A DNA stretch of 64,000 bases from Candidatus Thorarchaeota archaeon (lineage in GTDB: Archaea > Asgardarchaeota > Thorarchaeia > Thorarchaeales > Thorarchaeaceae). Positions 1 through 64,000 of this stretch are shown in pieces. The stretch's first letter is position 1; every line of letters begins with the position of its first letter. The DNA lies in the NCBI GenBank assembly GCA_048882045.1, contig JBHLRZ010000008.1, positions 32,001-96,000 on the forward strand. The letters run 5' to 3'. The notes beneath the pieces are model-generated. The model saw only the letters and a program-made list of their open reading frames with translations. It did not search any database and was not told where the DNA came from. The position numbers and the translations under genes are program-made.

Positions 1-140
1 CGAAGGGAAGGACTTCCAAGACCACCAGCTCCTACCTGAACTACTGTCGTGTTCATGATGGTTTCCATATCCTCCTCCGATAAATCACGGAGAGCCAGCA
101 TTCTGGAATATCTTTCTCGCTGTTCGTCTGTAAGCTTCAT
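1..140 (-). CDS. ThiF/MoeB/E1-like adenylyltransferase, 5' part (runs off window edge)
   Basis: Not in ORF track. Manual translation from ATG at 140: MKLTDEQRERYSRMLALRDLSEEDMETIMNTTVVQVGAGGLGSPSLR, with the RYSR motif and GAGGLGSP nucleotide-binding loop. Confidence 0.85.
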   Translation of the reverse strand, partial: MKLTDEQRERYSRMLALRDLSEEDMETIMNTTVVQVGAGGLGSPSL

Positions 141-199
141 CTCGTAATACATGAACGCAGCGGCTCACTTAAAGCCTTGGACCAATATTTCGGACCATC

Positions 200-1024
200 A
201 TGGAGTACGAATCTGAGGTTGCAGTTGCATTGAAACGGAGTCCATCAGAGGCTTTAACCACAGCACTCTCCAAGCTCACCATTCCTCTTGATCCTCCTAA
301 GAAAATCAACCAAGTCATCATAAAACCATCAATCTATGACCCAGGTCTACCTGGGAACACGGATGTTCGAATGGTTGGTGCTATTGTTCGAATGTTCAAA
401 TCGTTAGGAACAGTCAAGATAGTTGAGAGTGACAATCCTATTCGGACAACTGCTGATGCTTTCACTAAAAGTGGTTACAATTCTCTGGTCCAAGAAGGTG
501 TAGAGCTATGCAATCTCACCGATGCTGATATGATCCCAGTCTCATTTCCCAACTATTTCTTCAAAAACCGTCGAATGCCAGAACTTCTCCATTCAGGAGG
601 ATTTCTAATTAATGTTGCCACACTCAAAGCTGAACCTGAGATTTGCACAGTTGGGGCAGGGATTAAGAACCTCTTTGGGCTTATACCTGAAACTGACAAG
701 AGCATTTATCATTCATCGATAGACGATGTCCTGATGGACCTTCTTTCAATCTATACTCCACATCTTACAATCATAGACCTCACTCAGGTTGTTATCGGTG
801 AGAGAGTCAATAGACAGGTCAAGATTGTTGGAGGCGTTGCTGTGAGCACTGACCCTGTCGCTGTAGATTCTTATTGTGCAAGTCTACTTGGATACAACCC
901 ATTGAAGATCGAACATCTTTTGAAGGCTCACAAGATTGGCTTTGGCGAGATACTTTCGGACCTAATCAGGGTCAGAGGAACAGAGCATCAGATTCATGAG
1001 CTTGAACGTATATTGAGAGAATAA
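200..1024 (+). CDS. DUF362 family protein
   Basis: VIIKPS, IVESD, INVATLK..H-like site, GAGIKNLFG, DPVAVD motifs. Confidence 0.8.
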   Translation: MEYESEVAVALKRSPSEALTTALSKLTIPLDPPKKINQVIIKPSIYDPGLPGNTDVRMVGAIVRMFKSLGTVKIVESDNPIRTTADAFTKSGYNSLVQEGVELCNLTDADMIPVSFPNYFFKNRRMPELLHSGGFLINVATLKAEPEICTVGAGIKNLFGLIPETDKSIYHSSIDDVLMDLLSIYTPHLTIIDLTQVVIGERVNRQVKIVGGVAVSTDPVAVDSYCASLLGYNPLKIEHLLKAHKIGFGEILSDLIRVRGTEHQIHELERILRE

Positions 1025-1118
1025 TTCTGCGTCAGGAAAGACTTTATCATGCCATTAATTTAGCCTGAAAACCTATTGCAGTCTCTGATTGTAATGATTG
1101 GACCTTAAGGTGGTTCAT

Positions 1119-2285
1119 ATGGACTGGACTTCACATACCATGGAAAGAATCCCTGCTTCTGGAACACTCAAGATGTTTGACCTTGCGAGGAAACTCGAAG
1201 CAGAAGGGAGACGTGTTTTTCACTTTGAGGTCGGTCAACCAGATTTCCCAACACCCGATAACATAATCGACGCTGGTATTCAGGCTCTTAAAGATGGACA
1301 CACTAGATATACCTCTTCACGTGGTATTCCCTCTCTTTTACAAGCGATTGAATCCTCCTATGGTCGTCGAGGAATGGAGATAGATGGTGGAAAAAATGTC
1401 ATTGTTACTCCAGGTGCAAAGATGGCCCTGTTTCAAGGATTCTTAAGTGTTCTAGATACTGGGGATGATGTTCTACTTCTTGCTCCAGCATGGCCAACAT
1501 ATCGTGTGATGATAAGAACAGCTATTGCAAAACCAATAGATGTCAGTACTAAGTCTGGCTATGAACTTGATAGGGAAGCTCTCAAGAACGCGGCATCTAA
1601 ATCGGTCACAGCCATCATCATTAATTCTCCGAACAACCCATCTGGTGGCGTTCTATCCAAAGACGATTTGAAGTTCATATTTGACCTAGCAGAGGATCGT
1701 GATTTTGTAGTCTTTTCAGACGAAATCTATGAAGCACTAATCTATGGCGACACTAAAAGAGCATCAATGCTCGAAGTGGATCCTACTCTCGAACGGACTT
1801 TGATCATCAATGGATTTTCCAAAACGTATGCAATGACTGGTTGGCGTCTAGGATATGCAATCGGAAATGAAGAAGTAATTGAAAATATGGTCCGCATCCA
1901 GCAAAATACTACTTCATGCGCAGCCTCATTCGTACAATATGCTGGAGTCGAGGCATTGGAAGGTGACCAGAGTTCAGTACTCAAGATGATTAGTGCATAT
2001 GAAGAACGTCGAGATCTTCTCAGTAAGTTGCTAAACAGGATTCCTGGTGTGAACTGTATTAATCCGAAAGGTGCATTTTATGCATTTCCAGACTTTTCTG
2101 CAGTCGGACTTAGCAGTCAGACACTCGCTGAGTTGATCCTTAGAAAGACTGGTCTTTGTACCACACCTGGCATTGTATTTGGCAAGAAATATGACAATAA
2201 TCTGAGGTTTTCCTACGCAGCAAGCATGGACGACATAAAGGAAGGTCTCGAGCTACTGACTGAATTCATCCCTACACTATACTAG
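1119..2285 (+). CDS. PLP-dependent class I/II aminotransferase (aspartate aminotransferase-like)
   Basis: GQPDFPTP, NSPNNPSG, DEIY, NGFSKTYAMTGWRLG (PLP lysine). Start moved to ATG 1119 behind AAGGTGG. Confidence 0.93.
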   Translation: MDWTSHTMERIPASGTLKMFDLARKLEAEGRRVFHFEVGQPDFPTPDNIIDAGIQALKDGHTRYTSSRGIPSLLQAIESSYGRRGMEIDGGKNVIVTPGAKMALFQGFLSVLDTGDDVLLLAPAWPTYRVMIRTAIAKPIDVSTKSGYELDREALKNAASKSVTAIIINSPNNPSGGVLSKDDLKFIFDLAEDRDFVVFSDEIYEALIYGDTKRASMLEVDPTLERTLIINGFSKTYAMTGWRLGYAIGNEEVIENMVRIQQNTTSCAASFVQYAGVEALEGDQSSVLKMISAYEERRDLLSKLLNRIPGVNCINPKGAFYAFPDFSAVGLSSQTLAELILRKTGLCTTPGIVFGKKYDNNLRFSYAASMDDIKEGLELLTEFIPTLY

Positions 2286-2295
2286 GGTGAAATGA

Positions 2296-2871
2296 TTGAG
2301 CTCCGATGAGAAACAAATACATTTTGAATGCACCAAATGCGGTGCATGCTGCCGAGAGGATAAACTCCTTGTAACTGTGACAGGTAATGACTTGGCTCGT
2401 ATCTCTAGGATTCTTGGATTGGCCGCTGGGGAACTGATCAGAGCAGTAGACTTCTACCTTGTTTCTGGAATGACTTCTCATGAAGGATTACGCGATTTTC
2501 CTCCCCTCCAGACAGAGAAGGGGCCAGCTTACATTGCACTCAAGAAGATGGAAAATGGCGACTGTGTCTTTCTCAAGGACAACCTCTGCATGATTCACAC
2601 AATACGACCAGTAGTTTGCATGTCCTTCCCATTTGTGTTCGAAGATGCAGGAGATCATCGAAGATGGGGTTTAAGTGCAATGAAGGACATCTGTCCCGGT
2701 CTTGGTACAGGACCCCGGGTCATAGGTTCAGATTTACTCGACCTTGCTGATACTATTTTGGAGGATCTTATCATCTTCAGACGATTCGCTGAGGAATGGA
2801 ATACTATTGAAGAACCTACTGCTCATAAGCTGATAGAAACAATACTCTCTGATCCAAGATTCTCTGTCTAG
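2296..2871 (+). CDS. YkgJ-family Zn/Fe-chelating cysteine cluster protein
   Basis: CTKCGACC, CVFL, CMIH..RPVVC..FPF, CPG motifs. Confidence 0.85.
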   Translation: MSSDEKQIHFECTKCGACCREDKLLVTVTGNDLARISRILGLAAGELIRAVDFYLVSGMTSHEGLRDFPPLQTEKGPAYIALKKMENGDCVFLKDNLCMIHTIRPVVCMSFPFVFEDAGDHRRWGLSAMKDICPGLGTGPRVIGSDLLDLADTILEDLIIFRRFAEEWNTIEEPTAHKLIETILSDPRFSV

Positions 2872-3848
2872 AGTTTGGTGAGTATCTGGAGAATATTGCC
2901 AAAATTATGCTCGACAGTCCTGCTTTTTTCTGCATACTCTCCAAGGATTAGGAAACGTTCGTCTGTTCCAGCCAATTCACGGTATTTGTCTGACCTTATC
3001 TTCGAGTGAATCTCATTGTTCAGTATCAAGATGTCGTCTGATGATCTCAGGATGTATTGGAGCATCTTGATCAACATGTCAAACTGTTGAATATCCCTGA
3101 GTTGAAGTGTTTGACTATAGAACTGGAATTCGAGCCTATCGAGTCGTTCCCGCATTCGAACGAGTTCTAGCATCCAGGGATCTACCTCTTCCCTTTCCAG
3201 TTCATCCCCGAACCTAGCCCAATAGTTCTGCTGCTCAAGGAGCTGCACCAAGTAGTTGCGTAGGAATTGAAAATGATCTATGCCTTCCTCAATATCATCC
3301 TCAGTACCAATGGGCTCCATCATCTGATCAGTCTGACTGTGTTTCACTGCAATCATGAGGGAGAATTTATCGACATATTTCTTCACTTCGTCAGTCTTTT
3401 CCTTCTCTGTCATGAGGTCAGTGAATGTGTCTCCCAGTGTGAGTATGAACTTATACAAGCACTCTGAACAGATTTCTGCACTACTTGTAATCTCCTTTGT
3501 AGAAAGGAATTGCATTGCATCCTCGAGGTCATTTCCCGGGACATCCTTTCCATGTATTCTTAGTACCCATCCTTGTGAGATACAGTAGACTTTGTTATTT
3601 GGATAGTTGATAAATATCGAAGCATAGCAGACATTTCCATCAGTAGCTCTTTCTTCTTGCATACTCTCCTTGTCAAAATGGAAAGAAAAGATAGAGGGGT
3701 CGATTTCTATCGCGTCAATCTCTAGCACACTGTCGTTATTGACACACAGTTTTTCATCACCGAAGACCTTGTAGCAGGGACAACCTCGTATCAACTTGAT
3801 TGATCCTTGTTGCTCCTCCTGGTTCTGAGCGCCGTACACGGTCTTCAT
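2868..3848 (-). CDS. Hypothetical Cys-rich protein, paralogue of 3908-4879
   Basis: 326-aa ORF with RGCPCY..FG..KLCVNND, CY, CISQ, CSECLY and a helical C-terminal half. Confidence 0.75.
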   Translation of the reverse strand: MKTVYGAQNQEEQQGSIKLIRGCPCYKVFGDEKLCVNNDSVLEIDAIEIDPSIFSFHFDKESMQEERATDGNVCYASIFINYPNNKVYCISQGWVLRIHGKDVPGNDLEDAMQFLSTKEITSSAEICSECLYKFILTLGDTFTDLMTEKEKTDEVKKYVDKFSLMIAVKHSQTDQMMEPIGTEDDIEEGIDHFQFLRNYLVQLLEQQNYWARFGDELEREEVDPWMLELVRMRERLDRLEFQFYSQTLQLRDIQQFDMLIKMLQYILRSSDDILILNNEIHSKIRSDKYRELAGTDERFLILGEYAEKSRTVEHNFGNILQILTKL

Positions 3849-3907
3849 CTCATCTCAAGCCTACTTTCAGGACATTCCTGACTACTCAAGTACCCATTTA
3901 GCAGTTA

Positions 3908-4879
3908 TTATGAAGTATTTGAATCGATTTCGTGTAATACTGATACCAAGTTACTGAATCGATACTCAGTTTCCTTCCTTTTCTGAGTGTGTTGAGAAAG
4001 CATTTCCTGAATGTTTGCTGGAATTGCATCTCGATTCATCAGGTCATTTGTCCTTTCACGAATTTCATCGTTTGTCCTCATGACTCGCTCTGATACATTT
4101 ACCATAAAATGAAGGGCATCAAGCGGGTGAGTTTCTTCTCTTTCATCCTCCAATGCTTGTACTTGAAAAAGGAAGACAGATTCAAGCCTTGAAAGAGTAC
4201 TGTAAGACTCTATCAGGGCAATGAGGTCAGATTCAGCCTGAGACTTCTTCAGATTGCGAATCATCGAAATCCAATGTGACCGAGTTCTATTAAGATCATT
4301 CATGTAACTTGGCAAGTGTTTCTTGAAATCCTCAATCCCGTTAGTATCATCGTAACCACTGAGTTGCATAGCTATCGTGTTTGCAAGATTCCTCACGTAT
4401 GAATCGATGATTTCTCTCCTCTCATCATCTGTCAGAAGGCTTTCCGAGCTCTCGCCCATTGTTCTCAGGTATCTGTATAGACAGTCTGAGCACAATACTC
4501 CGTCTCTGTGTTTTTCTGAGGAGGTTACGAACTGAAGTGCACTATCAATCTCTGAGGCTTTGACATCATGGTTGTTGATACGAATCCTCTGACTTTGACT
4601 TACGCAATAACAGTATCCCTCTTCTCTGTCTAGGAATGTTATGAGGTAACACAGATTTTCATTTGAACTTCCAAACTCCTCTAGGTTGTCTTTTGATGTA
4701 AGGGAATCGAAGAAGCTTGGATCAACAGAGATAGCTCTAATCGGATTCACTGTGTCATTATTCAGACATACCTTCTCCAGGTTTGAAGAGTTTCCAAATT
4801 CCCGATAACAGGGACAGCCTCTTACAATTAGGGTCATACCATCAGTGTGGTCGATGAGATTGGCTGGGTTAATGTTCAC
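3908..4879 (-). CDS. Hypothetical Cys-rich protein, paralogue of 2868-3848
   Basis: 323-aa ORF with RGCPCY.EFG..KVCLNND, CY, CVSQ, CSDCLY and a helical C-terminal half. Confidence 0.75.
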   Translation of the reverse strand: MNINPANLIDHTDGMTLIVRGCPCYREFGNSSNLEKVCLNNDTVNPIRAISVDPSFFDSLTSKDNLEEFGSSNENLCYLITFLDREEGYCYCVSQSQRIRINNHDVKASEIDSALQFVTSSEKHRDGVLCSDCLYRYLRTMGESSESLLTDDERREIIDSYVRNLANTIAMQLSGYDDTNGIEDFKKHLPSYMNDLNRTRSHWISMIRNLKKSQAESDLIALIESYSTLSRLESVFLFQVQALEDEREETHPLDALHFMVNVSERVMRTNDEIRERTNDLMNRDAIPANIQEMLSQHTQKRKETEYRFSNLVSVLHEIDSNTS

Positions 4880-5050
4880 TCGAGAGGCCTCTGAAGTATC
4901 GACTTCTTATCACATATTAATGAATAAGAGCAGATAGCAGTTTTCTTTGCAGCCAACTTCTACAGGTGGCAACGTTCTCAGAAATAGTTCACATTTGAAT
5001 GAATCTCGCATGTGAGGATGAAACGAGCCTGTGGGACTCGCTTATACAGA

Positions 5051-5191
5051 TCAGCCCCACAGTTCTCTCTTCAAAAGATCCCTAATTGCGATGCGAATGG
5101 CTTCTGATCGGTTTGGATAGAGGTTGCTCTCAACCAATTTCTCCAGACCATCCACATAGGTTTCGGGAATGTGCAGCGTTACAAGTTTCAT
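5051..5191 (-). CDS. Small ribbon-helix-helix regulator, CdrS/aCcr1-like
   Basis: Below the ORF-track cutoff. 46 aa MKLVTLHIPETYVDGLEKLVESNLYPNRSEAIRIAIRDLLKRELWG, with an N-terminal beta strand and the YPNRSEAIR signature. SD GGGTGA upstream. Confidence 0.88.
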   Translation of the reverse strand: MKLVTLHIPETYVDGLEKLVESNLYPNRSEAIRIAIRDLLKRELWG

Positions 5192-5746
5192 AGTGGTATT
5201 CACCCAAGTATGCTTGGTGTCATACGTCAATATGATTGTAAGTAATACTCGGTCGATATTCGAATCTTTAACGAAGACATCAGCTAAACTATGGCATATA
5301 TCAGACGACGGAATTGCACCAATCCTGGGTCGTGCTGATTGTGGACAGATAGAGAGGCATTGACAATCTATTCAAAAAAAAAATCTTCATTGTTGAGAAA
5401 TAGTGGGTGAATCTCTGGACCTATCAAACCTTGGTCTATAGAAATGGGGAGCATGATAGCTCCCTTTTCATAAAAGAGAAAGACGTACAAACACCGGGAG
5501 GAAGATTGTACGCCACGACATAAGCATTGATGCTTCTCATAAGTCATCTTGTATATTGTAGCCAATACTGGGTCAGTACTCTGTGTATTATTGAGGACTT
5601 TTTGGCGTATCGTGAGGGTCAATACTGAGTATAGTTTCAAATTCAAACATTGATGAATCCTTCTTCGGCTACTGCCGACCTCTCGGAATACATTTATGCT
5701 AGCTGAATGTTACCGTGGCCGTTCAACATAATGTTGAGGTGTACAA

Positions 5747-6508
5747 ATGGCTTCAGATGCAGAGAGTAAAGCAGCTGGTAAAGCCGAGGATGAAGTGAAG
5801 GTTACCAAAGAGCTCGAATCCCTTAAATGGATTCGAGAGAGGCGCTCTATCCGAGAGTTTACTGGCGAGAAAATCCCCGATGAAGACATCGAGTTAATAT
5901 TAGAAGCGGCGCGACATGCCCCAAGTCCAGAGAACATGTTGATGATGCGTTTCATTGTCATACGTGATGACCAAGAAACAAAGGTATTTCTTGCTGATAT
6001 CGCGCAAGAAATGGCTCAGACAGCTTTTGGTGGAGCTCCTTTTGAACTTACAAGTGGTAGAAACTGGTTCATTAGTGACCCTTACAGAGCAGCTGTCTAT
6101 GCCCGACTCAGGGATGGCGAATTATTCAGATACCCCGAGAAAAGTGACACAGTCATCATTGTCTGCGCTAGTGACTCATGGCATGATGCAGGATATCTCT
6201 ATCCCAACTCACTATTCGGATCCGTTGTCTGTGGTATGGCTGTCCAAAATATGTGGCTAACTGCTACAGAACTCGGATATGGATGTGGATACGAGGCTCT
6301 TGTTGCTTCCGATCCACGCCATGCAGAACTGATTCGTGATAGACTTGGAATCCCGCCAATCTGGGAACCTCTAACAGCGTTCTGTATTGGACAGCGAGTG
6401 TCACCAAGAGCACTAGGTCCTAGCAGAGCTCCTCTAGAAGGGCTAATGTATGACGAACGATGGGGCAATCCATACAAAAGAATAGCATTCAGGAAGGAGG
6501 ACAAGTAA
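5747..6508 (+). CDS. Nitroreductase-family flavoprotein (paralogue 1)
   Basis: RRSIREF, LEAARHAPS, AVQNMWLTATELGYG motifs. Confidence 0.88.
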   Translation: MASDAESKAAGKAEDEVKVTKELESLKWIRERRSIREFTGEKIPDEDIELILEAARHAPSPENMLMMRFIVIRDDQETKVFLADIAQEMAQTAFGGAPFELTSGRNWFISDPYRAAVYARLRDGELFRYPEKSDTVIIVCASDSWHDAGYLYPNSLFGSVVCGMAVQNMWLTATELGYGCGYEALVASDPRHAELIRDRLGIPPIWEPLTAFCIGQRVSPRALGPSRAPLEGLMYDERWGNPYKRIAFRKEDK

Positions 6509-6509
6509 G

Positions 6510-7037
6510 ATGGACGTTAATTTCGAAGGCGAAACTTTCGAGAACATGAAGAAGTTGGCTGAGGAGGCTGGTCTTACTCCTGAAGGGCTCATTGAAGTGG
6601 TCATGGAACAATTCTGTGACAACAAGGGTGCAAGAGTCTATACAGGCAGATGGACTGGTGGAGAAGTAGACGGTGAGAAAGGATTCCGTTATGTGCCTCA
6701 ATGGCCTTTCCGACCAGGATTCAAGGAGGCCACTGGCGACAAGGTGAAGAAATGGAAGTCTGGAGGAAAATCCTATAGGCCTCATCCAACAGGCGCATGG
6801 CCATTCTATCCACGGCTTAAGGAAGGCGATATTCAGCACGAATATTGGAACACCAAAAAGATGATTCACCAAGCTTTCATCAATGATAGAAAAGGCCGAG
6901 TTGTTGTCTTGATGGAAGGCGACAAGTATGACGCCTTCTTGGACAAAGTGAAACAGAGAAAGGGCAACTTCTGGGCAACCTCTGTGGATGCTGCAATGCA
7001 TGAAGCTGTGGATGAATGGATGGCAAAGGAGGAATAA
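6510..7037 (+). CDS. Hypothetical protein in lipid-catabolic operon
   Basis: 175-aa ORF abutting both neighbours, strong SD (GGAGGA). Internal WPFRP/WPFYP repeat. Confidence 0.75.
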   Translation: MDVNFEGETFENMKKLAEEAGLTPEGLIEVVMEQFCDNKGARVYTGRWTGGEVDGEKGFRYVPQWPFRPGFKEATGDKVKKWKSGGKSYRPHPTGAWPFYPRLKEGDIQHEYWNTKKMIHQAFINDRKGRVVVLMEGDKYDAFLDKVKQRKGNFWATSVDAAMHEAVDEWMAKEE

Positions 7038-7040
7038 AAG

Positions 7041-7400
7041 ATGTCACAACTACAAGAATTCTTCAAATTCCTGATGACACAGTGCAATACCAAGGATGAC
7101 CTAAAGAAGCAGCTCGCTGAGTGGGTGGGTCCTTACCATGGCAAGATCCTTCAGGTTCACACCGAGGAAGGTGACAGTTACATGGTTGTTACAAAGGATA
7201 AGATCGAGATATTCGATGGAGTCTATCCAAGTCCTGATGTTATATACAAAGCCAACTCAGAAACATTACTTGGTATCTTTACTGGGGAAATTCCATTCAG
7301 AGATACGATGAAGGATGGAAGTCTTGAAGTGATCGGAAATGCTCACGAGAGTGATCCTCTTGCCAACCTAATTCTTGCGGTCATGATGGGAGCAATGTAG
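7041..7400 (+). CDS. SCP2 sterol/lipid-binding domain protein
   Basis: PDVIYKANSETLLGIFTGEIPF..MKDGSLEVIGN matches the SCP2 pattern. Lies beside beta-oxidation genes. Confidence 0.8.
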   Translation: MSQLQEFFKFLMTQCNTKDDLKKQLAEWVGPYHGKILQVHTEEGDSYMVVTKDKIEIFDGVYPSPDVIYKANSETLLGIFTGEIPFRDTMKDGSLEVIGNAHESDPLANLILAVMMGAM

Positions 7401-7411
7401 GAGGTCTAGCA

Positions 7412-8533
7412 ATGGTGAAAAAGATCGCAGTCATAGGCGCTGGGCTCATGGGCGCAGGTATTGCCTATGTATCAGCATGGAATGGCTTTGAAGTCGCGCT
7501 CGTGGATATCAAACAAGAGTTCGTTGATGCAGGTATGGAACGTATTCGTACCGATGTCATGACTGGTATTGATAAGGGAAAGATCTCCATGAGCGAAGCT
7601 GAAGGCCTTATGGGTAGGTTGAGTCCTACTACTAACACCGAGGAGGCCGTCAAGGATGCTGACTTGGTTATTGAGGCTATCTTCGAGAACATGGATGTAA
7701 AGAAAGAGGTCTTTGCCAAGATTGATGCTGCTGCACCACCATCCACGATTCTGGCAACAAACACATCATCACTAAGTATTGATGAACTGGCAGGAGCTAC
7801 AAAACGTCCTGACAAATTCATTGGTATGCACTATTTCTCACCTGTTCCAGCCATGAAGCTTCTAGAGCTAGTAATTGGAGATAAAACAGGTGATGAAACT
7901 ATTGCAGTTGCTGAAGAAGTTGGGAAGAAACAAGGTAAGACGACAGTGATAGCCAAGAACAGCCCAGGCTTCATTGTTAATCGAATCCTCAATCCAGCAA
8001 TGCTCGAGGCGATTCGGATGTTAGAACGTGGCGAAGCAACGAAGGAGGAGATTGATAATGCAATGGTGAGTGTAGGTCGGGCTCCAGCAGGTCCCTTCAC
8101 GTTGGGTGATTTTGTTGGGCTTGATATTGCATTCAATGCTTTGTCGACACTCTACAGAGAGCTTGGAGACTGCTTCACGCCTCCTGATACCCTGAAGAAC
8201 CTTGTCGAAGCAAAACACTTGGGTATGAAGACCAAGAGAGGCTTTTACTCATATGGAGGAGAGGAAATTCCACCAGAGCCTCCGAAAGGTGCCGATCCTC
8301 AGTGGATTGTGGAACGGATCAATATACCCGCCATACGAGAGGCAATGATTCTTGTTGATGATGGCATCGCTTCTGTAGAAGACATCAATATGGCCATGAA
8401 ACTTGGTGCAAGCTGGCCCATGGGTCCATTCGAAATGCTTGAGAATTATGGTGTTGACAAGGTCCGTGATTTCATCAAGAAACTCAATGATGAACTAGGG
8501 GACTGCTATTCTGTACCAAAATATCTAGGTTAG
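7412..8533 (+). CDS. 3-hydroxyacyl-CoA dehydrogenase with duplicated C-terminal domain
   Basis: GAGLMG, EAIFE, TNTSS, GMHYFSPV, PGFIVNR; two GP(F) C-terminal repeats. Confidence 0.93.
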   Translation: MVKKIAVIGAGLMGAGIAYVSAWNGFEVALVDIKQEFVDAGMERIRTDVMTGIDKGKISMSEAEGLMGRLSPTTNTEEAVKDADLVIEAIFENMDVKKEVFAKIDAAAPPSTILATNTSSLSIDELAGATKRPDKFIGMHYFSPVPAMKLLELVIGDKTGDETIAVAEEVGKKQGKTTVIAKNSPGFIVNRILNPAMLEAIRMLERGEATKEEIDNAMVSVGRAPAGPFTLGDFVGLDIAFNALSTLYRELGDCFTPPDTLKNLVEAKHLGMKTKRGFYSYGGEEIPPEPPKGADPQWIVERINIPAIREAMILVDDGIASVEDINMAMKLGASWPMGPFEMLENYGVDKVRDFIKKLNDELGDCYSVPKYLG

Positions 8534-8676
8534 AACATGCTGGCAGGGTTCAATCCCTGCCTCCTCATTTTTGAAAGAATATTGGTTAAAATCAGTAACC
8601 ATTCCCCCATGATAAATGAGGTTTATAAGTCGGTCACTCTCTCCGAAATCCGTATAATCTCCGAAAGGTGGAAAAA

Positions 8677-9489
8677 ATGCCAGAGTATGAAACATTACTT
8701 TACTCAAAGGAAGGTTCGTTTCTTTCTCCTGCAAAGAACGTAGCTGTAATCAAGATGAATCGCGTTGATGCCATGAATGCCTTCAACGCAACTATCCTCA
8801 ACGAGCTTGTTGAAGCTCTGAAAGAGGCTGAAAACGATCCAGAGGTAAGGTCAATCGTAATCGCATCAACACACGATAAGGTGTTTGGTGTTGGTGCAGA
8901 CCTTAAGGAGGCGCAGGCACTCCTGAGTTCACCTGATGAAGTTCAACCTCTCTTGAAACAAGGTATCGAAGCTATTGATACTGTTGCAAAGCTCTCCAAG
9001 CCAGTAATAGCAGCCGTTAATGGACTTTGTCTTGGCGGTGGTTTCGAACTTGCTCTCGCCTCTGATATCCGAATCTGTGATACTGAGGCAAAGCTTGGAG
9101 CAGTAGAGGTTGGAATTGGATTAATTCCATCATGGGGAGGATGCTGTAGACTCCCCAGAATTGTTGGACTTGGAAAGGCAATGGAGATGACTCTAACTGG
9201 CGGACAGATCACAGCGCAAGAGGCTCTGGAGATGGGACTTGTGAGCAAAGTCGTTGGCAAGGATGAGTTATTGAGCCAAGCTATGTGGTACGGAGCGAAA
9301 TTTGGTGGAAATGCACCAGTAGCTTTGAAGCTAGCAAAACAAGCGACGCATATGGCTTTCGAGAGTGACTATAAACACAATTTCGAGTTTCAAGTCGACG
9401 CTGGTGTTCAATGTTTCCACACAAAGGATCTTGCTGAAGGAATCGCCTCGGTCTTTGAGAAAAGACGCGGAAAATTCACGGGAGAGTAA
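8677..9489 (+). CDS. Enoyl-CoA hydratase/isomerase (crotonase)
   Basis: GADL, GGGFELALASD, EVGIGLIPSWGG motifs. Confidence 0.92.
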   Translation: MPEYETLLYSKEGSFLSPAKNVAVIKMNRVDAMNAFNATILNELVEALKEAENDPEVRSIVIASTHDKVFGVGADLKEAQALLSSPDEVQPLLKQGIEAIDTVAKLSKPVIAAVNGLCLGGGFELALASDIRICDTEAKLGAVEVGIGLIPSWGGCCRLPRIVGLGKAMEMTLTGGQITAQEALEMGLVSKVVGKDELLSQAMWYGAKFGGNAPVALKLAKQATHMAFESDYKHNFEFQVDAGVQCFHTKDLAEGIASVFEKRRGKFTGE

Positions 9490-9499
9490 CTTTTCTTGG

Positions 9500-9530
9500 T
9501 CCTCCCAATTGGGAGGATCTTCTCTTTCTT
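9500..9530 (+). terminator. Hairpin plus pyrimidine tract between convergent genes
   Basis: TCCTCCC-AATT-GGGAGGA followed by TCTTCTCTTTCTT. Confidence 0.6.
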
Positions 9531-9542
9531 TCATAGAAATTT

Positions 9543-10013
9543 CTACCAGATTATTCTCCCCATGTCTCTGGCCCGCAATGACTTTGTAAGTTCTCCCAAG
9601 TGATACATACAATGCCGCATAACATAGATGTACTTGTGCAGAATGGACTTGAATCCCCGCCGCGCAAAACCATCGGTTCCTAGCACCTCTTGGTCACTTA
9701 GCCCCTTCAATATCTTCAGTGTCTGCTTCTTAACTCGTTTAACATAATCTTCGAAGAATTCTCGATCTTTCTTCAAGAGTGCCTCTGTTTCTTTTCTCCT
9801 AGAATTCGCGGATACATCGTTTATTGGTGTCCATTCACTTTCCGAATTACTATTGTAGAATTCAATTGCCTCAACAATGTGAAATAGAATGTATGCATAC
9901 ACCCAGTCCTTTTCATCTTCTCTCCAGAAATCGCCATCCATCCTCGAAACAGCTTGGTTAATCATCTTAAAGGTGGAATTCATCTCGAAAACCAGGGTTT
10001 GAACAATTGACAT
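9543..10013 (-). CDS. DinB/YfiT-like four-helix bundle protein
   Basis: N-terminal ILFH and C-terminal HCMYHLGEL (H..YH.G) metal-ligand pattern. Confidence 0.75.
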   Translation of the reverse strand: MSIVQTLVFEMNSTFKMINQAVSRMDGDFWREDEKDWVYAYILFHIVEAIEFYNSNSESEWTPINDVSANSRRKETEALLKKDREFFEDYVKRVKKQTLKILKGLSDQEVLGTDGFARRGFKSILHKYIYVMRHCMYHLGELTKSLRARDMGRIIW

Positions 10014-10212
10014 ATCCTGCTCTCAATAGGTATGTGTCATTAATGTTGCTCCCCCTTTAATCTATATAATCGCCTCCGGAGTACCATCCTTCTTTTTGAG
10101 GGTTAATCGTCAACCTTAAGACCCCGTAGTCGATGGGAAGTTACATACTGTATACAATTGAGCCAATCTCTGGAAACACAAGACTGGCTCTTCCCACGGA
10201 GGACAAGAAAAG

Positions 10213-11379
10213 TTGGCAAGAAAAGTTGCTGTCGTCGCTGGAGGCCACAGCAAATTTGGAAAACGATACGATGCCACGATGAGAGAGCTAAGTGCTGAGG
10301 CCTACAAACCGATCTATGACGAAGGACTCACACAGGATAAGATAGACGCCAGTGTTCTCTCATATGCTGCATCGCAATTCTCTGGACAAGGCGCAGGATC
10401 TGCGTTGATAGCAGACTATCTCGGGTTACAAGACAAACCTCACCTGAGAGTGGAATCTGCATGTACTACTGGAACTGCCAGCCTCAGAGCAGCTTGGGGT
10501 ATGGTGGCCTCAGGCCTCTACGATGTAATGTTGGTGTTGGGTGTTGAACAGATGAATCGTGTATCATCTGCCACTGCAACAGAGTATATGTCACAGGCAG
10601 GTGATATGCGTTGGGAATATCCATTTGGTATCAGTTTCCCTGCATTCTATGCATTGATGGCTTCACGCTACATGAGCGAATATAACATGGAGCATGATAC
10701 ATTGGCTAAGATATCTGTGAAGTCCCACCATTATGGATCACTAAATCCAAAGGCTCATCTTCCGAAAGAAGTGTCTTTCGAAGAAGCGAACAATGCTGTT
10801 CCAATTTGCAGACCGTTGAATCTCTATGATTGTAGTCTTATAACGGATGGTGCTGCCGCTGTCGTCATTGCTGCAGAGGATTGTGTGAAGGAGTTTACTG
10901 ACAGGCCCATGTGGATTAAAGGAATCGGTGCTGGTGCATCAGAAATGATGATTCAGGACCGACCAAGTCTCACCTCGATTCCAGGAGCTAAACGTGCTGC
11001 TAAGGCAGCCTACAAAATGGCTGGAGTTGAACCTAAGGACATCGATATGGCTCAGGTTCATGACTGTTTCTCTATCGCAGAACTCATCGCTTATGAGGAC
11101 TGTGGCTTTGCTGAACCTGGAAAAGGTCCAGAGATGGTTGAGAACAAAGAAATGTATCACGATGGTAGAATTCCTGTGAACTGTGATGGTGGTCTGAAAA
11201 GCAAGGGCCATCCACTAGGCGCCACAGGCGTTTCTATGACCTATGAAATCTTTAAGCAGATGCGTGGAGAGGCTGATTTGCCATCACGACAGATTGACGA
11301 TGTCAAACTTGGACTGGCACACAATGTAGGACAGTCGGGTCAATTTGTCAATGTGTTCATCTTTGAGAGGGGTTGGTAA
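10213..11379 (+). CDS. Thiolase (SCP-x/archaeal type)
   Basis: ESACTTG (catalytic Cys), HDCF, GHPLGATG, AHNVG motifs. Confidence 0.93.
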   Translation: MARKVAVVAGGHSKFGKRYDATMRELSAEAYKPIYDEGLTQDKIDASVLSYAASQFSGQGAGSALIADYLGLQDKPHLRVESACTTGTASLRAAWGMVASGLYDVMLVLGVEQMNRVSSATATEYMSQAGDMRWEYPFGISFPAFYALMASRYMSEYNMEHDTLAKISVKSHHYGSLNPKAHLPKEVSFEEANNAVPICRPLNLYDCSLITDGAAAVVIAAEDCVKEFTDRPMWIKGIGAGASEMMIQDRPSLTSIPGAKRAAKAAYKMAGVEPKDIDMAQVHDCFSIAELIAYEDCGFAEPGKGPEMVENKEMYHDGRIPVNCDGGLKSKGHPLGATGVSMTYEIFKQMRGEADLPSRQIDDVKLGLAHNVGQSGQFVNVFIFERGW

Positions 11380-11382
11380 GAA

Positions 11383-11796
11383 ATGGCTGAACAGAAAGAA
11401 GTCTACCTTGGTTACTCAACAGACAAGGCTGTGACACCATTCCTCCAGAAATTCCTTGAGGCTCTCGATGAAGGAAAACTCATGAAGAGCAAGTGCCCAA
11501 AGTGTGGGGCGGAATATCTACCACCGAGACAGCATTGTCAGAAAGACATGACTGAGTGTGAGCTGATAGAGGAAACTGAACGTGAAGCAAAGCTTTATTC
11601 TTATGTCATTGTGGACTTTGCTCCAGCAAGTCTGTCTTCAAAACAGCCCTATATAGTGGCCATCGGAGAGTTTCCATCAGGGCTTAGATTGACTGCCCAT
11701 ATCACCAACCCGATGGGTCCACCCACCGTCGGCATGCCTCTCAAACTAGCATTTGAAACACAAGACAAGATGACCACCTACAAGTGGCTCGTATAA
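11383..11796 (+). CDS. DUF35 Zn-ribbon/OB-fold thiolase partner
   Basis: CPKCG..YLPPR.HC ribbon followed by an OB fold; directly after the thiolase. Confidence 0.9.
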   Translation: MAEQKEVYLGYSTDKAVTPFLQKFLEALDEGKLMKSKCPKCGAEYLPPRQHCQKDMTECELIEETEREAKLYSYVIVDFAPASLSSKQPYIVAIGEFPSGLRLTAHITNPMGPPTVGMPLKLAFETQDKMTTYKWLV

Positions 11797-11803
11797 ATAG
11801 GTT

Positions 11804-11832
11804 GAGCCTTCGGGCTCTCCCTCTCATTTTTC
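11804..11832 (+). terminator. UUCG-tetraloop hairpin plus T tract
   Basis: GAGCC-TTCG-GGCTC followed by TCCCTCTCATTTTT after the DUF35 stop. Confidence 0.65.
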
Positions 11833-11836
11833 TAGG

Positions 11837-12073
11837 TTAATTTCTCCTTGTTTTAGCTCTGAACGAGATACAACCATTCGGACACTCATCAATGCAATTT
11901 CCACAATCCTTACAATACTGAATGTGCGCAACCTGAGGTTTCTCGTCTAGCTTCTCATAGACACCATACCTACACGTCTTTAGACATGTCCCACACCCAT
12001 CACAACAGGTTTCATCAATTATTGTAGGAATATGTGTCCACCTTTGGCTTTTTACCGGTGATTCATTATCCAT
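11837..12073 (-). CDS. 2x[4Fe-4S] ferredoxin
   Basis: CDGCGTCLKTC and CKDCGNCIDECP motifs. Confidence 0.9.
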   Translation of the reverse strand: MDNESPVKSQRWTHIPTIIDETCCDGCGTCLKTCRYGVYEKLDEKPQVAHIQYCKDCGNCIDECPNGCISFRAKTRRN

Positions 12074-12099
12074 CTTTTGAATGATGCTCTATGTACAAA

Positions 12100-12444
12100 T
12101 TAGTGACTATATTTTGAGAGTGACTCAAGAACTTTGGACCACCTGGTCTGTCTTGATACTTCCTTCAAGGTACTGAAATAGACCAGTAATGCATCATCCG
12201 AATTACAACAATCAATCTTGATCAGAGCATCTTCGATCAAATCTTTAACATCTTCAAACCTACGTCTGCCCTCGTTACGCCGGTAGTCTGAGAAGATGAC
12301 ATAATCTCGTTTTGTGCTCCTCAGTGCGGCGATGAGCTTCGACTCTTCTTGAACTAGAGTTCTGAAATCATAAGTCTTCTGAAGGTTCTCTTTCATAGCA
12401 CTAAGATTCTGTTTCCAGGTTGCCTTTCTATCACCTGAATCCAC
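12100..12444 (-). CDS. Hypothetical helical protein
   Basis: Fills the gap between neighbours. Probable GTG start at 12444 behind GGAG. Confidence 0.6.
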   Translation of the reverse strand: MDSGDRKATWKQNLSAMKENLQKTYDFRTLVQEESKLIAALRSTKRDYVIFSDYRRNEGRRRFEDVKDLIEDALIKIDCCNSDDALLVYFSTLKEVSRQTRWSKVLESLSKYSH

Positions 12445-12626
12445 GTAGTTCAATCTCCGGTTGAGGGGGTAGTAATGACTAGAGTAAACTCGCAATTAAA
12501 TATTAAGTGAAATCCAAGGATTCGGCGCGTTTTCCTCTGGGTCTTAAATGGTTTCAATCCCCAAAATGACTTCCTAATGCTTATTACGTAGCTTGAACCC
12601 TCCGCATTCAATGAGGAGGAAGAACT

Positions 12627-13412
12627 GTGTCTGAACAGGAAGTTCTCTATGAAGTAGCTGATGGAGTCGCAACCATCACAATAAATCGACCTGCGAAATA
12701 CAATGCCTTGAACGGTGCTGTAAGAGAATATCTCACTGATTTCTTGAAGAAAGCGGAAGAGGATGATTCCGTCAGAGTTGTTGTCCTGACAGGGGCTGGT
12801 GAGAAGGCCTTCGCAGCTGGGGCTGACATCTCTCAATTTCCAGGAGTTAACTCCAAAGAAGTACGGCCAGCAGCCAAACAAGGACAGGATATCAGTGTCT
12901 ATATTGAGTCAATGAACAAACCAGTAATCGCTTCTGTAAACGGCATTGCTCTGGGAGGAGGCTGTGAGCTAGCAATGTCCTGCGACATTAGGTATGCATC
13001 CGCAAATGCAAGATTCGGACAACCTGAGATTCTCTTGGGAATCATTCCGGGTTATGGAGGTACTGTCAGACTCCCGCGACTTGTAGGTCTTGGAAATGCA
13101 AAAGAGCTCGTATACACGGGAGACCAGATCAAGGCTGACGAAGCATTACGGATGGGTCTAGTCAACAAAGTGTTTGATTCTGTCGAAGAACTCCATAAAG
13201 GTGTCAAGGAACTCACAGATAAGCTCGTTGAGAGACCTGGTGTCGCAATTAAATTAGCAAAACAATCGCTGAACAGCTCGTGGCAAATGTCTCTTCGTGA
13301 TAGTCTCGCACTCGAGCTGGATGTGTTTTGTCAAACATTCGATACAGAAGACAAGGAAGAGGGTGTGGCAGCTTTTCTTGAGAAGCGAAAAGCTGAGTTC
13401 AAACACAAGTAA
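12627..13412 (+). CDS. Enoyl-CoA hydratase (crotonase)
   Basis: AGADI, GGGCELAMSCD, PEILLGIIPGYGG motifs. Confidence 0.93.
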   Translation: MSEQEVLYEVADGVATITINRPAKYNALNGAVREYLTDFLKKAEEDDSVRVVVLTGAGEKAFAAGADISQFPGVNSKEVRPAAKQGQDISVYIESMNKPVIASVNGIALGGGCELAMSCDIRYASANARFGQPEILLGIIPGYGGTVRLPRLVGLGNAKELVYTGDQIKADEALRMGLVNKVFDSVEELHKGVKELTDKLVERPGVAIKLAKQSLNSSWQMSLRDSLALELDVFCQTFDTEDKEEGVAAFLEKRKAEFKHK

Positions 13413-13505
13413 TCATGTGGACTCAATTAAATGAGTTTGTATATATAGCACCCCACCAATAGTGGAATTGAGGTTTCGGGTGCGTTTATCCTGCGAGGAG
13501 TGAAA

Positions 13506-14270
13506 ATGACAACGAATGCTAAGGAAAAATCAGATGCAAGCAGTGAGAAGATTCAGGACACCAAAGTTGCAGCTGGTCTAGATGTTCTAAAACATGTCAG
13601 GTCCCGACGATCAATACGTGAATTCACAGGTGGAAAGATTCCGGATGATCATATAGAGTTGATTTTGGAAGCAGCACGACATGCTCCAAGTCCTGAGAAC
13701 ATGCTCATGATTCGTTTGATTGTGATTCGAGATGATCAGGGGACAAAGGAGTTTCTCGCTGACATAGCGCAGGAAAACGCCCGAACGGTGTTCGGAAATT
13801 CACCTTTCGAGCTTACAAGCGGGAGGAACTGGTACATTAGTGATGAGTATCGAGCTGGTGTGTTCTCCCGCCTTAGAGAAGGAGAACTGTTCAGATATCC
13901 CGAGAAGAGTGACACAGTGATTGTTGTCTGCGCTAGCAACGCATGGCATGACGCAACAAAGTTGTATCCCAATGAGCTCTTTGGTTCAGTTGTCGCAGGT
14001 ATGGCTATTCAAAATATGTGGATGGTGGCAACTGCGATGGGGTACGGTTGCGGCTATGAGGCTTTAGTCTGTTCAGACGCTCGACATACTGAGATGATAC
14101 GTGAAAGAATAGGGATTCCACCCATTTGGACTCCTCTGACAGCTTTCTGTGTTGGGATCCCGGTATCAAAAAGACATCTTGGACCCAGCCGTCCACCACT
14201 TGAAGGGCTCCTATATGATGAACGATGGGGTAAGCCTTACACACGAATTGCTTTCAGAGAAAAGGATTGA
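13506..14270 (+). CDS. Nitroreductase-family flavoprotein (paralogue 2)
   Basis: Long near-identical blocks with 5747-6508, e.g. LEAARHAPSPENML, PFELTSGRNW, GELFRYPEKSDTV. Confidence 0.88.
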   Translation: MTTNAKEKSDASSEKIQDTKVAAGLDVLKHVRSRRSIREFTGGKIPDDHIELILEAARHAPSPENMLMIRLIVIRDDQGTKEFLADIAQENARTVFGNSPFELTSGRNWYISDEYRAGVFSRLREGELFRYPEKSDTVIVVCASNAWHDATKLYPNELFGSVVAGMAIQNMWMVATAMGYGCGYEALVCSDARHTEMIRERIGIPPIWTPLTAFCVGIPVSKRHLGPSRPPLEGLLYDERWGKPYTRIAFREKD

Positions 14271-14275
14271 GAAAA

Positions 14276-15403
14276 ATGGAAGTCAGAAAAATAGCAGTAA
14301 TTGGTGCTGGTCTTATGGGTACAGGAATCTCATATGTGTCAAGGGCATCTGGATATGAGGTGATTATGACTGATTTGGATGATGACGCAATACAACGAGG
14401 TCTGTCAAGGTTCCTGGGCTATGTGGAATCAGGAATCAAACGGGGAAAGTTATCTCCCGAAGATGGTGAGAAGTTAGTCAGTAAGCTAACCACTACAACA
14501 AACTTGAGCGAGGCAGTCAGTGATGTGGACCTAGTCATAGAGGCAGTCTTCGAAGATATGGATGTCAAGAAGAAGCTGTTCAAAGAAATGGACAGTGTTG
14601 CAAAGCCCCACACAATCCTCGCTTCCAACACATCCTCCTTGAGCATAACCGAGCTTGGTAAAGTGACAAACCGACCGAACAAGGTAGTTGGGATGCACTA
14701 TTTCTCCCCTGTTCCTGCAATGAAGCTTCTAGAGGTCATAGTGGGTAAAGAAACGAATGAGGACACAATTCAAACTGCTTTGGAGGTTGGCGAGAAGCAG
14801 AGAAAGATTACAGTGAAGGCAATCGATAGCCCAGGTTTTATTGTCAACAGACTCCGTGCGCAGATTGGGAGGGCAATATACCAAATCTATGAACAAGGCT
14901 TAGCAAGTGCTGAAGAGATTGACACAGCAATGAAAGAGAAGTTCGGTGTACCGATGGGATCATTGGAACTTGCTGACTTTGTAGGCTTGGATGTATCACT
15001 TGGTACAGGGAGTACTCTTGAGAGAGAATTGGGAGAATGCTACAAGGTTCCTGAAATACTCAAGAAATATGTGAAAGAAGGAAGACTCGGAAGAAAGACT
15101 AGCAAGGGTTTCTATGCATATGAGGATGGACAGAAACGGTCACTTGACGAACCAAAGGGTGCTGATCCGGATTGGTTGGTCACAAGAGTCATCATGCCCT
15201 ACCTTAGGGAAGCCATGATTGAGCTAGAGACTGGAATTGCATCAAAAGAGGACATTGACAAAGCCATGAAATTGGGTTCTAATTACCGAGAAGGGCCCTT
15301 TGAAACCATTGAGCGACTCGGGCTTGATTTGGTGCGTGAAGAGTTGCTGAAACTCCAAAAAGAATTTGGAGATTGTTATAGTCTTCCAAAGATGCTTCAG
15401 TGA
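14276..15403 (+). CDS. 3-hydroxyacyl-CoA dehydrogenase (paralogue 2)
   Basis: GAGLMG, SNTSS, GMHYFSPV, PGFIVNR motifs. Confidence 0.93.
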   Translation: MEVRKIAVIGAGLMGTGISYVSRASGYEVIMTDLDDDAIQRGLSRFLGYVESGIKRGKLSPEDGEKLVSKLTTTTNLSEAVSDVDLVIEAVFEDMDVKKKLFKEMDSVAKPHTILASNTSSLSITELGKVTNRPNKVVGMHYFSPVPAMKLLEVIVGKETNEDTIQTALEVGEKQRKITVKAIDSPGFIVNRLRAQIGRAIYQIYEQGLASAEEIDTAMKEKFGVPMGSLELADFVGLDVSLGTGSTLERELGECYKVPEILKKYVKEGRLGRKTSKGFYAYEDGQKRSLDEPKGADPDWLVTRVIMPYLREAMIELETGIASKEDIDKAMKLGSNYREGPFETIERLGLDLVREELLKLQKEFGDCYSLPKMLQ

Positions 15404-15422
15404 TATAGGGGTGAATAGATTC

Positions 15423-16208
15423 ATGGCAGAGGATTTGGTTATTTATGATGTAGAAGATGCGATTGCGACAATCACGATTAACCGCGTGGAGAAATACAAT
15501 GCCTTCAATCTCGCAGTGAAGGAGTCACTACTCACAATGTTCAAACGAGCAGAGGAGGATCCGTCAGTCCGAGTCGTTGTTGTTACTGGTGCAGGTGAGA
15601 AGGCATTCATCTCTGGAAGTGACATCACAGATTTCGTGGGACGGGATTCGGAGAGCATCAAAGATGTTGTTTGTCCCAGTCGTGATATTGCTGAATACAT
15701 GACATCAATGACTAAGCCAATAATTGCATCCATCAACGGCTATGCACTTGGTGGAGGCTGTGAGCTGGCTTTGGCATGTGACATTCGGTATTCATCATCC
15801 AATGCACAACTAGGTCTTCCAGAGATTAATCTTGGAACAATTCCTGGAAATGGAGGAACTGCAAGACTACCCAGACTTGTTGGTGTAGGAATCGCGAAAG
15901 AACTCATCATGACAGGAGGTCGGATAAGCGCTCAGGAAGCCCATCGAATCGGACTCGTAAACAGAGTCTTTGATTCTCAGGCTGAACTAAGGGAGGGTGT
16001 GATGGAACTCGCAAAGAAACTCTCCGAAATGCCAGGAGTTGCTCTAGGTCTGGCAAAACAGTCAATTCAGAAAGCCTGGGACCTCTCACTCGATGAACAT
16101 CTTGCTTTTGAGCTCGTTGCATTTTGTCAGACCTTTGACACTGAAGACAAAGAAGAAGGTGTAGCAGCTTTCCTCGAGAAACGTAAACCCCACTTCAAAC
16201 ATAGGTAA
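15423..16208 (+). CDS. Enoyl-CoA hydratase (close paralogue of 12627-13412)
   Basis: GGGCELALACD, PEINLG; the C-terminal block FCQTFDTEDKEEGVAAFLEKRK is identical to 12627-13412. Confidence 0.92.
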   Translation: MAEDLVIYDVEDAIATITINRVEKYNAFNLAVKESLLTMFKRAEEDPSVRVVVVTGAGEKAFISGSDITDFVGRDSESIKDVVCPSRDIAEYMTSMTKPIIASINGYALGGGCELALACDIRYSSSNAQLGLPEINLGTIPGNGGTARLPRLVGVGIAKELIMTGGRISAQEAHRIGLVNRVFDSQAELREGVMELAKKLSEMPGVALGLAKQSIQKAWDLSLDEHLAFELVAFCQTFDTEDKEEGVAAFLEKRKPHFKHR

Positions 16209-16212
16209 TGAA

Positions 16213-17148
16213 TTAGGACTTTAGAACCTGAAGGTGTCCATCCTCAAGAAGAACGCGATCGCTCTTTGACAGATGTTCAATGTGCTTATCTAGCATGATT
16301 TCTTCGAAAAGAAGGTAGACCGGATTGGAAATTTTAGGATAGACTATGGGAATTTGAGCTAACTGTTTCACTGTATCTGCTCCTTCCTCAATATGATGTA
16401 GAATTTCTTCGTCACGTTGGTCGAAGTACGCTAAGTAGTTCCTGAGCTGCTCATCAAGCTTCTCTGTTACTGGATCCAAAAGGTGACTGCTAATCCCCAT
16501 TCTGGGCTGCAAATCTATTATTCTCTCAATAGACTTCTTGAAATCTTCTAAATCACTAACGACATTTCCATACCATGGGCCGAAATCTGTGAGGTCTATA
16601 TCCACAAGGAATATCTTCTCAAATCCATTGATGCCAAAACAAGTATGGTCATGAGTATGACCTGGTGAATGGATAGGTATGAGTCGCACCTCACCACAAT
16701 CTATTGGCTTATCGTCACGGAATGTGCCATCAACTATGTAGTCCTCTTTTACATGTGGTAGTTTTGAATTTAGCAAGGTCAGCCATTGATCCTTTGTTTC
16801 GGGATTAACTATTCCAATGGTTTTCATCATGGTCTGAAAGCTTTCAACTGCATCCTTAGCCAATGGGTGACATAATACTTCACAATCGGATACCCGTCGA
16901 AAGTACATTGTGTAACCTTTGTGATCAGCATGATAATGTGAAAGCACGATACGATCGAGGTCTTTGGGTTGGTGGCCTAAGTCTTTGAGAGTTGAAATGA
17001 CCTGCTCTGGATGAGAGCCAGCATCAACAAGAGTGAGAATCTCATCATCAATCAACAGTGTATTTGCTTCTGGAAAACGACCTTCATATTTCCCTCTAAC
17101 AAGATGAACATGTGGTTCAATCTCAATATGAGCAGGATGGTCTAACAT
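16213..17148 (-). CDS. Metallo-beta-lactamase-fold hydrolase with C-terminal winged-helix-like tail
   Basis: SHYHADH, PGHTHDH, D and SSH ligand motifs. Start moved to ATG 17148. Confidence 0.88.
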   Translation of the reverse strand: MLDHPAHIEIEPHVHLVRGKYEGRFPEANTLLIDDEILTLVDAGSHPEQVISTLKDLGHQPKDLDRIVLSHYHADHKGYTMYFRRVSDCEVLCHPLAKDAVESFQTMMKTIGIVNPETKDQWLTLLNSKLPHVKEDYIVDGTFRDDKPIDCGEVRLIPIHSPGHTHDHTCFGINGFEKIFLVDIDLTDFGPWYGNVVSDLEDFKKSIERIIDLQPRMGISSHLLDPVTEKLDEQLRNYLAYFDQRDEEILHHIEEGADTVKQLAQIPIVYPKISNPVYLLFEEIMLDKHIEHLSKSDRVLLEDGHLQVLKS

Positions 17149-17237
17149 TACAATTCGAATGTTTATCAAACAAATAACTGTCATGGTAGGACAATCTATA
17201 TGACGCCCTGTACATATGCACAGTATTGGTGACAGAT

Positions 17238-18695
17238 ATGAGTGACCGTCTGTTCGCAATTTTTGATATTGGCACTACTGGAACACGATCCGTCATTGTC
17301 GACGAAGAGGGACGTGAATTAAGCAAAGCGTATGAAGAATATCCATCTAAGCCCTCTAATCTCAAAACTCATGAACAGCCAGCAGACACATTTTGGAGAA
17401 CTTCTGCAAATACAATGCAACGGGCGCTTTCAGGGTGTACACATGGCGCTGAAGCCATTGTTGGAGTCGTTGTCACAACTACGCGTGATTCTATCACTCC
17501 GATTGATAAGGAAGGTAAACCGCTCGCGCCAACTGTCACTTGGGTAGACAACCGGTCCACAGAGAAGAGTAAGGAGCTAGCGGAACATATCGGCCCTAGA
17601 AACAGTCTCAAAAAGATGATGTGGTTTCTTGAAAACAAACCTGATCTTTTCAAAAAGACACACAAATGGGTACTATTGGATGCTTACATCAATAACAAGC
17701 TGTGTGATGTCTTGGTTAGTTCACCCGCTGATGCTAGATTTGGTCCATTCGATCATGAAAAACTTCAATGGTCCGATGAACTGTGTGAACTCACAGAAAT
17801 TCCAATGGATAAGCTTACTGAGATCGTTGATTCAGGAACTACAATTGGAGATGTAAGCGAATTCGCCGCCAAAGCAACAGGTCTAAGGAAAGGGACTCCT
17901 GTCATAATGGGAAGTGGGGACCAACAGTGTTCAGCCCTTGGAATGGGTGTATTTGAAACAGGACGTGTTAAAGCAACTACAGGAACTGGAACATTTGTCA
18001 TTACACATCTTGAAGAGTATATGGAGGATCCATATGTCATGTTCTGTAATCCCTCCGCTATCCCCGGTAAATGGATTCTTGAAGGAGTTACTCCTGGGAC
18101 CGGTCTGACGTACAAATGGTATAGAGACCAGTATTGCGAACCAGAAATGGCACTTGCCGCTCAAACTCAGAAGGATGTATATCAAATCATAGAATCTTCA
18201 GCAGCCACGGTTCCAGCTGGGAGTGACGGATTGGTCATCTTTCCATTCATGGCATATAATCTAGGAATATTCTATCATCTTGGGTTTGGTCATACCAAAG
18301 CCCATGTAGCCAGAGCCATCATGGAAGCCAATGGCTACAGTATCCACATGTATCTCGAGATGATGGAAGGCATGCTCGATGTTGAATTCACAGAGCTTCG
18401 AATTGATGGTGGTGGTGCTACCTCACCTCTCTGGCGTCAGATCCAGGCTGACTGCACAAACAAGACCGTTCTACTCCCTAAGGTGAGAGACTCCACAGTC
18501 ATTGGTGCTGCGATGCTGGGTACTGTTGGAAGTGGTATCTATGGTGACCATTCGGAAGCATTTGAGAACATGTTTCATGTAGAAGAACGACGTGAACCAA
18601 TTCCTGAAAACGTTGAGGTGTATGAGAAACTATATCCAGTCTTCAACAAGATGGTGATTGCAGAAATGGGTAACATTCTGGACTCTATATCATAG
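17238..18695 (+). CDS. FGGY-family carbohydrate/glycerol kinase
   Basis: DIGTTGTRS, GDQQ, TTGTG, DGGGATS motifs; heads the glp operon. Confidence 0.9.
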   Translation: MSDRLFAIFDIGTTGTRSVIVDEEGRELSKAYEEYPSKPSNLKTHEQPADTFWRTSANTMQRALSGCTHGAEAIVGVVVTTTRDSITPIDKEGKPLAPTVTWVDNRSTEKSKELAEHIGPRNSLKKMMWFLENKPDLFKKTHKWVLLDAYINNKLCDVLVSSPADARFGPFDHEKLQWSDELCELTEIPMDKLTEIVDSGTTIGDVSEFAAKATGLRKGTPVIMGSGDQQCSALGMGVFETGRVKATTGTGTFVITHLEEYMEDPYVMFCNPSAIPGKWILEGVTPGTGLTYKWYRDQYCEPEMALAAQTQKDVYQIIESSAATVPAGSDGLVIFPFMAYNLGIFYHLGFGHTKAHVARAIMEANGYSIHMYLEMMEGMLDVEFTELRIDGGGATSPLWRQIQADCTNKTVLLPKVRDSTVIGAAMLGTVGSGIYGDHSEAFENMFHVEERREPIPENVEVYEKLYPVFNKMVIAEMGNILDSIS

Positions 18696-18712
18696 ATATG
18701 GACACGATGTGA

Positions 18713-20380
18713 ATGGGCGAATCTGAATTTGATGTTGTAGTAATCGGAGGCGGCAGTACCGGGACTGCTGTTGCTCGAGACTGTGCAATGCGTGGACTGA
18801 GGACTCTTCTGCTAGAACGTGATGATATTGCTTCAGCCACAGTTGGAACCTGCGCGGGAATGATCTCTTCGGGTCTCAAATATCGTAGGGAACCTGATAT
18901 CGTTACGATGTGCTCGAGAGAGGTGGTGCACTTCAAGAACATCTCTAAACATATCATCATGAAAGTCCCAATCTTAACCCCATTCTTCAGTTTGGAAGAG
19001 GTAGGGAGCAGTACAGATTATGTAACATCGTACGCAGACCACGCGGAAGAGAGAAATGTCCCTGAAATGCTGTTTCTTACCCCTGATGCGGCTGTTGAGT
19101 TAGAACCAAAAATCAACCCAGATATTCTGGCAAGTGTCTACTATGAAGAGTACTTTATTGATCCGTTTAGATTGTGCATGCTCCAGGCATTGGATGCTAT
19201 GAATCATGGTGCTGTCGTTAAGACATATTGTGAAGTTGTCGATATTGAAATTGACGACCAAGAAGGAAGAGTTGAGAATGTTGTCTTCTACAACAGAATT
19301 ACTGGTGAAATTGAAAGGATCCATACAAAGTCCATAGTGAACGCCGCAGGACCTTGGGGCCGCAAGATTGCAGAGAATGCAGGAGCAACCTTGGAGCTTC
19401 GACTCAACAAAGGATCTCATATCATACTTGATAGAAGAGTTGTCAATGTGGGCGTTATTGTGAAATCCCTCGACGGCAGATGGGTCTATCTAATACCTCA
19501 TGAAAACACTACATTGCTTGGAACCACTGCACTCGATACCTGGGAAGATCCTGATTCATTAGTAGCCACCTTAGATGAGATAGAATATTTACTCCAAAGT
19601 TTTGAAAAACATGTACCTTCGATTCGTGAGGCTCGAATCATTCGGACCATGGTCGGTGTGAGACCTTTGGTGCCTCAGTGGAATATGCCAGAAGATGATG
19701 TTACCAGAGGCTACGAAGTTATCGATCATGAAATCAGAGATGACATCAAAGGATTGATCAGCTTCACAGGCGGCAAACTCGTCATGTGTAGAATCATGGC
19801 TGAGGATGCTACTGACCTTGTATGTAAGATGCTTGGAAAGAAGACTAAGTGTACAACTCATGAGAAACCACTTCCTGGGAATGAAGCAGATGTGGATATA
19901 ATCGCACTCTCGAATGAATTTGGGCTCTCCATGCATACCCTTGAAAGAATGCGTGTTCGAAGGGGAACTGAGATTGTCAAAATCCTCGAACTAACTAAGA
20001 ATCATCCTGAATGGAAGACAGCAATCTGTACTTGTGAACCAGTCATCGAGGCTGAGATTCGATATGCAATAAGAGAAGAGTTCCCACAAACGCTAAACGA
20101 TCTGCGCCGAAGGCTAAGACTTGGGACAGGTCCCTGCCAAGGAACATTTTGTACATACAAAGCTGCAGGTATTCTCGCAGAAGAGCTTGAGCTAAGTGGC
20201 GATGACTTTCTGGTTGATATTCTTGACTTTCGAGCCGAGAGATGGAAAGGTATCAGACCCTCCTTGAGAGGTGAACAACTTGCACAGGAAGAACTTGCTC
20301 AAGGCATGTATGCATGCGTGGGGAATCTAGACCAGTCTGATGTGGACTATGACATCAAACCCTGGGAGGAGGGGACATAA
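18713..20380 (+). CDS. glpA: Anaerobic glycerol-3-phosphate dehydrogenase subunit A-like
   Basis: GGGSTG, NAAGPW, KGSH, GVRPL, GGK motifs; C-terminal BFD-like CTCE...CQGTFC. Confidence 0.85.
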   Translation: MGESEFDVVVIGGGSTGTAVARDCAMRGLRTLLLERDDIASATVGTCAGMISSGLKYRREPDIVTMCSREVVHFKNISKHIIMKVPILTPFFSLEEVGSSTDYVTSYADHAEERNVPEMLFLTPDAAVELEPKINPDILASVYYEEYFIDPFRLCMLQALDAMNHGAVVKTYCEVVDIEIDDQEGRVENVVFYNRITGEIERIHTKSIVNAAGPWGRKIAENAGATLELRLNKGSHIILDRRVVNVGVIVKSLDGRWVYLIPHENTTLLGTTALDTWEDPDSLVATLDEIEYLLQSFEKHVPSIREARIIRTMVGVRPLVPQWNMPEDDVTRGYEVIDHEIRDDIKGLISFTGGKLVMCRIMAEDATDLVCKMLGKKTKCTTHEKPLPGNEADVDIIALSNEFGLSMHTLERMRVRRGTEIVKILELTKNHPEWKTAICTCEPVIEAEIRYAIREEFPQTLNDLRRRLRLGTGPCQGTFCTYKAAGILAEELELSGDDFLVDILDFRAERWKGIRPSLRGEQLAQEELAQGMYACVGNLDQSDVDYDIKPWEEGT

Positions 20381-21757
20381 ATGGATCTAGATGCTGACCT
20401 CCTTGTCATAGGCGGTGGAATGGCTGGACTCATTGCTGGTACTGTAGCTGCAGAGAACGGACTCAATACAGTGCTTCTCAGAAAGGGACAGAGCGCCACA
20501 GCTTTCTCCTCTGGTGCGATCGATGTAATTGGCTATCTGCCCGAGGCTACTTCTCCATTCATCACACCGGAAGAAGGTCTCACTGCAATTGCTGGACTCT
20601 ATCCCCTTCACCCGTACAGTGTGATTGGATATGGTGAAGATGTCTTACCAGATGATGTAGTCGATGCAATCATTTCTCGAACTAGAGAATCAGTTCATTG
20701 GTTGAAGAATCGGCTCAGTGACACAAACAGTCCTCTTGTCGGTGATTTTGAGTCAAACATGAATGCGATGACAATTCTTGGGACTACCAAACCCACTTGT
20801 CTGGTACAGAAGACATTGGATCCGCTAGATCTGGAAGAGAATGAAGATAGCATATTATTGATTGCTGGAATTTCTGGTTACCCCGATTTTAATCCTTCAG
20901 CAGCTGCGAAGACGTATCTTGAAGACCGCGTTGCTCTAAGCCAACCGCCACGCAAGGTTGCTCATTGTAACATACACACTAGTCCATTTGGAAATAAGCA
21001 AAACTTGTCCGCTGTTGAGATTGCGCGTCATCTAGACCACAAGTATGGACTAGACGAAGTGGCACAACAGCTAAAGGAACACACAGAGAGAATTGGCGCG
21101 ACACATGTTGCTCTCCCACCAATAATTGGTCTACGCAATGCAGTTGATAATCAGACTAGATTAAAGCAAATCCTGGGAGCACATGTTTTTGAACTCCTAG
21201 GTTTTCCACCATCGGTACCGGGACTTCGCCTCCAATTGGCTCTAGAGGAGATGTTCAAGAGAGCTGGAGGGAAATTGCTTGTCGGTCATAACGCCATATC
21301 CTATGAAAAACAGAATGACATTGTTGAGAATGTAAAAGCACAGGCTCCTCGAAGACACCTAAAGATCAAAGCCAAGGCATTCATTCTTGCCACAGGGAAA
21401 TTCATCGGCGGCGGACTCTCTGGTGATGAGAACGGTGTTCGAGAAACTATGTTTGGTCTAATGACAGTAACTGGCTCATATCACTCAGCAGAGGACATCC
21501 TACCTTCGAAGGAAACAAATCGGTTTGCCATTACTCCTGAGGGGCAGCCTGTCTATTCGACCGGTGTAACAATTGATCCACACTTCCGTCCTATACAAGA
21601 TGAGGGTGTTGAATGGGCAAGAAACCTCTTTGCTGCAGGTTCAGTACTTGCTGGATACAACTATGCTGTTGAGAAGAGTGGACTAGGAGTCGCATTGACC
21701 AGTGGTTTTAGTGCTGCACTGCATGCATCTAACTACGTAAAGGAGGTGGCCAAATGA
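20381..21757 (+). CDS. glpB: Anaerobic glycerol-3-phosphate dehydrogenase subunit B
   Basis: GGGMAG, FSSGAID, PPSVPGLRL, LATGKFIGGGL, GLGVA motifs. Confidence 0.88.
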   Translation: MDLDADLLVIGGGMAGLIAGTVAAENGLNTVLLRKGQSATAFSSGAIDVIGYLPEATSPFITPEEGLTAIAGLYPLHPYSVIGYGEDVLPDDVVDAIISRTRESVHWLKNRLSDTNSPLVGDFESNMNAMTILGTTKPTCLVQKTLDPLDLEENEDSILLIAGISGYPDFNPSAAAKTYLEDRVALSQPPRKVAHCNIHTSPFGNKQNLSAVEIARHLDHKYGLDEVAQQLKEHTERIGATHVALPPIIGLRNAVDNQTRLKQILGAHVFELLGFPPSVPGLRLQLALEEMFKRAGGKLLVGHNAISYEKQNDIVENVKAQAPRRHLKIKAKAFILATGKFIGGGLSGDENGVRETMFGLMTVTGSYHSAEDILPSKETNRFAITPEGQPVYSTGVTIDPHFRPIQDEGVEWARNLFAAGSVLAGYNYAVEKSGLGVALTSGFSAALHASNYVKEVAK

Positions 21758-22992
21758 ACGAGAATGAGGCTTTCGAATATGCAAAGACGACTCTGAAGGA
21801 GGAGAGAATCACACCCTTCAGAGCTGATGAGATGGATGTCGTCAAGTCTGTCGAATCTTGCATTAACTGCGGGCTCTGTATTCAACACTGCCCAGTCGTC
21901 GCTGCAGTCGGAGTAAATCGTTTCAGCGGCCCTCGAAGCATAGCAGTAGAATTGAGTAGGTCTCCTCCTGAGTTCTGGACAACTGCTGACACAGTCTATC
22001 TGTGTACTGGTTGTGGTACATGTCGAGAAGTATGTCCCAAGGACGTCAACATTCCTGAAGTTGTCAATATGATTCGCTCTCGTATTTTCGAGTACCGACC
22101 AGAACTAGTTCCCAAGGGGTTCTATGTAGTCCGAGAAGTAATTACAGAACATAACCTGGCCTTCGAGCCATGGGAGGACTTGGAGGAGAAAGCAGAGAGT
22201 AGAGATATGCGTCTGGAGCGACTCGGACTTCCATTCATTGAAGATGCAAAACTGTCCGATGCTGAAGTCATTTTCTATCCTGGTTGTCAGGCTGAGGAAC
22301 GAGCACAGGAGGTCCGTGAGGCTGCAAAGGTGATTTTGGACTTCTTTGACGTCAACTACACTGTACTGGATGAAATGTCCTGCTGCGGTCTACCATCAGT
22401 TCTGATGGGTGATCACGCGACTGCAACGAACCTGGCAAAGAAACTCCATGAAAAAGTGAGAAAAATCGGAGCCAAGATGGTTGTCACGACATGTGCTGGG
22501 TGTACTGGCAATCTTTCAGAGATTTCTGAACGAGATGAGTGGGGAATACCTACAGTACACGTCTTAGAGTTTCTTGCTGAGCAAGTAGGTTTTGAAAGAA
22601 TTGAGAAAGCCTTTGGCGAAGCATCAGACTACTCAGATGTTCATGTATCTGTTCATGATCCTTGCCACCTCATCAAACACACTTCTCGTCAAATTATGGA
22701 TTATGCACTTGATATCCTCCGGAGAGTTCCGGGTGTCAGAGTATCAGAGTCCAATGCACACGATTCTTGTTGCGGCGGAGGTGGTCTAGTGTCATATCAC
22801 GCAAAAGATGTAGCCAATGCAGTCGTCAGAGAGAACCTTAAGGCAATCAATGAGACTGGTGCAGAAAGAATAGTAACCCCCTGTCCTCTGTGTACTGCCC
22901 AAATTGAAAGTAATCTGTTCAGGACTGGAAGTTCCGTTGAAGTCGATGATCTGACGGTGTTCTTGGCTCAAAGGCTTCCTAAGAAAAGGTGA
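21754..22992 (+). CDS. glpC: GlpC-like Fe-S subunit (2x4Fe-4S plus two CCG domains)
   Basis: CINCGLCIQHCP, CTGCGTCREVCP, CCG, HDPC, CCGG; ATGA overlap with glpB. Confidence 0.8.
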   Translation: MNENEAFEYAKTTLKEERITPFRADEMDVVKSVESCINCGLCIQHCPVVAAVGVNRFSGPRSIAVELSRSPPEFWTTADTVYLCTGCGTCREVCPKDVNIPEVVNMIRSRIFEYRPELVPKGFYVVREVITEHNLAFEPWEDLEEKAESRDMRLERLGLPFIEDAKLSDAEVIFYPGCQAEERAQEVREAAKVILDFFDVNYTVLDEMSCCGLPSVLMGDHATATNLAKKLHEKVRKIGAKMVVTTCAGCTGNLSEISERDEWGIPTVHVLEFLAEQVGFERIEKAFGEASDYSDVHVSVHDPCHLIKHTSRQIMDYALDILRRVPGVRVSESNAHDSCCGGGGLVSYHAKDVANAVVRENLKAINETGAERIVTPCPLCTAQIESNLFRTGSSVEVDDLTVFLAQRLPKKR

Positions 22993-23000
22993 AGAGTCTC

Positions 23001-24428
23001 ATGCTTGATCCCAAAACAAAAGAAGAAGCTCTCAAGAAGATCCGTAAGATTGTGGGTAAAGACAATATCACGGAGCTTGAAACAGACAGGATATTGAATG
23101 CTCATGATGCTTGGCCACTTGCTCTAGCAAAGATTCGAGCTGCTGAGATTCTCCCTCAAGCTGACTTGGTGGTCTTCCCAGGAAATACTGAAGAAATTTC
23201 TAAAATCCTTATGATAGCCAATGAGTTAAACATTCCAGTGATACCTGTCGGAGGAGGAGCCGGAACTTGTGGTGGAACAGTGCCTTTGTATGGTGGAATT
23301 CATCTCGACCTGAAAAGATTGAACAAAATCTATGAGATTGACCATTCCTCCTTGACTGTCCGAGTACAAGCAGGAGTGGTAGGAATTGATCTTGAGGAGG
23401 ACGTGAATCGACATGGGTACACAACTGGTCACACGCCAACTTCATCCCGCGCATCAAATGTTGGTGGTTTCATTGCTACTAGATCCGGAGGATCAATGTC
23501 GTCACTCTATGGCAAGATAGAGGATTTGACACTAGGACTCGAGGTAGTCCTGCCGGATGGATCCATCGTCAAGACAAAGGCTGTACCTCGACAATCTGTC
23601 GGACCTGACCTGCGTGAGCTGTTCATAGGATCTGAGGGTACACTAGGAGTAATTACTGAAGCAACACTTCGTCTTTTTCCGCAACCTGAAGAAAGGCGAT
23701 TCCGAAGTCTGAGCTTTCCTGACGTTCATAGTGGCTTAGAGGCAATTCGTAAGATATTTCGAGAGAGTATCCTCCCATCAGTGGCTCGGCTCTATGATCC
23801 AGAAGACGCATCATATAGTTTCTCAAATCATTTTGAGTTTGAGGAAGGTCATTGCATCATGCTTCTAGCTTTTGATGGAGATAAGAAGAAAGTAGAGATT
23901 GATGAGGCAAGGTCTCTAGTTATCTGTAGGGAAGAAGGAGGAACGGAACTTAGAGAAAACATCGCCAAATACTGGTGGGAACACCGTTTTGACATGTATT
24001 ATCCATCTCGACTGACAACCACTGGCTATACTGTAGTTGACACCATCGACATAGTTGCGACATATGATAAACTCGAAAATGTGTATTACGCTATGAAGAA
24101 GGCAATGGAGGCATACGACACATTTGTCATCTCGCACTTCTCTCACATGTATCAGAATGGCGGAAGTATCTACATGATTTTCTATTCGTCACAGCCTGAT
24201 GCAAAGTCTGCATGGGAAACCTATGACAAGATCTTTGCAGATGGAGTTGCAGCCTGTCTGAGAGAAGGAGGGACAATGAGTCATCAGCATGGTGTAGGAC
24301 TCTCGCGAACAACTTTCACTGAAGACGAACTGGGTTCAGGTTTTGACGTACTCAAAAAGATCAAAGAGGTCTTGGATCCCAACGGAATAATGAATCCTGG
24401 AAAACTCGGTCTGGGGGTGCGCAAGTGA
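23001..24428 (+). CDS. VAO/PCMH FAD oxidoreductase, alkyl-dihydroxyacetonephosphate synthase (AGPS)-like
   Basis: GHTPTS..SNVGGFIATR.GG..S.LYGKIED, VPRQSVGPD, GSEGTLG, RLYD, SH.Y..G.SIY, HQHGVG, DPNGIMNPGK. Closer to the AGPS pattern than to GlcD. Confidence 0.8.
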   Translation: MLDPKTKEEALKKIRKIVGKDNITELETDRILNAHDAWPLALAKIRAAEILPQADLVVFPGNTEEISKILMIANELNIPVIPVGGGAGTCGGTVPLYGGIHLDLKRLNKIYEIDHSSLTVRVQAGVVGIDLEEDVNRHGYTTGHTPTSSRASNVGGFIATRSGGSMSSLYGKIEDLTLGLEVVLPDGSIVKTKAVPRQSVGPDLRELFIGSEGTLGVITEATLRLFPQPEERRFRSLSFPDVHSGLEAIRKIFRESILPSVARLYDPEDASYSFSNHFEFEEGHCIMLLAFDGDKKKVEIDEARSLVICREEGGTELRENIAKYWWEHRFDMYYPSRLTTTGYTVVDTIDIVATYDKLENVYYAMKKAMEAYDTFVISHFSHMYQNGGSIYMIFYSSQPDAKSAWETYDKIFADGVAACLREGGTMSHQHGVGLSRTTFTEDELGSGFDVLKKIKEVLDPNGIMNPGKLGLGVRK

Positions 24429-25549
24429 CCGATCTTGAGCGGATAGCGGAGCAAGTGCGAATGTGTGCCGGTTGTCCGAAAATGTGTAGACACGTGTGTC
24501 CAACATTCTTCGCTTGGCGGTCAGATGCTCCCACTCCTCACGGTCGAGCACTGCTCATACATCATGAAATCTCGGGTTCCCGTGATATTGACGACAGAGG
24601 TGTGGAAGTACTCTACCAGTGCCTTGAGTGTAGCCACTGTCTAACTTGGTGCAAGCCAGAGATTGACATCGCTTCGCTTATAGAACAAAAAAGACGCGAA
24701 CTCGTGGCAGAAGGAAGACAACCGAAGGGCCTCAGGAAACTTTCTGTATCTGTACGAAAGAAATTCAATCCGTTCAACGAACCTTCAGACAATAGGAATG
24801 ACTGGATTAAAACGAAGAAGGGCAAAGGCACACCAGTGCTCTATTTCGTAGGTTGTCTATCTTCTTACCGTGAGAAAGAGATTGCAAATGACACTGTAAT
24901 GTCACTCGAGCTACTTGGTTATCGTGTGACTGTCACTGCCGACGAAAGATGCTGTGGTTCACCTCTATTCAGGACCGGAGACGTAGAGGGAGGACTCGAG
25001 ATAGCCAAGCACAATGTCGCTATTTTGAATAATCTGGAAGTCCAAGAAATTGTCACATCCTGCCCAGGATGTTATCGTTTATTGACACAGGACTATCCAA
25101 CTCACGGTCTGGAGATCAATAAACCCGTTCGACACGTCAGTCAGGTTTTGTCCGAATCCCTAGAGAAACTTCCAATTTCCAAATATGATGGAAATATCAC
25201 CTATCACGATCCATGCCATTTAGGAAGGCACAGTGGCATCTATGATCAACCAAGGGATGTAATTGCTCATATATCTGGAAAACCAATAGTTGAAATGGAA
25301 CGGAATCGAAACAACTCGACCTGCTGTGGCAACGGAGCTGGTTTGAGAACATTATTTCCAGATGCAGCCAAGAAGATTGGTACTGAAAGAATCCGCCATG
25401 CAAAAGACGTGAATGCAAAATACATTGTAACATCTTGCCCTTTTTGCAAGAATATGCTCGAATCCCAGACTGACGAATCAGTATCCGTGATGGATTTACC
25501 TCAGTTTGTTACCAAAGCTTGGATGCGCCGCGATGTTAAGATAGATTAG
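24425..25549 (+). CDS. Fe-S oxidoreductase (GlcF/HdrD-like, CCG domains)
   Basis: CAGCPKMCRHVCP, CLECSHC...C, CCG, HDPC, CCG, CPFC; overlaps the upstream gene. Confidence 0.88.
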   Translation: MTDLERIAEQVRMCAGCPKMCRHVCPTFFAWRSDAPTPHGRALLIHHEISGSRDIDDRGVEVLYQCLECSHCLTWCKPEIDIASLIEQKRRELVAEGRQPKGLRKLSVSVRKKFNPFNEPSDNRNDWIKTKKGKGTPVLYFVGCLSSYREKEIANDTVMSLELLGYRVTVTADERCCGSPLFRTGDVEGGLEIAKHNVAILNNLEVQEIVTSCPGCYRLLTQDYPTHGLEINKPVRHVSQVLSESLEKLPISKYDGNITYHDPCHLGRHSGIYDQPRDVIAHISGKPIVEMERNRNNSTCCGNGAGLRTLFPDAAKKIGTERIRHAKDVNAKYIVTSCPFCKNMLESQTDESVSVMDLPQFVTKAWMRRDVKID

Positions 25550-25568
25550 GACCGATGTGATTCACACA

Positions 25569-26690
25569 ATGATTGATATGGATGCTGAAGAATCCCTAAG
25601 GCTAAAAGTGCGGCTACTGACACAGGGTGCTTCTCTACCTGAGGGTGAATCGGGAGGGAGGCAAGGTGGCGCTGGTCCGGTAGGTGGCCGATACTTCTAT
25701 TTGCCAAATGGTCGGCCATGTGGCATCCCAATTCGGAGGGGAGAAATGGCAGCCATATATCATTCTGCCCCAATTGAGCCTACTGATAACCCTGAAATCT
25801 GGCTTTATGATGATAAATATGAGTTCAGGTTGATTCCTATACCAAAGTTCTACAAACTCAAAACATCTGATGGTATTGAATTCAGTAAAATTGCTCTATT
25901 ACATGGCTCTCGAACATTAGCAACAACAGTCTATCAGTCGTGTAGATACTGGTCACTTGGGATGGAATGTAAATTTTGTACAATCCCTCATTCACATACC
26001 TCTGGCAATACAGTTCTTCAGAAGACTCCAAAGCAGATTTCGGAAGTAGTATTGGCGGCTGAGAGTGAAGGAGTGGTTGATGATGTGTTGCTCACAACTG
26101 GAACGCCCGAATCTCCCGACATGGGAGTTGAAAATCTGATTCATATAATTAAAGCTATTAGAGAATCAACATCAATCCCAATAGCTGTTCAGTTTGAACC
26201 CCCAGTTGATAAGAGTACAATCAAGTTAGTGGCTGACGCTGGTGCAAATGCTGTTGGAATGCATATCGAAAGCGCTGATGAATCAATACGTGAGGATGTA
26301 TGTCCAGGAAAATATGAGCACGGTTCCTTGGATTTGTACAAAAGGAGCTGGCATCACGCTCTCGAATACTTTGAAAAAGGAAATGTAAGCACATACATCT
26401 TACATGGTTTGGGAGAAAACCACGAACGAACATTATCCCTTGTGGACGAGTTAGCCGAAGCAGGAATAATGCCCATTGTAGCTCCTGTCCGCCCTTCAGG
26501 AGGTAGTCAACTTGCTGACTACATTCCAACATATGTGAATGATCTAGAAGGGTCGGTTGAATTATACAAAAAGGTAGGTGCTATCCTCTACAAACATGAT
26601 TTGAATCCAGAAAAGACACTGGGAGGTTGTCACAACTGTGGAGGTTGTACACCAATCCAAGAGGCATATTACTGGGCTGCACAGTTATAA
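25569..26690 (+). CDS. Radical SAM protein, MSMEG_0568-like
   Basis: R.GGAGP, IALLHG, atypical Cx8CxxC (CRYWSLGMECKFC), C-terminal CHNCGGC. Confidence 0.8.
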   Translation: MIDMDAEESLRLKVRLLTQGASLPEGESGGRQGGAGPVGGRYFYLPNGRPCGIPIRRGEMAAIYHSAPIEPTDNPEIWLYDDKYEFRLIPIPKFYKLKTSDGIEFSKIALLHGSRTLATTVYQSCRYWSLGMECKFCTIPHSHTSGNTVLQKTPKQISEVVLAAESEGVVDDVLLTTGTPESPDMGVENLIHIIKAIRESTSIPIAVQFEPPVDKSTIKLVADAGANAVGMHIESADESIREDVCPGKYEHGSLDLYKRSWHHALEYFEKGNVSTYILHGLGENHERTLSLVDELAEAGIMPIVAPVRPSGGSQLADYIPTYVNDLEGSVELYKKVGAILYKHDLNPEKTLGGCHNCGGCTPIQEAYYWAAQL

Positions 26691-26745
26691 AAATCTGGAT
26701 GAATACGAGAAGTTAAAGCATCGAATCTTTATTTTGTCCAATGCC

Positions 26746-27237
26746 ATGGACGACTATCGGGCTGAAGAGATAATCATCGTTGAATTCACTGAAGATGATG
26801 CTATAGAGATATCTGAACTCTTCAGTCAGGTTTGGCCTTTAGCAACCGAATATCCTGAACATTGGCGAAATAAAAGGATCTATACACCAGAACAAATTGT
26901 TGATGATATGAAGACTGGATATCATTACTTTGGTAGCCGCTTAAGCGGTAGAATTGTTGGACTTTACAAGGCAAAAATTACTGAAAAGGGATTATTCGGT
27001 GAACATCAGACAGTACGTCCTGAATGTAGGGCTACTGGATTGGCTTCTGCAATGTACATCCAATTTGCAGAGTATGGACGAGCCAATGGTTGCAAACGGA
27101 ATTACTGTAACATCTTAGTTGGTCAGGAAGTCGGAGAGAAGCTTATGAAAAAGTATGGCTTTCGTCCTTGGGGTGAACCATATGAACAGGATGAGGGAAT
27201 GTTGGTCCAGATGTATGAACGACTTCTCGATGACTGA
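26746..27237 (+). CDS. GNAT N-acetyltransferase
   Basis: V.PECRATGLA acetyl-CoA motif and KKYGF motif. Confidence 0.8.
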   Translation: MDDYRAEEIIIVEFTEDDAIEISELFSQVWPLATEYPEHWRNKRIYTPEQIVDDMKTGYHYFGSRLSGRIVGLYKAKITEKGLFGEHQTVRPECRATGLASAMYIQFAEYGRANGCKRNYCNILVGQEVGEKLMKKYGFRPWGEPYEQDEGMLVQMYERLLDD

Positions 27238-27300
27238 CACTCCGAAAGACCTTTAGACGATATGAATTGCCACAGGCTCAACATCCCGAAGAGTGATATC

Positions 27301-28968
27301 ATGGAAGTCTTTCCTATTCTTGTCGATGGAGAAGAGGTTGACACAGGAAAATACACGGTCTTTCCTGATATGGAAAAGGTCACAGCAGATCCAGGTTTGG
27401 CTATTGCACTACAGATGCAACAAACCTCTTCGTTCTCTCGATTCATTTTCTCAAAGACACCAAGCTTGATTCCTCAGAGTTCTCCTGACATGAGGTTTCT
27501 TCGGGAATACAGGAAGTATCATGGAGTTCCCAAGTACACTAAGGATGAGCTAGATGAAGTGGCATACGCCAAGATTTCAGTAGCACGTGAGGAAGATATC
27601 GAACGTGCGCTGAAAGCAGGTACTCGGGACCACAAGAAGCTCTTCAATCCATTTAGACTTCCTGACATGGGTGTAACTCTGGATGAACGTGCGGACGCTC
27701 TCTACGAGGCAGGACTTGCTCTGAAGAAGAACTGGGAATCAGTCCGAGACATTTCGATTAAGGAAGGTGTTCCACTAGGCACTCTGAAGTGGACTTGGGA
27801 ACTATTCGAGCCTTCTGCTTACAGAAAATCAGTGGATGAATGGGGAAATCTTCTAGATGTTATTGAGGATCCTGGACTTGATGGAGGCCGGAACTATCGG
27901 TTTAGAGAACCATATGGAATATCTTGTCTCTTCACACCCTATAACTCACCAATTGCACTCGGCATCCTCTCAATAACTTCCTCCATCCTCGCAGGAAACT
28001 CTACAATTTTGAAACCTCCAAATAAAGTCCCTCTTAGTACGATTCTCTTAGGAAGGATCTACGTGGAATCCTTTCTTGATAGAGGACTACCACCATCATT
28101 GCTTCAAGTTCTAACTGGAGATGGCAAACGCATGATGAACAGGTTCATGTCCGACTCACGTGTGGGTGCAATAGTATGGTACGGGGACAGTGACACTGGC
28201 ATCAAGCTCTGGGCTGAAGCCACTTCCAAACGAATCCAGATGGCTCCTGAGCTTGCAGGTAGTGATGCTTGCCTTGTGTGGGGCAGAGATGTGGATCTTG
28301 AGAAGGCAGCTGATATCATCGTTCGAGGAAGGTATCTTGGTAGCGGGCAAGCTTGCATGGCGGTCAAAAGATTGCTTGTTCAAGATTCACTCCATGACGA
28401 ACTCGTACGACTTGTTGTTGAAGAATCTGAAAAACTCAAGGTGGGTCTCCCATCAGATCCTGATGTCACACTACCTCCTGTAGGATTTACAGCTCTCTAT
28501 CAGTTAATTGACCAGATGGAGGATGCCATTGCCAAAGGAGCAAAGATTGAAACAGGTGGTTATCGTGTTAACTATCTTGACGAGCTTGATCCTGCAGGTC
28601 TGTTCTACAAACCAACTGTTCTGACAAATATCAATCTGGATATGCGACTGATGCAGGAAGAAGTGTTCGCCCCTGCACTCCCTGTTTATCCAGTATCGAG
28701 TGTTGATCAAGCAATAGAGGTTGCGAACAACTCGAGGTTTGGACTACGGTCATCGGTCATCACAGATGACATCAAGGTTCGCCAACAATGGATAAAGGAA
28801 ATCCAATCAGCAGGCGTAGGCATGGGTGATGACCACGTTTACTATGACCCTTACATGCCTCATTTGGGAGGTTACAAGGACTCAGGCATCGTTGGTGGAA
28901 AGTACTTCACAACTATGCTTACACGAATGAAGTACGTGCATACAGGTCCAGACAGTGGATTTCTATGA
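27301..28968 (+). CDS. Aldehyde dehydrogenase family protein
   Basis: REPYG, PYN.P, LKP, PELAG (Glu), GQAC (Cys), EEVFAP, FGL motifs. Confidence 0.88.
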   Translation: MEVFPILVDGEEVDTGKYTVFPDMEKVTADPGLAIALQMQQTSSFSRFIFSKTPSLIPQSSPDMRFLREYRKYHGVPKYTKDELDEVAYAKISVAREEDIERALKAGTRDHKKLFNPFRLPDMGVTLDERADALYEAGLALKKNWESVRDISIKEGVPLGTLKWTWELFEPSAYRKSVDEWGNLLDVIEDPGLDGGRNYRFREPYGISCLFTPYNSPIALGILSITSSILAGNSTILKPPNKVPLSTILLGRIYVESFLDRGLPPSLLQVLTGDGKRMMNRFMSDSRVGAIVWYGDSDTGIKLWAEATSKRIQMAPELAGSDACLVWGRDVDLEKAADIIVRGRYLGSGQACMAVKRLLVQDSLHDELVRLVVEESEKLKVGLPSDPDVTLPPVGFTALYQLIDQMEDAIAKGAKIETGGYRVNYLDELDPAGLFYKPTVLTNINLDMRLMQEEVFAPALPVYPVSSVDQAIEVANNSRFGLRSSVITDDIKVRQQWIKEIQSAGVGMGDDHVYYDPYMPHLGGYKDSGIVGGKYFTTMLTRMKYVHTGPDSGFL

Positions 28969-29005
28969 GTCCAAAGATTGAACAGTCTGAACATCAGTCA
29001 GACAT

Positions 29006-30322
29006 ATGATGAATTCAGAGCAATCAGCTAGGTCAGAGGCTATTGATGCACTTGTCGAGTATGAGCATTCAAAGACATCAATGAGAACTCTTCTTCGGGA
29101 CATGCAGACGACTTCAGCTGACGCTCCTGATTTCTCACGTTTCACTCAGTCACTCGCTATCTCAGTGATACGCTTTCAGAACACAATCGACTTTCTTCTC
29201 ACCCGGTCTCTTGGAAAACAGAGACCTCGGGATCTTGATGATCGGACAAGGAACATTCTCCGACTTGCACTCTTTGAGTCCCGATGGCAAGGTGTTGAAT
29301 CAGAGCTTGTATTTTCGAACTATCCACAGGTCAAGGAATTGTTCTATGAGGAGTTTCTGAAAGCCATCTCGATTGACCTCGATTCTGCAACCCAAAATAT
29401 GCCCCTGCCAAACAGGCTGAGTTTGCGACTCTCTCATCCCTCGTTTCTTGTGGAAACACTTCTCGATAATCTCGGGGAGAAAGAATCTGTCGATTTGATG
29501 GTTGCTAACAACAAACATCGCTTCTACTATATTCGGCCCAACCGTCTTTTTGGCGAAACTGATTCCGTGATCGAGTCACTCAGTGGTGTCGAATTCACAA
29601 TAGACAATGATGTTCCAGAGGTCTACAGAATAGAGAAGGGTGTGGAAATCCTTGTGAGTTCGGATCTTTTCAGAGAGGGTCGTTTATTGATTCAAGATAA
29701 GGCCAGTGTTGCCACAGTCAATGTTCTTGATCCGCAGCCTGGTGAGAAGATATGGGATGCATGTGCAGCTCCAGGGATGAAGACCCAATTGATTGCTGAG
29801 CGACTCGAGGGTGAGGGGGAGATTATTGCAACAGATATCTATGAGGATCGATTGGAGATCGCCAAAAATCGTTCCAGACAACTAGAAGCTTATAACATTA
29901 CTTGGTTACATGCAGATGCTACAAAGACTCCAGTTCTTGATGCTGATAAGATTTTGATTGATGCTCCATGTACTTCAACAGGTGTTTTACAGACATATCC
30001 TTCCTTCAAGTGGAGACTCAACAAATACACGCTCGTTGCTTTGATGACAGTTCAAAACAAGATTCTGGATGCGGTTATCTCAGCATATAGTGATAGACCT
30101 GGAACTGAGATAGTGTTCTCGACTTGTTCCATTCTTCCTCATGAAGGAGAGTCACAGATTGACTCCGTTATGAAGCATCACAACATAGAGCTTCTTGAGA
30201 CCCCAATCTTTGGAGATACTGGGTATTCTGCCTTCGACTGCTCAGAAAGAGTGCAGAGACTATTTCCCCACCGACATCAATGCAGCGGATTCTTCATTTC
30301 GAGGTTCAAAATCAAGCACTGA
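29006..30322 (+). CDS. RsmB/NOP2-family RNA m5C methyltransferase with NusB-like N-terminus
   Basis: IQDKAS, DACAAPG.KT, DAPC, FSTCS, FPH motifs. Confidence 0.9.
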   Translation: MMNSEQSARSEAIDALVEYEHSKTSMRTLLRDMQTTSADAPDFSRFTQSLAISVIRFQNTIDFLLTRSLGKQRPRDLDDRTRNILRLALFESRWQGVESELVFSNYPQVKELFYEEFLKAISIDLDSATQNMPLPNRLSLRLSHPSFLVETLLDNLGEKESVDLMVANNKHRFYYIRPNRLFGETDSVIESLSGVEFTIDNDVPEVYRIEKGVEILVSSDLFREGRLLIQDKASVATVNVLDPQPGEKIWDACAAPGMKTQLIAERLEGEGEIIATDIYEDRLEIAKNRSRQLEAYNITWLHADATKTPVLDADKILIDAPCTSTGVLQTYPSFKWRLNKYTLVALMTVQNKILDAVISAYSDRPGTEIVFSTCSILPHEGESQIDSVMKHHNIELLETPIFGDTGYSAFDCSERVQRLFPHRHQCSGFFISRFKIKH

Positions 30323-31289
30323 TTCTTCTTTCTACTGACTCCATGACTCTACGAGCGAATTCCCTGTCATCCTTGAATGACCAAGGTATCTCCAAGAATG
30401 TCTTGTTCGCAGTAATCATTAGGTTTTCATCTCTATTGATTAGGACCTTGAAGATCAGTTTGGTCCACTCAAAACATGGGTGCTCGTTGAAAGCTTGGCT
30501 ATCTCCTGATTCAGCTGCGGCTTTTGTCAAGTATGCAATACCTTCCTTTGGTTTCCCAAGCATTAGATCTGCGAGAGCTCCCATGCATGCAAGAGTTACC
30601 GCATTCTTCACCATTCCTGATTTGATGTAGGATTTTGCTCCGTCCTTGTATTCTTCGCCTTTCTTCGTATAAAGTGACCTACCATGACTGAATATCAGAT
30701 CTCTTGTGTCACTCTTAGTTTCAGTTTCAGCTTTCTTTAAGGAAACTCCACCCAAGACCGCAGCCTTCAACTCTGCCTGCATCTCTGTGGTAGGTGCTCG
30801 TTCAGCAACGCTCCTTGCCTTCTCTATCATCTCTGTACCTGCTGCTAGAAGTTCCTCCTTGACAGAAGAGTTGTTCAGAGCAGGATCTCCCTCTGCAATC
30901 CCGTCTTCGAAAACAATTCTAGCTGCTATGAAGAAATCATATGCTTTACTGATGAGGTCATGCTTATTTGCAAACTCTATGGCTTTAACATACGCAAGTA
31001 TCGCATTGTCTGTTTCGCCCAAGTTCTCGAACTGAGTAGCAGACTCCAATAACCATGGAAATGCATCTGTACTGTTTGACTGTATGGCATCTTGTCCTCT
31101 TGCAAGTGAGCTATAAGCATCAATACAAATTGTGGCTAGATCAGGAATTGAGCACTTCGCATTGACCTCTGCATCTGTAAGTTTATTCCCCCTCAATCTA
31201 CAGTACGGTTCGCCTGTATCTTCAGTGGACCCCAACCATGTGCAGTTGTTTTCGTAAGCCACAAATCTCACTTCGCTTCTAATATCCAT
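30312..31289 (-). CDS. Hypothetical: Cys-rich N-terminus, TPR/SNAP-like helices, WH2-like motif
   Basis: 325-aa ORF; four N-terminal Cys; SA..F..LGE.D.A..AY.KA helical pattern; ELKAAVLGGVSLKKAET. Confidence 0.72.
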   Translation of the reverse strand: MDIRSEVRFVAYENNCTWLGSTEDTGEPYCRLRGNKLTDAEVNAKCSIPDLATICIDAYSSLARGQDAIQSNSTDAFPWLLESATQFENLGETDNAILAYVKAIEFANKHDLISKAYDFFIAARIVFEDGIAEGDPALNNSSVKEELLAAGTEMIEKARSVAERAPTTEMQAELKAAVLGGVSLKKAETETKSDTRDLIFSHGRSLYTKKGEEYKDGAKSYIKSGMVKNAVTLACMGALADLMLGKPKEGIAYLTKAAAESGDSQAFNEHPCFEWTKLIFKVLINRDENLMITANKTFLEIPWSFKDDREFARRVMESVERRISA

Positions 31290-31381
31290 CTCAATCTTTA
31301 ACTTGAATCTTAAAAAACCAACTCTCGCTGTATCGTTATCTTTAACTGAGGCTAGATAGGGGAATTTGTGAGGTATTCACA

Positions 31382-31786
31382 CTGAGTGACGATGACACTG
31401 AGCTAGCCATGATACGACGTAAGAAGATGGCTGAGTTAGTGGCAAGGGAAAAGCAGATGCAAGCTCAAAAAGAACAGAAGGAGAAGACTGAGGTTGAAAG
31501 AAACAAGCTTCTTCAGCGGTTCTTAGCACCAGACGGACGTAAGTACCTTGAGGCCCTAAAAACCAATGATCCTCCTGTGGGTAAGAGGGTCGAAGATGTT
31601 CTTCTGTATCTGATCGTCTATCGTGGTCTACGTCAGATAATCACACAATTGGATGTTCACTATGTCGAAAGACAAGTCAAAGGAGAACCCACAAAGATAC
31701 GTGTTCAACGAGATGGCGAAACCTCTGACTTCGGGACATATGTGAAAGAAGCTATCAAAGAGAGCAACAACAAGAAAGAAGACTAA
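31382..31786 (+). CDS. PDCD5/TFAR19-like DNA-binding protein
   Basis: (S)DDDTELAMIRRKKMAEL, LLQRFLAPDGRKYL, C-terminal TKIRVQR. Probable CTG start at 31382 behind GAGGT (track start is ATG 31409). Confidence 0.75.
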   Translation: MSDDDTELAMIRRKKMAELVAREKQMQAQKEQKEKTEVERNKLLQRFLAPDGRKYLEALKTNDPPVGKRVEDVLLYLIVYRGLRQIITQLDVHYVERQVKGEPTKIRVQRDGETSDFGTYVKEAIKESNNKKED

Positions 31787-31955
31787 CACAATGTCTGTGC
31801 TCTGCCTTTCCACTCTCTGATTGTATACTGAAGTTCTTGACGGTGACCAGCTTGTTTCCGCCTAGAGTCTGCTGATCAATTATTATGGTCTTATCTCTAA
31901 GACGTTCATTGACATCATCGGTAGTGGTGGTCCCGAATCTTAGGTCCATATCCAT
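31755..31955 (-). CDS. Possible small hypothetical protein
   Basis: 66-aa ATG ORF filling a gap; its 3' end overlaps the PDCD5 gene. Confidence 0.3.
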   Translation of the reverse strand: MDMDLRFGTTTTDDVNERLRDKTIIIDQQTLGGNKLVTVKNFSIQSESGKAEHRHCVSLLSCCCSL

Positions 31956-32005
31956 CGATAATTAAAGGCTGCTCGTTTGGATAGGAACAGAACGGAGTGT
32001 GCCAG

Positions 32006-32758
32006 ATGGAGCTTTTCGATGCTCACACGCATATTGACATGAAGCACTATCAACGAGATAGAGAGAGAGTCATTCAGAGGGCAAAAGAGGCTGGTCTTGT
32101 AGGCATGGTGACAAGCTCTATCGATCCTGCATCTTTCCGCAGAACCCTTGGAATCATAGACAAGCATCGTGAATACATCTATCATTCCGCTGGTTGTGGG
32201 GTTTCTAGATTAACGAGGGCGGACTCTGAAAAGATAATATCTCTAATTCGTAAATATGCACACAACATTGTGGCTATTGGTGAAGTCGGTCTTGACTACT
32301 ATTGGATTAAGGACCACAGAGGCCGAAAAGCCCAAGAACCACTCTTCCAGATGTTCATTGACCTTGCTTCGGAGCTAGAACTCCCTATAGTTATTCACTC
32401 AAGGAAGGCCGAAGCAGAGGCCACAGAGATTCTTGAGAAATCCTTCTCCGGAAACGTTCTCATGCATTGTTTTGACGGTTCTCCAGAGATTGCAGAACGC
32501 ATTGCTAAAAACGAGTGGTACATAACTCTACCAGCCAATTTTGGAAAGTACAGAAACAGGGTGTCTGCTGCAAAGATTTTGCCTCTTTCTCGGATTTTAC
32601 TAGAATCTGATGGTCCATATCTTTCACCTGACAATGAACGGAATGAACCCAGTAAGATCATCTATGGTGCTGAAACCCTCAGTAGTATACGAGGGCAACC
32701 ACTGGATGAGGTTGCGAATGCAATTACTCAGAATGCCATGCGTTTCTATAGACTCTAG
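32006..32758 (+). CDS. tatD: TatD-family metallo-nuclease
   Basis: DAHTH, GEVGLD, IHSR, MHCF, LESDGPYL motifs. Confidence 0.92.
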   Translation: MELFDAHTHIDMKHYQRDRERVIQRAKEAGLVGMVTSSIDPASFRRTLGIIDKHREYIYHSAGCGVSRLTRADSEKIISLIRKYAHNIVAIGEVGLDYYWIKDHRGRKAQEPLFQMFIDLASELELPIVIHSRKAEAEATEILEKSFSGNVLMHCFDGSPEIAERIAKNEWYITLPANFGKYRNRVSAAKILPLSRILLESDGPYLSPDNERNEPSKIIYGAETLSSIRGQPLDEVANAITQNAMRFYRL

Positions 32759-32823
32759 ACTCACGGACCCAAACTGCCAAATGGGTTTATAGTCAATTGA
32801 AATGCATGTATACTCGACGATAC

Positions 32824-33594
32824 ATGGATATAGAAGAGACCTCTCTGAAGTCCCCTATCGGTATTATCGGACTCCCTGGAATTGCCAACGTCGGTAAGGT
32901 CGCTATAGAAACTCTTACCTATGTTCTAGATGCTCAACATGTAGTAGACTTCTTCAGTGATGATTTGCCACCTCGGGTAATTGTACGAAAAGGGATATCC
33001 CACTGTCCGAAGTCCACAATTCATTTGTATAGAGCAGCTCCCGATGAGCCTCATGATCTCTTTCTCCTTACAGCTGATTTTCAACCAGCATCTGGAAAAG
33101 GAGTGTTCGAGTATGCTGATTATGTAGGTAGCGAGTTTGCCAAGTTTGGCGTCAAAGAACTCTACGCATTAGCTGCGTATGAACAAGGATATTCCGAGTA
33201 TTTCGAACAATTCCCATCACCTCCACGAATCTTTACGTCTGCTAGCTCTGAAGATCTATTGGAGAGAATAACCAACTCGGAAGGAATGGTCAAGATTGAA
33301 GAGGGGGCAATTGTAGGAGCAAATGGGATTATTCCCGCATGGGCTGCATCTGTCTACAGTATGGAAGGAGTTTGTCTTCTCGGAGAAACCATTGGAGTGA
33401 TTAAAGCAGACTACAGGGCTGCACGTATTGTACTTGAGAAGCTAGCAAATCTTGTTGGTATCAAGGCACATTTTGACATCATTGATACAGAAGTTGAGAA
33501 AGTCGTGGAGTTTGTAAAATGGGCTATGGATGAAATTGTACAGAAAGGCTCATCCAATGACACTGAGAATCCTGCCGACCGGTACATCGGCTAA
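32824..33594 (+). CDS. PAC2-family proteasome assembly chaperone
   Basis: GLPGIANVGK, ADFQP, I.GANG, CLLGET, C-terminal YIG (Hb-Y-X-like tail). Confidence 0.85.
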   Translation: MDIEETSLKSPIGIIGLPGIANVGKVAIETLTYVLDAQHVVDFFSDDLPPRVIVRKGISHCPKSTIHLYRAAPDEPHDLFLLTADFQPASGKGVFEYADYVGSEFAKFGVKELYALAAYEQGYSEYFEQFPSPPRIFTSASSEDLLERITNSEGMVKIEEGAIVGANGIIPAWAASVYSMEGVCLLGETIGVIKADYRAARIVLEKLANLVGIKAHFDIIDTEVEKVVEFVKWAMDEIVQKGSSNDTENPADRYIG

Positions 33595-33595
33595 T

Positions 33596-33787
33596 CTACT
33601 CAACGAGCTCTGGATGAAGAATATCAGTAATCCACGCCTGACTATCAAGGTTGATGTAAAAGTAGTGGTCCTCGTGTTTCACCTTTACTGTGAAAGGAAA
33701 TCGTTCTGCTTTCTTAATGACATTGGGAGGTACGCTGAGAACTGTTCGTTTAGAACAGATAGGACACTTTGCATATCTTTGTAGCAT
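33596..33787 (-). CDS. Small putative Zn-binding protein (CxxC...HxxH)
   Basis: CPIC...RFPF...HEDH.F..NLD. ATG 33787 behind GGGAG. Confidence 0.7.
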   Translation of the reverse strand: MLQRYAKCPICSKRTVLSVPPNVIKKAERFPFTVKVKHEDHYFYINLDSQAWITDILHPELVE

Positions 33788-33798
33788 TATCTTCTCCC

Positions 33799-34203
33799 TC
33801 ATCTAACCATCGAGTCATCACTAAGGACTAAAGTTGTGTCAAATGAATCAACATCTTCAAGGGCATCGGTGAATAGTTTAATGAGATCCTCAGATTCTCT
33901 ATCTGCAAGAGTACTCGAATCCACTCCAACAATTCTCAGATTTTCATACACTCCTGCCTCAGCTAGAAATCTTGCTGGACCTCCATCAACTGATAGACGT
34001 AAGATTAGGAACTTTGCAAAGTCCTTGAATTCGTTTTTTGGCCCCCTCAACTTGCCATTCATCCGTTCAATTTTATTGCTCTCTATGACTTGCTTCAATA
34101 GATATGCACGAATGACTTGATTCCCGACCTTTCGACGAATGTCAGTAAATTCGTCAACTGAGGAATTATCCCAATGCAATGTCCAGGTGGCTTTAGAACT
34201 CAT
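33799..34203 (-). CDS. Hypothetical protein
   Basis: 134-aa ORF, SD GGTG, co-oriented with 33596-33787. Confidence 0.7.
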   Translation of the reverse strand: MSSKATWTLHWDNSSVDEFTDIRRKVGNQVIRAYLLKQVIESNKIERMNGKLRGPKNEFKDFAKFLILRLSVDGGPARFLAEAGVYENLRIVGVDSSTLADRESEDLIKLFTDALEDVDSFDTTLVLSDDSMVR

Positions 34204-34338
34204 TTCACACCGTCAAAATACTCCAAATGTGCTCATATAGGGATTTTCTGGGCGTATGACACGATTTTATCAAGCTCGGAATATCTTTATTTGTCAGCAC
34301 GCAGCACAGGATTTCAGAAGGTTCAGGACGGAGTAAAA

Positions 34339-35052
34339 ATGCAAATCATGCCTGTTGACATCGCGATTAGAGAGGTACACGCAGGACTTTGGTTCCTTGT
34401 CGTCGGGTACTACTTCTTCCTCTTTCTCTCACTTGGGAGAAGATGGAGGGAATCAGGAAACCCCTTCCAATTTGCTATGTCATTGTTCTTCCTTTTGCTA
34501 GCTATAGGGCGATGTTTCTATTTCGTAGGCGATTTCTATGCTGATTCGCTTAGCCTCCCTGGAATTTTAACGGGATACGATCCATTATTGGGTGAGTCTC
34601 CGTTCTGGTTACAGGCGGGTGCGTTCTTCCAGTGGATGGCACTTGCACTACTGTCAGCAACAGCAGGGTTCATGATATTTGGGAAGAAATCAGCACAGAT
34701 TGCTTTTGCAGTTCCCGCTGTGGCAATTGGTGTTCTCCTAGGCTTTTTCACGCTAGACGTGACAGTGAGAGTTCTCTTATCTGGCTCAGCTGGTGCAATT
34801 TATGCATTGTTCATACCGCTGCTGTTCTGGTATCTTGCTTGGCAGTCTGGAGGAAACTTGAGGAAGTCTAACCTATTCCTTGGGTTAGGATTCTTTGTCC
34901 TCTTTGCAGGAAGAGTGATTCACGCTGGACGCTACCTTCTCAGCGATATGGCATTTGGATCAATTACTATCCCAGGAGTTCTAGCTCCTGGTCTGATTGT
35001 GATTGGTTTAATTTTGATTGCAGCTGGGAACGAATGGGGGCAGTCGTCCTAG
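34339..35052 (+). CDS. Integral membrane protein with ~7 transmembrane helices
   Basis: Seven hydrophobic segments by eye; GR motif in helices 2 and 6. ATG 34339 behind GGAG. Confidence 0.75.
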   Translation: MQIMPVDIAIREVHAGLWFLVVGYYFFLFLSLGRRWRESGNPFQFAMSLFFLLLAIGRCFYFVGDFYADSLSLPGILTGYDPLLGESPFWLQAGAFFQWMALALLSATAGFMIFGKKSAQIAFAVPAVAIGVLLGFFTLDVTVRVLLSGSAGAIYALFIPLLFWYLAWQSGGNLRKSNLFLGLGFFVLFAGRVIHAGRYLLSDMAFGSITIPGVLAPGLIVIGLILIAAGNEWGQSS

Positions 35053-35098
35053 TCAGCAACCAGCAGTGGAAGTAGTAAAGTAGTGAGGAGAATAGACT

Positions 35099-35710
35099 TT
35101 ATCCTATTTCTTTCCACTCTAGAATCTTCATGTCTTCAAGTTTATTGAGGGATTTTTGGACCTCTTTCAAATGCATACCAAGCTGATCTGCGATATCACG
35201 TGTTGTGAGTTTGCCATCGCATTTCTTAGCTACATCAAAGGTTTCTTGGCTCATTTGACCTAGTCTGACAAGCATTTGGTTGATCTTCCCCTTCAGCACT
35301 GGCACAACTATTTTGGTTTCTGAGGCACATCCTTCTTTGGTTATTTCATCCAGCTTAGAGTAGAATGATTCAAAGGGCTCAAGGTTGCCATCCCACTGTG
35401 CTAGCATGTTACCGAATTTCGCGAAAAAGGCATTGTTCACTTCTCCCAGAACTGCCATTGCAGCATTTCCATCATCGACCTTGTCGACAGTAGCTGCTAC
35501 TATTACATTGTTCTTTAATGAGAGACAAATGTCGAACGCTCCAAAATCAATCACATGTACCCGATTTCCATCACTCAATTCGCGTCCGAATTGGATTAGT
35601 GCAGTAAGGAATCCACTAATCAGGTTTGGATCCATATCCGCTTCTCCATACTTCCGATCGAGGACACAGAGTCCACTATCTGCAATCAGTATGTATACGG
35701 CTTGTATCAA
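35099..35710 (-). CDS. Longin-domain protein with C-terminal winged helix
   Basis: VYILIADSGLCV...DPNLISGFLTALIQFGREL (longin beta-beta-alpha start); C-terminal CDGKLTTRDIADQLG...LNKLEDMKILEW. Confidence 0.82.
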   Translation of the reverse strand: MIQAVYILIADSGLCVLDRKYGEADMDPNLISGFLTALIQFGRELSDGNRVHVIDFGAFDICLSLKNNVIVAATVDKVDDGNAAMAVLGEVNNAFFAKFGNMLAQWDGNLEPFESFYSKLDEITKEGCASETKIVVPVLKGKINQMLVRLGQMSQETFDVAKKCDGKLTTRDIADQLGMHLKEVQKSLNKLEDMKILEWKEIG

Positions 35711-35826
35711 GATACGTATCTCCCACTGCTGAAATCAAACTGGTTTATTGCGCGTGTCCTTAAATCAATTCGTGTGACCTCCTCCTCCATAAGAGAGGTT
35801 TATCTGGAGCCTCTGTCCCTCATATT

Positions 35827-36537
35827 TTGGTGACCAGTTTGGACACAGCAAAAGATGCTCGGGTAATCCTTCTTGAGGATGCAATCAGACGTTTGAGTGA
35901 GACAGTTGGTGGAAGAAGGTTGAAATTACATGTAGAATACTCGAAGTTGGTTGAATTACTCCAACAAGCTGGAAGTCTGATTTACGAAGTCAAATATGCA
36001 TACGTTCCTGCAGAGCAACTGGCTGAACTGGAGGCTACTCAGAATATTGTGAATGCGTTGATATCCTTCAAAGACATTCTAGAATCAGCAATCAAATCAT
36101 CAGGATACAAACCCTCTACTGTGAAAGAATCACTTACCCTCTCTGATGTCTTCTATTCATTCCGAATTGCAGAGAACTTTGTTAGGAAACTGACAGAGTT
36201 TGATGATGACCCAGGAAACGCTGTTGACATTCTTGCTGTTGAGATAAGTCAGACGCAACCAGTTCCTGATTCCAAGAAGCTCACCGAGTGTCGATGTACT
36301 GATGGTTCTAGAATATGGAGGATTGTGACAAACATTCAGGATGTCAAGCCAGGTATGAAACTAGCATGTGCAATATTGCCACCGGTCGAAATGATGAATA
36401 TCGTAAGTGAGGCGATGTTTCTCGGTGGTGAACCACTTCCGACTGACACGCAACTTGGTATCATGAATACTCCTCCTGCGTCAGCCTTGGACCAAGCGAG
36501 AGCACAGGTGTTACAAATAATGAAGAGGATGATGTAG
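35827..36537 (+). CDS. Archaeal tRNA-binding (EMAP/Trbp111-like OB domain) protein
   Basis: DTAKDARV N-terminus; IVTNI, LPP..MM.IVSEAMFLG. Confidence 0.8.
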   Translation: MVTSLDTAKDARVILLEDAIRRLSETVGGRRLKLHVEYSKLVELLQQAGSLIYEVKYAYVPAEQLAELEATQNIVNALISFKDILESAIKSSGYKPSTVKESLTLSDVFYSFRIAENFVRKLTEFDDDPGNAVDILAVEISQTQPVPDSKKLTECRCTDGSRIWRIVTNIQDVKPGMKLACAILPPVEMMNIVSEAMFLGGEPLPTDTQLGIMNTPPASALDQARAQVLQIMKRMM

Positions 36538-36876
36538 ATGCATCTAAAGCAAATTCAAACAAAGCTCGACAAGTTTGACAAGAACCGTGGATGGGACAAA
36601 TTTCCAGCCTCACTTGTCTTTGCACACTTGATTGAAGAACTTGGGGAGATCTCACGACACATTACCGTGAAAGAGGGCTACAAGGTGATCGGGTTGGGTC
36701 ACGCAGCTCCTAACAAAGAAGACCTGTCTCGGGAGTTTGCGCAATCTTTCAACCTATTCACTCAAATCGCAAACTCATTTGGTATTGATCTTGAATCTGC
36801 TGTACTTAAAGAACTGGAAATAATGGAGGACCGCTTCCCAGTTGAAGAATGGTCCAAACATATGGATAAAAGATAG
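36538..36876 (+). CDS. MazG-like nucleotide pyrophosphohydrolase
   Basis: HLIEELGEI, E.A, IANSFGIDLE motifs. Confidence 0.8.
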   Translation: MHLKQIQTKLDKFDKNRGWDKFPASLVFAHLIEELGEISRHITVKEGYKVIGLGHAAPNKEDLSREFAQSFNLFTQIANSFGIDLESAVLKELEIMEDRFPVEEWSKHMDKR

Positions 36877-36902
36877 ATTGTCTGGTCAGAGTGCTTCTAA
36901 AT

Positions 36903-37334
36903 CTAGGTCATTCTGCGACTTGCTTCGAGAGCCTTTTTAGCCATATCTTCAAGATCCTTGGTTGCAGCCAACAGTCCAAGTGCCTTGTTGTGTACAACCT
37001 TGATGTTCTTCTCCTTGGCCCATTGTGCAAGTCCAGTGACTAGAGGTCCTAGTGCGCTTCTTGCAGCCTCAACTGTGCCGACGGCTTTTCCTAGAAGTTC
37101 GAGGCTATGCTTCTTTTCCTTGCCAGCTTCAGCAACTCTGAGCCATACGAGTCCATGCACCATATAGAGTGCGTCAAGCATCAATGTTGGCGATTTTGGA
37201 TTGTCTTGAACTTTCTTCAGGAGTCTCTCCTGACGTTCTTCAAAGACTTCCTTGAAGAGACTGAATGCTTTCTTGTCGTTTCCCTTGTCGAGTTCAATGA
37301 TGCCTTTCTGTAATTTTTCGTCAACTTCTGACAC
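36903..37334 (-). CDS. Hypothetical helical (TPR-like) protein
   Basis: 143-aa ORF with L.KG..E.DKG..KKA..LF pattern; SD GGAGTG. Confidence 0.65.
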   Translation of the reverse strand: MSEVDEKLQKGIIELDKGNDKKAFSLFKEVFEERQERLLKKVQDNPKSPTLMLDALYMVHGLVWLRVAEAGKEKKHSLELLGKAVGTVEAARSALGPLVTGLAQWAKEKNIKVVHNKALGLLAATKDLEDMAKKALEASRRMT

Positions 37335-37492
37335 TGATGATTCACTCCTGACCAGAGAGTCTAAGATACTTGGTCACTGCTACATTTTCATTTTAGGGTT
37401 TCTACTTTAGACCCTTAAAGGCGTGTATCATAACTCACAACTTACTTATGTCGGCTTGACTCGCGCTTCTCTGTATAGTGGGTTGGATGCTA

Positions 37493-39088
37493 ATGACGAA
37501 AGACACATTCACATTCCAAGAACTAAAGAAGACGAACCACCGAGAAATCAAGGAAATCCAAGACAAAAAGTTTCGAGCCTTCATACGCTATCAGGTATGG
37601 CCAAATCATCCCTATTATCGTCAGCTCTTCAAGGACAACAACATTGATCCATTCAACATATCCTGTATTGAAGACTGGGCAAAATACAACATTCCTCTTG
37701 TAAAGAAGATAGACTACAGGGATAACATTCAGAAATTCGTCCTCAATCCGACCGAAGTAGATGGGAAGCAACGTGAATCTTCTGAAGCTATTGGGAACCT
37801 CATGAAGTATGCGAAAGAATCAGGTCACAATGAACTGGCTACATTCATTCGAAACAACGGGGCAAAGGTCAAGATTGGAATTGGAAGGGCTGCGGCAACT
37901 GCTCGAATAAAGGAACGAGCTACCTACCAGTTCTCACCCCTACAATTCTGGCTCAGTTCCGGAAGGGCATCCGGACTGCCGTCCCCGGTCTTCTTAACCC
38001 GGTATGACAACGACCTGCTATACAAGAACTGTGTGAAAGTTGGTCAAATGGCGATTGATCCCTTTGTCGATAGTGGATGGGAATTAACAAGTATGAATCT
38101 TTTTCCATATGCACCGCATCTTGGATGGCATGCAGTCAACCTAGGTCTCAAACAAATGTCAAAGTTTTATGTTGCCACAAGTGCTGGTGGGGCGATTCCT
38201 AGCGAAAGATTAGTCGACCTTGCTGGTCTATTCAATGTGAATGGCTTTGCTGGGATGCCAAGCTACCTGCGAAACAGATTCTTCAGATCAATGAAAGAGG
38301 CGACAGATTACAAAGCACCCGAACAGTGTGTCATGGTCCTTGCTGGAGAGAAAATCTATGAGCCCGCAGTTGATGATATGATTAACACACTGACAGAAAA
38401 AGGAGCAAAGGAGGTCAGAGTTGTTGGAGGATATGCGTCCTCAGAGAGTAAGATATCATTCGCAGTACAATGTGAAAGACATGGTCCCTATCATAATGTA
38501 TCTCCTCTGATGCTTGCCTTTGAACTTGTAAAGCTGAACGACGATGGGACATACGACTTCGTAGGAGAAGATGAGTCTGGTCACATGTGTCTGTTTCATC
38601 TTGATAGCACAGGTACTGTGTTTGAGGGATTCCTTCTAGGCGATGTTGCATCCCACCAAGAAAGGGGCAAGTGTCCTCTGTGTGAGTTCGATGGACCTTT
38701 CTTCTGGGACATCGGTAGAACAAATGACGCTCAAGCTCAGATCGATATAATGGGTCTCAGTGAGAAGAAAATCAAGGGTGCAACAGTAAATCTGACGGCC
38801 CTTCGTGAGCTATTACTCTCAATAAATGAAATTGAAGAAGTGCAGATCGAGGTGGCAAAAGAGGACATGTCTGACCCCTATTCGATGGATGTCCTAAACC
38901 TCTATGTTGCACCGCGAGGTCCTTTGTCAGGTAATCACAACTCTCTGATTCTCGATATTCAAAAGACAACCAAGACAAACACAGAGATTACTCCTGGTGT
39001 CACAATCATCGGCTTTGAAGAGCTTGTTGAACGAGCTGGTGGAATGAAATTCATGGAAATCATTGACAGCCGACCAAAACCTGCGTAA
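37493..39088 (+). CDS. Phenylacetate-CoA ligase (PaaK)-like adenylate-forming enzyme
   Basis: HPYYR.LF, IPLV.K, SSG..G.P, GMPSY, AGE, GYASSE, GD, GR, KIKG motifs. Confidence 0.78.
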   Translation: MTKDTFTFQELKKTNHREIKEIQDKKFRAFIRYQVWPNHPYYRQLFKDNNIDPFNISCIEDWAKYNIPLVKKIDYRDNIQKFVLNPTEVDGKQRESSEAIGNLMKYAKESGHNELATFIRNNGAKVKIGIGRAAATARIKERATYQFSPLQFWLSSGRASGLPSPVFLTRYDNDLLYKNCVKVGQMAIDPFVDSGWELTSMNLFPYAPHLGWHAVNLGLKQMSKFYVATSAGGAIPSERLVDLAGLFNVNGFAGMPSYLRNRFFRSMKEATDYKAPEQCVMVLAGEKIYEPAVDDMINTLTEKGAKEVRVVGGYASSESKISFAVQCERHGPYHNVSPLMLAFELVKLNDDGTYDFVGEDESGHMCLFHLDSTGTVFEGFLLGDVASHQERGKCPLCEFDGPFFWDIGRTNDAQAQIDIMGLSEKKIKGATVNLTALRELLLSINEIEEVQIEVAKEDMSDPYSMDVLNLYVAPRGPLSGNHNSLILDIQKTTKTNTEITPGVTIIGFEELVERAGGMKFMEIIDSRPKPA

Positions 39089-39163
39089 TGGTACTGGTCA
39101 CCAATTTCGTCGTCCTGCGGAGCAATTATATCTAACCAGAGGTTTTCCCATACATAGGAGGAT

Positions 39164-40126
39164 GTGCTGTTGGCTTTTGAAGACGGACTAGATATTGATC
39201 CTTCGCAACCACAAGAACAAGATTTTGTTCTCAATGCGACTGGACTCGTGTCGAAAACCTTTGGTCTTTGGACACGTAAGTTCGTGCAATATATTGTCCT
39301 CGTTGGTTTGGTATCTGTTGTCACTGTATTCTTGTCATTCATAATTGTGCTCACTTTGTTTAGCACAATCGGAGTACTACCAAGTGATCCATTCAACTAT
39401 CTATTCAGTATCTTTGCTCTTTCAACACCTCCTGATTTCACCTACTTTGCCTTAGCCATTGTTTTCGGAACAATTGTATTCATAATCAATGCGATCTTGA
39501 GCGGAGCTGCAATCAGATTTGCTCTTGACGATTATAGTGGACAGACTGCAGAAATTGGGGCTAGCTTCTCACATTCATTCGGAAAGATTGGAAGGATTCT
39601 AGCAGTTCAAGTGATTATGACACTCATTGTATCTGTTGTTATGGGTCCAAGTGCGGCCTTAATGATGCGAGCTTTGGAAGGCATTGATATTACTAATCCT
39701 GCCTTTCCAATCATTGACCCTGAGGCTATACAGTACATGATGATGGGATTCGGATTGTTTATTGGCGGAGGTATAGTAGTTCTATTCATAATAGTCCGAT
39801 TCGCTCCTGCCCTTGCCATCGTTATGGACACAGATCTGTCTGCAATAGATTCACTGAAGAAAGCTTGGGAATTGACCAGTGGGAATTTCCTGCACGTTTT
39901 TGGTGCTCAAATTCTCTTGGGCATAGCAATCGGTTTACTGAGTGCTATTATTACAATCCCGACCTCATTCATCCTGTATCTTGATCCTCTGGGTAGTGTC
40001 TTGAATGCGATATTCATCGGACTACTATTCAGTGCACCGAATCTGATTTACATTGCAGTTCTCTATAGAGATTTAATGGCCAGGGCAGGTCCTGTGGGGT
40101 CTGACCTCCCAGAGTATGTATTATAG
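39164..40126 (+). CDS. Polytopic membrane protein (DUF975/GDPD membrane-domain-like)
   Basis: Multiple TM segments; SAIDSLKKAWELTSGN and C-terminal LYRDL. Confidence 0.72.
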   Translation: MLLAFEDGLDIDPSQPQEQDFVLNATGLVSKTFGLWTRKFVQYIVLVGLVSVVTVFLSFIIVLTLFSTIGVLPSDPFNYLFSIFALSTPPDFTYFALAIVFGTIVFIINAILSGAAIRFALDDYSGQTAEIGASFSHSFGKIGRILAVQVIMTLIVSVVMGPSAALMMRALEGIDITNPAFPIIDPEAIQYMMMGFGLFIGGGIVVLFIIVRFAPALAIVMDTDLSAIDSLKKAWELTSGNFLHVFGAQILLGIAIGLLSAIITIPTSFILYLDPLGSVLNAIFIGLLFSAPNLIYIAVLYRDLMARAGPVGSDLPEYVL

Positions 40127-40140
40127 GAAGAGATGACGTT

Positions 40141-40158
40141 TGGGGGATTAGCCCCCCA
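40141..40158. terminator. Hairpin between convergent genes
   Basis: TGGGGG-ATTAGC-CCCCCA inverted repeat. Confidence 0.5.
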
Positions 40159-40164
40159 CATCAT

Positions 40165-41496
40165 TTACTTGAGTTTGTGTTTCTTGACGAACTCAGTCAA
40201 GACATCGTCCAGATTTGGTCTGCCTATTTCCTGCAGGTCATACTTGACTCTGACATTGGGTTTCTCAATCTTGATTACACGGTTGAGATCGATAGGTGTA
40301 CCAATCACAATTGCTTCAGCATCTGACTTGTTAATTGTCTGTTGAAGCTCGTCCATTTGCTTCTTGCCATAGCCCATAGCTGGTAGGACATCTTCCAGAT
40401 GACTATACTTCTCAAAAGTATCCTTTATGCTTCCAACTGCGAAAGGTCGTGGATCAACAATGAAAGCCCCCGCTTTTCTCGCGGCAATGTAGCCAGCACC
40501 GTAGGGCATTTCGCCATGTGTTACGGTTGGTCCATCCTCAACAACAATGACACGCTTACCTCTGATCTTTTCCATGTTCTCAATTGTGAGAGGCGATGCT
40601 GCATCAACAATCATAGCTTTAGGATTAGTAAACATGATATTCTCCCTGACTTCTTCCACATCCTCATAGTCTGCAGTATCTATCTTGTTGATCACAACTA
40701 CATCAGCCATCCTAAGGTTGGTCTCACCAGGATAGTACGATATCTCATGACCAGGTCTGAGTGGATCAGCAATGACAATCAGTAGGTCTGGCTTGTAGAA
40801 TGGGAAGTCGTTGTTTCCACCATCCCATGTGATTACATCAGCTTCTTTTTCAGCCTGCTCGAGAATCTTCCCGTAGTCTACTCCTGCATAGAGAATGACG
40901 CCCATGTTGATCATAGGCTCGTACTCTTCTCTCTCTTCAATCGTACAGCGATACTTGTCTAAGTCTTCCAGTTTTTCGTACCTTTGAGCAATCTGCGTAG
41001 TAAGGTCCGGATCATATGGCATGGGATGTCTGATGTTCACAGGTTTCAGTCCCATGTCAACAAGAATCTGATTGACTCGCCTCGATGTCTGACTTTTTCC
41101 GCAACCAGTTCGGACTGCACAGACTGCAACAACGGGTTTGTTGCTCTTAATCATCGTGAGGCTTGGACCCATAAGTCGGATGTCTGGACCAAGACTATTG
41201 ACCCATGCAATCTTGTTACCGACCACCTCGTAAGGAAGGTCTGAGTATGCAAGGATACATTGTTCAACATCAAATTCTTTGATGAGATCGGGTAGCTTCT
41301 CTTCAGGGTAGATCTTTATTCCCTTGGGATAGAGTGGTCCCGAGAGTTCTGGTGGATACATCCTGTCGCCAATTCCAGGTATCTGCTCAGCTGTGAATGC
41401 AACAACATCATAGTCATCGTTGTCGCGAAAATACGTGTTGAAGTTATGGAAGTCGCGACCAGCTGCTCCCATGATAATTACTTTCTTCTTACTCAT
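40165..41496 (-). CDS. arcE: Arginine synthetase (ArcE)-like P-loop protein (often labelled cyclic 2,3-diphosphoglycerate synthetase/GTPase)
   Basis: GAAGRDFHNFN, AVRTGCGKSQ (P-loop), RHPMPY, EEREEYEP, WDGGNND, EDGPT..HG, PAMGY motifs. Confidence 0.75.
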   Translation of the reverse strand: MSKKKVIIMGAAGRDFHNFNTYFRDNDDYDVVAFTAEQIPGIGDRMYPPELSGPLYPKGIKIYPEEKLPDLIKEFDVEQCILAYSDLPYEVVGNKIAWVNSLGPDIRLMGPSLTMIKSNKPVVAVCAVRTGCGKSQTSRRVNQILVDMGLKPVNIRHPMPYDPDLTTQIAQRYEKLEDLDKYRCTIEEREEYEPMINMGVILYAGVDYGKILEQAEKEADVITWDGGNNDFPFYKPDLLIVIADPLRPGHEISYYPGETNLRMADVVVINKIDTADYEDVEEVRENIMFTNPKAMIVDAASPLTIENMEKIRGKRVIVVEDGPTVTHGEMPYGAGYIAARKAGAFIVDPRPFAVGSIKDTFEKYSHLEDVLPAMGYGKKQMDELQQTINKSDAEAIVIGTPIDLNRVIKIEKPNVRVKYDLQEIGRPNLDDVLTEFVKKHKLK

Positions 41497-41822
41497 CGAT
41501 ATCTCCACTCCAAAAACTAGGGCGGAATTCAGGCACTCGACCCTAGAGTCACGTTAAAAAATGTCTGGTCCAGTCAAATCACAAAACTTCCACTTCCCGT
41601 CTCCAAAAATTCGGAGACTATCCCAAATAATGCTTCCTTCTATTTTTCGAGGGTAATCCGGGGAATTTGCGAATAGTCTTACTAGAATGTCTTTAATGTA
41701 GTATGTGAGTAATACGTCTGATTCATCATTTGGCAACCGTATAATGGAGAAAATACCAACCCATAAATACGAGCTGCGATAAGTATGATGGAAACCGCCG
41801 GGTTTCATGGGGTGCAGGTTTA

Positions 41823-42365
41823 GTGAAGCTAGTCGATCTGGCTCGGGAGTCAGTTAAGGTTCTACAGGAGAGAGGGGAGGAAGGAATCCGAAGTGACATT
41901 CTAGCTGAAACCCTAGATACCCCGAAACGACGTGTATATGACATAATCGCAGTATTGAAAGCTCTTGGACAAGTCACTACAACGCGGAAATTCGATGGGA
42001 CCATTGTAACCTGGGTCGATATGACTAAGGACTATGTACCTCGTCAAGCTCATGATGACCTGAAAGTCGTGATGGACCAGGAGAGTAGTGAACGTAAGAA
42101 ACTCCAAGTGCAGGTTGCTGAGCTCAAAGAGCAGGTTCGTATTTCCAAGTCAAAACTACGACGAGAGACTCAAGCTGTAGAAACCTCAGACAAGACAGAG
42201 TTCAATACGACTCAGATAAGAGTCCGAGCACTCTCAAGCAACGGAGTGAAGCGTGTTGAACATTCTGGAATAGAAGTCCTTATTGAAACTCACGAACCAG
42301 GAATGGTCGTTGATCCCGAAGAGAGAAAGGTCGATGAACAGGAAGCTATCATCAAAAACCTGTAA
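41823..42365 (+). CDS. E2F/DP-like winged-helix transcription factor with coiled coil
   Basis: LAETL..PKRRVYDIIAVLKALG...TW, then a heptad coiled coil and a beta-rich segment. Confidence 0.75.
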   Translation: MKLVDLARESVKVLQERGEEGIRSDILAETLDTPKRRVYDIIAVLKALGQVTTTRKFDGTIVTWVDMTKDYVPRQAHDDLKVVMDQESSERKKLQVQVAELKEQVRISKSKLRRETQAVETSDKTEFNTTQIRVRALSSNGVKRVEHSGIEVLIETHEPGMVVDPEERKVDEQEAIIKNL

Positions 42366-42374
42366 GCTCTTTTC

Positions 42375-42764
42375 TCAATTGCCTAGCCGTATTGTTACAA
42401 GACTTCCTCTTCTCACATTTGCCAGTTGATCTAGTTCGGAATCGTCAGAAGTTACCCTACCAAGTATGTTCACCTGACTGAAGGAATTTCCATCATTGAG
42501 GTAGATATCAAGAGTGTCTCCTAAGGGTTGATACGCGATATCTGCCCGTTTGACTTCCTTAGTTGGTTTCGCATTCCCTTTTGATATACCCAGAGTAATC
42601 TTCATCTCTCCACGCATCATAGCTGCACGACCTTCGAAGGGTAGTAAGGATTTGATTTCCTCAACAATAAGCGGCGCATAGATCCTGTTGATTACACCCT
42701 TGAGAATGAGTCCTCCCTCGAAGACAAAGTCAAGGATTAGGTCAGTATCACTAAGGTCTACCAT
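42375..42764 (-). CDS. Cyclophilin-like fold protein (DUF369 type)
   Basis: AP...I...LPF.G, EV...DIAY.P, VNILG motifs. Confidence 0.78.
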   Translation of the reverse strand: MVDLSDTDLILDFVFEGGLILKGVINRIYAPLIVEEIKSLLPFEGRAAMMRGEMKITLGISKGNAKPTKEVKRADIAYQPLGDTLDIYLNDGNSFSQVNILGRVTSDDSELDQLANVRRGSLVTIRLGN

Positions 42765-42847
42765 AGTAAATCATCGCAATCCGCTCCTAAAATCTCCTGC
42801 GATATGCCTAGCAGCAAAGCCTTAATTGGTCTAGAATCCAGCTTGAT

Positions 42848-43990
42848 TTGGAGAGGATTGGGCTGGCCTCCACCAAACTCGACATAGCATTTGTAGTAGA
42901 CACAACGGGTTCCATGAAGGACGATATTCAAGCAGTCAGGAATAGTCTCTTTGATATTGTCGAACATATCACTAAGAAGACTGAAGGTCTTGAGATTCGG
43001 TTCGGAGTCGTTTCATACCGCGACCATCCACCTCAAGATAGGTCCTACGTCACGAAAGTCTTCGACTTTTCAGAGAACATCAAGAGGGTGCACAAACTCA
43101 TATCCTCTTTGAATCCATCTGAGGGTGGTGACACTCCTGAGGCTGTGGCAGATGGGCTCTTTGATGCTCGTACCAAACTCTCGTGGGAAACCGATGCATA
43201 CAAGGTCTTACTCTTGGTAGGTGATGCTCCTCCTCATGGAAGAAAATACAACAGCATTGGTGATGATTATTTCCCTGAAGGCTGTCCGAAGGGGCATGAC
43301 TCAATCGAAGAAGTGCAGCAGTTCCGAAGGGATTATGGGAGTACAATGTTTATCTTCGTCTGTGGATGCAACCCTCTGGTAGAGGAGTCATTCAGAAACA
43401 TTGCCTCCTCTGTTGAAGAAGGCAAGTACTACTCTTTGTTAGAAGCTCATGAGCTTCCTGAGGCTATCATAGGGATCCTTGAAGGAGTTAGTGACCTCAT
43501 TGAGGCTGATAGGAGAGTCCTCTCCTATTACGAAGCCAATGATGGCGTCTTTGATATGGGTGAGGCTGCTTCAAATCTTTCACTTGAGCTGAGAGCGTTG
43601 AAAACCAGTCTATCTCGATTACTCGAGCTAGGACGAATTTCTCGATGGCCAAAAGGAAAACCACTTTCAACCTCTTCCACCGACCTAGCAATTGAACTTG
43701 GAGCTGTACCAAACAATATCGTTGCAGGAAAAGCCTTCAATTATTCAATTCGAGTGAAGAATCCTGGTGCAACAACAGTTGGCATTAGGGTAATCGCTTC
43801 TCTTGTTACATCTGATGGTGTATCCGAGGTCACAAATGAACATCATGAGATAAGTTCGAAGTCCGACCGAATTCTCGAGCTGAACTTGATACCTATGACT
43901 GACACGAAAGGAAAGGCTAGACTACGTGTCGAAGTCTTTTATGGGTCCCGATCTGTTGCTACGGAAATTTACGACACACGAATCTTTTGA
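42848..43990 (+). CDS. vWA-domain protein with winged helix and Ig-like C-terminus
   Basis: Intact MIDAS-like DTTGSM, YRDH, GGD.PEA, GDAPPHG; HTH-like segment; final beta-sandwich. Confidence 0.85.
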   Translation: MERIGLASTKLDIAFVVDTTGSMKDDIQAVRNSLFDIVEHITKKTEGLEIRFGVVSYRDHPPQDRSYVTKVFDFSENIKRVHKLISSLNPSEGGDTPEAVADGLFDARTKLSWETDAYKVLLLVGDAPPHGRKYNSIGDDYFPEGCPKGHDSIEEVQQFRRDYGSTMFIFVCGCNPLVEESFRNIASSVEEGKYYSLLEAHELPEAIIGILEGVSDLIEADRRVLSYYEANDGVFDMGEAASNLSLELRALKTSLSRLLELGRISRWPKGKPLSTSSTDLAIELGAVPNNIVAGKAFNYSIRVKNPGATTVGIRVIASLVTSDGVSEVTNEHHEISSKSDRILELNLIPMTDTKGKARLRVEVFYGSRSVATEIYDTRIF

Positions 43991-44003
43991 TGGAGGATAC
44001 CAG

Positions 44004-45128
44004 TTGAAACTGCATGTACGAAGAGGACGGAACCAACAAGGTCTGTCTTTTCTTTCATCAGACGTGTCTTCTGGTATTTTTGAAATGAAACTCGATGAGA
44101 GGCGAGTAATCCTTGATGTCCGGTCATCAGAGAAGGTACCTTCTGGTACAGTGATTATTGATTCTCGCATTTCTGATCTTTTCGGTATACCTGATGATAG
44201 TGAGGTTTTCCTTAATCCAGTGTCCAATAAACAACCATCCTGTACTGAGGTCCATCTGGGAGTAGTATCGACTCGAGGCTTAGATAACGAGAAAGTCGCC
44301 CGTGCAATGTCCAAAAGAATAGATGATTTTCGAGAGTACCTCGAGGGTCTGATTATCTTTGAAGGACAGTCTTTTACAATTGAGGATTTCGGAATCAACT
44401 TGTATGTCTTCTCTTTGAATCCTAAAGATTCCTCAACAGGTTCTGCACAAATCACATGGGATCAGCTTCTGAAAATCCATCTTGCTCCTATGGATTCTCG
44501 TCCATTCAACCTCTGCATACTCGTTGAAACTGCAGCTGCTTCTCAGATTGTTGATGTAGCAACCCATGATGGACAGATTTCTCGTCTTCAAGCCATACGG
44601 TATGCAATCTCAACATTGGAACAAAAACTGACTTTGCAAAAAGACATGTTGTTTTCTGGATTTGCATTCTCTGATGAAATAGTCATATTCAGAACATTTG
44701 ATTCTCAGACCGGTGAAGAAACAGGAGTGTCTACTTTTCATTCTCCTTCACTATTGAGATCATTTGGCGAGTGGATTACCGAATTCGCTTCAGGAAACGA
44801 AAAATCTCCCTCTAATCCTGGAGAGGCTCTCAAACAGGGACTGGCCATAGCCTCCTCTCATACAGAAATAAATGGACTACAAACTGCCATTTTGTTTTTC
44901 TCCAGCGGGGTGTATTCAGCAGGCCAAAATCCTGTTAAGATTGCACGAACAGTGGGTAATTCTGAAAAGCTGGTATTATTCGCAATTTCTATGGGATCTG
45001 GCTCAGTCACTGACCTCATGGAAGCAGTTGCAGAAGAGGGAGGTGGTGCATTTATCCACATTGACAGAGATGAGAAGACTGAAACTATTGTTGAAACTAT
45101 TGAAAAGACACTCTTCAGTAAGAGGTGA
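44004..45128 (+). CDS. CDC48-N-like plus degenerate vWA protein
   Basis: Aligns by eye to 50794-52110 (PFN.C, SRL.A, DSQTGE). MIDAS replaced by ETAAAS. TTG start at 44004 behind GGAGG. Confidence 0.75.
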   Translation: MKLHVRRGRNQQGLSFLSSDVSSGIFEMKLDERRVILDVRSSEKVPSGTVIIDSRISDLFGIPDDSEVFLNPVSNKQPSCTEVHLGVVSTRGLDNEKVARAMSKRIDDFREYLEGLIIFEGQSFTIEDFGINLYVFSLNPKDSSTGSAQITWDQLLKIHLAPMDSRPFNLCILVETAAASQIVDVATHDGQISRLQAIRYAISTLEQKLTLQKDMLFSGFAFSDEIVIFRTFDSQTGEETGVSTFHSPSLLRSFGEWITEFASGNEKSPSNPGEALKQGLAIASSHTEINGLQTAILFFSSGVYSAGQNPVKIARTVGNSEKLVLFAISMGSGSVTDLMEAVAEEGGGAFIHIDRDEKTETIVETIEKTLFSKR

Positions 45129-45133
45129 AAGCA

Positions 45134-46264
45134 ATGAGCAGTGATATCATAACTCGACTTCAAGCACTTTACCATAGTGGAGACATCACGGGTTATATCC
45201 ATTCAAACCTCCCCGTAGACTTATTGAAAACTGGATGGATCGAAAAGGGGCTGCTTTCAAAGGGGATGAGAGGTCAACTTCGTGACAAACACAATCAAGA
45301 ATCTCTTATCATTCCTGCTGATAGATTCACACGACTTACAAGAGATATGACTAATACTGGCTATGCAAGCATTGCTATCATCGGCTCAAAGGGTCTAAGA
45401 GAGGGCAAATTCGCCGCGATGGTCTATGAGAACAAAAATGTCCAATCCCTGATTGCATTTCGCATCCAACACAAAACGCCTCTTGAGATAATCCAACTCT
45501 TCCTACAAGTGCTAGGTGGAGAAATATCCAACCTTCGTGATGAACCAAACCTCGACTATGTGGAACAAATCAGAATCGACACAGGTGAAAGGATTGTCGA
45601 AGACGCTTTGGTCATTTCTCTCCCGAAGGAAATTATGAAAATTTCGGAGTGGATCAAAGCTACAATCCAAGAGAAGTCTTCTGAAAGTATTCTTCTTAGA
45701 CACGGATCTTCGAAGGAGCTAGTTGTGTTTTCAGCACTTCTTACCAGATGGGTGACTAGTCTGGAGCTTTTCCGTGAAACTCGGTCAGCTATAGCAGCAT
45801 GTGTGTTCGTCAAAAAGAAGCAAATGGATGTCTGTTTCTGGGACTCGTCTCAAAAGATTGCTTCTTTTGCTAGTATTGGAAGTGCCAATATTGAAGAACT
45901 CGGAAGGAAGTATCTTATCCCCCTTTGGATGGTTCCTGGTGATAGTCTGAAACCACTCCCTAAAAAGAAAGAAGTAGTAGTAGAACCTCGACTAAGTAAG
46001 ACGACAAAATTGCAGAGAGAAGAAGAAACTACAGTTGATACAGGGATAAAGGTATTGAGTCGCCGTTTGGATCAATTATCTGGTCTAGAGTCTAAATTGG
46101 AATCCCTCGAAACAAGATTACAAACAAGTTCGAACACACAGTCTTTGGACAAGGGAAGCCTCGAAGCTCTGCAGAGCAGGCTATCAGAAAACATCGACAG
46201 AATAGAAATCCTTAGCAAACGCCTGATTGAGCTGGAGAGACGAATCAAAAAGATATCGGGGTGA
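45134..46264 (+). CDS. Hypothetical protein with C-terminal coiled coil
   Basis: Operonic ORF of about 376 aa; heptads in the last ~70 aa. Confidence 0.75.
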   Translation: MSSDIITRLQALYHSGDITGYIHSNLPVDLLKTGWIEKGLLSKGMRGQLRDKHNQESLIIPADRFTRLTRDMTNTGYASIAIIGSKGLREGKFAAMVYENKNVQSLIAFRIQHKTPLEIIQLFLQVLGGEISNLRDEPNLDYVEQIRIDTGERIVEDALVISLPKEIMKISEWIKATIQEKSSESILLRHGSSKELVVFSALLTRWVTSLELFRETRSAIAACVFVKKKQMDVCFWDSSQKIASFASIGSANIEELGRKYLIPLWMVPGDSLKPLPKKKEVVVEPRLSKTTKLQREEETTVDTGIKVLSRRLDQLSGLESKLESLETRLQTSSNTQSLDKGSLEALQSRLSENIDRIEILSKRLIELERRIKKISG

Positions 46265-46270
46265 TCCTGC

Positions 46271-46528
46271 ATGGCTGACGACTATTCAGAGATGATTAGA
46301 AAATTGGAAACTCAAGTTCGTGAACTAGAGATGATTCAGCAGCGAGCCTCATCTCTTGAAGCAATGATTGAGATGAGTTCGGATTCCCTAGACCTCCAAG
46401 ACATTATTTCCAGAATTAACAGAGTTCAAGATCTAGTTGACAACATCGAGATTGAAGTGGATAAACTAGAGATGGGTGTTTCATCTATCGAGCATGTTGG
46501 CTTTCGTCTCAGGACTGGAGGTCAGTAG
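46271..46528 (+). CDS. Small coiled-coil protein
   Basis: 85 aa, two heptad helices; SD GGGGTGA. Confidence 0.7.
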   Translation: MADDYSEMIRKLETQVRELEMIQQRASSLEAMIEMSSDSLDLQDIISRINRVQDLVDNIEIEVDKLEMGVSSIEHVGFRLRTGGQ

Positions 46529-49166
46529 TTCTTGAAACAAGATTGTCAATGAGATCAAGGATGTAGCCAGTGAATGTATGAGATGAGAAGCTCTCGACAG
46601 GGATCAGATTGGAGTTGAGTCCTTTCAAGAGTCTGAGGTTTGATGTCTGATTTCCATTCTTACCAAGTGTCAACACATCCAATCTGTATCGGTCATGCTT
46701 GGATATGGCGCTTAGGAATGAAACGTGTTCCTCATCATAAGTCCCAACACTATTACTCAAGACGAGAGCGACAGTTGGTCTTTCTGGACCAAAGTCTTCC
46801 AAATACTCGGCGATTGAACGATAAGCTCCAGCCATGCTCTCATAGCCTTCAACTTCGTCTGAAGTATCGATTATCGAATAGATCAATGAAATAAGCACTT
46901 CTTCAGATTTTAGGTCATCATAAAACTCGACATAGGACTGAACTTCCTTCCCCCTCTGAATTGAGAACTTTTCAGGAATTTCATTGAAAGTTACGAGTGC
47001 AAGCCTACCTTCAGTTCTGTTATGAATGAGGATGTTGACTATCATTAAGGCCGCCAGAGCTGCTATTTGCGATCTGGATGCTGTCTTCTTTATACTGTCG
47101 AGGAAAGCTTCGACCTCGGGAACCAACTTGATCAGAGGATTCAATTGCGTTTTAGCCGCATGAATGGTCTTGAGGTTCACATCTTTCGTCTTCATTTTCA
47201 TGCTTTTTGAAATACATAGTACTACATTGATATCTTTGAAGGCTTGCTTCGGTTTGAAGTCTACACCCAAGTCTGACAATCTTCCAACCTGACCGGGTTG
47301 TAGTTGTGGTTTTGAGTACTTCACACCCATAGCAATTGGATTATCCTGTCCTCCGATGAATAGTCTTGTGTCGATTCCAATCAGTACTCCATTTATGGAT
47401 TCACGAATCCCCTTTTCATGTAAATGCATGAACGATGACAATTCCGAGTTACTAGTCACTTGAGGTGAATAGTACGAAAGTACCACTTCCTTTAGATCTG
47501 TTATCTCCCCATCGTATCGTACTAGATTCACTATAGTCGAATTTTTAAAACCAAACAGTAAAGCGTCTGATTCAGAAACAACAATCGACCGCTCTCCACA
47601 CTTCGGATGTTGTCTGGCAACACCCGCACACCATTGCCCGGTGTTAATATCCAGTGCTAGAATATGATCTTCATCAGTTACCTCTAGTGCTTTCATATCT
47701 TCTTCACACATGAAAAATACGCCTGATTCGGACTTGGCGATTTCTACTCCAAAGTGTAGCGCTGATAGTATCTCTGAAGGTCTTTCTATGTGGAGACACG
47801 AAAGTAGAGCCTTATCAAATCTGGTCAAATGAGCTGGAGAACCGAAAATGGGTCCTTCCAACTTCGCGTTTGCACGAATCAATGTGGCAAGAAGAATTCC
47901 ATCTCTTGAAAGAAGACTCTCGGAAAATGCATTCTTCCATCCAGATACCAACACAGAGCCATTCTTCTCGAGTAGTAATGCCAGACTCAAAGCAGTGGGT
48001 GAGGTTGGTCCTTTCAGAGTTAGGACACAACTATCGAGATAGACTTTTCCTCCATCATTTTCGATCATATGGTCGATAGACACAATTCCAAGCATCTTTC
48101 TAGCATCTAATATCTGAAGTATCCTAGCAAGTTCGTTCATTGCAGCCTTTCCTAAACTCTCCTCTGCTACAACTGATGTAGTGTTCTCTTCATATTGAAG
48201 AAACGCTGGACGAGGTGGAAAGATCGAAAGGATGTTTCCGCCCAAAATCCGCTGTATTTCCTCAGGTTCTGCAGCCAAATTTCTGCTGAGTAGATAACTG
48301 AAGACCTCTGATATGCTGTCTCCAAACTGAGTTTCAGGATATGCTGACGAGAAAATCAGTCGTTTTGACCAATCTGCATCGCTTTGTGTTTTCCGCATGT
48401 GCCGAACGAGAGCTGACAAAGAAGAAATTGTTGCACCAGAAGTTAGGACTTTAGAACCTGGAACATCTAAAAGTCGAGTTATGTTCTGTCCCCACTCCTT
48501 TTGATTTTTGGCTCCAAGTACCAAACGTGGAGTCTTCAGACCTGCTTGCTTGAGGAGGACCAACCATTCTAAAAGGGGGTCAAGTTCCTCACTGGGCCCA
48601 AGTTCTATGAATAAAGGTTTGTCTGTCTTGATGTAGTTCAACAAATCTTTCCTATTTGGCCCTTTTAGTGCAACTGGAAGGTCAATGGTTCGTAGCACAC
48701 ATCCCCAACCAACTTCAGTTCTTCTGCCACTTCTCATGTCCTGTAAATGATACACTCGAGGGCTCTGAGGCGGCTGTGTTGCCCACCTGTATACAGAATT
48801 TGCATTAGCGTCCTGTTGCAGTGTAGGGAGAACTGTTTCTCCAAGATTAATCAACGGTTTAATCACGAGATAGTCTGCAATCCAACTTGACTCTGATGAT
48901 GCAGTTGTCCCATGATAGAACTCACTAAGTAATCTTGGTACCCGAAGATAGTCATATGCCCTCCTGGGAAGATATCTGAAAGCTCCTGGATAGAGTGAGG
49001 CGAAATCGTTGAGCTGGTTCTCAACCATTCTATAGAACGAATAAACCCGGTCTGGATCAAAGGTTCGAATATCCTGTCCAGCCCGTACAATACCGAGTTG
49101 AAGGGATGAATCAACAACAACGAAGCGGTGGATCTCATTTGCTTCGATGTCTTCAACTACAATCAT
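46509..49166 (-). CDS. Fusion: inactive amidohydrolase, CDC48-N-like domain, degenerate vWA
   Basis: N-half parallels 49271-50752 but lacks metal ligands; C-half parallels 50794-52110 (NVVLCISKSMKMKTKDV, SRSQIAA). ATG 49166 behind GGAG. Confidence 0.78.
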   Translation of the reverse strand: MIVVEDIEANEIHRFVVVDSSLQLGIVRAGQDIRTFDPDRVYSFYRMVENQLNDFASLYPGAFRYLPRRAYDYLRVPRLLSEFYHGTTASSESSWIADYLVIKPLINLGETVLPTLQQDANANSVYRWATQPPQSPRVYHLQDMRSGRRTEVGWGCVLRTIDLPVALKGPNRKDLLNYIKTDKPLFIELGPSEELDPLLEWLVLLKQAGLKTPRLVLGAKNQKEWGQNITRLLDVPGSKVLTSGATISSLSALVRHMRKTQSDADWSKRLIFSSAYPETQFGDSISEVFSYLLSRNLAAEPEEIQRILGGNILSIFPPRPAFLQYEENTTSVVAEESLGKAAMNELARILQILDARKMLGIVSIDHMIENDGGKVYLDSCVLTLKGPTSPTALSLALLLEKNGSVLVSGWKNAFSESLLSRDGILLATLIRANAKLEGPIFGSPAHLTRFDKALLSCLHIERPSEILSALHFGVEIAKSESGVFFMCEEDMKALEVTDEDHILALDINTGQWCAGVARQHPKCGERSIVVSESDALLFGFKNSTIVNLVRYDGEITDLKEVVLSYYSPQVTSNSELSSFMHLHEKGIRESINGVLIGIDTRLFIGGQDNPIAMGVKYSKPQLQPGQVGRLSDLGVDFKPKQAFKDINVVLCISKSMKMKTKDVNLKTIHAAKTQLNPLIKLVPEVEAFLDSIKKTASRSQIAALAALMIVNILIHNRTEGRLALVTFNEIPEKFSIQRGKEVQSYVEFYDDLKSEEVLISLIYSIIDTSDEVEGYESMAGAYRSIAEYLEDFGPERPTVALVLSNSVGTYDEEHVSFLSAISKHDRYRLDVLTLGKNGNQTSNLRLLKGLNSNLIPVESFSSHTFTGYILDLIDNLVSRTTDLQS

Positions 49167-49270
49167 CCAGTAGGTCTCCAGAGTGTAATGATAGATTGAC
49201 AACAGCATCCGATATATGCCTAGTGCCGATGAAGCAATAGTTTATCACGAATCTCGAATGACCATCAACC

Positions 49271-50752
49271 ATGCTCGTAGTGCGGGCTGTTGAAGATCAA
49301 CCAGGTCGAGGCATCAAGAAAGGAGATGAGTTCAGACTTTATATCGTAGATGCTCATCATCATATGGGTCAGGAGAAGGGTCACAGGAACACACCAGCTG
49401 GAGCATACGATTTCTATGCATCTTTGTGGTTCGAGATTCAAAAACAGACAAAGATTTTGCTAGAAGAGGATTCTCTGTTATTTGAACCAGTCAATATTCA
49501 GGCCCCTGAACTTGCCTCCCGTATCTTTCAAAGCCGTGATAGTTGGAAACGTCTAGATCACGGTTGGCTTGTTGACAGGACTGTCGCTTTTCCGTACACT
49601 GACGATTACTCCTCTCCCGAAGCGCCAGGTGATGCATCATTCAAAGTTTCAAATGACAAGATTGCATCATGGACAACAAGAACACCTCACTCCACTAGAT
49701 TGATTGGTTTCTCTCGTGTGAATCCACTTGAGGGATCCATTGCCATTGATGAGCTTGACAGAAGTGTAAACGAACTAGGATTGAGAGGTCTCAAACTGCA
49801 TCCTCTCGCGCAGCTCTTCATAGATGAGATTGAGGATGATGCCTCCAGGAATATAGTGAAACGAGCTGGAGAGATTGGCATTCCCATCATATTTGACACT
49901 AGAAACATCAAGACAGTTGTGAAAATCAAGCGGCTTGTGGATTCAATGAGAAACGATCCACAGTGCGGTGATGCTTTGAAGGGGCTGAAAGTGATTATCG
50001 CTCATTGTGGAATGTCCCCCGGTGATACACGTCTTTTCGAATCTTTAAAGGATCCTATAATCTACGGCGAAACCTCAACTCTGCATGACAGAGATATTCC
50101 AGTATTGTTTGAAACAGCTAGTGGAAGGTTAGACAAATGGTCTGAGAAATTTCTCTTCGGGACAGATTTTAGTTTCCTCTCGGTTCAGGCACTAGACATA
50201 ATCATGTATATGCTCTCTCGGGACTTTCCAGGGACTTTAGGAGATGCACAGAGAGTTTTAGGTGGGAATGCCTTGTCCTTGCTTCGAAAACCATTCAGGA
50301 CATCCATTGGGAAGTCAGGAGCACCTCGGGAATATTTAATCCGTGATGATTCATGGTTGACACAACGTGGGCTCGAAGATGTCCTGATTGGTCTTTTGAA
50401 AAAAGGTGATTGGAACTTAGGCTCGCTCGACCCAATGATACCACCACTTGGTACTTGGCCGGAGCCACTCCCTGTAAAGGCTGGGGGTACGATTGGCGTC
50501 AGCCAAGAATCATATGTCTTGACGATGATATCTAAGGATAAGACAAAGGAATTCCACATATGGATCAGGAGGCGGTCAGGCAATCTACTCAGTTGTAGTG
50601 TCTTGGCTACACAGGGAATGGTCCAACTTGATACCGTTGAGAATGCCTCTCAAAAGCTAAGCTCTGTTTTGATGCGTGCAGTCGCAGACTATTCAACGAT
50701 CCTTGATTCATCAGATGAACTACAATCTTGTGTTCTGGAACACCTTTCATAG
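49271..50752 (+). CDS. Amidohydrolase_2-family metal-dependent hydrolase with extra C-terminal domain
   Basis: DAHHH, GLKLHP, IIAHCG, FGTDF, LGGNA motifs. Confidence 0.88.
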   Translation: MLVVRAVEDQPGRGIKKGDEFRLYIVDAHHHMGQEKGHRNTPAGAYDFYASLWFEIQKQTKILLEEDSLLFEPVNIQAPELASRIFQSRDSWKRLDHGWLVDRTVAFPYTDDYSSPEAPGDASFKVSNDKIASWTTRTPHSTRLIGFSRVNPLEGSIAIDELDRSVNELGLRGLKLHPLAQLFIDEIEDDASRNIVKRAGEIGIPIIFDTRNIKTVVKIKRLVDSMRNDPQCGDALKGLKVIIAHCGMSPGDTRLFESLKDPIIYGETSTLHDRDIPVLFETASGRLDKWSEKFLFGTDFSFLSVQALDIIMYMLSRDFPGTLGDAQRVLGGNALSLLRKPFRTSIGKSGAPREYLIRDDSWLTQRGLEDVLIGLLKKGDWNLGSLDPMIPPLGTWPEPLPVKAGGTIGVSQESYVLTMISKDKTKEFHIWIRRRSGNLLSCSVLATQGMVQLDTVENASQKLSSVLMRAVADYSTILDSSDELQSCVLEHLS

Positions 50753-50793
50753 CGCGTACTAACAATTCTTTATAACTTCAGAAACAGATTGAC

Positions 50794-52110
50794 TTGTATA
50801 ACACTGAGGAGGCGAAAGCCATCACCAAGCAAATTACCTTGGAGATTATTGACGGTGGAGACCTTAGGGGATTTGCCAATATTCATCCTAAGACCGCTAA
50901 GAAACTTGATGCAGATATTGGATCTATTGTGATATTTGAAGATCCTCAAAGCAGTTTCTGGGGTGCGGCTGAGATCAGAAAGAGTAACGAAATTGGAGAG
51001 GACCAGATAGTTATTGACACACTTGTCCTAGAAGCCTCTTTACTTATGGAAGGCGACGAAGTTGAAGTGACACTATACAATGAAGACATGATTGCCTTAG
51101 AATTCATCGAATTCGGTCTCAAACCATTAGCTGAGGACGCAAATACAGAAGATCTCGTATCTCGAGCGGCAGAGAGGGTGAAGTCCCTTGAGAACATAAT
51201 CGGTGGCCGGTTAGTCTATCCAGGGATGTCTTTCAACTGGCCCGAGCTCGCTGTGAAGGTTGATATCATCAACACAAAACCTCCATTGGCAGGCAAGAGC
51301 TTTGCAAAGCTTGCATTTGAAGCATTACGAGAACGTACTGGATACCAGTTCAAGACAGTTGGTGTTGCCTCCCCCTTTAATGCTGTCCTGTGCATTGACA
51401 CAAGTGGTTCTATGAAGACAACCGATGTCCCTGTACAGGATATTGCTCACGCTCGCGAAGGTCTAAAGGATCTTGCTGGTGACAGTCCTGAGGTCCATGC
51501 ATTCCTCAACAGATTTGAAGAGGGTCGGAATGTCAGCAGAGCCGAAGCCGCAGCAATGGCTGTGTTACTCTACCTCGCAGAGAAGGTTGGTAGGGGTTAT
51601 GGCGAGAAGGTCGGTGTAATTACTTTTGAAAAAGAAGTAAGCGAGATGACATTTCTTAACTCTGAAACTGGTGATGTGCAACCTTTTGTTGAATGTACAG
51701 GTCGGGAGAAAGCTCTCGGCCTTCAGATTATCAGTACTCACGTAGTGGACAAAGTAGAGGAAGGTGGAACACTCACTGATATGGGCTCTGCACTTTCAAA
51801 GGCACATGAGATAATGGAAGAGTTTGGTGATCCAAACAAACCCACTATGCTTATTATGCTCACTGATGGGATGACCACATCAGGCCCTCCACCATTGAAG
51901 GTATTAAAGGACAAATTCACTGATAGAAGTAAGCTTGTTATCTACACAATTGGTCTTGGTGAAAGGAGTGAGATAGACGAAGAGCTAATGCTAGCAATAG
52001 CAACCTATGGAAATGGAAGCTATCGCCATGTCGATAACATGAGAGATCTACTAGAGTGGTATGGTAAGTTGGCTGGTGAATTTGCTGTTGTTATAAGAGG
52101 AGCTGAGTGA
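50794..52110 (+). CDS. CDC48-N-like (double-psi barrel plus CDC48_2) and vWA protein with intact MIDAS
   Basis: RGFANIHPKTAKKL...GDEVEV; GRLVYPG...VDIINTKP; DTSGSM, GT.TD, LTDG, TIGLG motifs. Confidence 0.85.
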   Translation: MYNTEEAKAITKQITLEIIDGGDLRGFANIHPKTAKKLDADIGSIVIFEDPQSSFWGAAEIRKSNEIGEDQIVIDTLVLEASLLMEGDEVEVTLYNEDMIALEFIEFGLKPLAEDANTEDLVSRAAERVKSLENIIGGRLVYPGMSFNWPELAVKVDIINTKPPLAGKSFAKLAFEALRERTGYQFKTVGVASPFNAVLCIDTSGSMKTTDVPVQDIAHAREGLKDLAGDSPEVHAFLNRFEEGRNVSRAEAAAMAVLLYLAEKVGRGYGEKVGVITFEKEVSEMTFLNSETGDVQPFVECTGREKALGLQIISTHVVDKVEEGGTLTDMGSALSKAHEIMEEFGDPNKPTMLIMLTDGMTTSGPPPLKVLKDKFTDRSKLVIYTIGLGERSEIDEELMLAIATYGNGSYRHVDNMRDLLEWYGKLAGEFAVVIRGAE

Positions 52111-52111
52111 T

Positions 52112-53242
52112 TCAGTCACGTGGTTCTAGGGCTTGAGTAAGACCTTTCAAGGTTTCAAGATCCATCTCTTGGATCTGTTCCTCTGGAATACCTTCGAGCA
52201 TCACTTCAGGAATCGTAACCAGAAGTTCTGCTTTCTCCTCTCCGTACTTCTCAATGAATCCCTGCATTCTAGGATCTACTGGTACAGGTTCTGGTTCCAC
52301 TTCTGGCTCTTCTACCTCAGGAGCAGATGCCAGCAGGGCTTCAAGCTCATCTTCACTCAGGGATGAAAGGGTTTCCTCTCCTATTTCTTCTCGGACCTCA
52401 GCTGGCAGTTTCTGAATCAACTTTTCCTTAGTCGTGTCTTTCTTTTTCTTGACCTTCTTGACCTTTCTAACCTTGACAGCTTTCTTCTTCTTCTTTGGTG
52501 TTGCTGAGGGGATTGACACCTTCAATTTCTCTACTAATTCTCTAGCAGTATCTGGAGTAAGTCTTTTGATGTCTTCAGGGGGTAGTGTAGCGATTATCTC
52601 ATCTGGAAGCTCACCCAGTATCTCCTCAACCTCTCCTGTAGCTTTAGGAGCATCCATCACGACTGCTTCGTCCGTCATTAGAATTGGTGCACTCTCTAGC
52701 TCTTCAACCAGAGTTGATACATCAATTTCAATATCGAAACCTTGGTTGCGCCAGTTCATGAATTTCCGAATTGCTGGATCTTTCATTTTGATGTTAGAAA
52801 GGAAATTGTTGATCTCTAATTCCTCCATCTCCGGAAAGTCTTCAACCAGTTTCTCAATGTCCTCCGTTGGAAGTCGTGCCCATAATGGTCCGTTCAAGAG
52901 TTTTGACAATCCAACTGCACAATGGGATCTTACCCATGGGCTCTCGTCCTGAAGTCCTTTGAATAGTACTGGAATGGTTCTAGGTTGATGATAGAATGCC
53001 AAGGCTTGTGCTGCTGCAATACGTACATCTTGTACGTCGTCGGCGAGGGCCTTTGAAACCTCTGTGACCACTTCTGGATCTGCTAGATCAATTGCTGCAA
53101 TGAGAGCTCGTTCTCTGACAAGATCTGAGGTGTCGGAAAATGCCTTAATCAATGCAGTCTTGTCCTTGGCATTTTTCCTCGCGAGTTTTCCAACCTCGTC
53201 TGTTTCGAAATCCAGCAGAAAGCTCCTGATTCTACTACTCAC
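52112..53242 (-). CDS. HEAT/PBS-repeat protein with acidic helical repeats and a polybasic tract
   Basis: D..VR..A repeats three times; KKKKKAVKVRKVKKVKKKK; LP.E repeats. Confidence 0.8.
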   Translation of the reverse strand: MSSRIRSFLLDFETDEVGKLARKNAKDKTALIKAFSDTSDLVRERALIAAIDLADPEVVTEVSKALADDVQDVRIAAAQALAFYHQPRTIPVLFKGLQDESPWVRSHCAVGLSKLLNGPLWARLPTEDIEKLVEDFPEMEELEINNFLSNIKMKDPAIRKFMNWRNQGFDIEIDVSTLVEELESAPILMTDEAVVMDAPKATGEVEEILGELPDEIIATLPPEDIKRLTPDTARELVEKLKVSIPSATPKKKKKAVKVRKVKKVKKKKDTTKEKLIQKLPAEVREEIGEETLSSLSEDELEALLASAPEVEEPEVEPEPVPVDPRMQGFIEKYGEEKAELLVTIPEVMLEGIPEEQIQEMDLETLKGLTQALEPRD

Positions 53243-53439
53243 GGATACTCCTCCAAGACGCGTGCAATTTCGCCCGGATGACTATGGTATTGTGCAGCAC
53301 ACTCTCTTAATAGCCTTAGGTGGGCGAATACTGTCACCCTCTTATATCAGTTGGCACTACATATACAATATTCTCTGATGAACTCAAATTTCGATAAAAA
53401 TCAGGTACCGTTTTAAGTTGCTTCTGGTGCATTCTTGCC

Positions 53440-54243
53440 ATGGACGAAGACAGAGAGATCAAATCGCTGAAGTTGATTATCTTCATGGGACTAAATTTCC
53501 TAATTGTCCTCATGGCGCCACTCTCAGGTGTGTTCTTCACTGGTGAAATGTACCAATTAGTAGGAACTTTGGTCTTCTTCCTAACATTCATTTTGATGTA
53601 TACTCTGACTTGGGTATTTGTTGTCTGGGATGGCGGAAAATCGATCTCTGAATTGGGAATCGATTTCTATGATAACACCTATTCTCACATAATCATTGGA
53701 GCAATTGCTGGTACTGCTGCCTCAGTGCTGGTTGTCGCATTAGCATTATTCGGAGGTGGTCAGCTTAGACCGATTGCAGATATCACTGGCGACTTAATCA
53801 TGAATCAGGTGATTATCACAGTGCCAACAGCACTATTTGAGGAACTCGTTCATCGAGGATACATACTGACTAGGTTGGAAAACCTCTCTGGCCGTAGGAC
53901 TGCAATAATACTCAGTTCAGTATTCTTCTCACTACTTCATTTCAGTTGGTGGGCAAGTCCAGGATTTCCACTTCATCTAATACTCTTGTTCTCTTTCAAT
54001 CTGTTCCTGGGAGGCGTTGCACTCTCTCTAAGTTACTATTGGTCTGGAAGGAGGCTTTGGGTGCCCATCGCATTCCATTTCATGTGGAACATGATTGCCT
54101 ATCCTCTGTTTCCATCTTTCCCAAGGGAAACTGTAGTAATGCCAGAGGTCTTTCAGATTGAATGGGGTGTGACTACTATCCTCGGATTCCTATTCGGTAT
54201 ATCTCTGCTATGGGGACTACTTCAATCGAAAAAGAAAGGGTGA
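53440..54243 (+). CDS. CPBP (Abi/CAAX type II) intramembrane metalloprotease
   Basis: EELVHRG, FSLLH, HFMWN motifs. Confidence 0.9.
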   Translation: MDEDREIKSLKLIIFMGLNFLIVLMAPLSGVFFTGEMYQLVGTLVFFLTFILMYTLTWVFVVWDGGKSISELGIDFYDNTYSHIIIGAIAGTAASVLVVALALFGGGQLRPIADITGDLIMNQVIITVPTALFEELVHRGYILTRLENLSGRRTAIILSSVFFSLLHFSWWASPGFPLHLILLFSFNLFLGGVALSLSYYWSGRRLWVPIAFHFMWNMIAYPLFPSFPRETVVMPEVFQIEWGVTTILGFLFGISLLWGLLQSKKKG

Positions 54244-54270
54244 GAAGGGAGCGGCTTTACCGGCCCCTTC
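54244..54270. terminator. Imperfect hairpin between convergent genes
   Basis: GAAGGG..CGG-CTTTA-CCG..CCCTTC. Confidence 0.5.
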
Positions 54271-54279
54271 TATTGAATC

Positions 54280-54975
54280 TCATTGTTGATCTGAAACTGA
54301 GATGTCATCCGGTCTTCTGACAAGCATTGTCATGCCAGTGATTCCGACTACGGCTACCATCTCTCCAGCCTTGATAGGTGGACCAGTAGTCTTTGCCCAC
54401 CAAATTTCTGCTCCAGTCTTCACTTTGCCCTTGGGATTTATGTCAGTGGTGGCAACAAGATCCGCGTACTTGAACTGCATATAAGTTGGCCACTTGTCAT
54501 AATCTCTAAGGAATGCAAAATACAGGAGCATGAGACAGAAGACACTGCCTGCCATTATGTACACTGTAAGCTGTCTCGTGGGATCAATCATCACGGAAAG
54601 AAATATTGCGACACCATATATTGGGAACAACTTCAACGAAACCTTGGCATCTATGAAGCCGCCTTCTACGAAGCTACTCCCTCCGGTAAACATTGTGAAC
54701 ATTAGATACATGAGTGCAAAGATGATAATCAACATCCAGTCTTGGAATGCAAAACCTGTCAACCAAACCTGGAAGACAAAAAGTATGAGGATGAGCGGAA
54801 CAGTTACCTGTGCCATAGCTTTGCCAGTTGCTGGTTCAAGGGTTAGAACCAGTAGTGTAAGAAGCACTCCTAAAAGTATTAGACCAACGAATGGATTTAT
54901 GAGAAGAAATGGCATGACCATGCTCAACGCTGAAAACATGATCATGATTACCAAAATCTTGATCCACGCGTCCAT
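54280..54975 (-). CDS. NfeD-family membrane protein
   Basis: TM helices plus C-terminal OB domain GKVK.G.EIW.A...I.AGE.V.V..I.G..LV; follows a stomatin gene. Confidence 0.85.
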   Translation of the reverse strand: MDAWIKILVIMIMFSALSMVMPFLLINPFVGLILLGVLLTLLVLTLEPATGKAMAQVTVPLILILFVFQVWLTGFAFQDWMLIIIFALMYLMFTMFTGGSSFVEGGFIDAKVSLKLFPIYGVAIFLSVMIDPTRQLTVYIMAGSVFCLMLLYFAFLRDYDKWPTYMQFKYADLVATTDINPKGKVKTGAEIWWAKTTGPPIKAGEMVAVVGITGMTMLVRRPDDISVSDQQ

Positions 54976-54987
54976 CTTTTTTCCATC

Positions 54988-55827
54988 CTACTCCTCGGCC
55001 ATTCCCTTGTCCTTTGGAACTTTTAACCCGCCCGTTCCAGCTGACATCGCAGCTGCTACACCTGTCGTGACTCCAACCTCTGGAATATTGGTTGGAACCA
55101 TGATAATCAGGTTAGCGTTCTTTGATATCTCTTGCATAATGTTCCATGTACGAAGTACGAATCCTACCTGGGATTCCTCATACCTCTTCGCTGCCTTTAG
55201 CATGTTCTCAGCAGCCTGAAGCTCTGCCTGAGCAAGGATAATTCTAGCTCTGCCCTCTCTGTCAGCTTGTGCTTCTCTACTCATAGCGTCTTGCAATGCA
55301 GCTGGAATGACTACATCACGTATCTCCACACTAGTAACCTTCACTCCCCAGTGCTCTGTCTTCTCATCGATGAGTTCTTGCAGATGTTCTGCGATTTTGT
55401 CCCTCTCGGAGAGAAGTTCATCGAGTGTTACCTTACCGGTGGTCTCTCTCAGTGTTGTCTGTGCACCCAGTTCTACAGCTACTGTGTACCTCTCGACGCT
55501 CAGGATAGCCTTCTCAACATCAATGACTCTAAAGTACATGACCGCATCAACGACAACAGGTACGTTATCCTTTGTCAAAGACCTCTCTGTCTTGAAGGCG
55601 TATGTCAATAACCTCAATGAAACTTTCATAGCAATCTTATCGAGAATGGGAGTGACCCAAATCACACCAGGTCCCCGAATGTGTTTGAATTTTCCGAGTC
55701 TGAGCACAGCAACGCGCTCCCACTCCTTGAGGACTTTAATCCCGCTCGCAACGAACATCAGTACGAAGAATGCGAGTACTACGATCAACATTGTCCATAA
55801 GTATGAATCTAATCCGAATAGTTGCAA
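54988..55827 (-). CDS. Stomatin/SPFH (band 7) protein
   Basis: E.ER..V.RLG, GPG, TKDNV.V.VDAV, AQTTLR, WGVKV..VEI.D, QA.A.RE.RA motifs. Confidence 0.93.
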   Translation of the reverse strand: MQLFGLDSYLWTMLIVVLAFFVLMFVASGIKVLKEWERVAVLRLGKFKHIRGPGVIWVTPILDKIAMKVSLRLLTYAFKTERSLTKDNVPVVVDAVMYFRVIDVEKAILSVERYTVAVELGAQTTLRETTGKVTLDELLSERDKIAEHLQELIDEKTEHWGVKVTSVEIRDVVIPAALQDAMSREAQADREGRARIILAQAELQAAENMLKAAKRYEESQVGFVLRTWNIMQEISKNANLIIMVPTNIPEVGVTTGVAAAMSAGTGGLKVPKDKGMAEE

Positions 55828-55863
55828 TTCTTTTTGACTCCTTCCTTCTACACACGACCCGTG

Positions 55864-55919
55864 CAGACGAAATGATGAACAGAGTCCAAGGACTCCGTTT
55901 CACGTTCATCTTTCGTCTG
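55864..55919 (-). other. Long stem-loop, candidate structured RNA in the 5' region of the stomatin gene
   Basis: Minus strand: CAGACGAAA-GATGAAC-GTGAAA-CGGAGTC-CTTG-GACTCTG-TTCATC-A-TTTCGTCTG. Confidence 0.45.
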
Positions 55920-55959
55920 AAGTCTTATGAAGCTTCGTCTCGAGGTAGATGAATTCATG

Positions 55960-56000
55960 CAAAATAAATAGTGTCGGAGGAACGGACCATTTCCTCCGAC
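55960..56000 (-). terminator. Hairpin plus T tract downstream of the ECF-like gene
   Basis: GTCGGAGGAA-ATGGTCCG-TTCCTCCGAC followed by ACTATTTATTTT on the minus strand. Confidence 0.6.
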
Positions 56001-56029
56001 TGAGGTTTTATCTCCTCTTCACATGTGAG

Positions 56030-56821
56030 CTAGATTTCGTCCTCTCCTAACTCAAGCAATTCATAACTTCCAATACGTGATAATGGTAAATTGAAATCGC
56101 TTCTAGCCAATATCTCAACCAAAGCAGCTAGAATAAGCGCGACGATTACAGAACCAATGATTCTCTCAATTGGGATAATCAAAAGTGCAGGCGCAAACCA
56201 CACAGTAATAGTAGCTGGGTCGACAAGCAAGGCAATGTTGAACCAAAAGACTCCTACTGCCAGACCAAACACATGATCAAGGGTAACAGCAACTATGCTC
56301 AATAACCACATTGAAATAAAACTAAACCATCTATCAACATTCCCTATCCTCCTCAACGGTTCGAGGAACTTCTTTGACACTCTTGGTATAACAAAAACTA
56401 GGGAGAGTAGGAACACAATGAATTGGAACACAAGGAATTGTGGTAGCAAAAGTCCAATCGGGCCTATAATAAACACTCCCATGAAAATGAGATACGCAAT
56501 TGGAACTGCAAGTCGCCATCTTGTTCTCAAAGCACCGGCTCCAAATGCCCCAAAAGCTGTAGCAATTGCTGTAAATGGTCCAATTAGTGCTAAGGACGGA
56601 AACATTAGCATAGCAATTGATGACCCTATCAATACCGCAATCACCCCAAAGAACGGTCCCAGTAGGAATCCTACAATAGGAGCTGATATGAGACCAAATG
56701 ATATTGCCCCTTCTCCACCGATAGCAATGTTGTAAGGAATCAATGTGATAATGAGATGAATAGCACCAAAAATTCCTGTTAATGCCCAAGGATACGCCAT
56801 AGAACGTGATGAGATTGACAT
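56030..56821 (-). CDS. Membrane protein, ECF transporter S-component-like
   Basis: A...IF.A.....IP, I.G.LLGP..G..A..IG pattern, C-terminal IER; multiple TM segments. Confidence 0.65.
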   Translation of the reverse strand: MSISSRSMAYPWALTGIFGAIHLIITLIPYNIAIGGEGAISFGLISAPIVGFLLGPFFGVIAVLIGSSIAMLMFPSLALIGPFTAIATAFGAFGAGALRTRWRLAVPIAYLIFMGVFIIGPIGLLLPQFLVFQFIVFLLSLVFVIPRVSKKFLEPLRRIGNVDRWFSFISMWLLSIVAVTLDHVFGLAVGVFWFNIALLVDPATITVWFAPALLIIPIERIIGSVIVALILAALVEILARSDFNLPLSRIGSYELLELGEDEI

Positions 56822-56923
56822 TAATATGACCCATTATTTTTTTATTTAGTGTACATTAGTAAACTACATAGGTAGGTTTGTACACTTTACTGCGTATCAA
56901 ACCTCTATTTGAAGATGTTGGGA

Positions 56924-58249
56924 ATGACTGAAAACGAATCGAAACAATCACTATGGCCATATCTCCTCTTTCTCCCCTCGGAACAGGAAGCTAGGGACGA
57001 GTTTGTGCGTTCAGTGCTTTCATCACGGGTGGCAAGGAGTGTCTTATCTCGATTTGGCACTGATGGTCCAGTGCTGCAAAAGGATTTGGTTGAAAAACTA
57101 CCTCACTCAAACAAGAGTATCCTCTCCTACCTCTCAACTCTTCGTAAGTTTGGTTTGATAACAACAGGATCAACGATACGCCATGGAAAACGTGTGGTCT
57201 ATCATGAACTGACAAAAAGTGGATGGGGTCTTGCTCGGTTCTACTTTGAAGGTCTTCCATCTGATGTTGAGGAACTCACAGCTTTTCTGCTCGAGGACTA
57301 CCTAACACGCTTAACCACCTTGTATCGGGGACAAGGAATTTCTGAAACGATTCTCTTTGAGATATTTGCCCGGATGCGTGCTAAGGCAATACTTGAGGGG
57401 TCGAGAAAGTATTCGACTCCAGCATTTGTTCTATTTGGCGCCTCAGCATACAATACTAGGCTTGAGTGCGACAAACTTCCAGAGGCAGGTGGTCTCACGA
57501 GTTGCAACTCACCAGACAGAACATCAGGGGGCCCTACCATTGATCTTGCCATGGCTCTAGCAAATGATGGGTATGAAACATCTTTGATATCATCGGTGGG
57601 AAATGATATGGATGGCTGGAACATCATTACCAATCTCATTGAAGGTAATATTGATGTTGGTCATATTGTCGTCGAAGATGATAAACGCACGAATGAATCA
57701 ATAATCATTGATGAGGGCGATAAAGGGTCGCGAACTCTCGTCACTGTAAGTCCCACAACAGCATTATCGATAACATCTCCTGAACAGGTTCCCTGGAGTA
57801 TTGTTGAAACCTCGAAAGTTGTCTATATTGGAGAGGTTTTTGTAGAGGTGGCTGCTACTATTGCTGCTCATGCCAAGGTAACAGGTATTCCAACAGTATA
57901 CAGATGCTCAGTGCCATACTGGGAGGAATTTGGACTAAAGGGTCTCAGGCCAGTCCTTTCACAAGTTGATACCCTTATCATATCGAATAGGGCGTGGAAT
58001 TGCCTCAAGAAGAATGTTGGACCACGACCTGTGTCGAGTATTAGAAAAGTATCAGATACAGCACTAGTGATTCGCCAATCAAGAAATCAGTATCAGTTGA
58101 GTCGGGTTGGTGAAAAGGATCTTTTATTTTCTAGCAAGAGTGAGTTCCCAGACATCACTGAACGCTTCACTGCTAATTTGATGATCAAAATTGCAGACGG
58201 GGTGGATACAGAAAAAGCTGTGGAGTATGCTATTAGTGCTGAGAATTAA
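56924..58249 (+). CDS. Winged-helix DNA-binding domain fused to a degenerate PfkB/ribokinase domain
   Basis: N-terminal HSNKSILSYL..L...GLI...YHELTKSG; PfkB GG...A.ALA..G, VGND..G; the DTxGAGD motif is replaced by DITERF. Confidence 0.8.
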   Translation: MTENESKQSLWPYLLFLPSEQEARDEFVRSVLSSRVARSVLSRFGTDGPVLQKDLVEKLPHSNKSILSYLSTLRKFGLITTGSTIRHGKRVVYHELTKSGWGLARFYFEGLPSDVEELTAFLLEDYLTRLTTLYRGQGISETILFEIFARMRAKAILEGSRKYSTPAFVLFGASAYNTRLECDKLPEAGGLTSCNSPDRTSGGPTIDLAMALANDGYETSLISSVGNDMDGWNIITNLIEGNIDVGHIVVEDDKRTNESIIIDEGDKGSRTLVTVSPTTALSITSPEQVPWSIVETSKVVYIGEVFVEVAATIAAHAKVTGIPTVYRCSVPYWEEFGLKGLRPVLSQVDTLIISNRAWNCLKKNVGPRPVSSIRKVSDTALVIRQSRNQYQLSRVGEKDLLFSSKSEFPDITERFTANLMIKIADGVDTEKAVEYAISAEN

Positions 58250-58253
58250 TGGT

Positions 58254-59201
58254 TTAGCTACTTGATGAAGCAGCTATCCAAAAGAAGAGCCCGCCTAGTA
58301 TCCAGACGAAGAGTCCTGCCCCAAGGATGATTCCAAGAGTCGCTCCCATTCCTGAAGAGCCAAGATTGACATGCATGTTAGTGAATCTCTTGAAACCGCC
58401 AACGTACTTAGTTTCATAGTTACAATGGAACTCCTTGTCTGTGACAGCACCACATATTCCACACACAAATCTATTTTGAAGAACTGCTCCAAAAAGACTG
58501 TCAAGGTTGCATCCAATGAATGCAGTCAATGTAGACAATGGGACAAGAATGATCAGCTGCTCTGTTGTTGTGACTGCCCAAACTGAGCCTGGTGCAATCA
58601 GAGCTATGATAAGTGCAAGCAAGCCAATGAAAAATCCTGCAAAGAGAGCCATTCCCTCTCCAAGAAGTGAAACCGCACCAATCGTTCCTCGTGGAACTTT
58701 TCGTCGTAGATTGGTTATGAGTCTGGGTTTACTCTTACTGAAGACACCAATCTCACTAGCGAGGGTATCGGCACTTGTCGTGGCAACTGCTCCGATATAT
58801 CCTCCAAACATGAGGAATGGCCAGCCAGCTGCTGCAAGATCGGGTGCAATTTCAGGACCTGTCAAAAACATGGCTATCGAGAACATCATTGGGATGATAC
58901 CGCTTCCGAGGACATTGACCCAGGAACGTTTGCCCTTTCCTTCTTGGGCAAGATTGTGCTTTGCCTTCTCATTATATTTCATCTTGGTCGCAAGACCTGC
59001 GCTCAAGAAGAAAAAGAGGATGATGATGAAAGAAATAGCACCGCCTGTGTACCAAATTGTGAAACCAACAACAAAGGCACTAATGAGACCGGAGATATCT
59101 ACAAAGTTCAGCCTATACGCTAAAGCTCCAACTATGGTCATAACCAATAATCCGGATACAGCCGGATGAGCTAGTATTTGCAGCATTCGCTCCACATCCA
59201 A
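58254..59201 (-). CDS. DUF92 (TMEM19-like) membrane protein
   Basis: R...NV...G, ADTLASEIG, PRLIT, GT.GAVS..G, DS.FGA.LQ, N..VN motifs. Confidence 0.9.
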   Translation of the reverse strand: MDVERMLQILAHPAVSGLLVMTIVGALAYRLNFVDISGLISAFVVGFTIWYTGGAISFIIILFFFLSAGLATKMKYNEKAKHNLAQEGKGKRSWVNVLGSGIIPMMFSIAMFLTGPEIAPDLAAAGWPFLMFGGYIGAVATTSADTLASEIGVFSKSKPRLITNLRRKVPRGTIGAVSLLGEGMALFAGFFIGLLALIIALIAPGSVWAVTTTEQLIILVPLSTLTAFIGCNLDSLFGAVLQNRFVCGICGAVTDKEFHCNYETKYVGGFKRFTNMHVNLGSSGMGATLGIILGAGLFVWILGGLFFWIAASSSS

Positions 59202-59536
59202 TAGTTGTTAAAGGTTTCAAACCGTGGTCATATCGCCGAAATCATTTCGAATGTTCTACGAGTATATATCATGTTCTCGTTGTTGTGTCCGGTTACCAAC
59301 CAGCGGCCGAAAGTTTGCATTTATAGCTTTGCCTTAGGAATAGTTAGATTTCACTTTTTTTTCGCCAATATAATGATTTTCCTTCAGAATACGGCAAATG
59401 TCGAACAGGAATTCCGTGATGATGTGTTCGGCAAAGGCCGAAACACCCCCGTCTTTTAGAATCGCTTCTCATATTTCTCTATCTTTAAAATAGAGGGCTA
59501 TGAATATTTTATAATCGTAGAATATTGGCGCGAAAT

Positions 59537-62500
59537 TTAGTAGACAGTGAACTGTCTTCTAATTAGATTGATCGCTCTTGCTGGAAGTGGGCGACCGCCT
59601 TGAACCATTACCGCATCGACGTAGTATCCAGTTACAACATCAATGGGTGGAGTCATCCATCTGATCTTTATGATGTTGTGAGTAGACTTAGGATCCGGAA
59701 TTGGCAGAGTGAATTCTTTCACAAGTTCTCTAACGGTCATTATCCGAATACTCAAAGCCAAGTCTTCAATGTCTGCTCGATTACTTTCGACTGACGCAAT
59801 AATGTCAATTGGTGTCAGTCTTGCTACAAGACCAGGTATCTCTTCTCCGGACTCATCCCGAACTGAAAAACTCACTTTGAATAGGGATTCGTCAATTGCT
59901 TTGATTTTGAATCTCTGTCTGTTCTCACACGCTCTCCTACCACATCTCAGTATTGCACGTAGATGGGCAGTACTCATTTCAGCACTCATAGGGACTCGGA
60001 AAGGTATTGGCAGAATGCGTTGCTGCCCTGGATCGAGATCTATCTCACGAGTAACGAGTAACCTGTTGCCTCCGATTGATTCGAGTTCTATTGAGAGAAC
60101 ACACTTTGATGCCTTCTCGAGATTGCTCGTAATCTGAACAGATGGCTGCACAATTTCATCTGGAGCAGCAAAACCTGGGAGTCCAATAAACTCGAGACTT
60201 GCAATATCTTCTTGAGGTCCACCAACAAGAATGATTTCCGCAGTTCTACTATCTACTTCAATTCCTGCATAACTTAGTTTGGCTATCAGAGTTACACTCC
60301 TCGGATCAATTTCAGAACGTGGTGCTGGAATGACTATTGGACCAAAGGCAAGTGAGAGATTCTTGCTCTGTTTAACAGACTGACTCAATACACGTTGTTC
60401 CTCTCCATCGGGATATTTGAAGGACATAGTCAGAACTGCTGGTTCTCCAACCTCTGTGTTCCTCCTAACCCTCAACCATCCTGACACCTTTCCACCTACA
60501 TGCGACCTCTTTGGTAAGCGGAGTGAGTCAATGTTTACTCTCGTGGTTATCTGATCTATTCTGAACCTGTCTGATTCTGTTGATCCAATGTTTTGACCCT
60601 TGTCCACCAGTGTTGCTTTGAGAATTCCAACACGATCAGCTGGACTCTCTGTAGTCAACGTTGGGATCTTCCACCTGAACCTTGTTTCCCCTCCCACGAA
60701 TTCATGGTGCAAGAATTCCTCTATGAGCTGTGACCTACCTGAATCGCTTTTGAACTCAAGCGTCAACCTTGCATCCTCCGTACCAGACTTCTTCCCAAGG
60801 TTACTAACAATAATTGCCCCAGAAATCAGATCTCCGGGAACGTACATGTTCTTGAACTCACAGTCCAATATGACCTGTGGACCTCGCTTGACAAATCCAA
60901 TGTAGAATGGTTTTGACATTGTTTCGGCTATTTCAGACCCATCCTCATTGAGAAGTTTCAACTGAAGAACACATCTCTCCACACCGGTTGACGCATCAGG
61001 TGGAATCAGTATTGGTGTGAACTGGGACTGATCCAAGTCAGTTGATTCGCCACTCTCAATCTCAAGGATATCCTCAGAAGTTGCCAACACCTCGCTTATG
61101 CTTGGTGACATTACACTTACTTGAGAACGAACCTTTGCTTTTAGCGGATAGTTTGTCTCAATCTGTCCCGTGAACATAACGGGAGTCTTTCCGTCAGCAA
61201 ACTGGGTTGTTGTCCCTGGTTTGATTGATGCTCTCATCCAATACATATTGATAGTGCTTGAGAGAGTGATGACTCTTCCAACAAAGCCCACCTTTGCAAT
61301 AATGTTGTAGGCTGCAATATTCTTCCTTGTAGCAAACGAAACGTCTGAAACATGAATCTCTCCATTCTCAATGGTTGATATGGAAATGACCTCAGTTTCA
61401 ACAAGATTCCTTTCTGAATCCTCTATCGTGTATGTGATTGCAATATCTTCCAACCTACGTCCAGTGAAATTCCTCACCAATATACTGAACTGAACCTCTT
61501 GTCCAGCAAATACCCTCTCCATATCAGTCACTATCTCTGGTTCGAGACCTTTCCACCAACAGATCCATGTTGGAAGATGAGGGGTTCCTTCAATAGGATC
61601 GTATAACCAGTTCGTACTACACTCTCTCGTCACTTCTGCTAGCTTCTTCAGCAAAACAACCATGTTGTTGTCTGATTTTGCATAGACTTCTAGCTGGAAA
61701 TCTGAACCTGTGGTTCTCGGATTTGAGAACTCACTTCCAAATACAGATACAAGCAAGGCCTGCATGAATGGATTCTCAATGATATTGAGTTCCTCAAGTT
61801 CATCTTTTATCATGTATAACATAGAAGCAACTGCGTCACCCATGAAGCGGTTCTTCTTCTCACTCAATTCACCATTGTCAGATATTTGACTGTTGTATAT
61901 CCTCACATACTCGGACTCTTTGGCTGCACTACTCGGTCTAAACGGTCCCCACAGTCCAGCAGCAATGGCAGATTCTCTATTGGCTGCTAACGATTTTGGA
62001 CCAACATCTGGGATTGTGACTCCACTGTACACCATCTTCTTCGCCTTTAGAGCGAGTGCTTGAAGTATTAGTGCCAAACCCATCCTTCTGGGAATCGAGA
62101 GCTGTGTGTCAAAGACTCGGATCTCGATTGTTCCATAATCTGTAAACGGATACATGTCTACCATTCGAGCGTAGCTTCGATTGACATGTCGTGCGAAAGC
62201 CTCTCTGTCAGTACCACTGAGATATGGTATCAATTCAAACTCATTTGTAGGTCCCATCTGAGTAGTGTTTCTAAACAGTCTAATGGATCTCTTGCAGCGA
62301 GGAGCTCGGACATTACCTTCTGCAGATACTTCCACCTCGTCGGTGGGTCTCTTGTTCTCAAACGGTGAATTGACTGATAACGCAATGAGATGAGGTAGGA
62401 AGTTTCTGATCATGTTGTAGACAGATATCTTCGTTGTTTCGTCCACGCTGGTATCGAGAATATGATGATGTTCACCAAAAGAGAGATTCCGTAAATACTC

Positions 62501-62974
62501 CTGAGTTGGATTCAAACCTGTTGAAACCAGAATGGCTTGGGCGTCTGTGGGAAGGGATTCCTGAGAGATTGCTATGAGCGTCTGAATCCACCAAGCAAGT
62601 TCTTCAAGTGTCGTACAGGGTGGTGTGGCAACTTCCAGAATCCAGGTAAGGCTTGTTACATTGGGGTCGTGTCCTAGGAGTGTGTATTCTTTAGGCTCAC
62701 CGGTCGGATCCTCATATGCGGCAACTATTCTCGACCCTCTTTCTCCCTCTTCAGTCTGAGCCGACTGCTTGTACTTTCTTTTAACTGACTCTACATTTGA
62801 TGTCCGAATTCTTTTATCAAGAAGGCCTTTCGCACTTGAAACTATTTTGTCAAACACCTGAAGGATGTTTTCTCCTCGAATCCAAGTACCATCTTTCTTA
62901 ATGACCTGTAGTTCGACCTCAATACCATGGGGAAATGGCAGCTGCATCTCTTTGTGCATAGTGGTCGATTCCAT
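59537..62974 (-). CDS. Glutamate-cysteine ligase family 2 (GCS2, carboxylate-amine ligase) domain fused to a long beta-sandwich array
   Basis: GIEVELQ, LEVATPP, FGEHHHI, ALSVNSPF, GTIEIRVFD; the following ~670 aa are beta-rich repeats (FAGQEVQFSILVRN, YVPGDLISGAIIV). Confidence 0.85.
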   Translation of the reverse strand: MESTTMHKEMQLPFPHGIEVELQVIKKDGTWIRGENILQVFDKIVSSAKGLLDKRIRTSNVESVKRKYKQSAQTEEGERGSRIVAAYEDPTGEPKEYTLLGHDPNVTSLTWILEVATPPCTTLEELAWWIQTLIAISQESLPTDAQAILVSTGLNPTQEYLRNLSFGEHHHILDTSVDETTKISVYNMIRNFLPHLIALSVNSPFENKRPTDEVEVSAEGNVRAPRCKRSIRLFRNTTQMGPTNEFELIPYLSGTDREAFARHVNRSYARMVDMYPFTDYGTIEIRVFDTQLSIPRRMGLALILQALALKAKKMVYSGVTIPDVGPKSLAANRESAIAAGLWGPFRPSSAAKESEYVRIYNSQISDNGELSEKKNRFMGDAVASMLYMIKDELEELNIIENPFMQALLVSVFGSEFSNPRTTGSDFQLEVYAKSDNNMVVLLKKLAEVTRECSTNWLYDPIEGTPHLPTWICWWKGLEPEIVTDMERVFAGQEVQFSILVRNFTGRRLEDIAITYTIEDSERNLVETEVISISTIENGEIHVSDVSFATRKNIAAYNIIAKVGFVGRVITLSSTINMYWMRASIKPGTTTQFADGKTPVMFTGQIETNYPLKAKVRSQVSVMSPSISEVLATSEDILEIESGESTDLDQSQFTPILIPPDASTGVERCVLQLKLLNEDGSEIAETMSKPFYIGFVKRGPQVILDCEFKNMYVPGDLISGAIIVSNLGKKSGTEDARLTLEFKSDSGRSQLIEEFLHHEFVGGETRFRWKIPTLTTESPADRVGILKATLVDKGQNIGSTESDRFRIDQITTRVNIDSLRLPKRSHVGGKVSGWLRVRRNTEVGEPAVLTMSFKYPDGEEQRVLSQSVKQSKNLSLAFGPIVIPAPRSEIDPRSVTLIAKLSYAGIEVDSRTAEIILVGGPQEDIASLEFIGLPGFAAPDEIVQPSVQITSNLEKASKCVLSIELESIGGNRLLVTREIDLDPGQQRILPIPFRVPMSAEMSTAHLRAILRCGRRACENRQRFKIKAIDESLFKVSFSVRDESGEEIPGLVARLTPIDIIASVESNRADIEDLALSIRIMTVRELVKEFTLPIPDPKSTHNIIKIRWMTPPIDVVTGYYVDAVMVQGGRPLPARAINLIRRQFTVY

Positions 62975-62983
62975 GGTTAGCAC

Positions 62984-63628
62984 CTAGAACCCTGCAATGA
63001 TATTCAGAATTCGTATAAGAAGCGGAATGTTTTCAGACAAGCCGTGTGAGATGGTTAGTTCAAGTATCAGTTGATCCGATCTTTTTTCAAACGTTCTGAT
63101 TAATTCGGAAACGAGTGGCCCGCCACCAAATTCTCCAGCATCTTCAAGAACAACAACTCCCAAGGACTCTATCATCTTCCTTAGTAATGTTACATCGCCC
63201 TTCAAGTATCTCGTTCCTAGGATGGCGACGTTTTCTCTCTCAATTGGTCGAGGGAACTCTGACCATCGAAGGTTTACTATATATTCAACATGCTTCTTTT
63301 GATCCTCAGCAGTCACCATGTTAACAATACTTGCAACTGTTGATTGCGATTCAGTTCTGTCACTAGATTTAATCAGTGTGGGAATACCTCGTCCTTTCAG
63401 GTTGCTAAGAACACGCTCAAGCGGATCCCCCTGTATTAGGCCCGAAAGGACACATACGACTCCTCGTGAAGCTCCTTGTACAAAGACACCACTTGAAGAG
63501 AAATCACTTACCCGCATACTTCTCTCAATAGGTTCCAGTGCAGCATTCAAGTCCGAAAGTCTTTCCAGCAGAACATTGAGAACACTCTCTGCTCTCTCAA
63601 GTTCATGCAAAAGACTGGATCTACTCAT
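62984..63628 (-). CDS. Hypothetical protein, operonic with the GCS2 fusion
   Basis: 214-aa ORF; N-terminal coiled coil then an alpha/beta domain; stop abuts the SD of the next gene. Confidence 0.72.
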   Translation of the reverse strand: MSRSSLLHELERAESVLNVLLERLSDLNAALEPIERSMRVSDFSSSGVFVQGASRGVVCVLSGLIQGDPLERVLSNLKGRGIPTLIKSSDRTESQSTVASIVNMVTAEDQKKHVEYIVNLRWSEFPRPIERENVAILGTRYLKGDVTLLRKMIESLGVVVLEDAGEFGGGPLVSELIRTFEKRSDQLILELTISHGLSENIPLLIRILNIIAGF

Positions 63629-63697
63629 ATTCCTTGGCCACTCTCTGAATTTGGAATTGCAAACGAATCGTTATGTACTTTCTTAGCTTTGCAGCCT

Positions 63698-64000
63698 CTA
63701 TGACTTAGCAATCAGAGCTTGAAGTTCACTCATTTTTGCTCTGAAATCTTTCAGTCTGTACCAAGCTGATTCTCGGCCTCCGCCTTCTGAGAGTTTCCGT
63801 ATGAGAATCCCATATTCAAAACCAGCAATATCTCCCAGAATCACCAAAGCTCTTTCGGAAGTGAAGTGAGACTCATCTACTCGTCCATCTCTATATCTAG
63901 TTATTAATGGCTTCAGGGCTTTCTCTGCAGAATCGAGGTTGATAAGAGCTTGACGATAGTTCTCTTTGGAGTCCTTGATTGCGTATCCTCCTACAAGTGG
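63698..64000 (-). CDS. Hypothetical helical protein, 3' part (enters from window edge)
   Basis: Not in ORF track. Open for 100 codons from the edge: PLVGGYAIKDSKENYRQAL...KMSELQALIAKS*. Confidence 0.6.
   Translation of the reverse strand, partial: PLVGGYAIKDSKENYRQALINLDSAEKALKPLITRYRDGRVDESHFTSERALVILGDIAGFEYGILIRKLSEGGGRESAWYRLKDFRAKMSELQALIAKS

What the first reader, a model, noticed from the sequence alone, without database searches (positions are those of the whole stretch)
41823..42365. Full-architecture E2F/DP-like transcription factor
Seen: residues ~1-65 read L.DLA...V.VLQERG...LAETL..PKRRVYDIIAVLKALG.V.....V.W, followed by a ~45-aa coiled coil and a beta-rich segment. Known: the RRxYD recognition helix, VL..(L/M)G and the terminal Trp define the E2F/DP DNA-binding domain, which in eukaryotes is followed by a coiled-coil/marked-box dimerisation region. 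The protein mixes E2F-like (KRR, LAE.L) and DP-like (RRVYD, Q.RG) features. Inference: a single pre-duplication, probably homodimeric, relative of the eukaryotic G1/S regulators, without an Rb-binding tail.
Basis: partly seen in the sequence, partly recalled or inferred. Interest (0 to 1): 0.85.

Follow-up and report, generated by a model that had tools for sequence, protein, structure and literature searches.

The report
Known Asgard E2F-like factor, self-pairing tail
This Thorarchaeota gene encodes a small, already catalogued relative of the eukaryotic cell-cycle factor E2F. Beyond the literature, it has a predicted self-pairing tail, and textbook E2F-type DNA sites are conserved in front of the thymidylate synthase gene, the MCM gene and one unknown gene in related genomes.

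Summary
The ORF at 41823-42365 (+) is real, 180 aa, and conserved over its full length in Thorarchaeia and other Asgard classes.

**DNA-binding domain.** Residues 1-67 are a genuine E2F/DP winged helix. Pfam E2F_TDP scores 33.8 bits (cut-off 25.7) against TrmB 13.8. The three best PDB hits of a family profile are E2F8, E2F4 and DP2.

**Already published.** Eme et al. 2023 (Suppl. 4.1.5) list roughly 90%-identical orthologues. They state that homology stops at the DNA-binding domain and that a dimerisation domain is lacking.

**Tail.** I confirm there is no sequence homology to the coiled-coil/marked-box module. A conserved coiled coil plus four-strand beta domain follows the DNA-binding domain and is predicted to homodimerise. 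Fold likeness to the marked box is weak and inconclusive.

**Copy number and partners.** I found one copy in this genome, and no DP or Rb domain.

**DNA sites beyond the literature.**
- TTTGGCGCCAAA or a near variant (some differ at two or three flank positions) lies upstream of an unknown 259-aa gene in 30/30 family loci.
- TTTSGCGC-type sites lie upstream of thymidylate synthase in 17/18 genus loci and 20/25 other-genus loci. The background is 1.8%.
- Such sites lie upstream of MCM in 13/30 loci.

Other agents of this scan reached similar readings on other genomes.

The parts
41823..42365 (+). ORF of the E2F-like protein (180 aa plus stop), GTG start
   Evidence: Full-length relatives at 50-99% identity in Thorarchaeia and 20-38% in Hel-, Baldr-, Odin-, Hod- and Ranarchaeia.
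41823..42023 (+). E2F/DP-type winged-helix DNA-binding domain (residues 1-67), with the RRVYD recognition helix (residues 36-40) and wing Trp64
   Evidence: Pfam PF02319 33.8 bits, cut-off 25.7. hhalign against eukaryotic E2F gives probability 98.2%, E 5.9e-14, residues 1-72. PDB profile hits are E2F8 3.8e-13, E2F4 2.4e-8 and DP2 3e-4.
42036..42191 (+). Coiled-coil helix (residues about 72-123), predicted parallel and in register in a homodimer
   Evidence: AF2 helices 74-123 and 7-48 of the 68-180 model. Same-residue contacts 77/80/84/91/94/98/101/105 in the dimer model.
42201..42323 (+). Conserved beta-rich C-terminal domain (residues about 127-167, four strands), part of the predicted dimer interface
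   Evidence: Conserved block F..T..LRVRA.S..G..V..SG.EV.IE...G..V.P across Asgard classes. Strands at pLDDT 75-92. Interface residues 123-166. No sequence match to E2F_CC-MB or DP.
42336..42359 (+). Short C-terminal helix (residues 172-179)
41754..41772 (+). Conserved BRE/TATA-like block (ACCAACCCATAAATACG) upstream of the gene
   Evidence: Alignment of the upstream regions of about 75 related loci: ACAAAC..TAAATA is kept at the same distance. The promoter function is inferred.
41809..41815 (+). Conserved GGGGTGC block 8-14 nt before the start codon (ribosome-binding-site-like)
   Evidence: Kept in nearly all Thorarchaeia loci. The function is inferred.
42375..42764 (-). Convergent neighbour, a cyclophilin-like protein (PF04126, 129 aa). 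It lies next to the E2F-like gene in many Asgard families and is a possible functional partner (not shown).
   Evidence: Pfam 37.2 bits. Adjacent in about all Thorarchaeia loci and in 8 of 12 non-Thor loci. Adjacent and convergent in 8 GTDB families, by the coordinates.
40165..41508 (-). Divergent upstream neighbour (447 aa, weak CobW/HypB/UreG-type nucleotide-binding match), syntenic within Thorarchaeia only

Best explanation
The gene encodes a member of the published Asgard E2F/DP-homologue family. It is a small transcription factor whose N-terminal winged helix is homologous to the eukaryotic E2F/DP DNA-binding domain and closest to E2F.

Two chains pair through a parallel coiled coil and an interlocked C-terminal beta domain. 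This places two RRxYD recognition helices on a palindromic GCGC-core site of the type TTTSGCGCSAAA.

Likely targets in Thorarchaeia are the promoters of thymidylate synthase, of MCM in some genera, and of a conserved 259-aa gene of unknown function. The factor would then link DNA-precursor and replication genes to one regulator.

The pairing module has no detectable sequence homology to the eukaryotic coiled-coil/marked-box module. It is best treated as the family's own dimerisation device of the same layout, and common descent is left open.

Shown: domain homology, conservation, and conservation of the DNA sites. Inferred: dimerisation, that this protein reads those sites, and the direction of regulation.
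For: **DNA-binding domain**
- PF02319 scores 33.8 bits (cut-off 25.7) and TrmB 13.8. All 22 family members pass.
- hhalign against eukaryotic E2F: probability 98.2%, E 5.9e-14.
- A family profile finds true E2Fs among 1.84 billion representatives.
- Of 177,635 distinct PDB sequences the three best are E2F8, E2F4 and DP2; the next has E >= 0.1.
- R36, R37, Y39, D40 and W64 are invariant.

**Published family**
- Eme 2023 Suppl. 4.1.5, whose table holds roughly 90%-identical orthologues.

**Dimer**
- ESMFold2 ipSAE 0.50, best of 3 controls 0.01.
- That mark was reached by 20 of 30 proteins solved as pairs of one chain and by 1 of 23 solved as single chains. My own alignment was used, so these counts hold only roughly.
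- The runs agree in at least 91% of contacts, and partner pLDDT is at least 78.
- Same-residue contacts with heptad spacing, plus residues 123-166 in the interface.
- The tail is conserved from Thor- to Baldr-, Hel- and Ranarchaeia.

**Sites**
- TTTSGCGC: 26% of copies lie in the 10% non-coding DNA.
- thyA: TTTCGCGCG at -96 here. TTTGGCGCG is kept in 17 of 18 same-genus loci. A relaxed site is present in 20 of 25 other-genus loci, against 1.8% of all genes.
- The 259-aa gene: TTTGGCGCCAAA or a near variant (18 exact; a few differ at 2-3 flank positions) 183-285 nt upstream in 30 of 30 loci from 13 genera, although the protein is only 31-41% identical.
- MCM: GGCGCCAAAA at -88 here, and a relaxed site in 13 of 30 loci.
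Against: - No experiment ties this protein to any DNA site. The link rests on the specificity of eukaryotic E2F and on conserved contact residues.
- Genome-wide counts of the 12-mer are not specific. It also exceeds its control in an Asgard family without the gene (f9), and in family f12 it sits in a conserved coding motif.
- The palindrome lies about 135 nt upstream of the TATA-like box of the 259-aa gene, which is far for an archaeal operator.
- No site stands before the factor's own gene (0 of 75 loci).
- No site stands before two Cdc6 genes, PCNA, RNR or two PolB genes.
- A site before a TFB gene is not conserved.
- The dimer is a model. Kin are not independent, so locus counts overstate support.
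Confidence: 0.7

Rival explanations
1. True full-architecture ancestor. The coiled coil plus beta domain would be homologous to the E2F/DP coiled-coil/marked-box module, diverged beyond sequence recognition. The DBD-CC-MB layout would then predate eukaryotes, in a homodimeric, pre-duplication form.
For: - The order and sizes are the same: DBD, about 50-residue parallel coiled coil, then a four-strand beta module that takes part in the dimer interface.
- Foldseek returned only 35 chains out of 350,542. Among them are E2F1, DP1, E2F5 and E2F4 CC-MB chains (2aze_B, 2aze_A, 5tuv_B, 5tuu_B).
- HMMER alignments of the family profile to true E2Fs run on into their coiled coil (query 6-106).
Against: - Without the DBD there is no signal. 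hhalign P is 0.17-0.33 against a eukaryotic CC-MB alignment and 0.11-0.64 against single E2Fs.
- Anchored hhalign stops at residue 72.
- There is no Pfam E2F_CC-MB or DP match in any of 22 members or in the genome.
- A PDB profile search gives only generic coiled coils.
- Proteasome Rpt coiled-coil chains score as well.
- My eukaryotic profile was shallow (mostly fish E2F3) and held no DP.
- Eme 2023 states that the dimerisation domain is lacking.
Confidence: 0.3
2. Effector-sensing regulator of the BusR type. The layout would be winged helix, coiled coil and a small C-terminal ligand- or partner-binding domain. The tail would sense a metabolite or a protein (for example the cyclophilin-like neighbour) rather than serve only to dimerise.
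For: - The best Foldseek rows for the full-length model are BusR chains (wHTH + coiled coil + RCK_C): E 2.8e-3, TM 0.24-0.31.
- The tail is as conserved as the DBD.
- The cyclophilin-like gene is kept beside the factor in 8 Asgard families.
Against: - The BusR matches are weak, with rmsd 13-18 A, and reflect the layout.
- The beta domain (about 45 residues, all beta) is smaller than an RCK_C domain.
- No Pfam family matches the tail.
- The cyclophilin-like gene also occurs in families without the factor.
Confidence: 0.15
3. Ordinary archaeal TrmB/MarR-type winged-helix regulator whose RRxYD-like helix is convergent, with no special relation to E2F.
For: - TrmB gives weak sub-threshold Pfam matches in 16 of 22 members, best E 2.2e-4.
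- Foldseek cannot tell wHTH families apart.
- Some sources name relatives TrmB or riboflavin kinase.
Against: - E2F_TDP beats TrmB by 20 bits and alone passes its cut-off.
- No TrmB chain appears among PDB hits up to E 10, while E2F8, E2F4 and DP2 are the top three.
- A reverse search from the family profile reaches true eukaryotic E2Fs.
- PF02319 rang in none of 14 control prokaryote genomes at E 1e-5.
Confidence: 0.03

Closest known systems
Asgard archaeal E2F/DP homologues (Eme et al. 2023, Nature 618:992, Supplementary 4.1.5 and ESP table; arCOG02749; also named in the review PMC7617429)
   Same: The same protein family. The table lists 180-183-aa Thorarchaeia sequences that share the DBD and tail motifs with this one; one is roughly 90% identical by eye. 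Conservation of the base-contacting residues is also noted there.
   Different: The paper states that homology is restricted to the DBD and that the proteins lack the dimerisation domain. Here a conserved coiled coil plus beta domain is predicted to homodimerise, and candidate target sites are identified.
Eukaryotic E2F DNA-binding domains (E2F4 in 1CF7, E2F8 in 4YO2; Pfam PF02319)
   Same: Homologous winged helix with the RRxYD recognition helix and the wing Trp. The conserved sites found here match the E2F consensus TTTSGCGC and the palindrome TTTGGCGCCAAA.
   Different: The protein is 180 aa in all. It has no transactivation or pocket-protein-binding tail, no DP partner gene, one DBD per chain (unlike E2F7/8), and is predicted to be a homodimer.
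E2F-DP coiled-coil/marked-box heterodimer (2AZE, 5TUU, 5TUV; Pfam PF16421 and PF08781)
   Same: The same position after the DBD, and the same layout: a parallel coiled coil followed by a beta module that joins the two chains. These are the only PDB chains aligned over helix plus beta part.
BusR (Streptococcus; GntR-type wHTH + coiled coil + RCK_C)
   Same: A three-part layout of DBD, long dimerising coiled coil and small C-terminal domain. It is the best Foldseek row for the whole model.
   Different: A different wHTH family, a different and larger C-terminal fold, and no sequence relation.
TrmB family (PF01978)
   Same: An archaeal wHTH followed by a dimerising helix, with an RVYD-like helix.
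   Different: The TrmB profile scores below its cut-off (13.8 against 25.6 bits). There is no TrmB sugar-binding domain, and no TrmB chain among the PDB hits.

Membership tests
E2F/DP winged-helix DNA-binding domain (PF02319) | Match to the family profile above the curated cut-off | tested here: met
   33.8 bits against cut-off 25.7. 22 of 22 relatives match, best E 2e-10. Own-genome scan gives 35.5 bits.
E2F/DP winged-helix DNA-binding domain (PF02319) | RRxYD recognition helix and conserved wing Trp | tested here: met
   R36, R37, Y39, D40 and W64 are invariant in 22 and in 28 diverse members. They align to the RRIYD of E2F4 and E2F8.
E2F/DP winged-helix DNA-binding domain (PF02319) | Closer to E2F/DP than to any other wHTH family | tested here: met
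   Top three PDB sequences are E2F8 (3.8e-13), E2F4 (2.4e-8) and DP2 (3e-4); the next has E >= 0.1. TrmB scores 13.8 bits. hhalign probability is 98.2%.
E2F/DP winged-helix DNA-binding domain (PF02319) | Sequence-specific binding to TTTSGCGC-type DNA | not testable with these tools
   Indirect evidence only: such sites are conserved upstream of thyA, MCM and a 259-aa gene in the family.
Canonical E2F1-6 / DP architecture (DBD + CC-MB, PF16421 / PF08781) | Sequence match of the region after the DBD to the CC-MB or DP dimerisation profiles | tested here: not met
   No Pfam match in 22 members or in the genome at this gene. hhalign P 0.11-0.64. The PDB profile search finds only generic coiled coils.
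Canonical E2F1-6 / DP architecture (DBD + CC-MB, PF16421 / PF08781) | Marked-box beta-sandwich fold formed between two chains | tested here: inconclusive
Canonical E2F1-6 / DP architecture (DBD + CC-MB, PF16421 / PF08781) | Heterodimer of an E2F and a DP paralogue | tested here: not met
   Only one PF02319 match above cut-off in a 93%-complete genome, and no DP domain. A homodimer is predicted: 0.50, best control 0.01.
Canonical E2F1-6 / DP architecture (DBD + CC-MB, PF16421 / PF08781) | C-terminal transactivation / pocket-protein (Rb) binding motif and an Rb-type partner | tested here: not met
   The protein ends 13 residues after the beta domain. RB_A was not found in the genome, but that model rang in no control genome either, so the absence is weakly tested.
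Asgard E2F/DP homologues (Eme 2023; arCOG02749) | Orthology to the sequences listed in the published ESP table | tested here: met
   The table holds 180-183-aa Thorarchaeia entries with identical DBD and tail motifs. These include loci also fetched here (DZG_bin1.115, AMARA_8, E44_bin77).
TrmB family (PF01978 + PF11495) | TrmB wHTH above cut-off and a C-terminal TrmB regulator domain | tested here: not met
   TrmB scores 13.8 bits against cut-off 25.6, and there is no match to a TrmB C-terminal domain.

The most novel reading that the evidence does not exclude
The DBD / coiled-coil / beta-domain protein is the direct, still homodimeric ancestor form of E2F and DP. Its control of thymidylate synthase and MCM through TTTSGCGC sites would then be the archaeal root of the eukaryotic G1/S transcription programme, so both the protein layout and part of the regulon predate eukaryotes.
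Probability: 0.25. Interest if true: 0.85.

Novelty: already known. Interest (0 to 1): 0.5.

Why it matters
E2F/DP with Rb is the core switch of the eukaryotic G1/S transition, and how it arose is an open question. That Asgard archaea carry the DNA-binding domain is published, so the gene as such is not news.

Two points here go beyond the published statement that homology ends at the DNA-binding domain and a dimerisation domain is lacking.

1. The archaeal proteins carry a conserved module laid out like the eukaryotic dimerisation region, and it is predicted to pair two chains.
2. Exact E2F consensus sites are under selection in front of thymidylate synthase and MCM, two classical eukaryotic E2F targets, and in front of an unknown gene, across a whole family of Thorarchaeia.

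Together these make the idea of an archaeal E2F regulon directly testable with a purified 180-aa protein and short DNA probes.

Tried and rejected
- **Sequence homology of the tail (68-180) to E2F_CC-MB or DP.** Pfam, hhalign against a 60-sequence eukaryotic CC-MB alignment, hhalign against single E2Fs, and an HMM search of PDB chains all found nothing. The eukaryotic profile was shallow (fish E2F3 plus five diverse E2Fs), and I had no DP sequences.
- **ESM Atlas by features for the tail.** No usable hit. The Atlas by shape found only the family's own cluster.
- **Foldseek on the full-length monomer.** Generic wHTH rows and BusR, which do not discriminate.
- **Genome-wide enrichment of TTTSGCGCSAAA as evidence for the factor.** In the genus it occurs 34 times against 6 for the reversed control. 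Phylum-wide the excess also appears in a family without the gene, and in family f12 the 12-mer lies in a conserved coding motif. I rejected it as an argument.
- **Autoregulation.** No relaxed E2F-type site within 320 nt upstream of the gene in 75 loci. The palindrome GAAACCGCCGGGTTTC just upstream in this window results from a deletion relative to kin and has the wrong polarity.
- **TFB gene site** (G000:C46). Not conserved; it lies in a structured leader.
- **Other replication genes** (two Cdc6, PCNA, RNR, two PolB). No site.
- **Window-level count of TTTSGCGC.** 2 matches, at chance level.
- **Function of the 259-aa target gene.** No Pfam family. The Atlas gave only unnamed clusters, with weak leads to CENP-L and RdgC that I do not trust.
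- **Rfam and tRNA scans of the two site regions.** Nothing found.
- **E2F/DP phylogeny.** Not attempted for lack of DP sequences.

Full report
**1.

The window has about 44% G+C. At 41823-42365 on the + strand it carries an ORF of 180 codons starting with GTG. Relatives begin M/V-K-L-V at the same place, so the start is well placed. A search of 5.8 billion proteins gave 183 clusters. Nearly all are 180-200 aa, aligned end to end at 60-99% identity, and named Thorarchaeota where named. Every one carries the precomputed Pfam label PF02319. The organism is therefore a Thorarchaeia (Asgard) archaeon. Its assembly has 3.63 Mb in 93 contigs and is 93% complete.

**2. The DNA-binding domain is a true E2F/DP domain**

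- Pfam E2F_TDP scores 33.8 bits (curated cut-off 25.7) over residues 6-56. TrmB scores 13.8 bits, below its cut-off of 25.6.
- All 22 members of a diverse alignment match E2F_TDP.
- A profile of the family, searched against 1.84 billion representatives, found only 51 proteins. These are full-length relatives from Hel-, Ran- and Baldrarchaeia, plus, at E 6e-6 to 1e-3, bona fide E2Fs that carry both E2F_TDP and E2F_CC-MB.
- hhalign against a eukaryotic E2F alignment gives probability 98.2%, E 5.9e-14, over residues 1-72.
- A DBD-only profile searched against 177,635 distinct PDB sequences returns E2F8 (3.8e-13), E2F4 (2.4e-8) and DP2 (3e-4) as its three best hits. Nothing related follows, and no TrmB chain appears.
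- R36, R37, Y39, D40 and W64 are invariant.

The domain is nearer to E2F than to DP.

**3. This is already published**

A review of the archaeal cell cycle states that Asgard genomes encode E2F homologues (PMC7617429). Eme et al. 2023 devote Supplementary section 4.1.5 to 'E2F/DP'. They found homologues in most Asgard groups and noted that the base-contacting residues are conserved. [quoted passage not shown]

Their sequence table lists 180-183-aa Thorarchaeia proteins with the same motifs as this one. One is roughly 90% identical by eye. Earlier notes of this scan on other genomes pointed me to that paper and reached similar conclusions. I checked the paper myself.

**4. The tail: same layout, homology not shown**

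The region after the DBD is as conserved as the DBD. It contains the block F..T..LRVRA.S..G..V..SG.EV.IE...G..V.P, from Thor- to Baldrarchaeia.

*Structure models.* As a monomer with a shallow alignment the tail folded poorly, with pLDDT about 50. With an 88-sequence alignment of residues 68-180 the model reached pLDDT 84.7. It shows one 42-residue helix, four strands and a short helix.

*Homodimer test.* The test passed:
- ipSAE was 0.50 in three runs, and the best of three controls was 0.01.
- That mark was reached by 20 of 30 proteins solved as pairs of one chain and by 1 of 23 solved as single chains. My own alignment was used, so these counts hold only roughly.
- The runs agree in at least 91% of contacts, and partner pLDDT is at least 78.
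- The tightest contacts are same-residue pairs at heptad spacing (77, 80, 84, 91, 94, 98, 101, 105). This indicates a parallel, in-register coiled coil. Residues 123-166 of both chains are also in the interface.

This is a model, not a measurement.

*Sequence homology to the marked box.* Every test was negative. I note that my eukaryotic profile was shallow and lacked DP.

*Fold comparison.* Foldseek returned only 35 chains, none significant. Among them are all four E2F1, DP1, E2F5 and E2F4 CC-MB chains, at E 2-8. In the VIA second look these E2F chains alone span helix plus beta part. The scores are low:

|---|---|---|---|
| 2aze_B | 4.3 | 11.1 | 88 |
| 5tuv_B | 3.9 | 9.7 | 85 |
| 5tuu_B | 3.8 | 7.9 | 87 |

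These are below the tool's stated noise level, and proteasome Rpt helices score higher. The wide search was filled by helices.

*Verdict on the tail.* It is a dimerisation module with the same layout as the marked-box region. Common descent is possible, at about 0.3, but not shown.

**5. Copy number and partners**

This genome has one PF02319 match above cut-off. I found no DP domain, no E2F_CC-MB domain at this gene and no RB_A. The RB_A model rang nowhere, including in the controls, so that absence is weakly tested. In a sample of 151 Asgard genomes, 69 have the domain. Six genomes of other families show two matches. 'Single copy' is therefore a feature of this lineage and not of Asgard as a whole.

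**6. Context**

Within Thorarchaeia the order is kept: cpgS-like gene, E2F-like gene, cyclophilin-like gene, vWA genes.

Only the convergent cyclophilin-like gene (PF04126) stays next to the factor at greater depth. It is adjacent in 8 of 12 non-Thor loci. By the coordinates it is adjacent in eight GTDB families, though not in three others. That gene also occurs where the factor was not found. It is a candidate partner and nothing more.

**7. Candidate DNA sites**

In this genome, 21 of 80 copies of TTTSGCGC lie in the roughly 10% of DNA outside long ORFs.

*Thymidylate synthase.* One copy, TTTCGCGCG, lies 96 nt upstream of the gene (PF00303).
- In 17 of 18 same-genus genomes TTTGGCGCG stands at -106 to -128 amid diverged flanks.
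- In other genera of the family a relaxed site, in either orientation and at varying distance, is present in 20 of 25 loci (11 of 14 genera).
- The background is 1.8% of all genes of this genome. Twenty of the 25 sites in those 86 kb fall in the thyA upstream windows.

*The 259-aa gene.* The single perfect TTTGGCGCCAAA of this genome lies between an Alg14-like gene and a 259-aa gene without any Pfam family.
- The palindrome or a near variant stands 183-285 nt upstream of that 259-aa gene in 30 of 30 loci from 13 genera. Eighteen copies are exact, most others differ at one position, and three differ at two or three flank positions.
- The protein is only 31-41% identical between genera.

*MCM.* It has GGCGCCAAAA at -88 here. 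A relaxed site occurs in 13 of 30 family loci, from four genera.

*Negative cases.*
- A site before a TFB gene is not conserved.
- Two Cdc6 genes, PCNA, RNR and two PolB genes have none.
- The factor's own promoter has none.
- Raw genome-wide counts of the 12-mer proved uninformative.

These footprints show that some factor reads E2F-consensus sites in Thorarchaeia. That it is this protein is an inference from the conserved RRxYD contacts and the known specificity of E2F. I put it at about 0.65.

**8. Verdict**

The marked-box homology is unproven, and the family is already catalogued.
- What goes beyond the literature is the predicted dimerisation module, which runs counter to the published 'lacks the dimerization domain', and conserved textbook E2F sites at thyA, MCM and an unknown gene.
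- The scan has found the same gene family before on other DNA.

Noticed in passing
window 42375-42764 (-): A cyclophilin-like gene (PF04126) lies tail to tail with the E2F-like gene, 9 nt apart. The pair is kept in Thorarchaeia and in seven further Asgard families (Hel, Odin, Baldr, Hod and others), although the rest of the neighbourhood changes.
   Followed up: partly
G000:C16:64852-65837 (locus L225; outside the window): A 259-aa gene without any known family has a roughly 150-nt conserved upstream region across 13 genera. The region holds the palindrome TTTGGCGCCAAA, then a TTCATAC...GTATG inverted repeat, a GCTATTTTCTGGATTTGATG block and a TTTATAT box. No Rfam family or tRNA was found there.
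   Followed up: partly
window 41780-41822, compared with loci L003-L016: Close relatives carry a hairpin-forming insert (GTGTGCTCATTTGAGCA) in the leader between the TATA-like box and the start codon. This window lacks it, and the junction reads GAAACCGCCGGGTTTC.
   Followed up: no
loci L017-L067, about 85-105 nt upstream of the E2F-like start: A motif TTCG[GAC]AAAATCG is kept just upstream of the BRE/TATA-like block in most Thorarchaeia genera. In the closest relatives it reads GATAAATCG. I did not see it in this window's 120 nt. It is rare genome-wide (8 copies of TCGNAAAATCG).
   Followed up: partly
G000, several contigs: This genome holds six TFB (TFIIB-like) paralogues at 47-57% identity to one another, and relatives hold 3-8. 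Two pairs are tandem.
   Followed up: no
loci L269, L272, L276, L280 and G095:C103: In some Thorarchaeia genera the MCM open frame is 1214-1236 aa, and once 2403 aa, instead of about 700. This suggests inteins or fusions.
   Followed up: no
window 42848-46264 (+): A run of three genes lies downstream. The first is a vWA-domain protein and the next two have no Pfam match. The run is syntenic with the E2F-like gene across Thorarchaeia.
   Followed up: no
window 59528-59535 (-) and 57434-57441 (+): These are the only two TTTSGCGC matches in the window. One is 326 nt upstream of a DUF92 membrane-protein gene. The count is at chance level (38 of 100 shuffles reach it), and conservation was not examined.
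   Followed up: partly
proteins P0169 (180 aa, 694-nt contig) and P0172 (388 aa): These are metagenomic proteins of unknown origin with both E2F_TDP and E2F_CC-MB matches. P0169 packs DBD, coiled coil and marked box into 180 aa, the size of the Asgard proteins. Its source organism could not be determined.
   Followed up: partly
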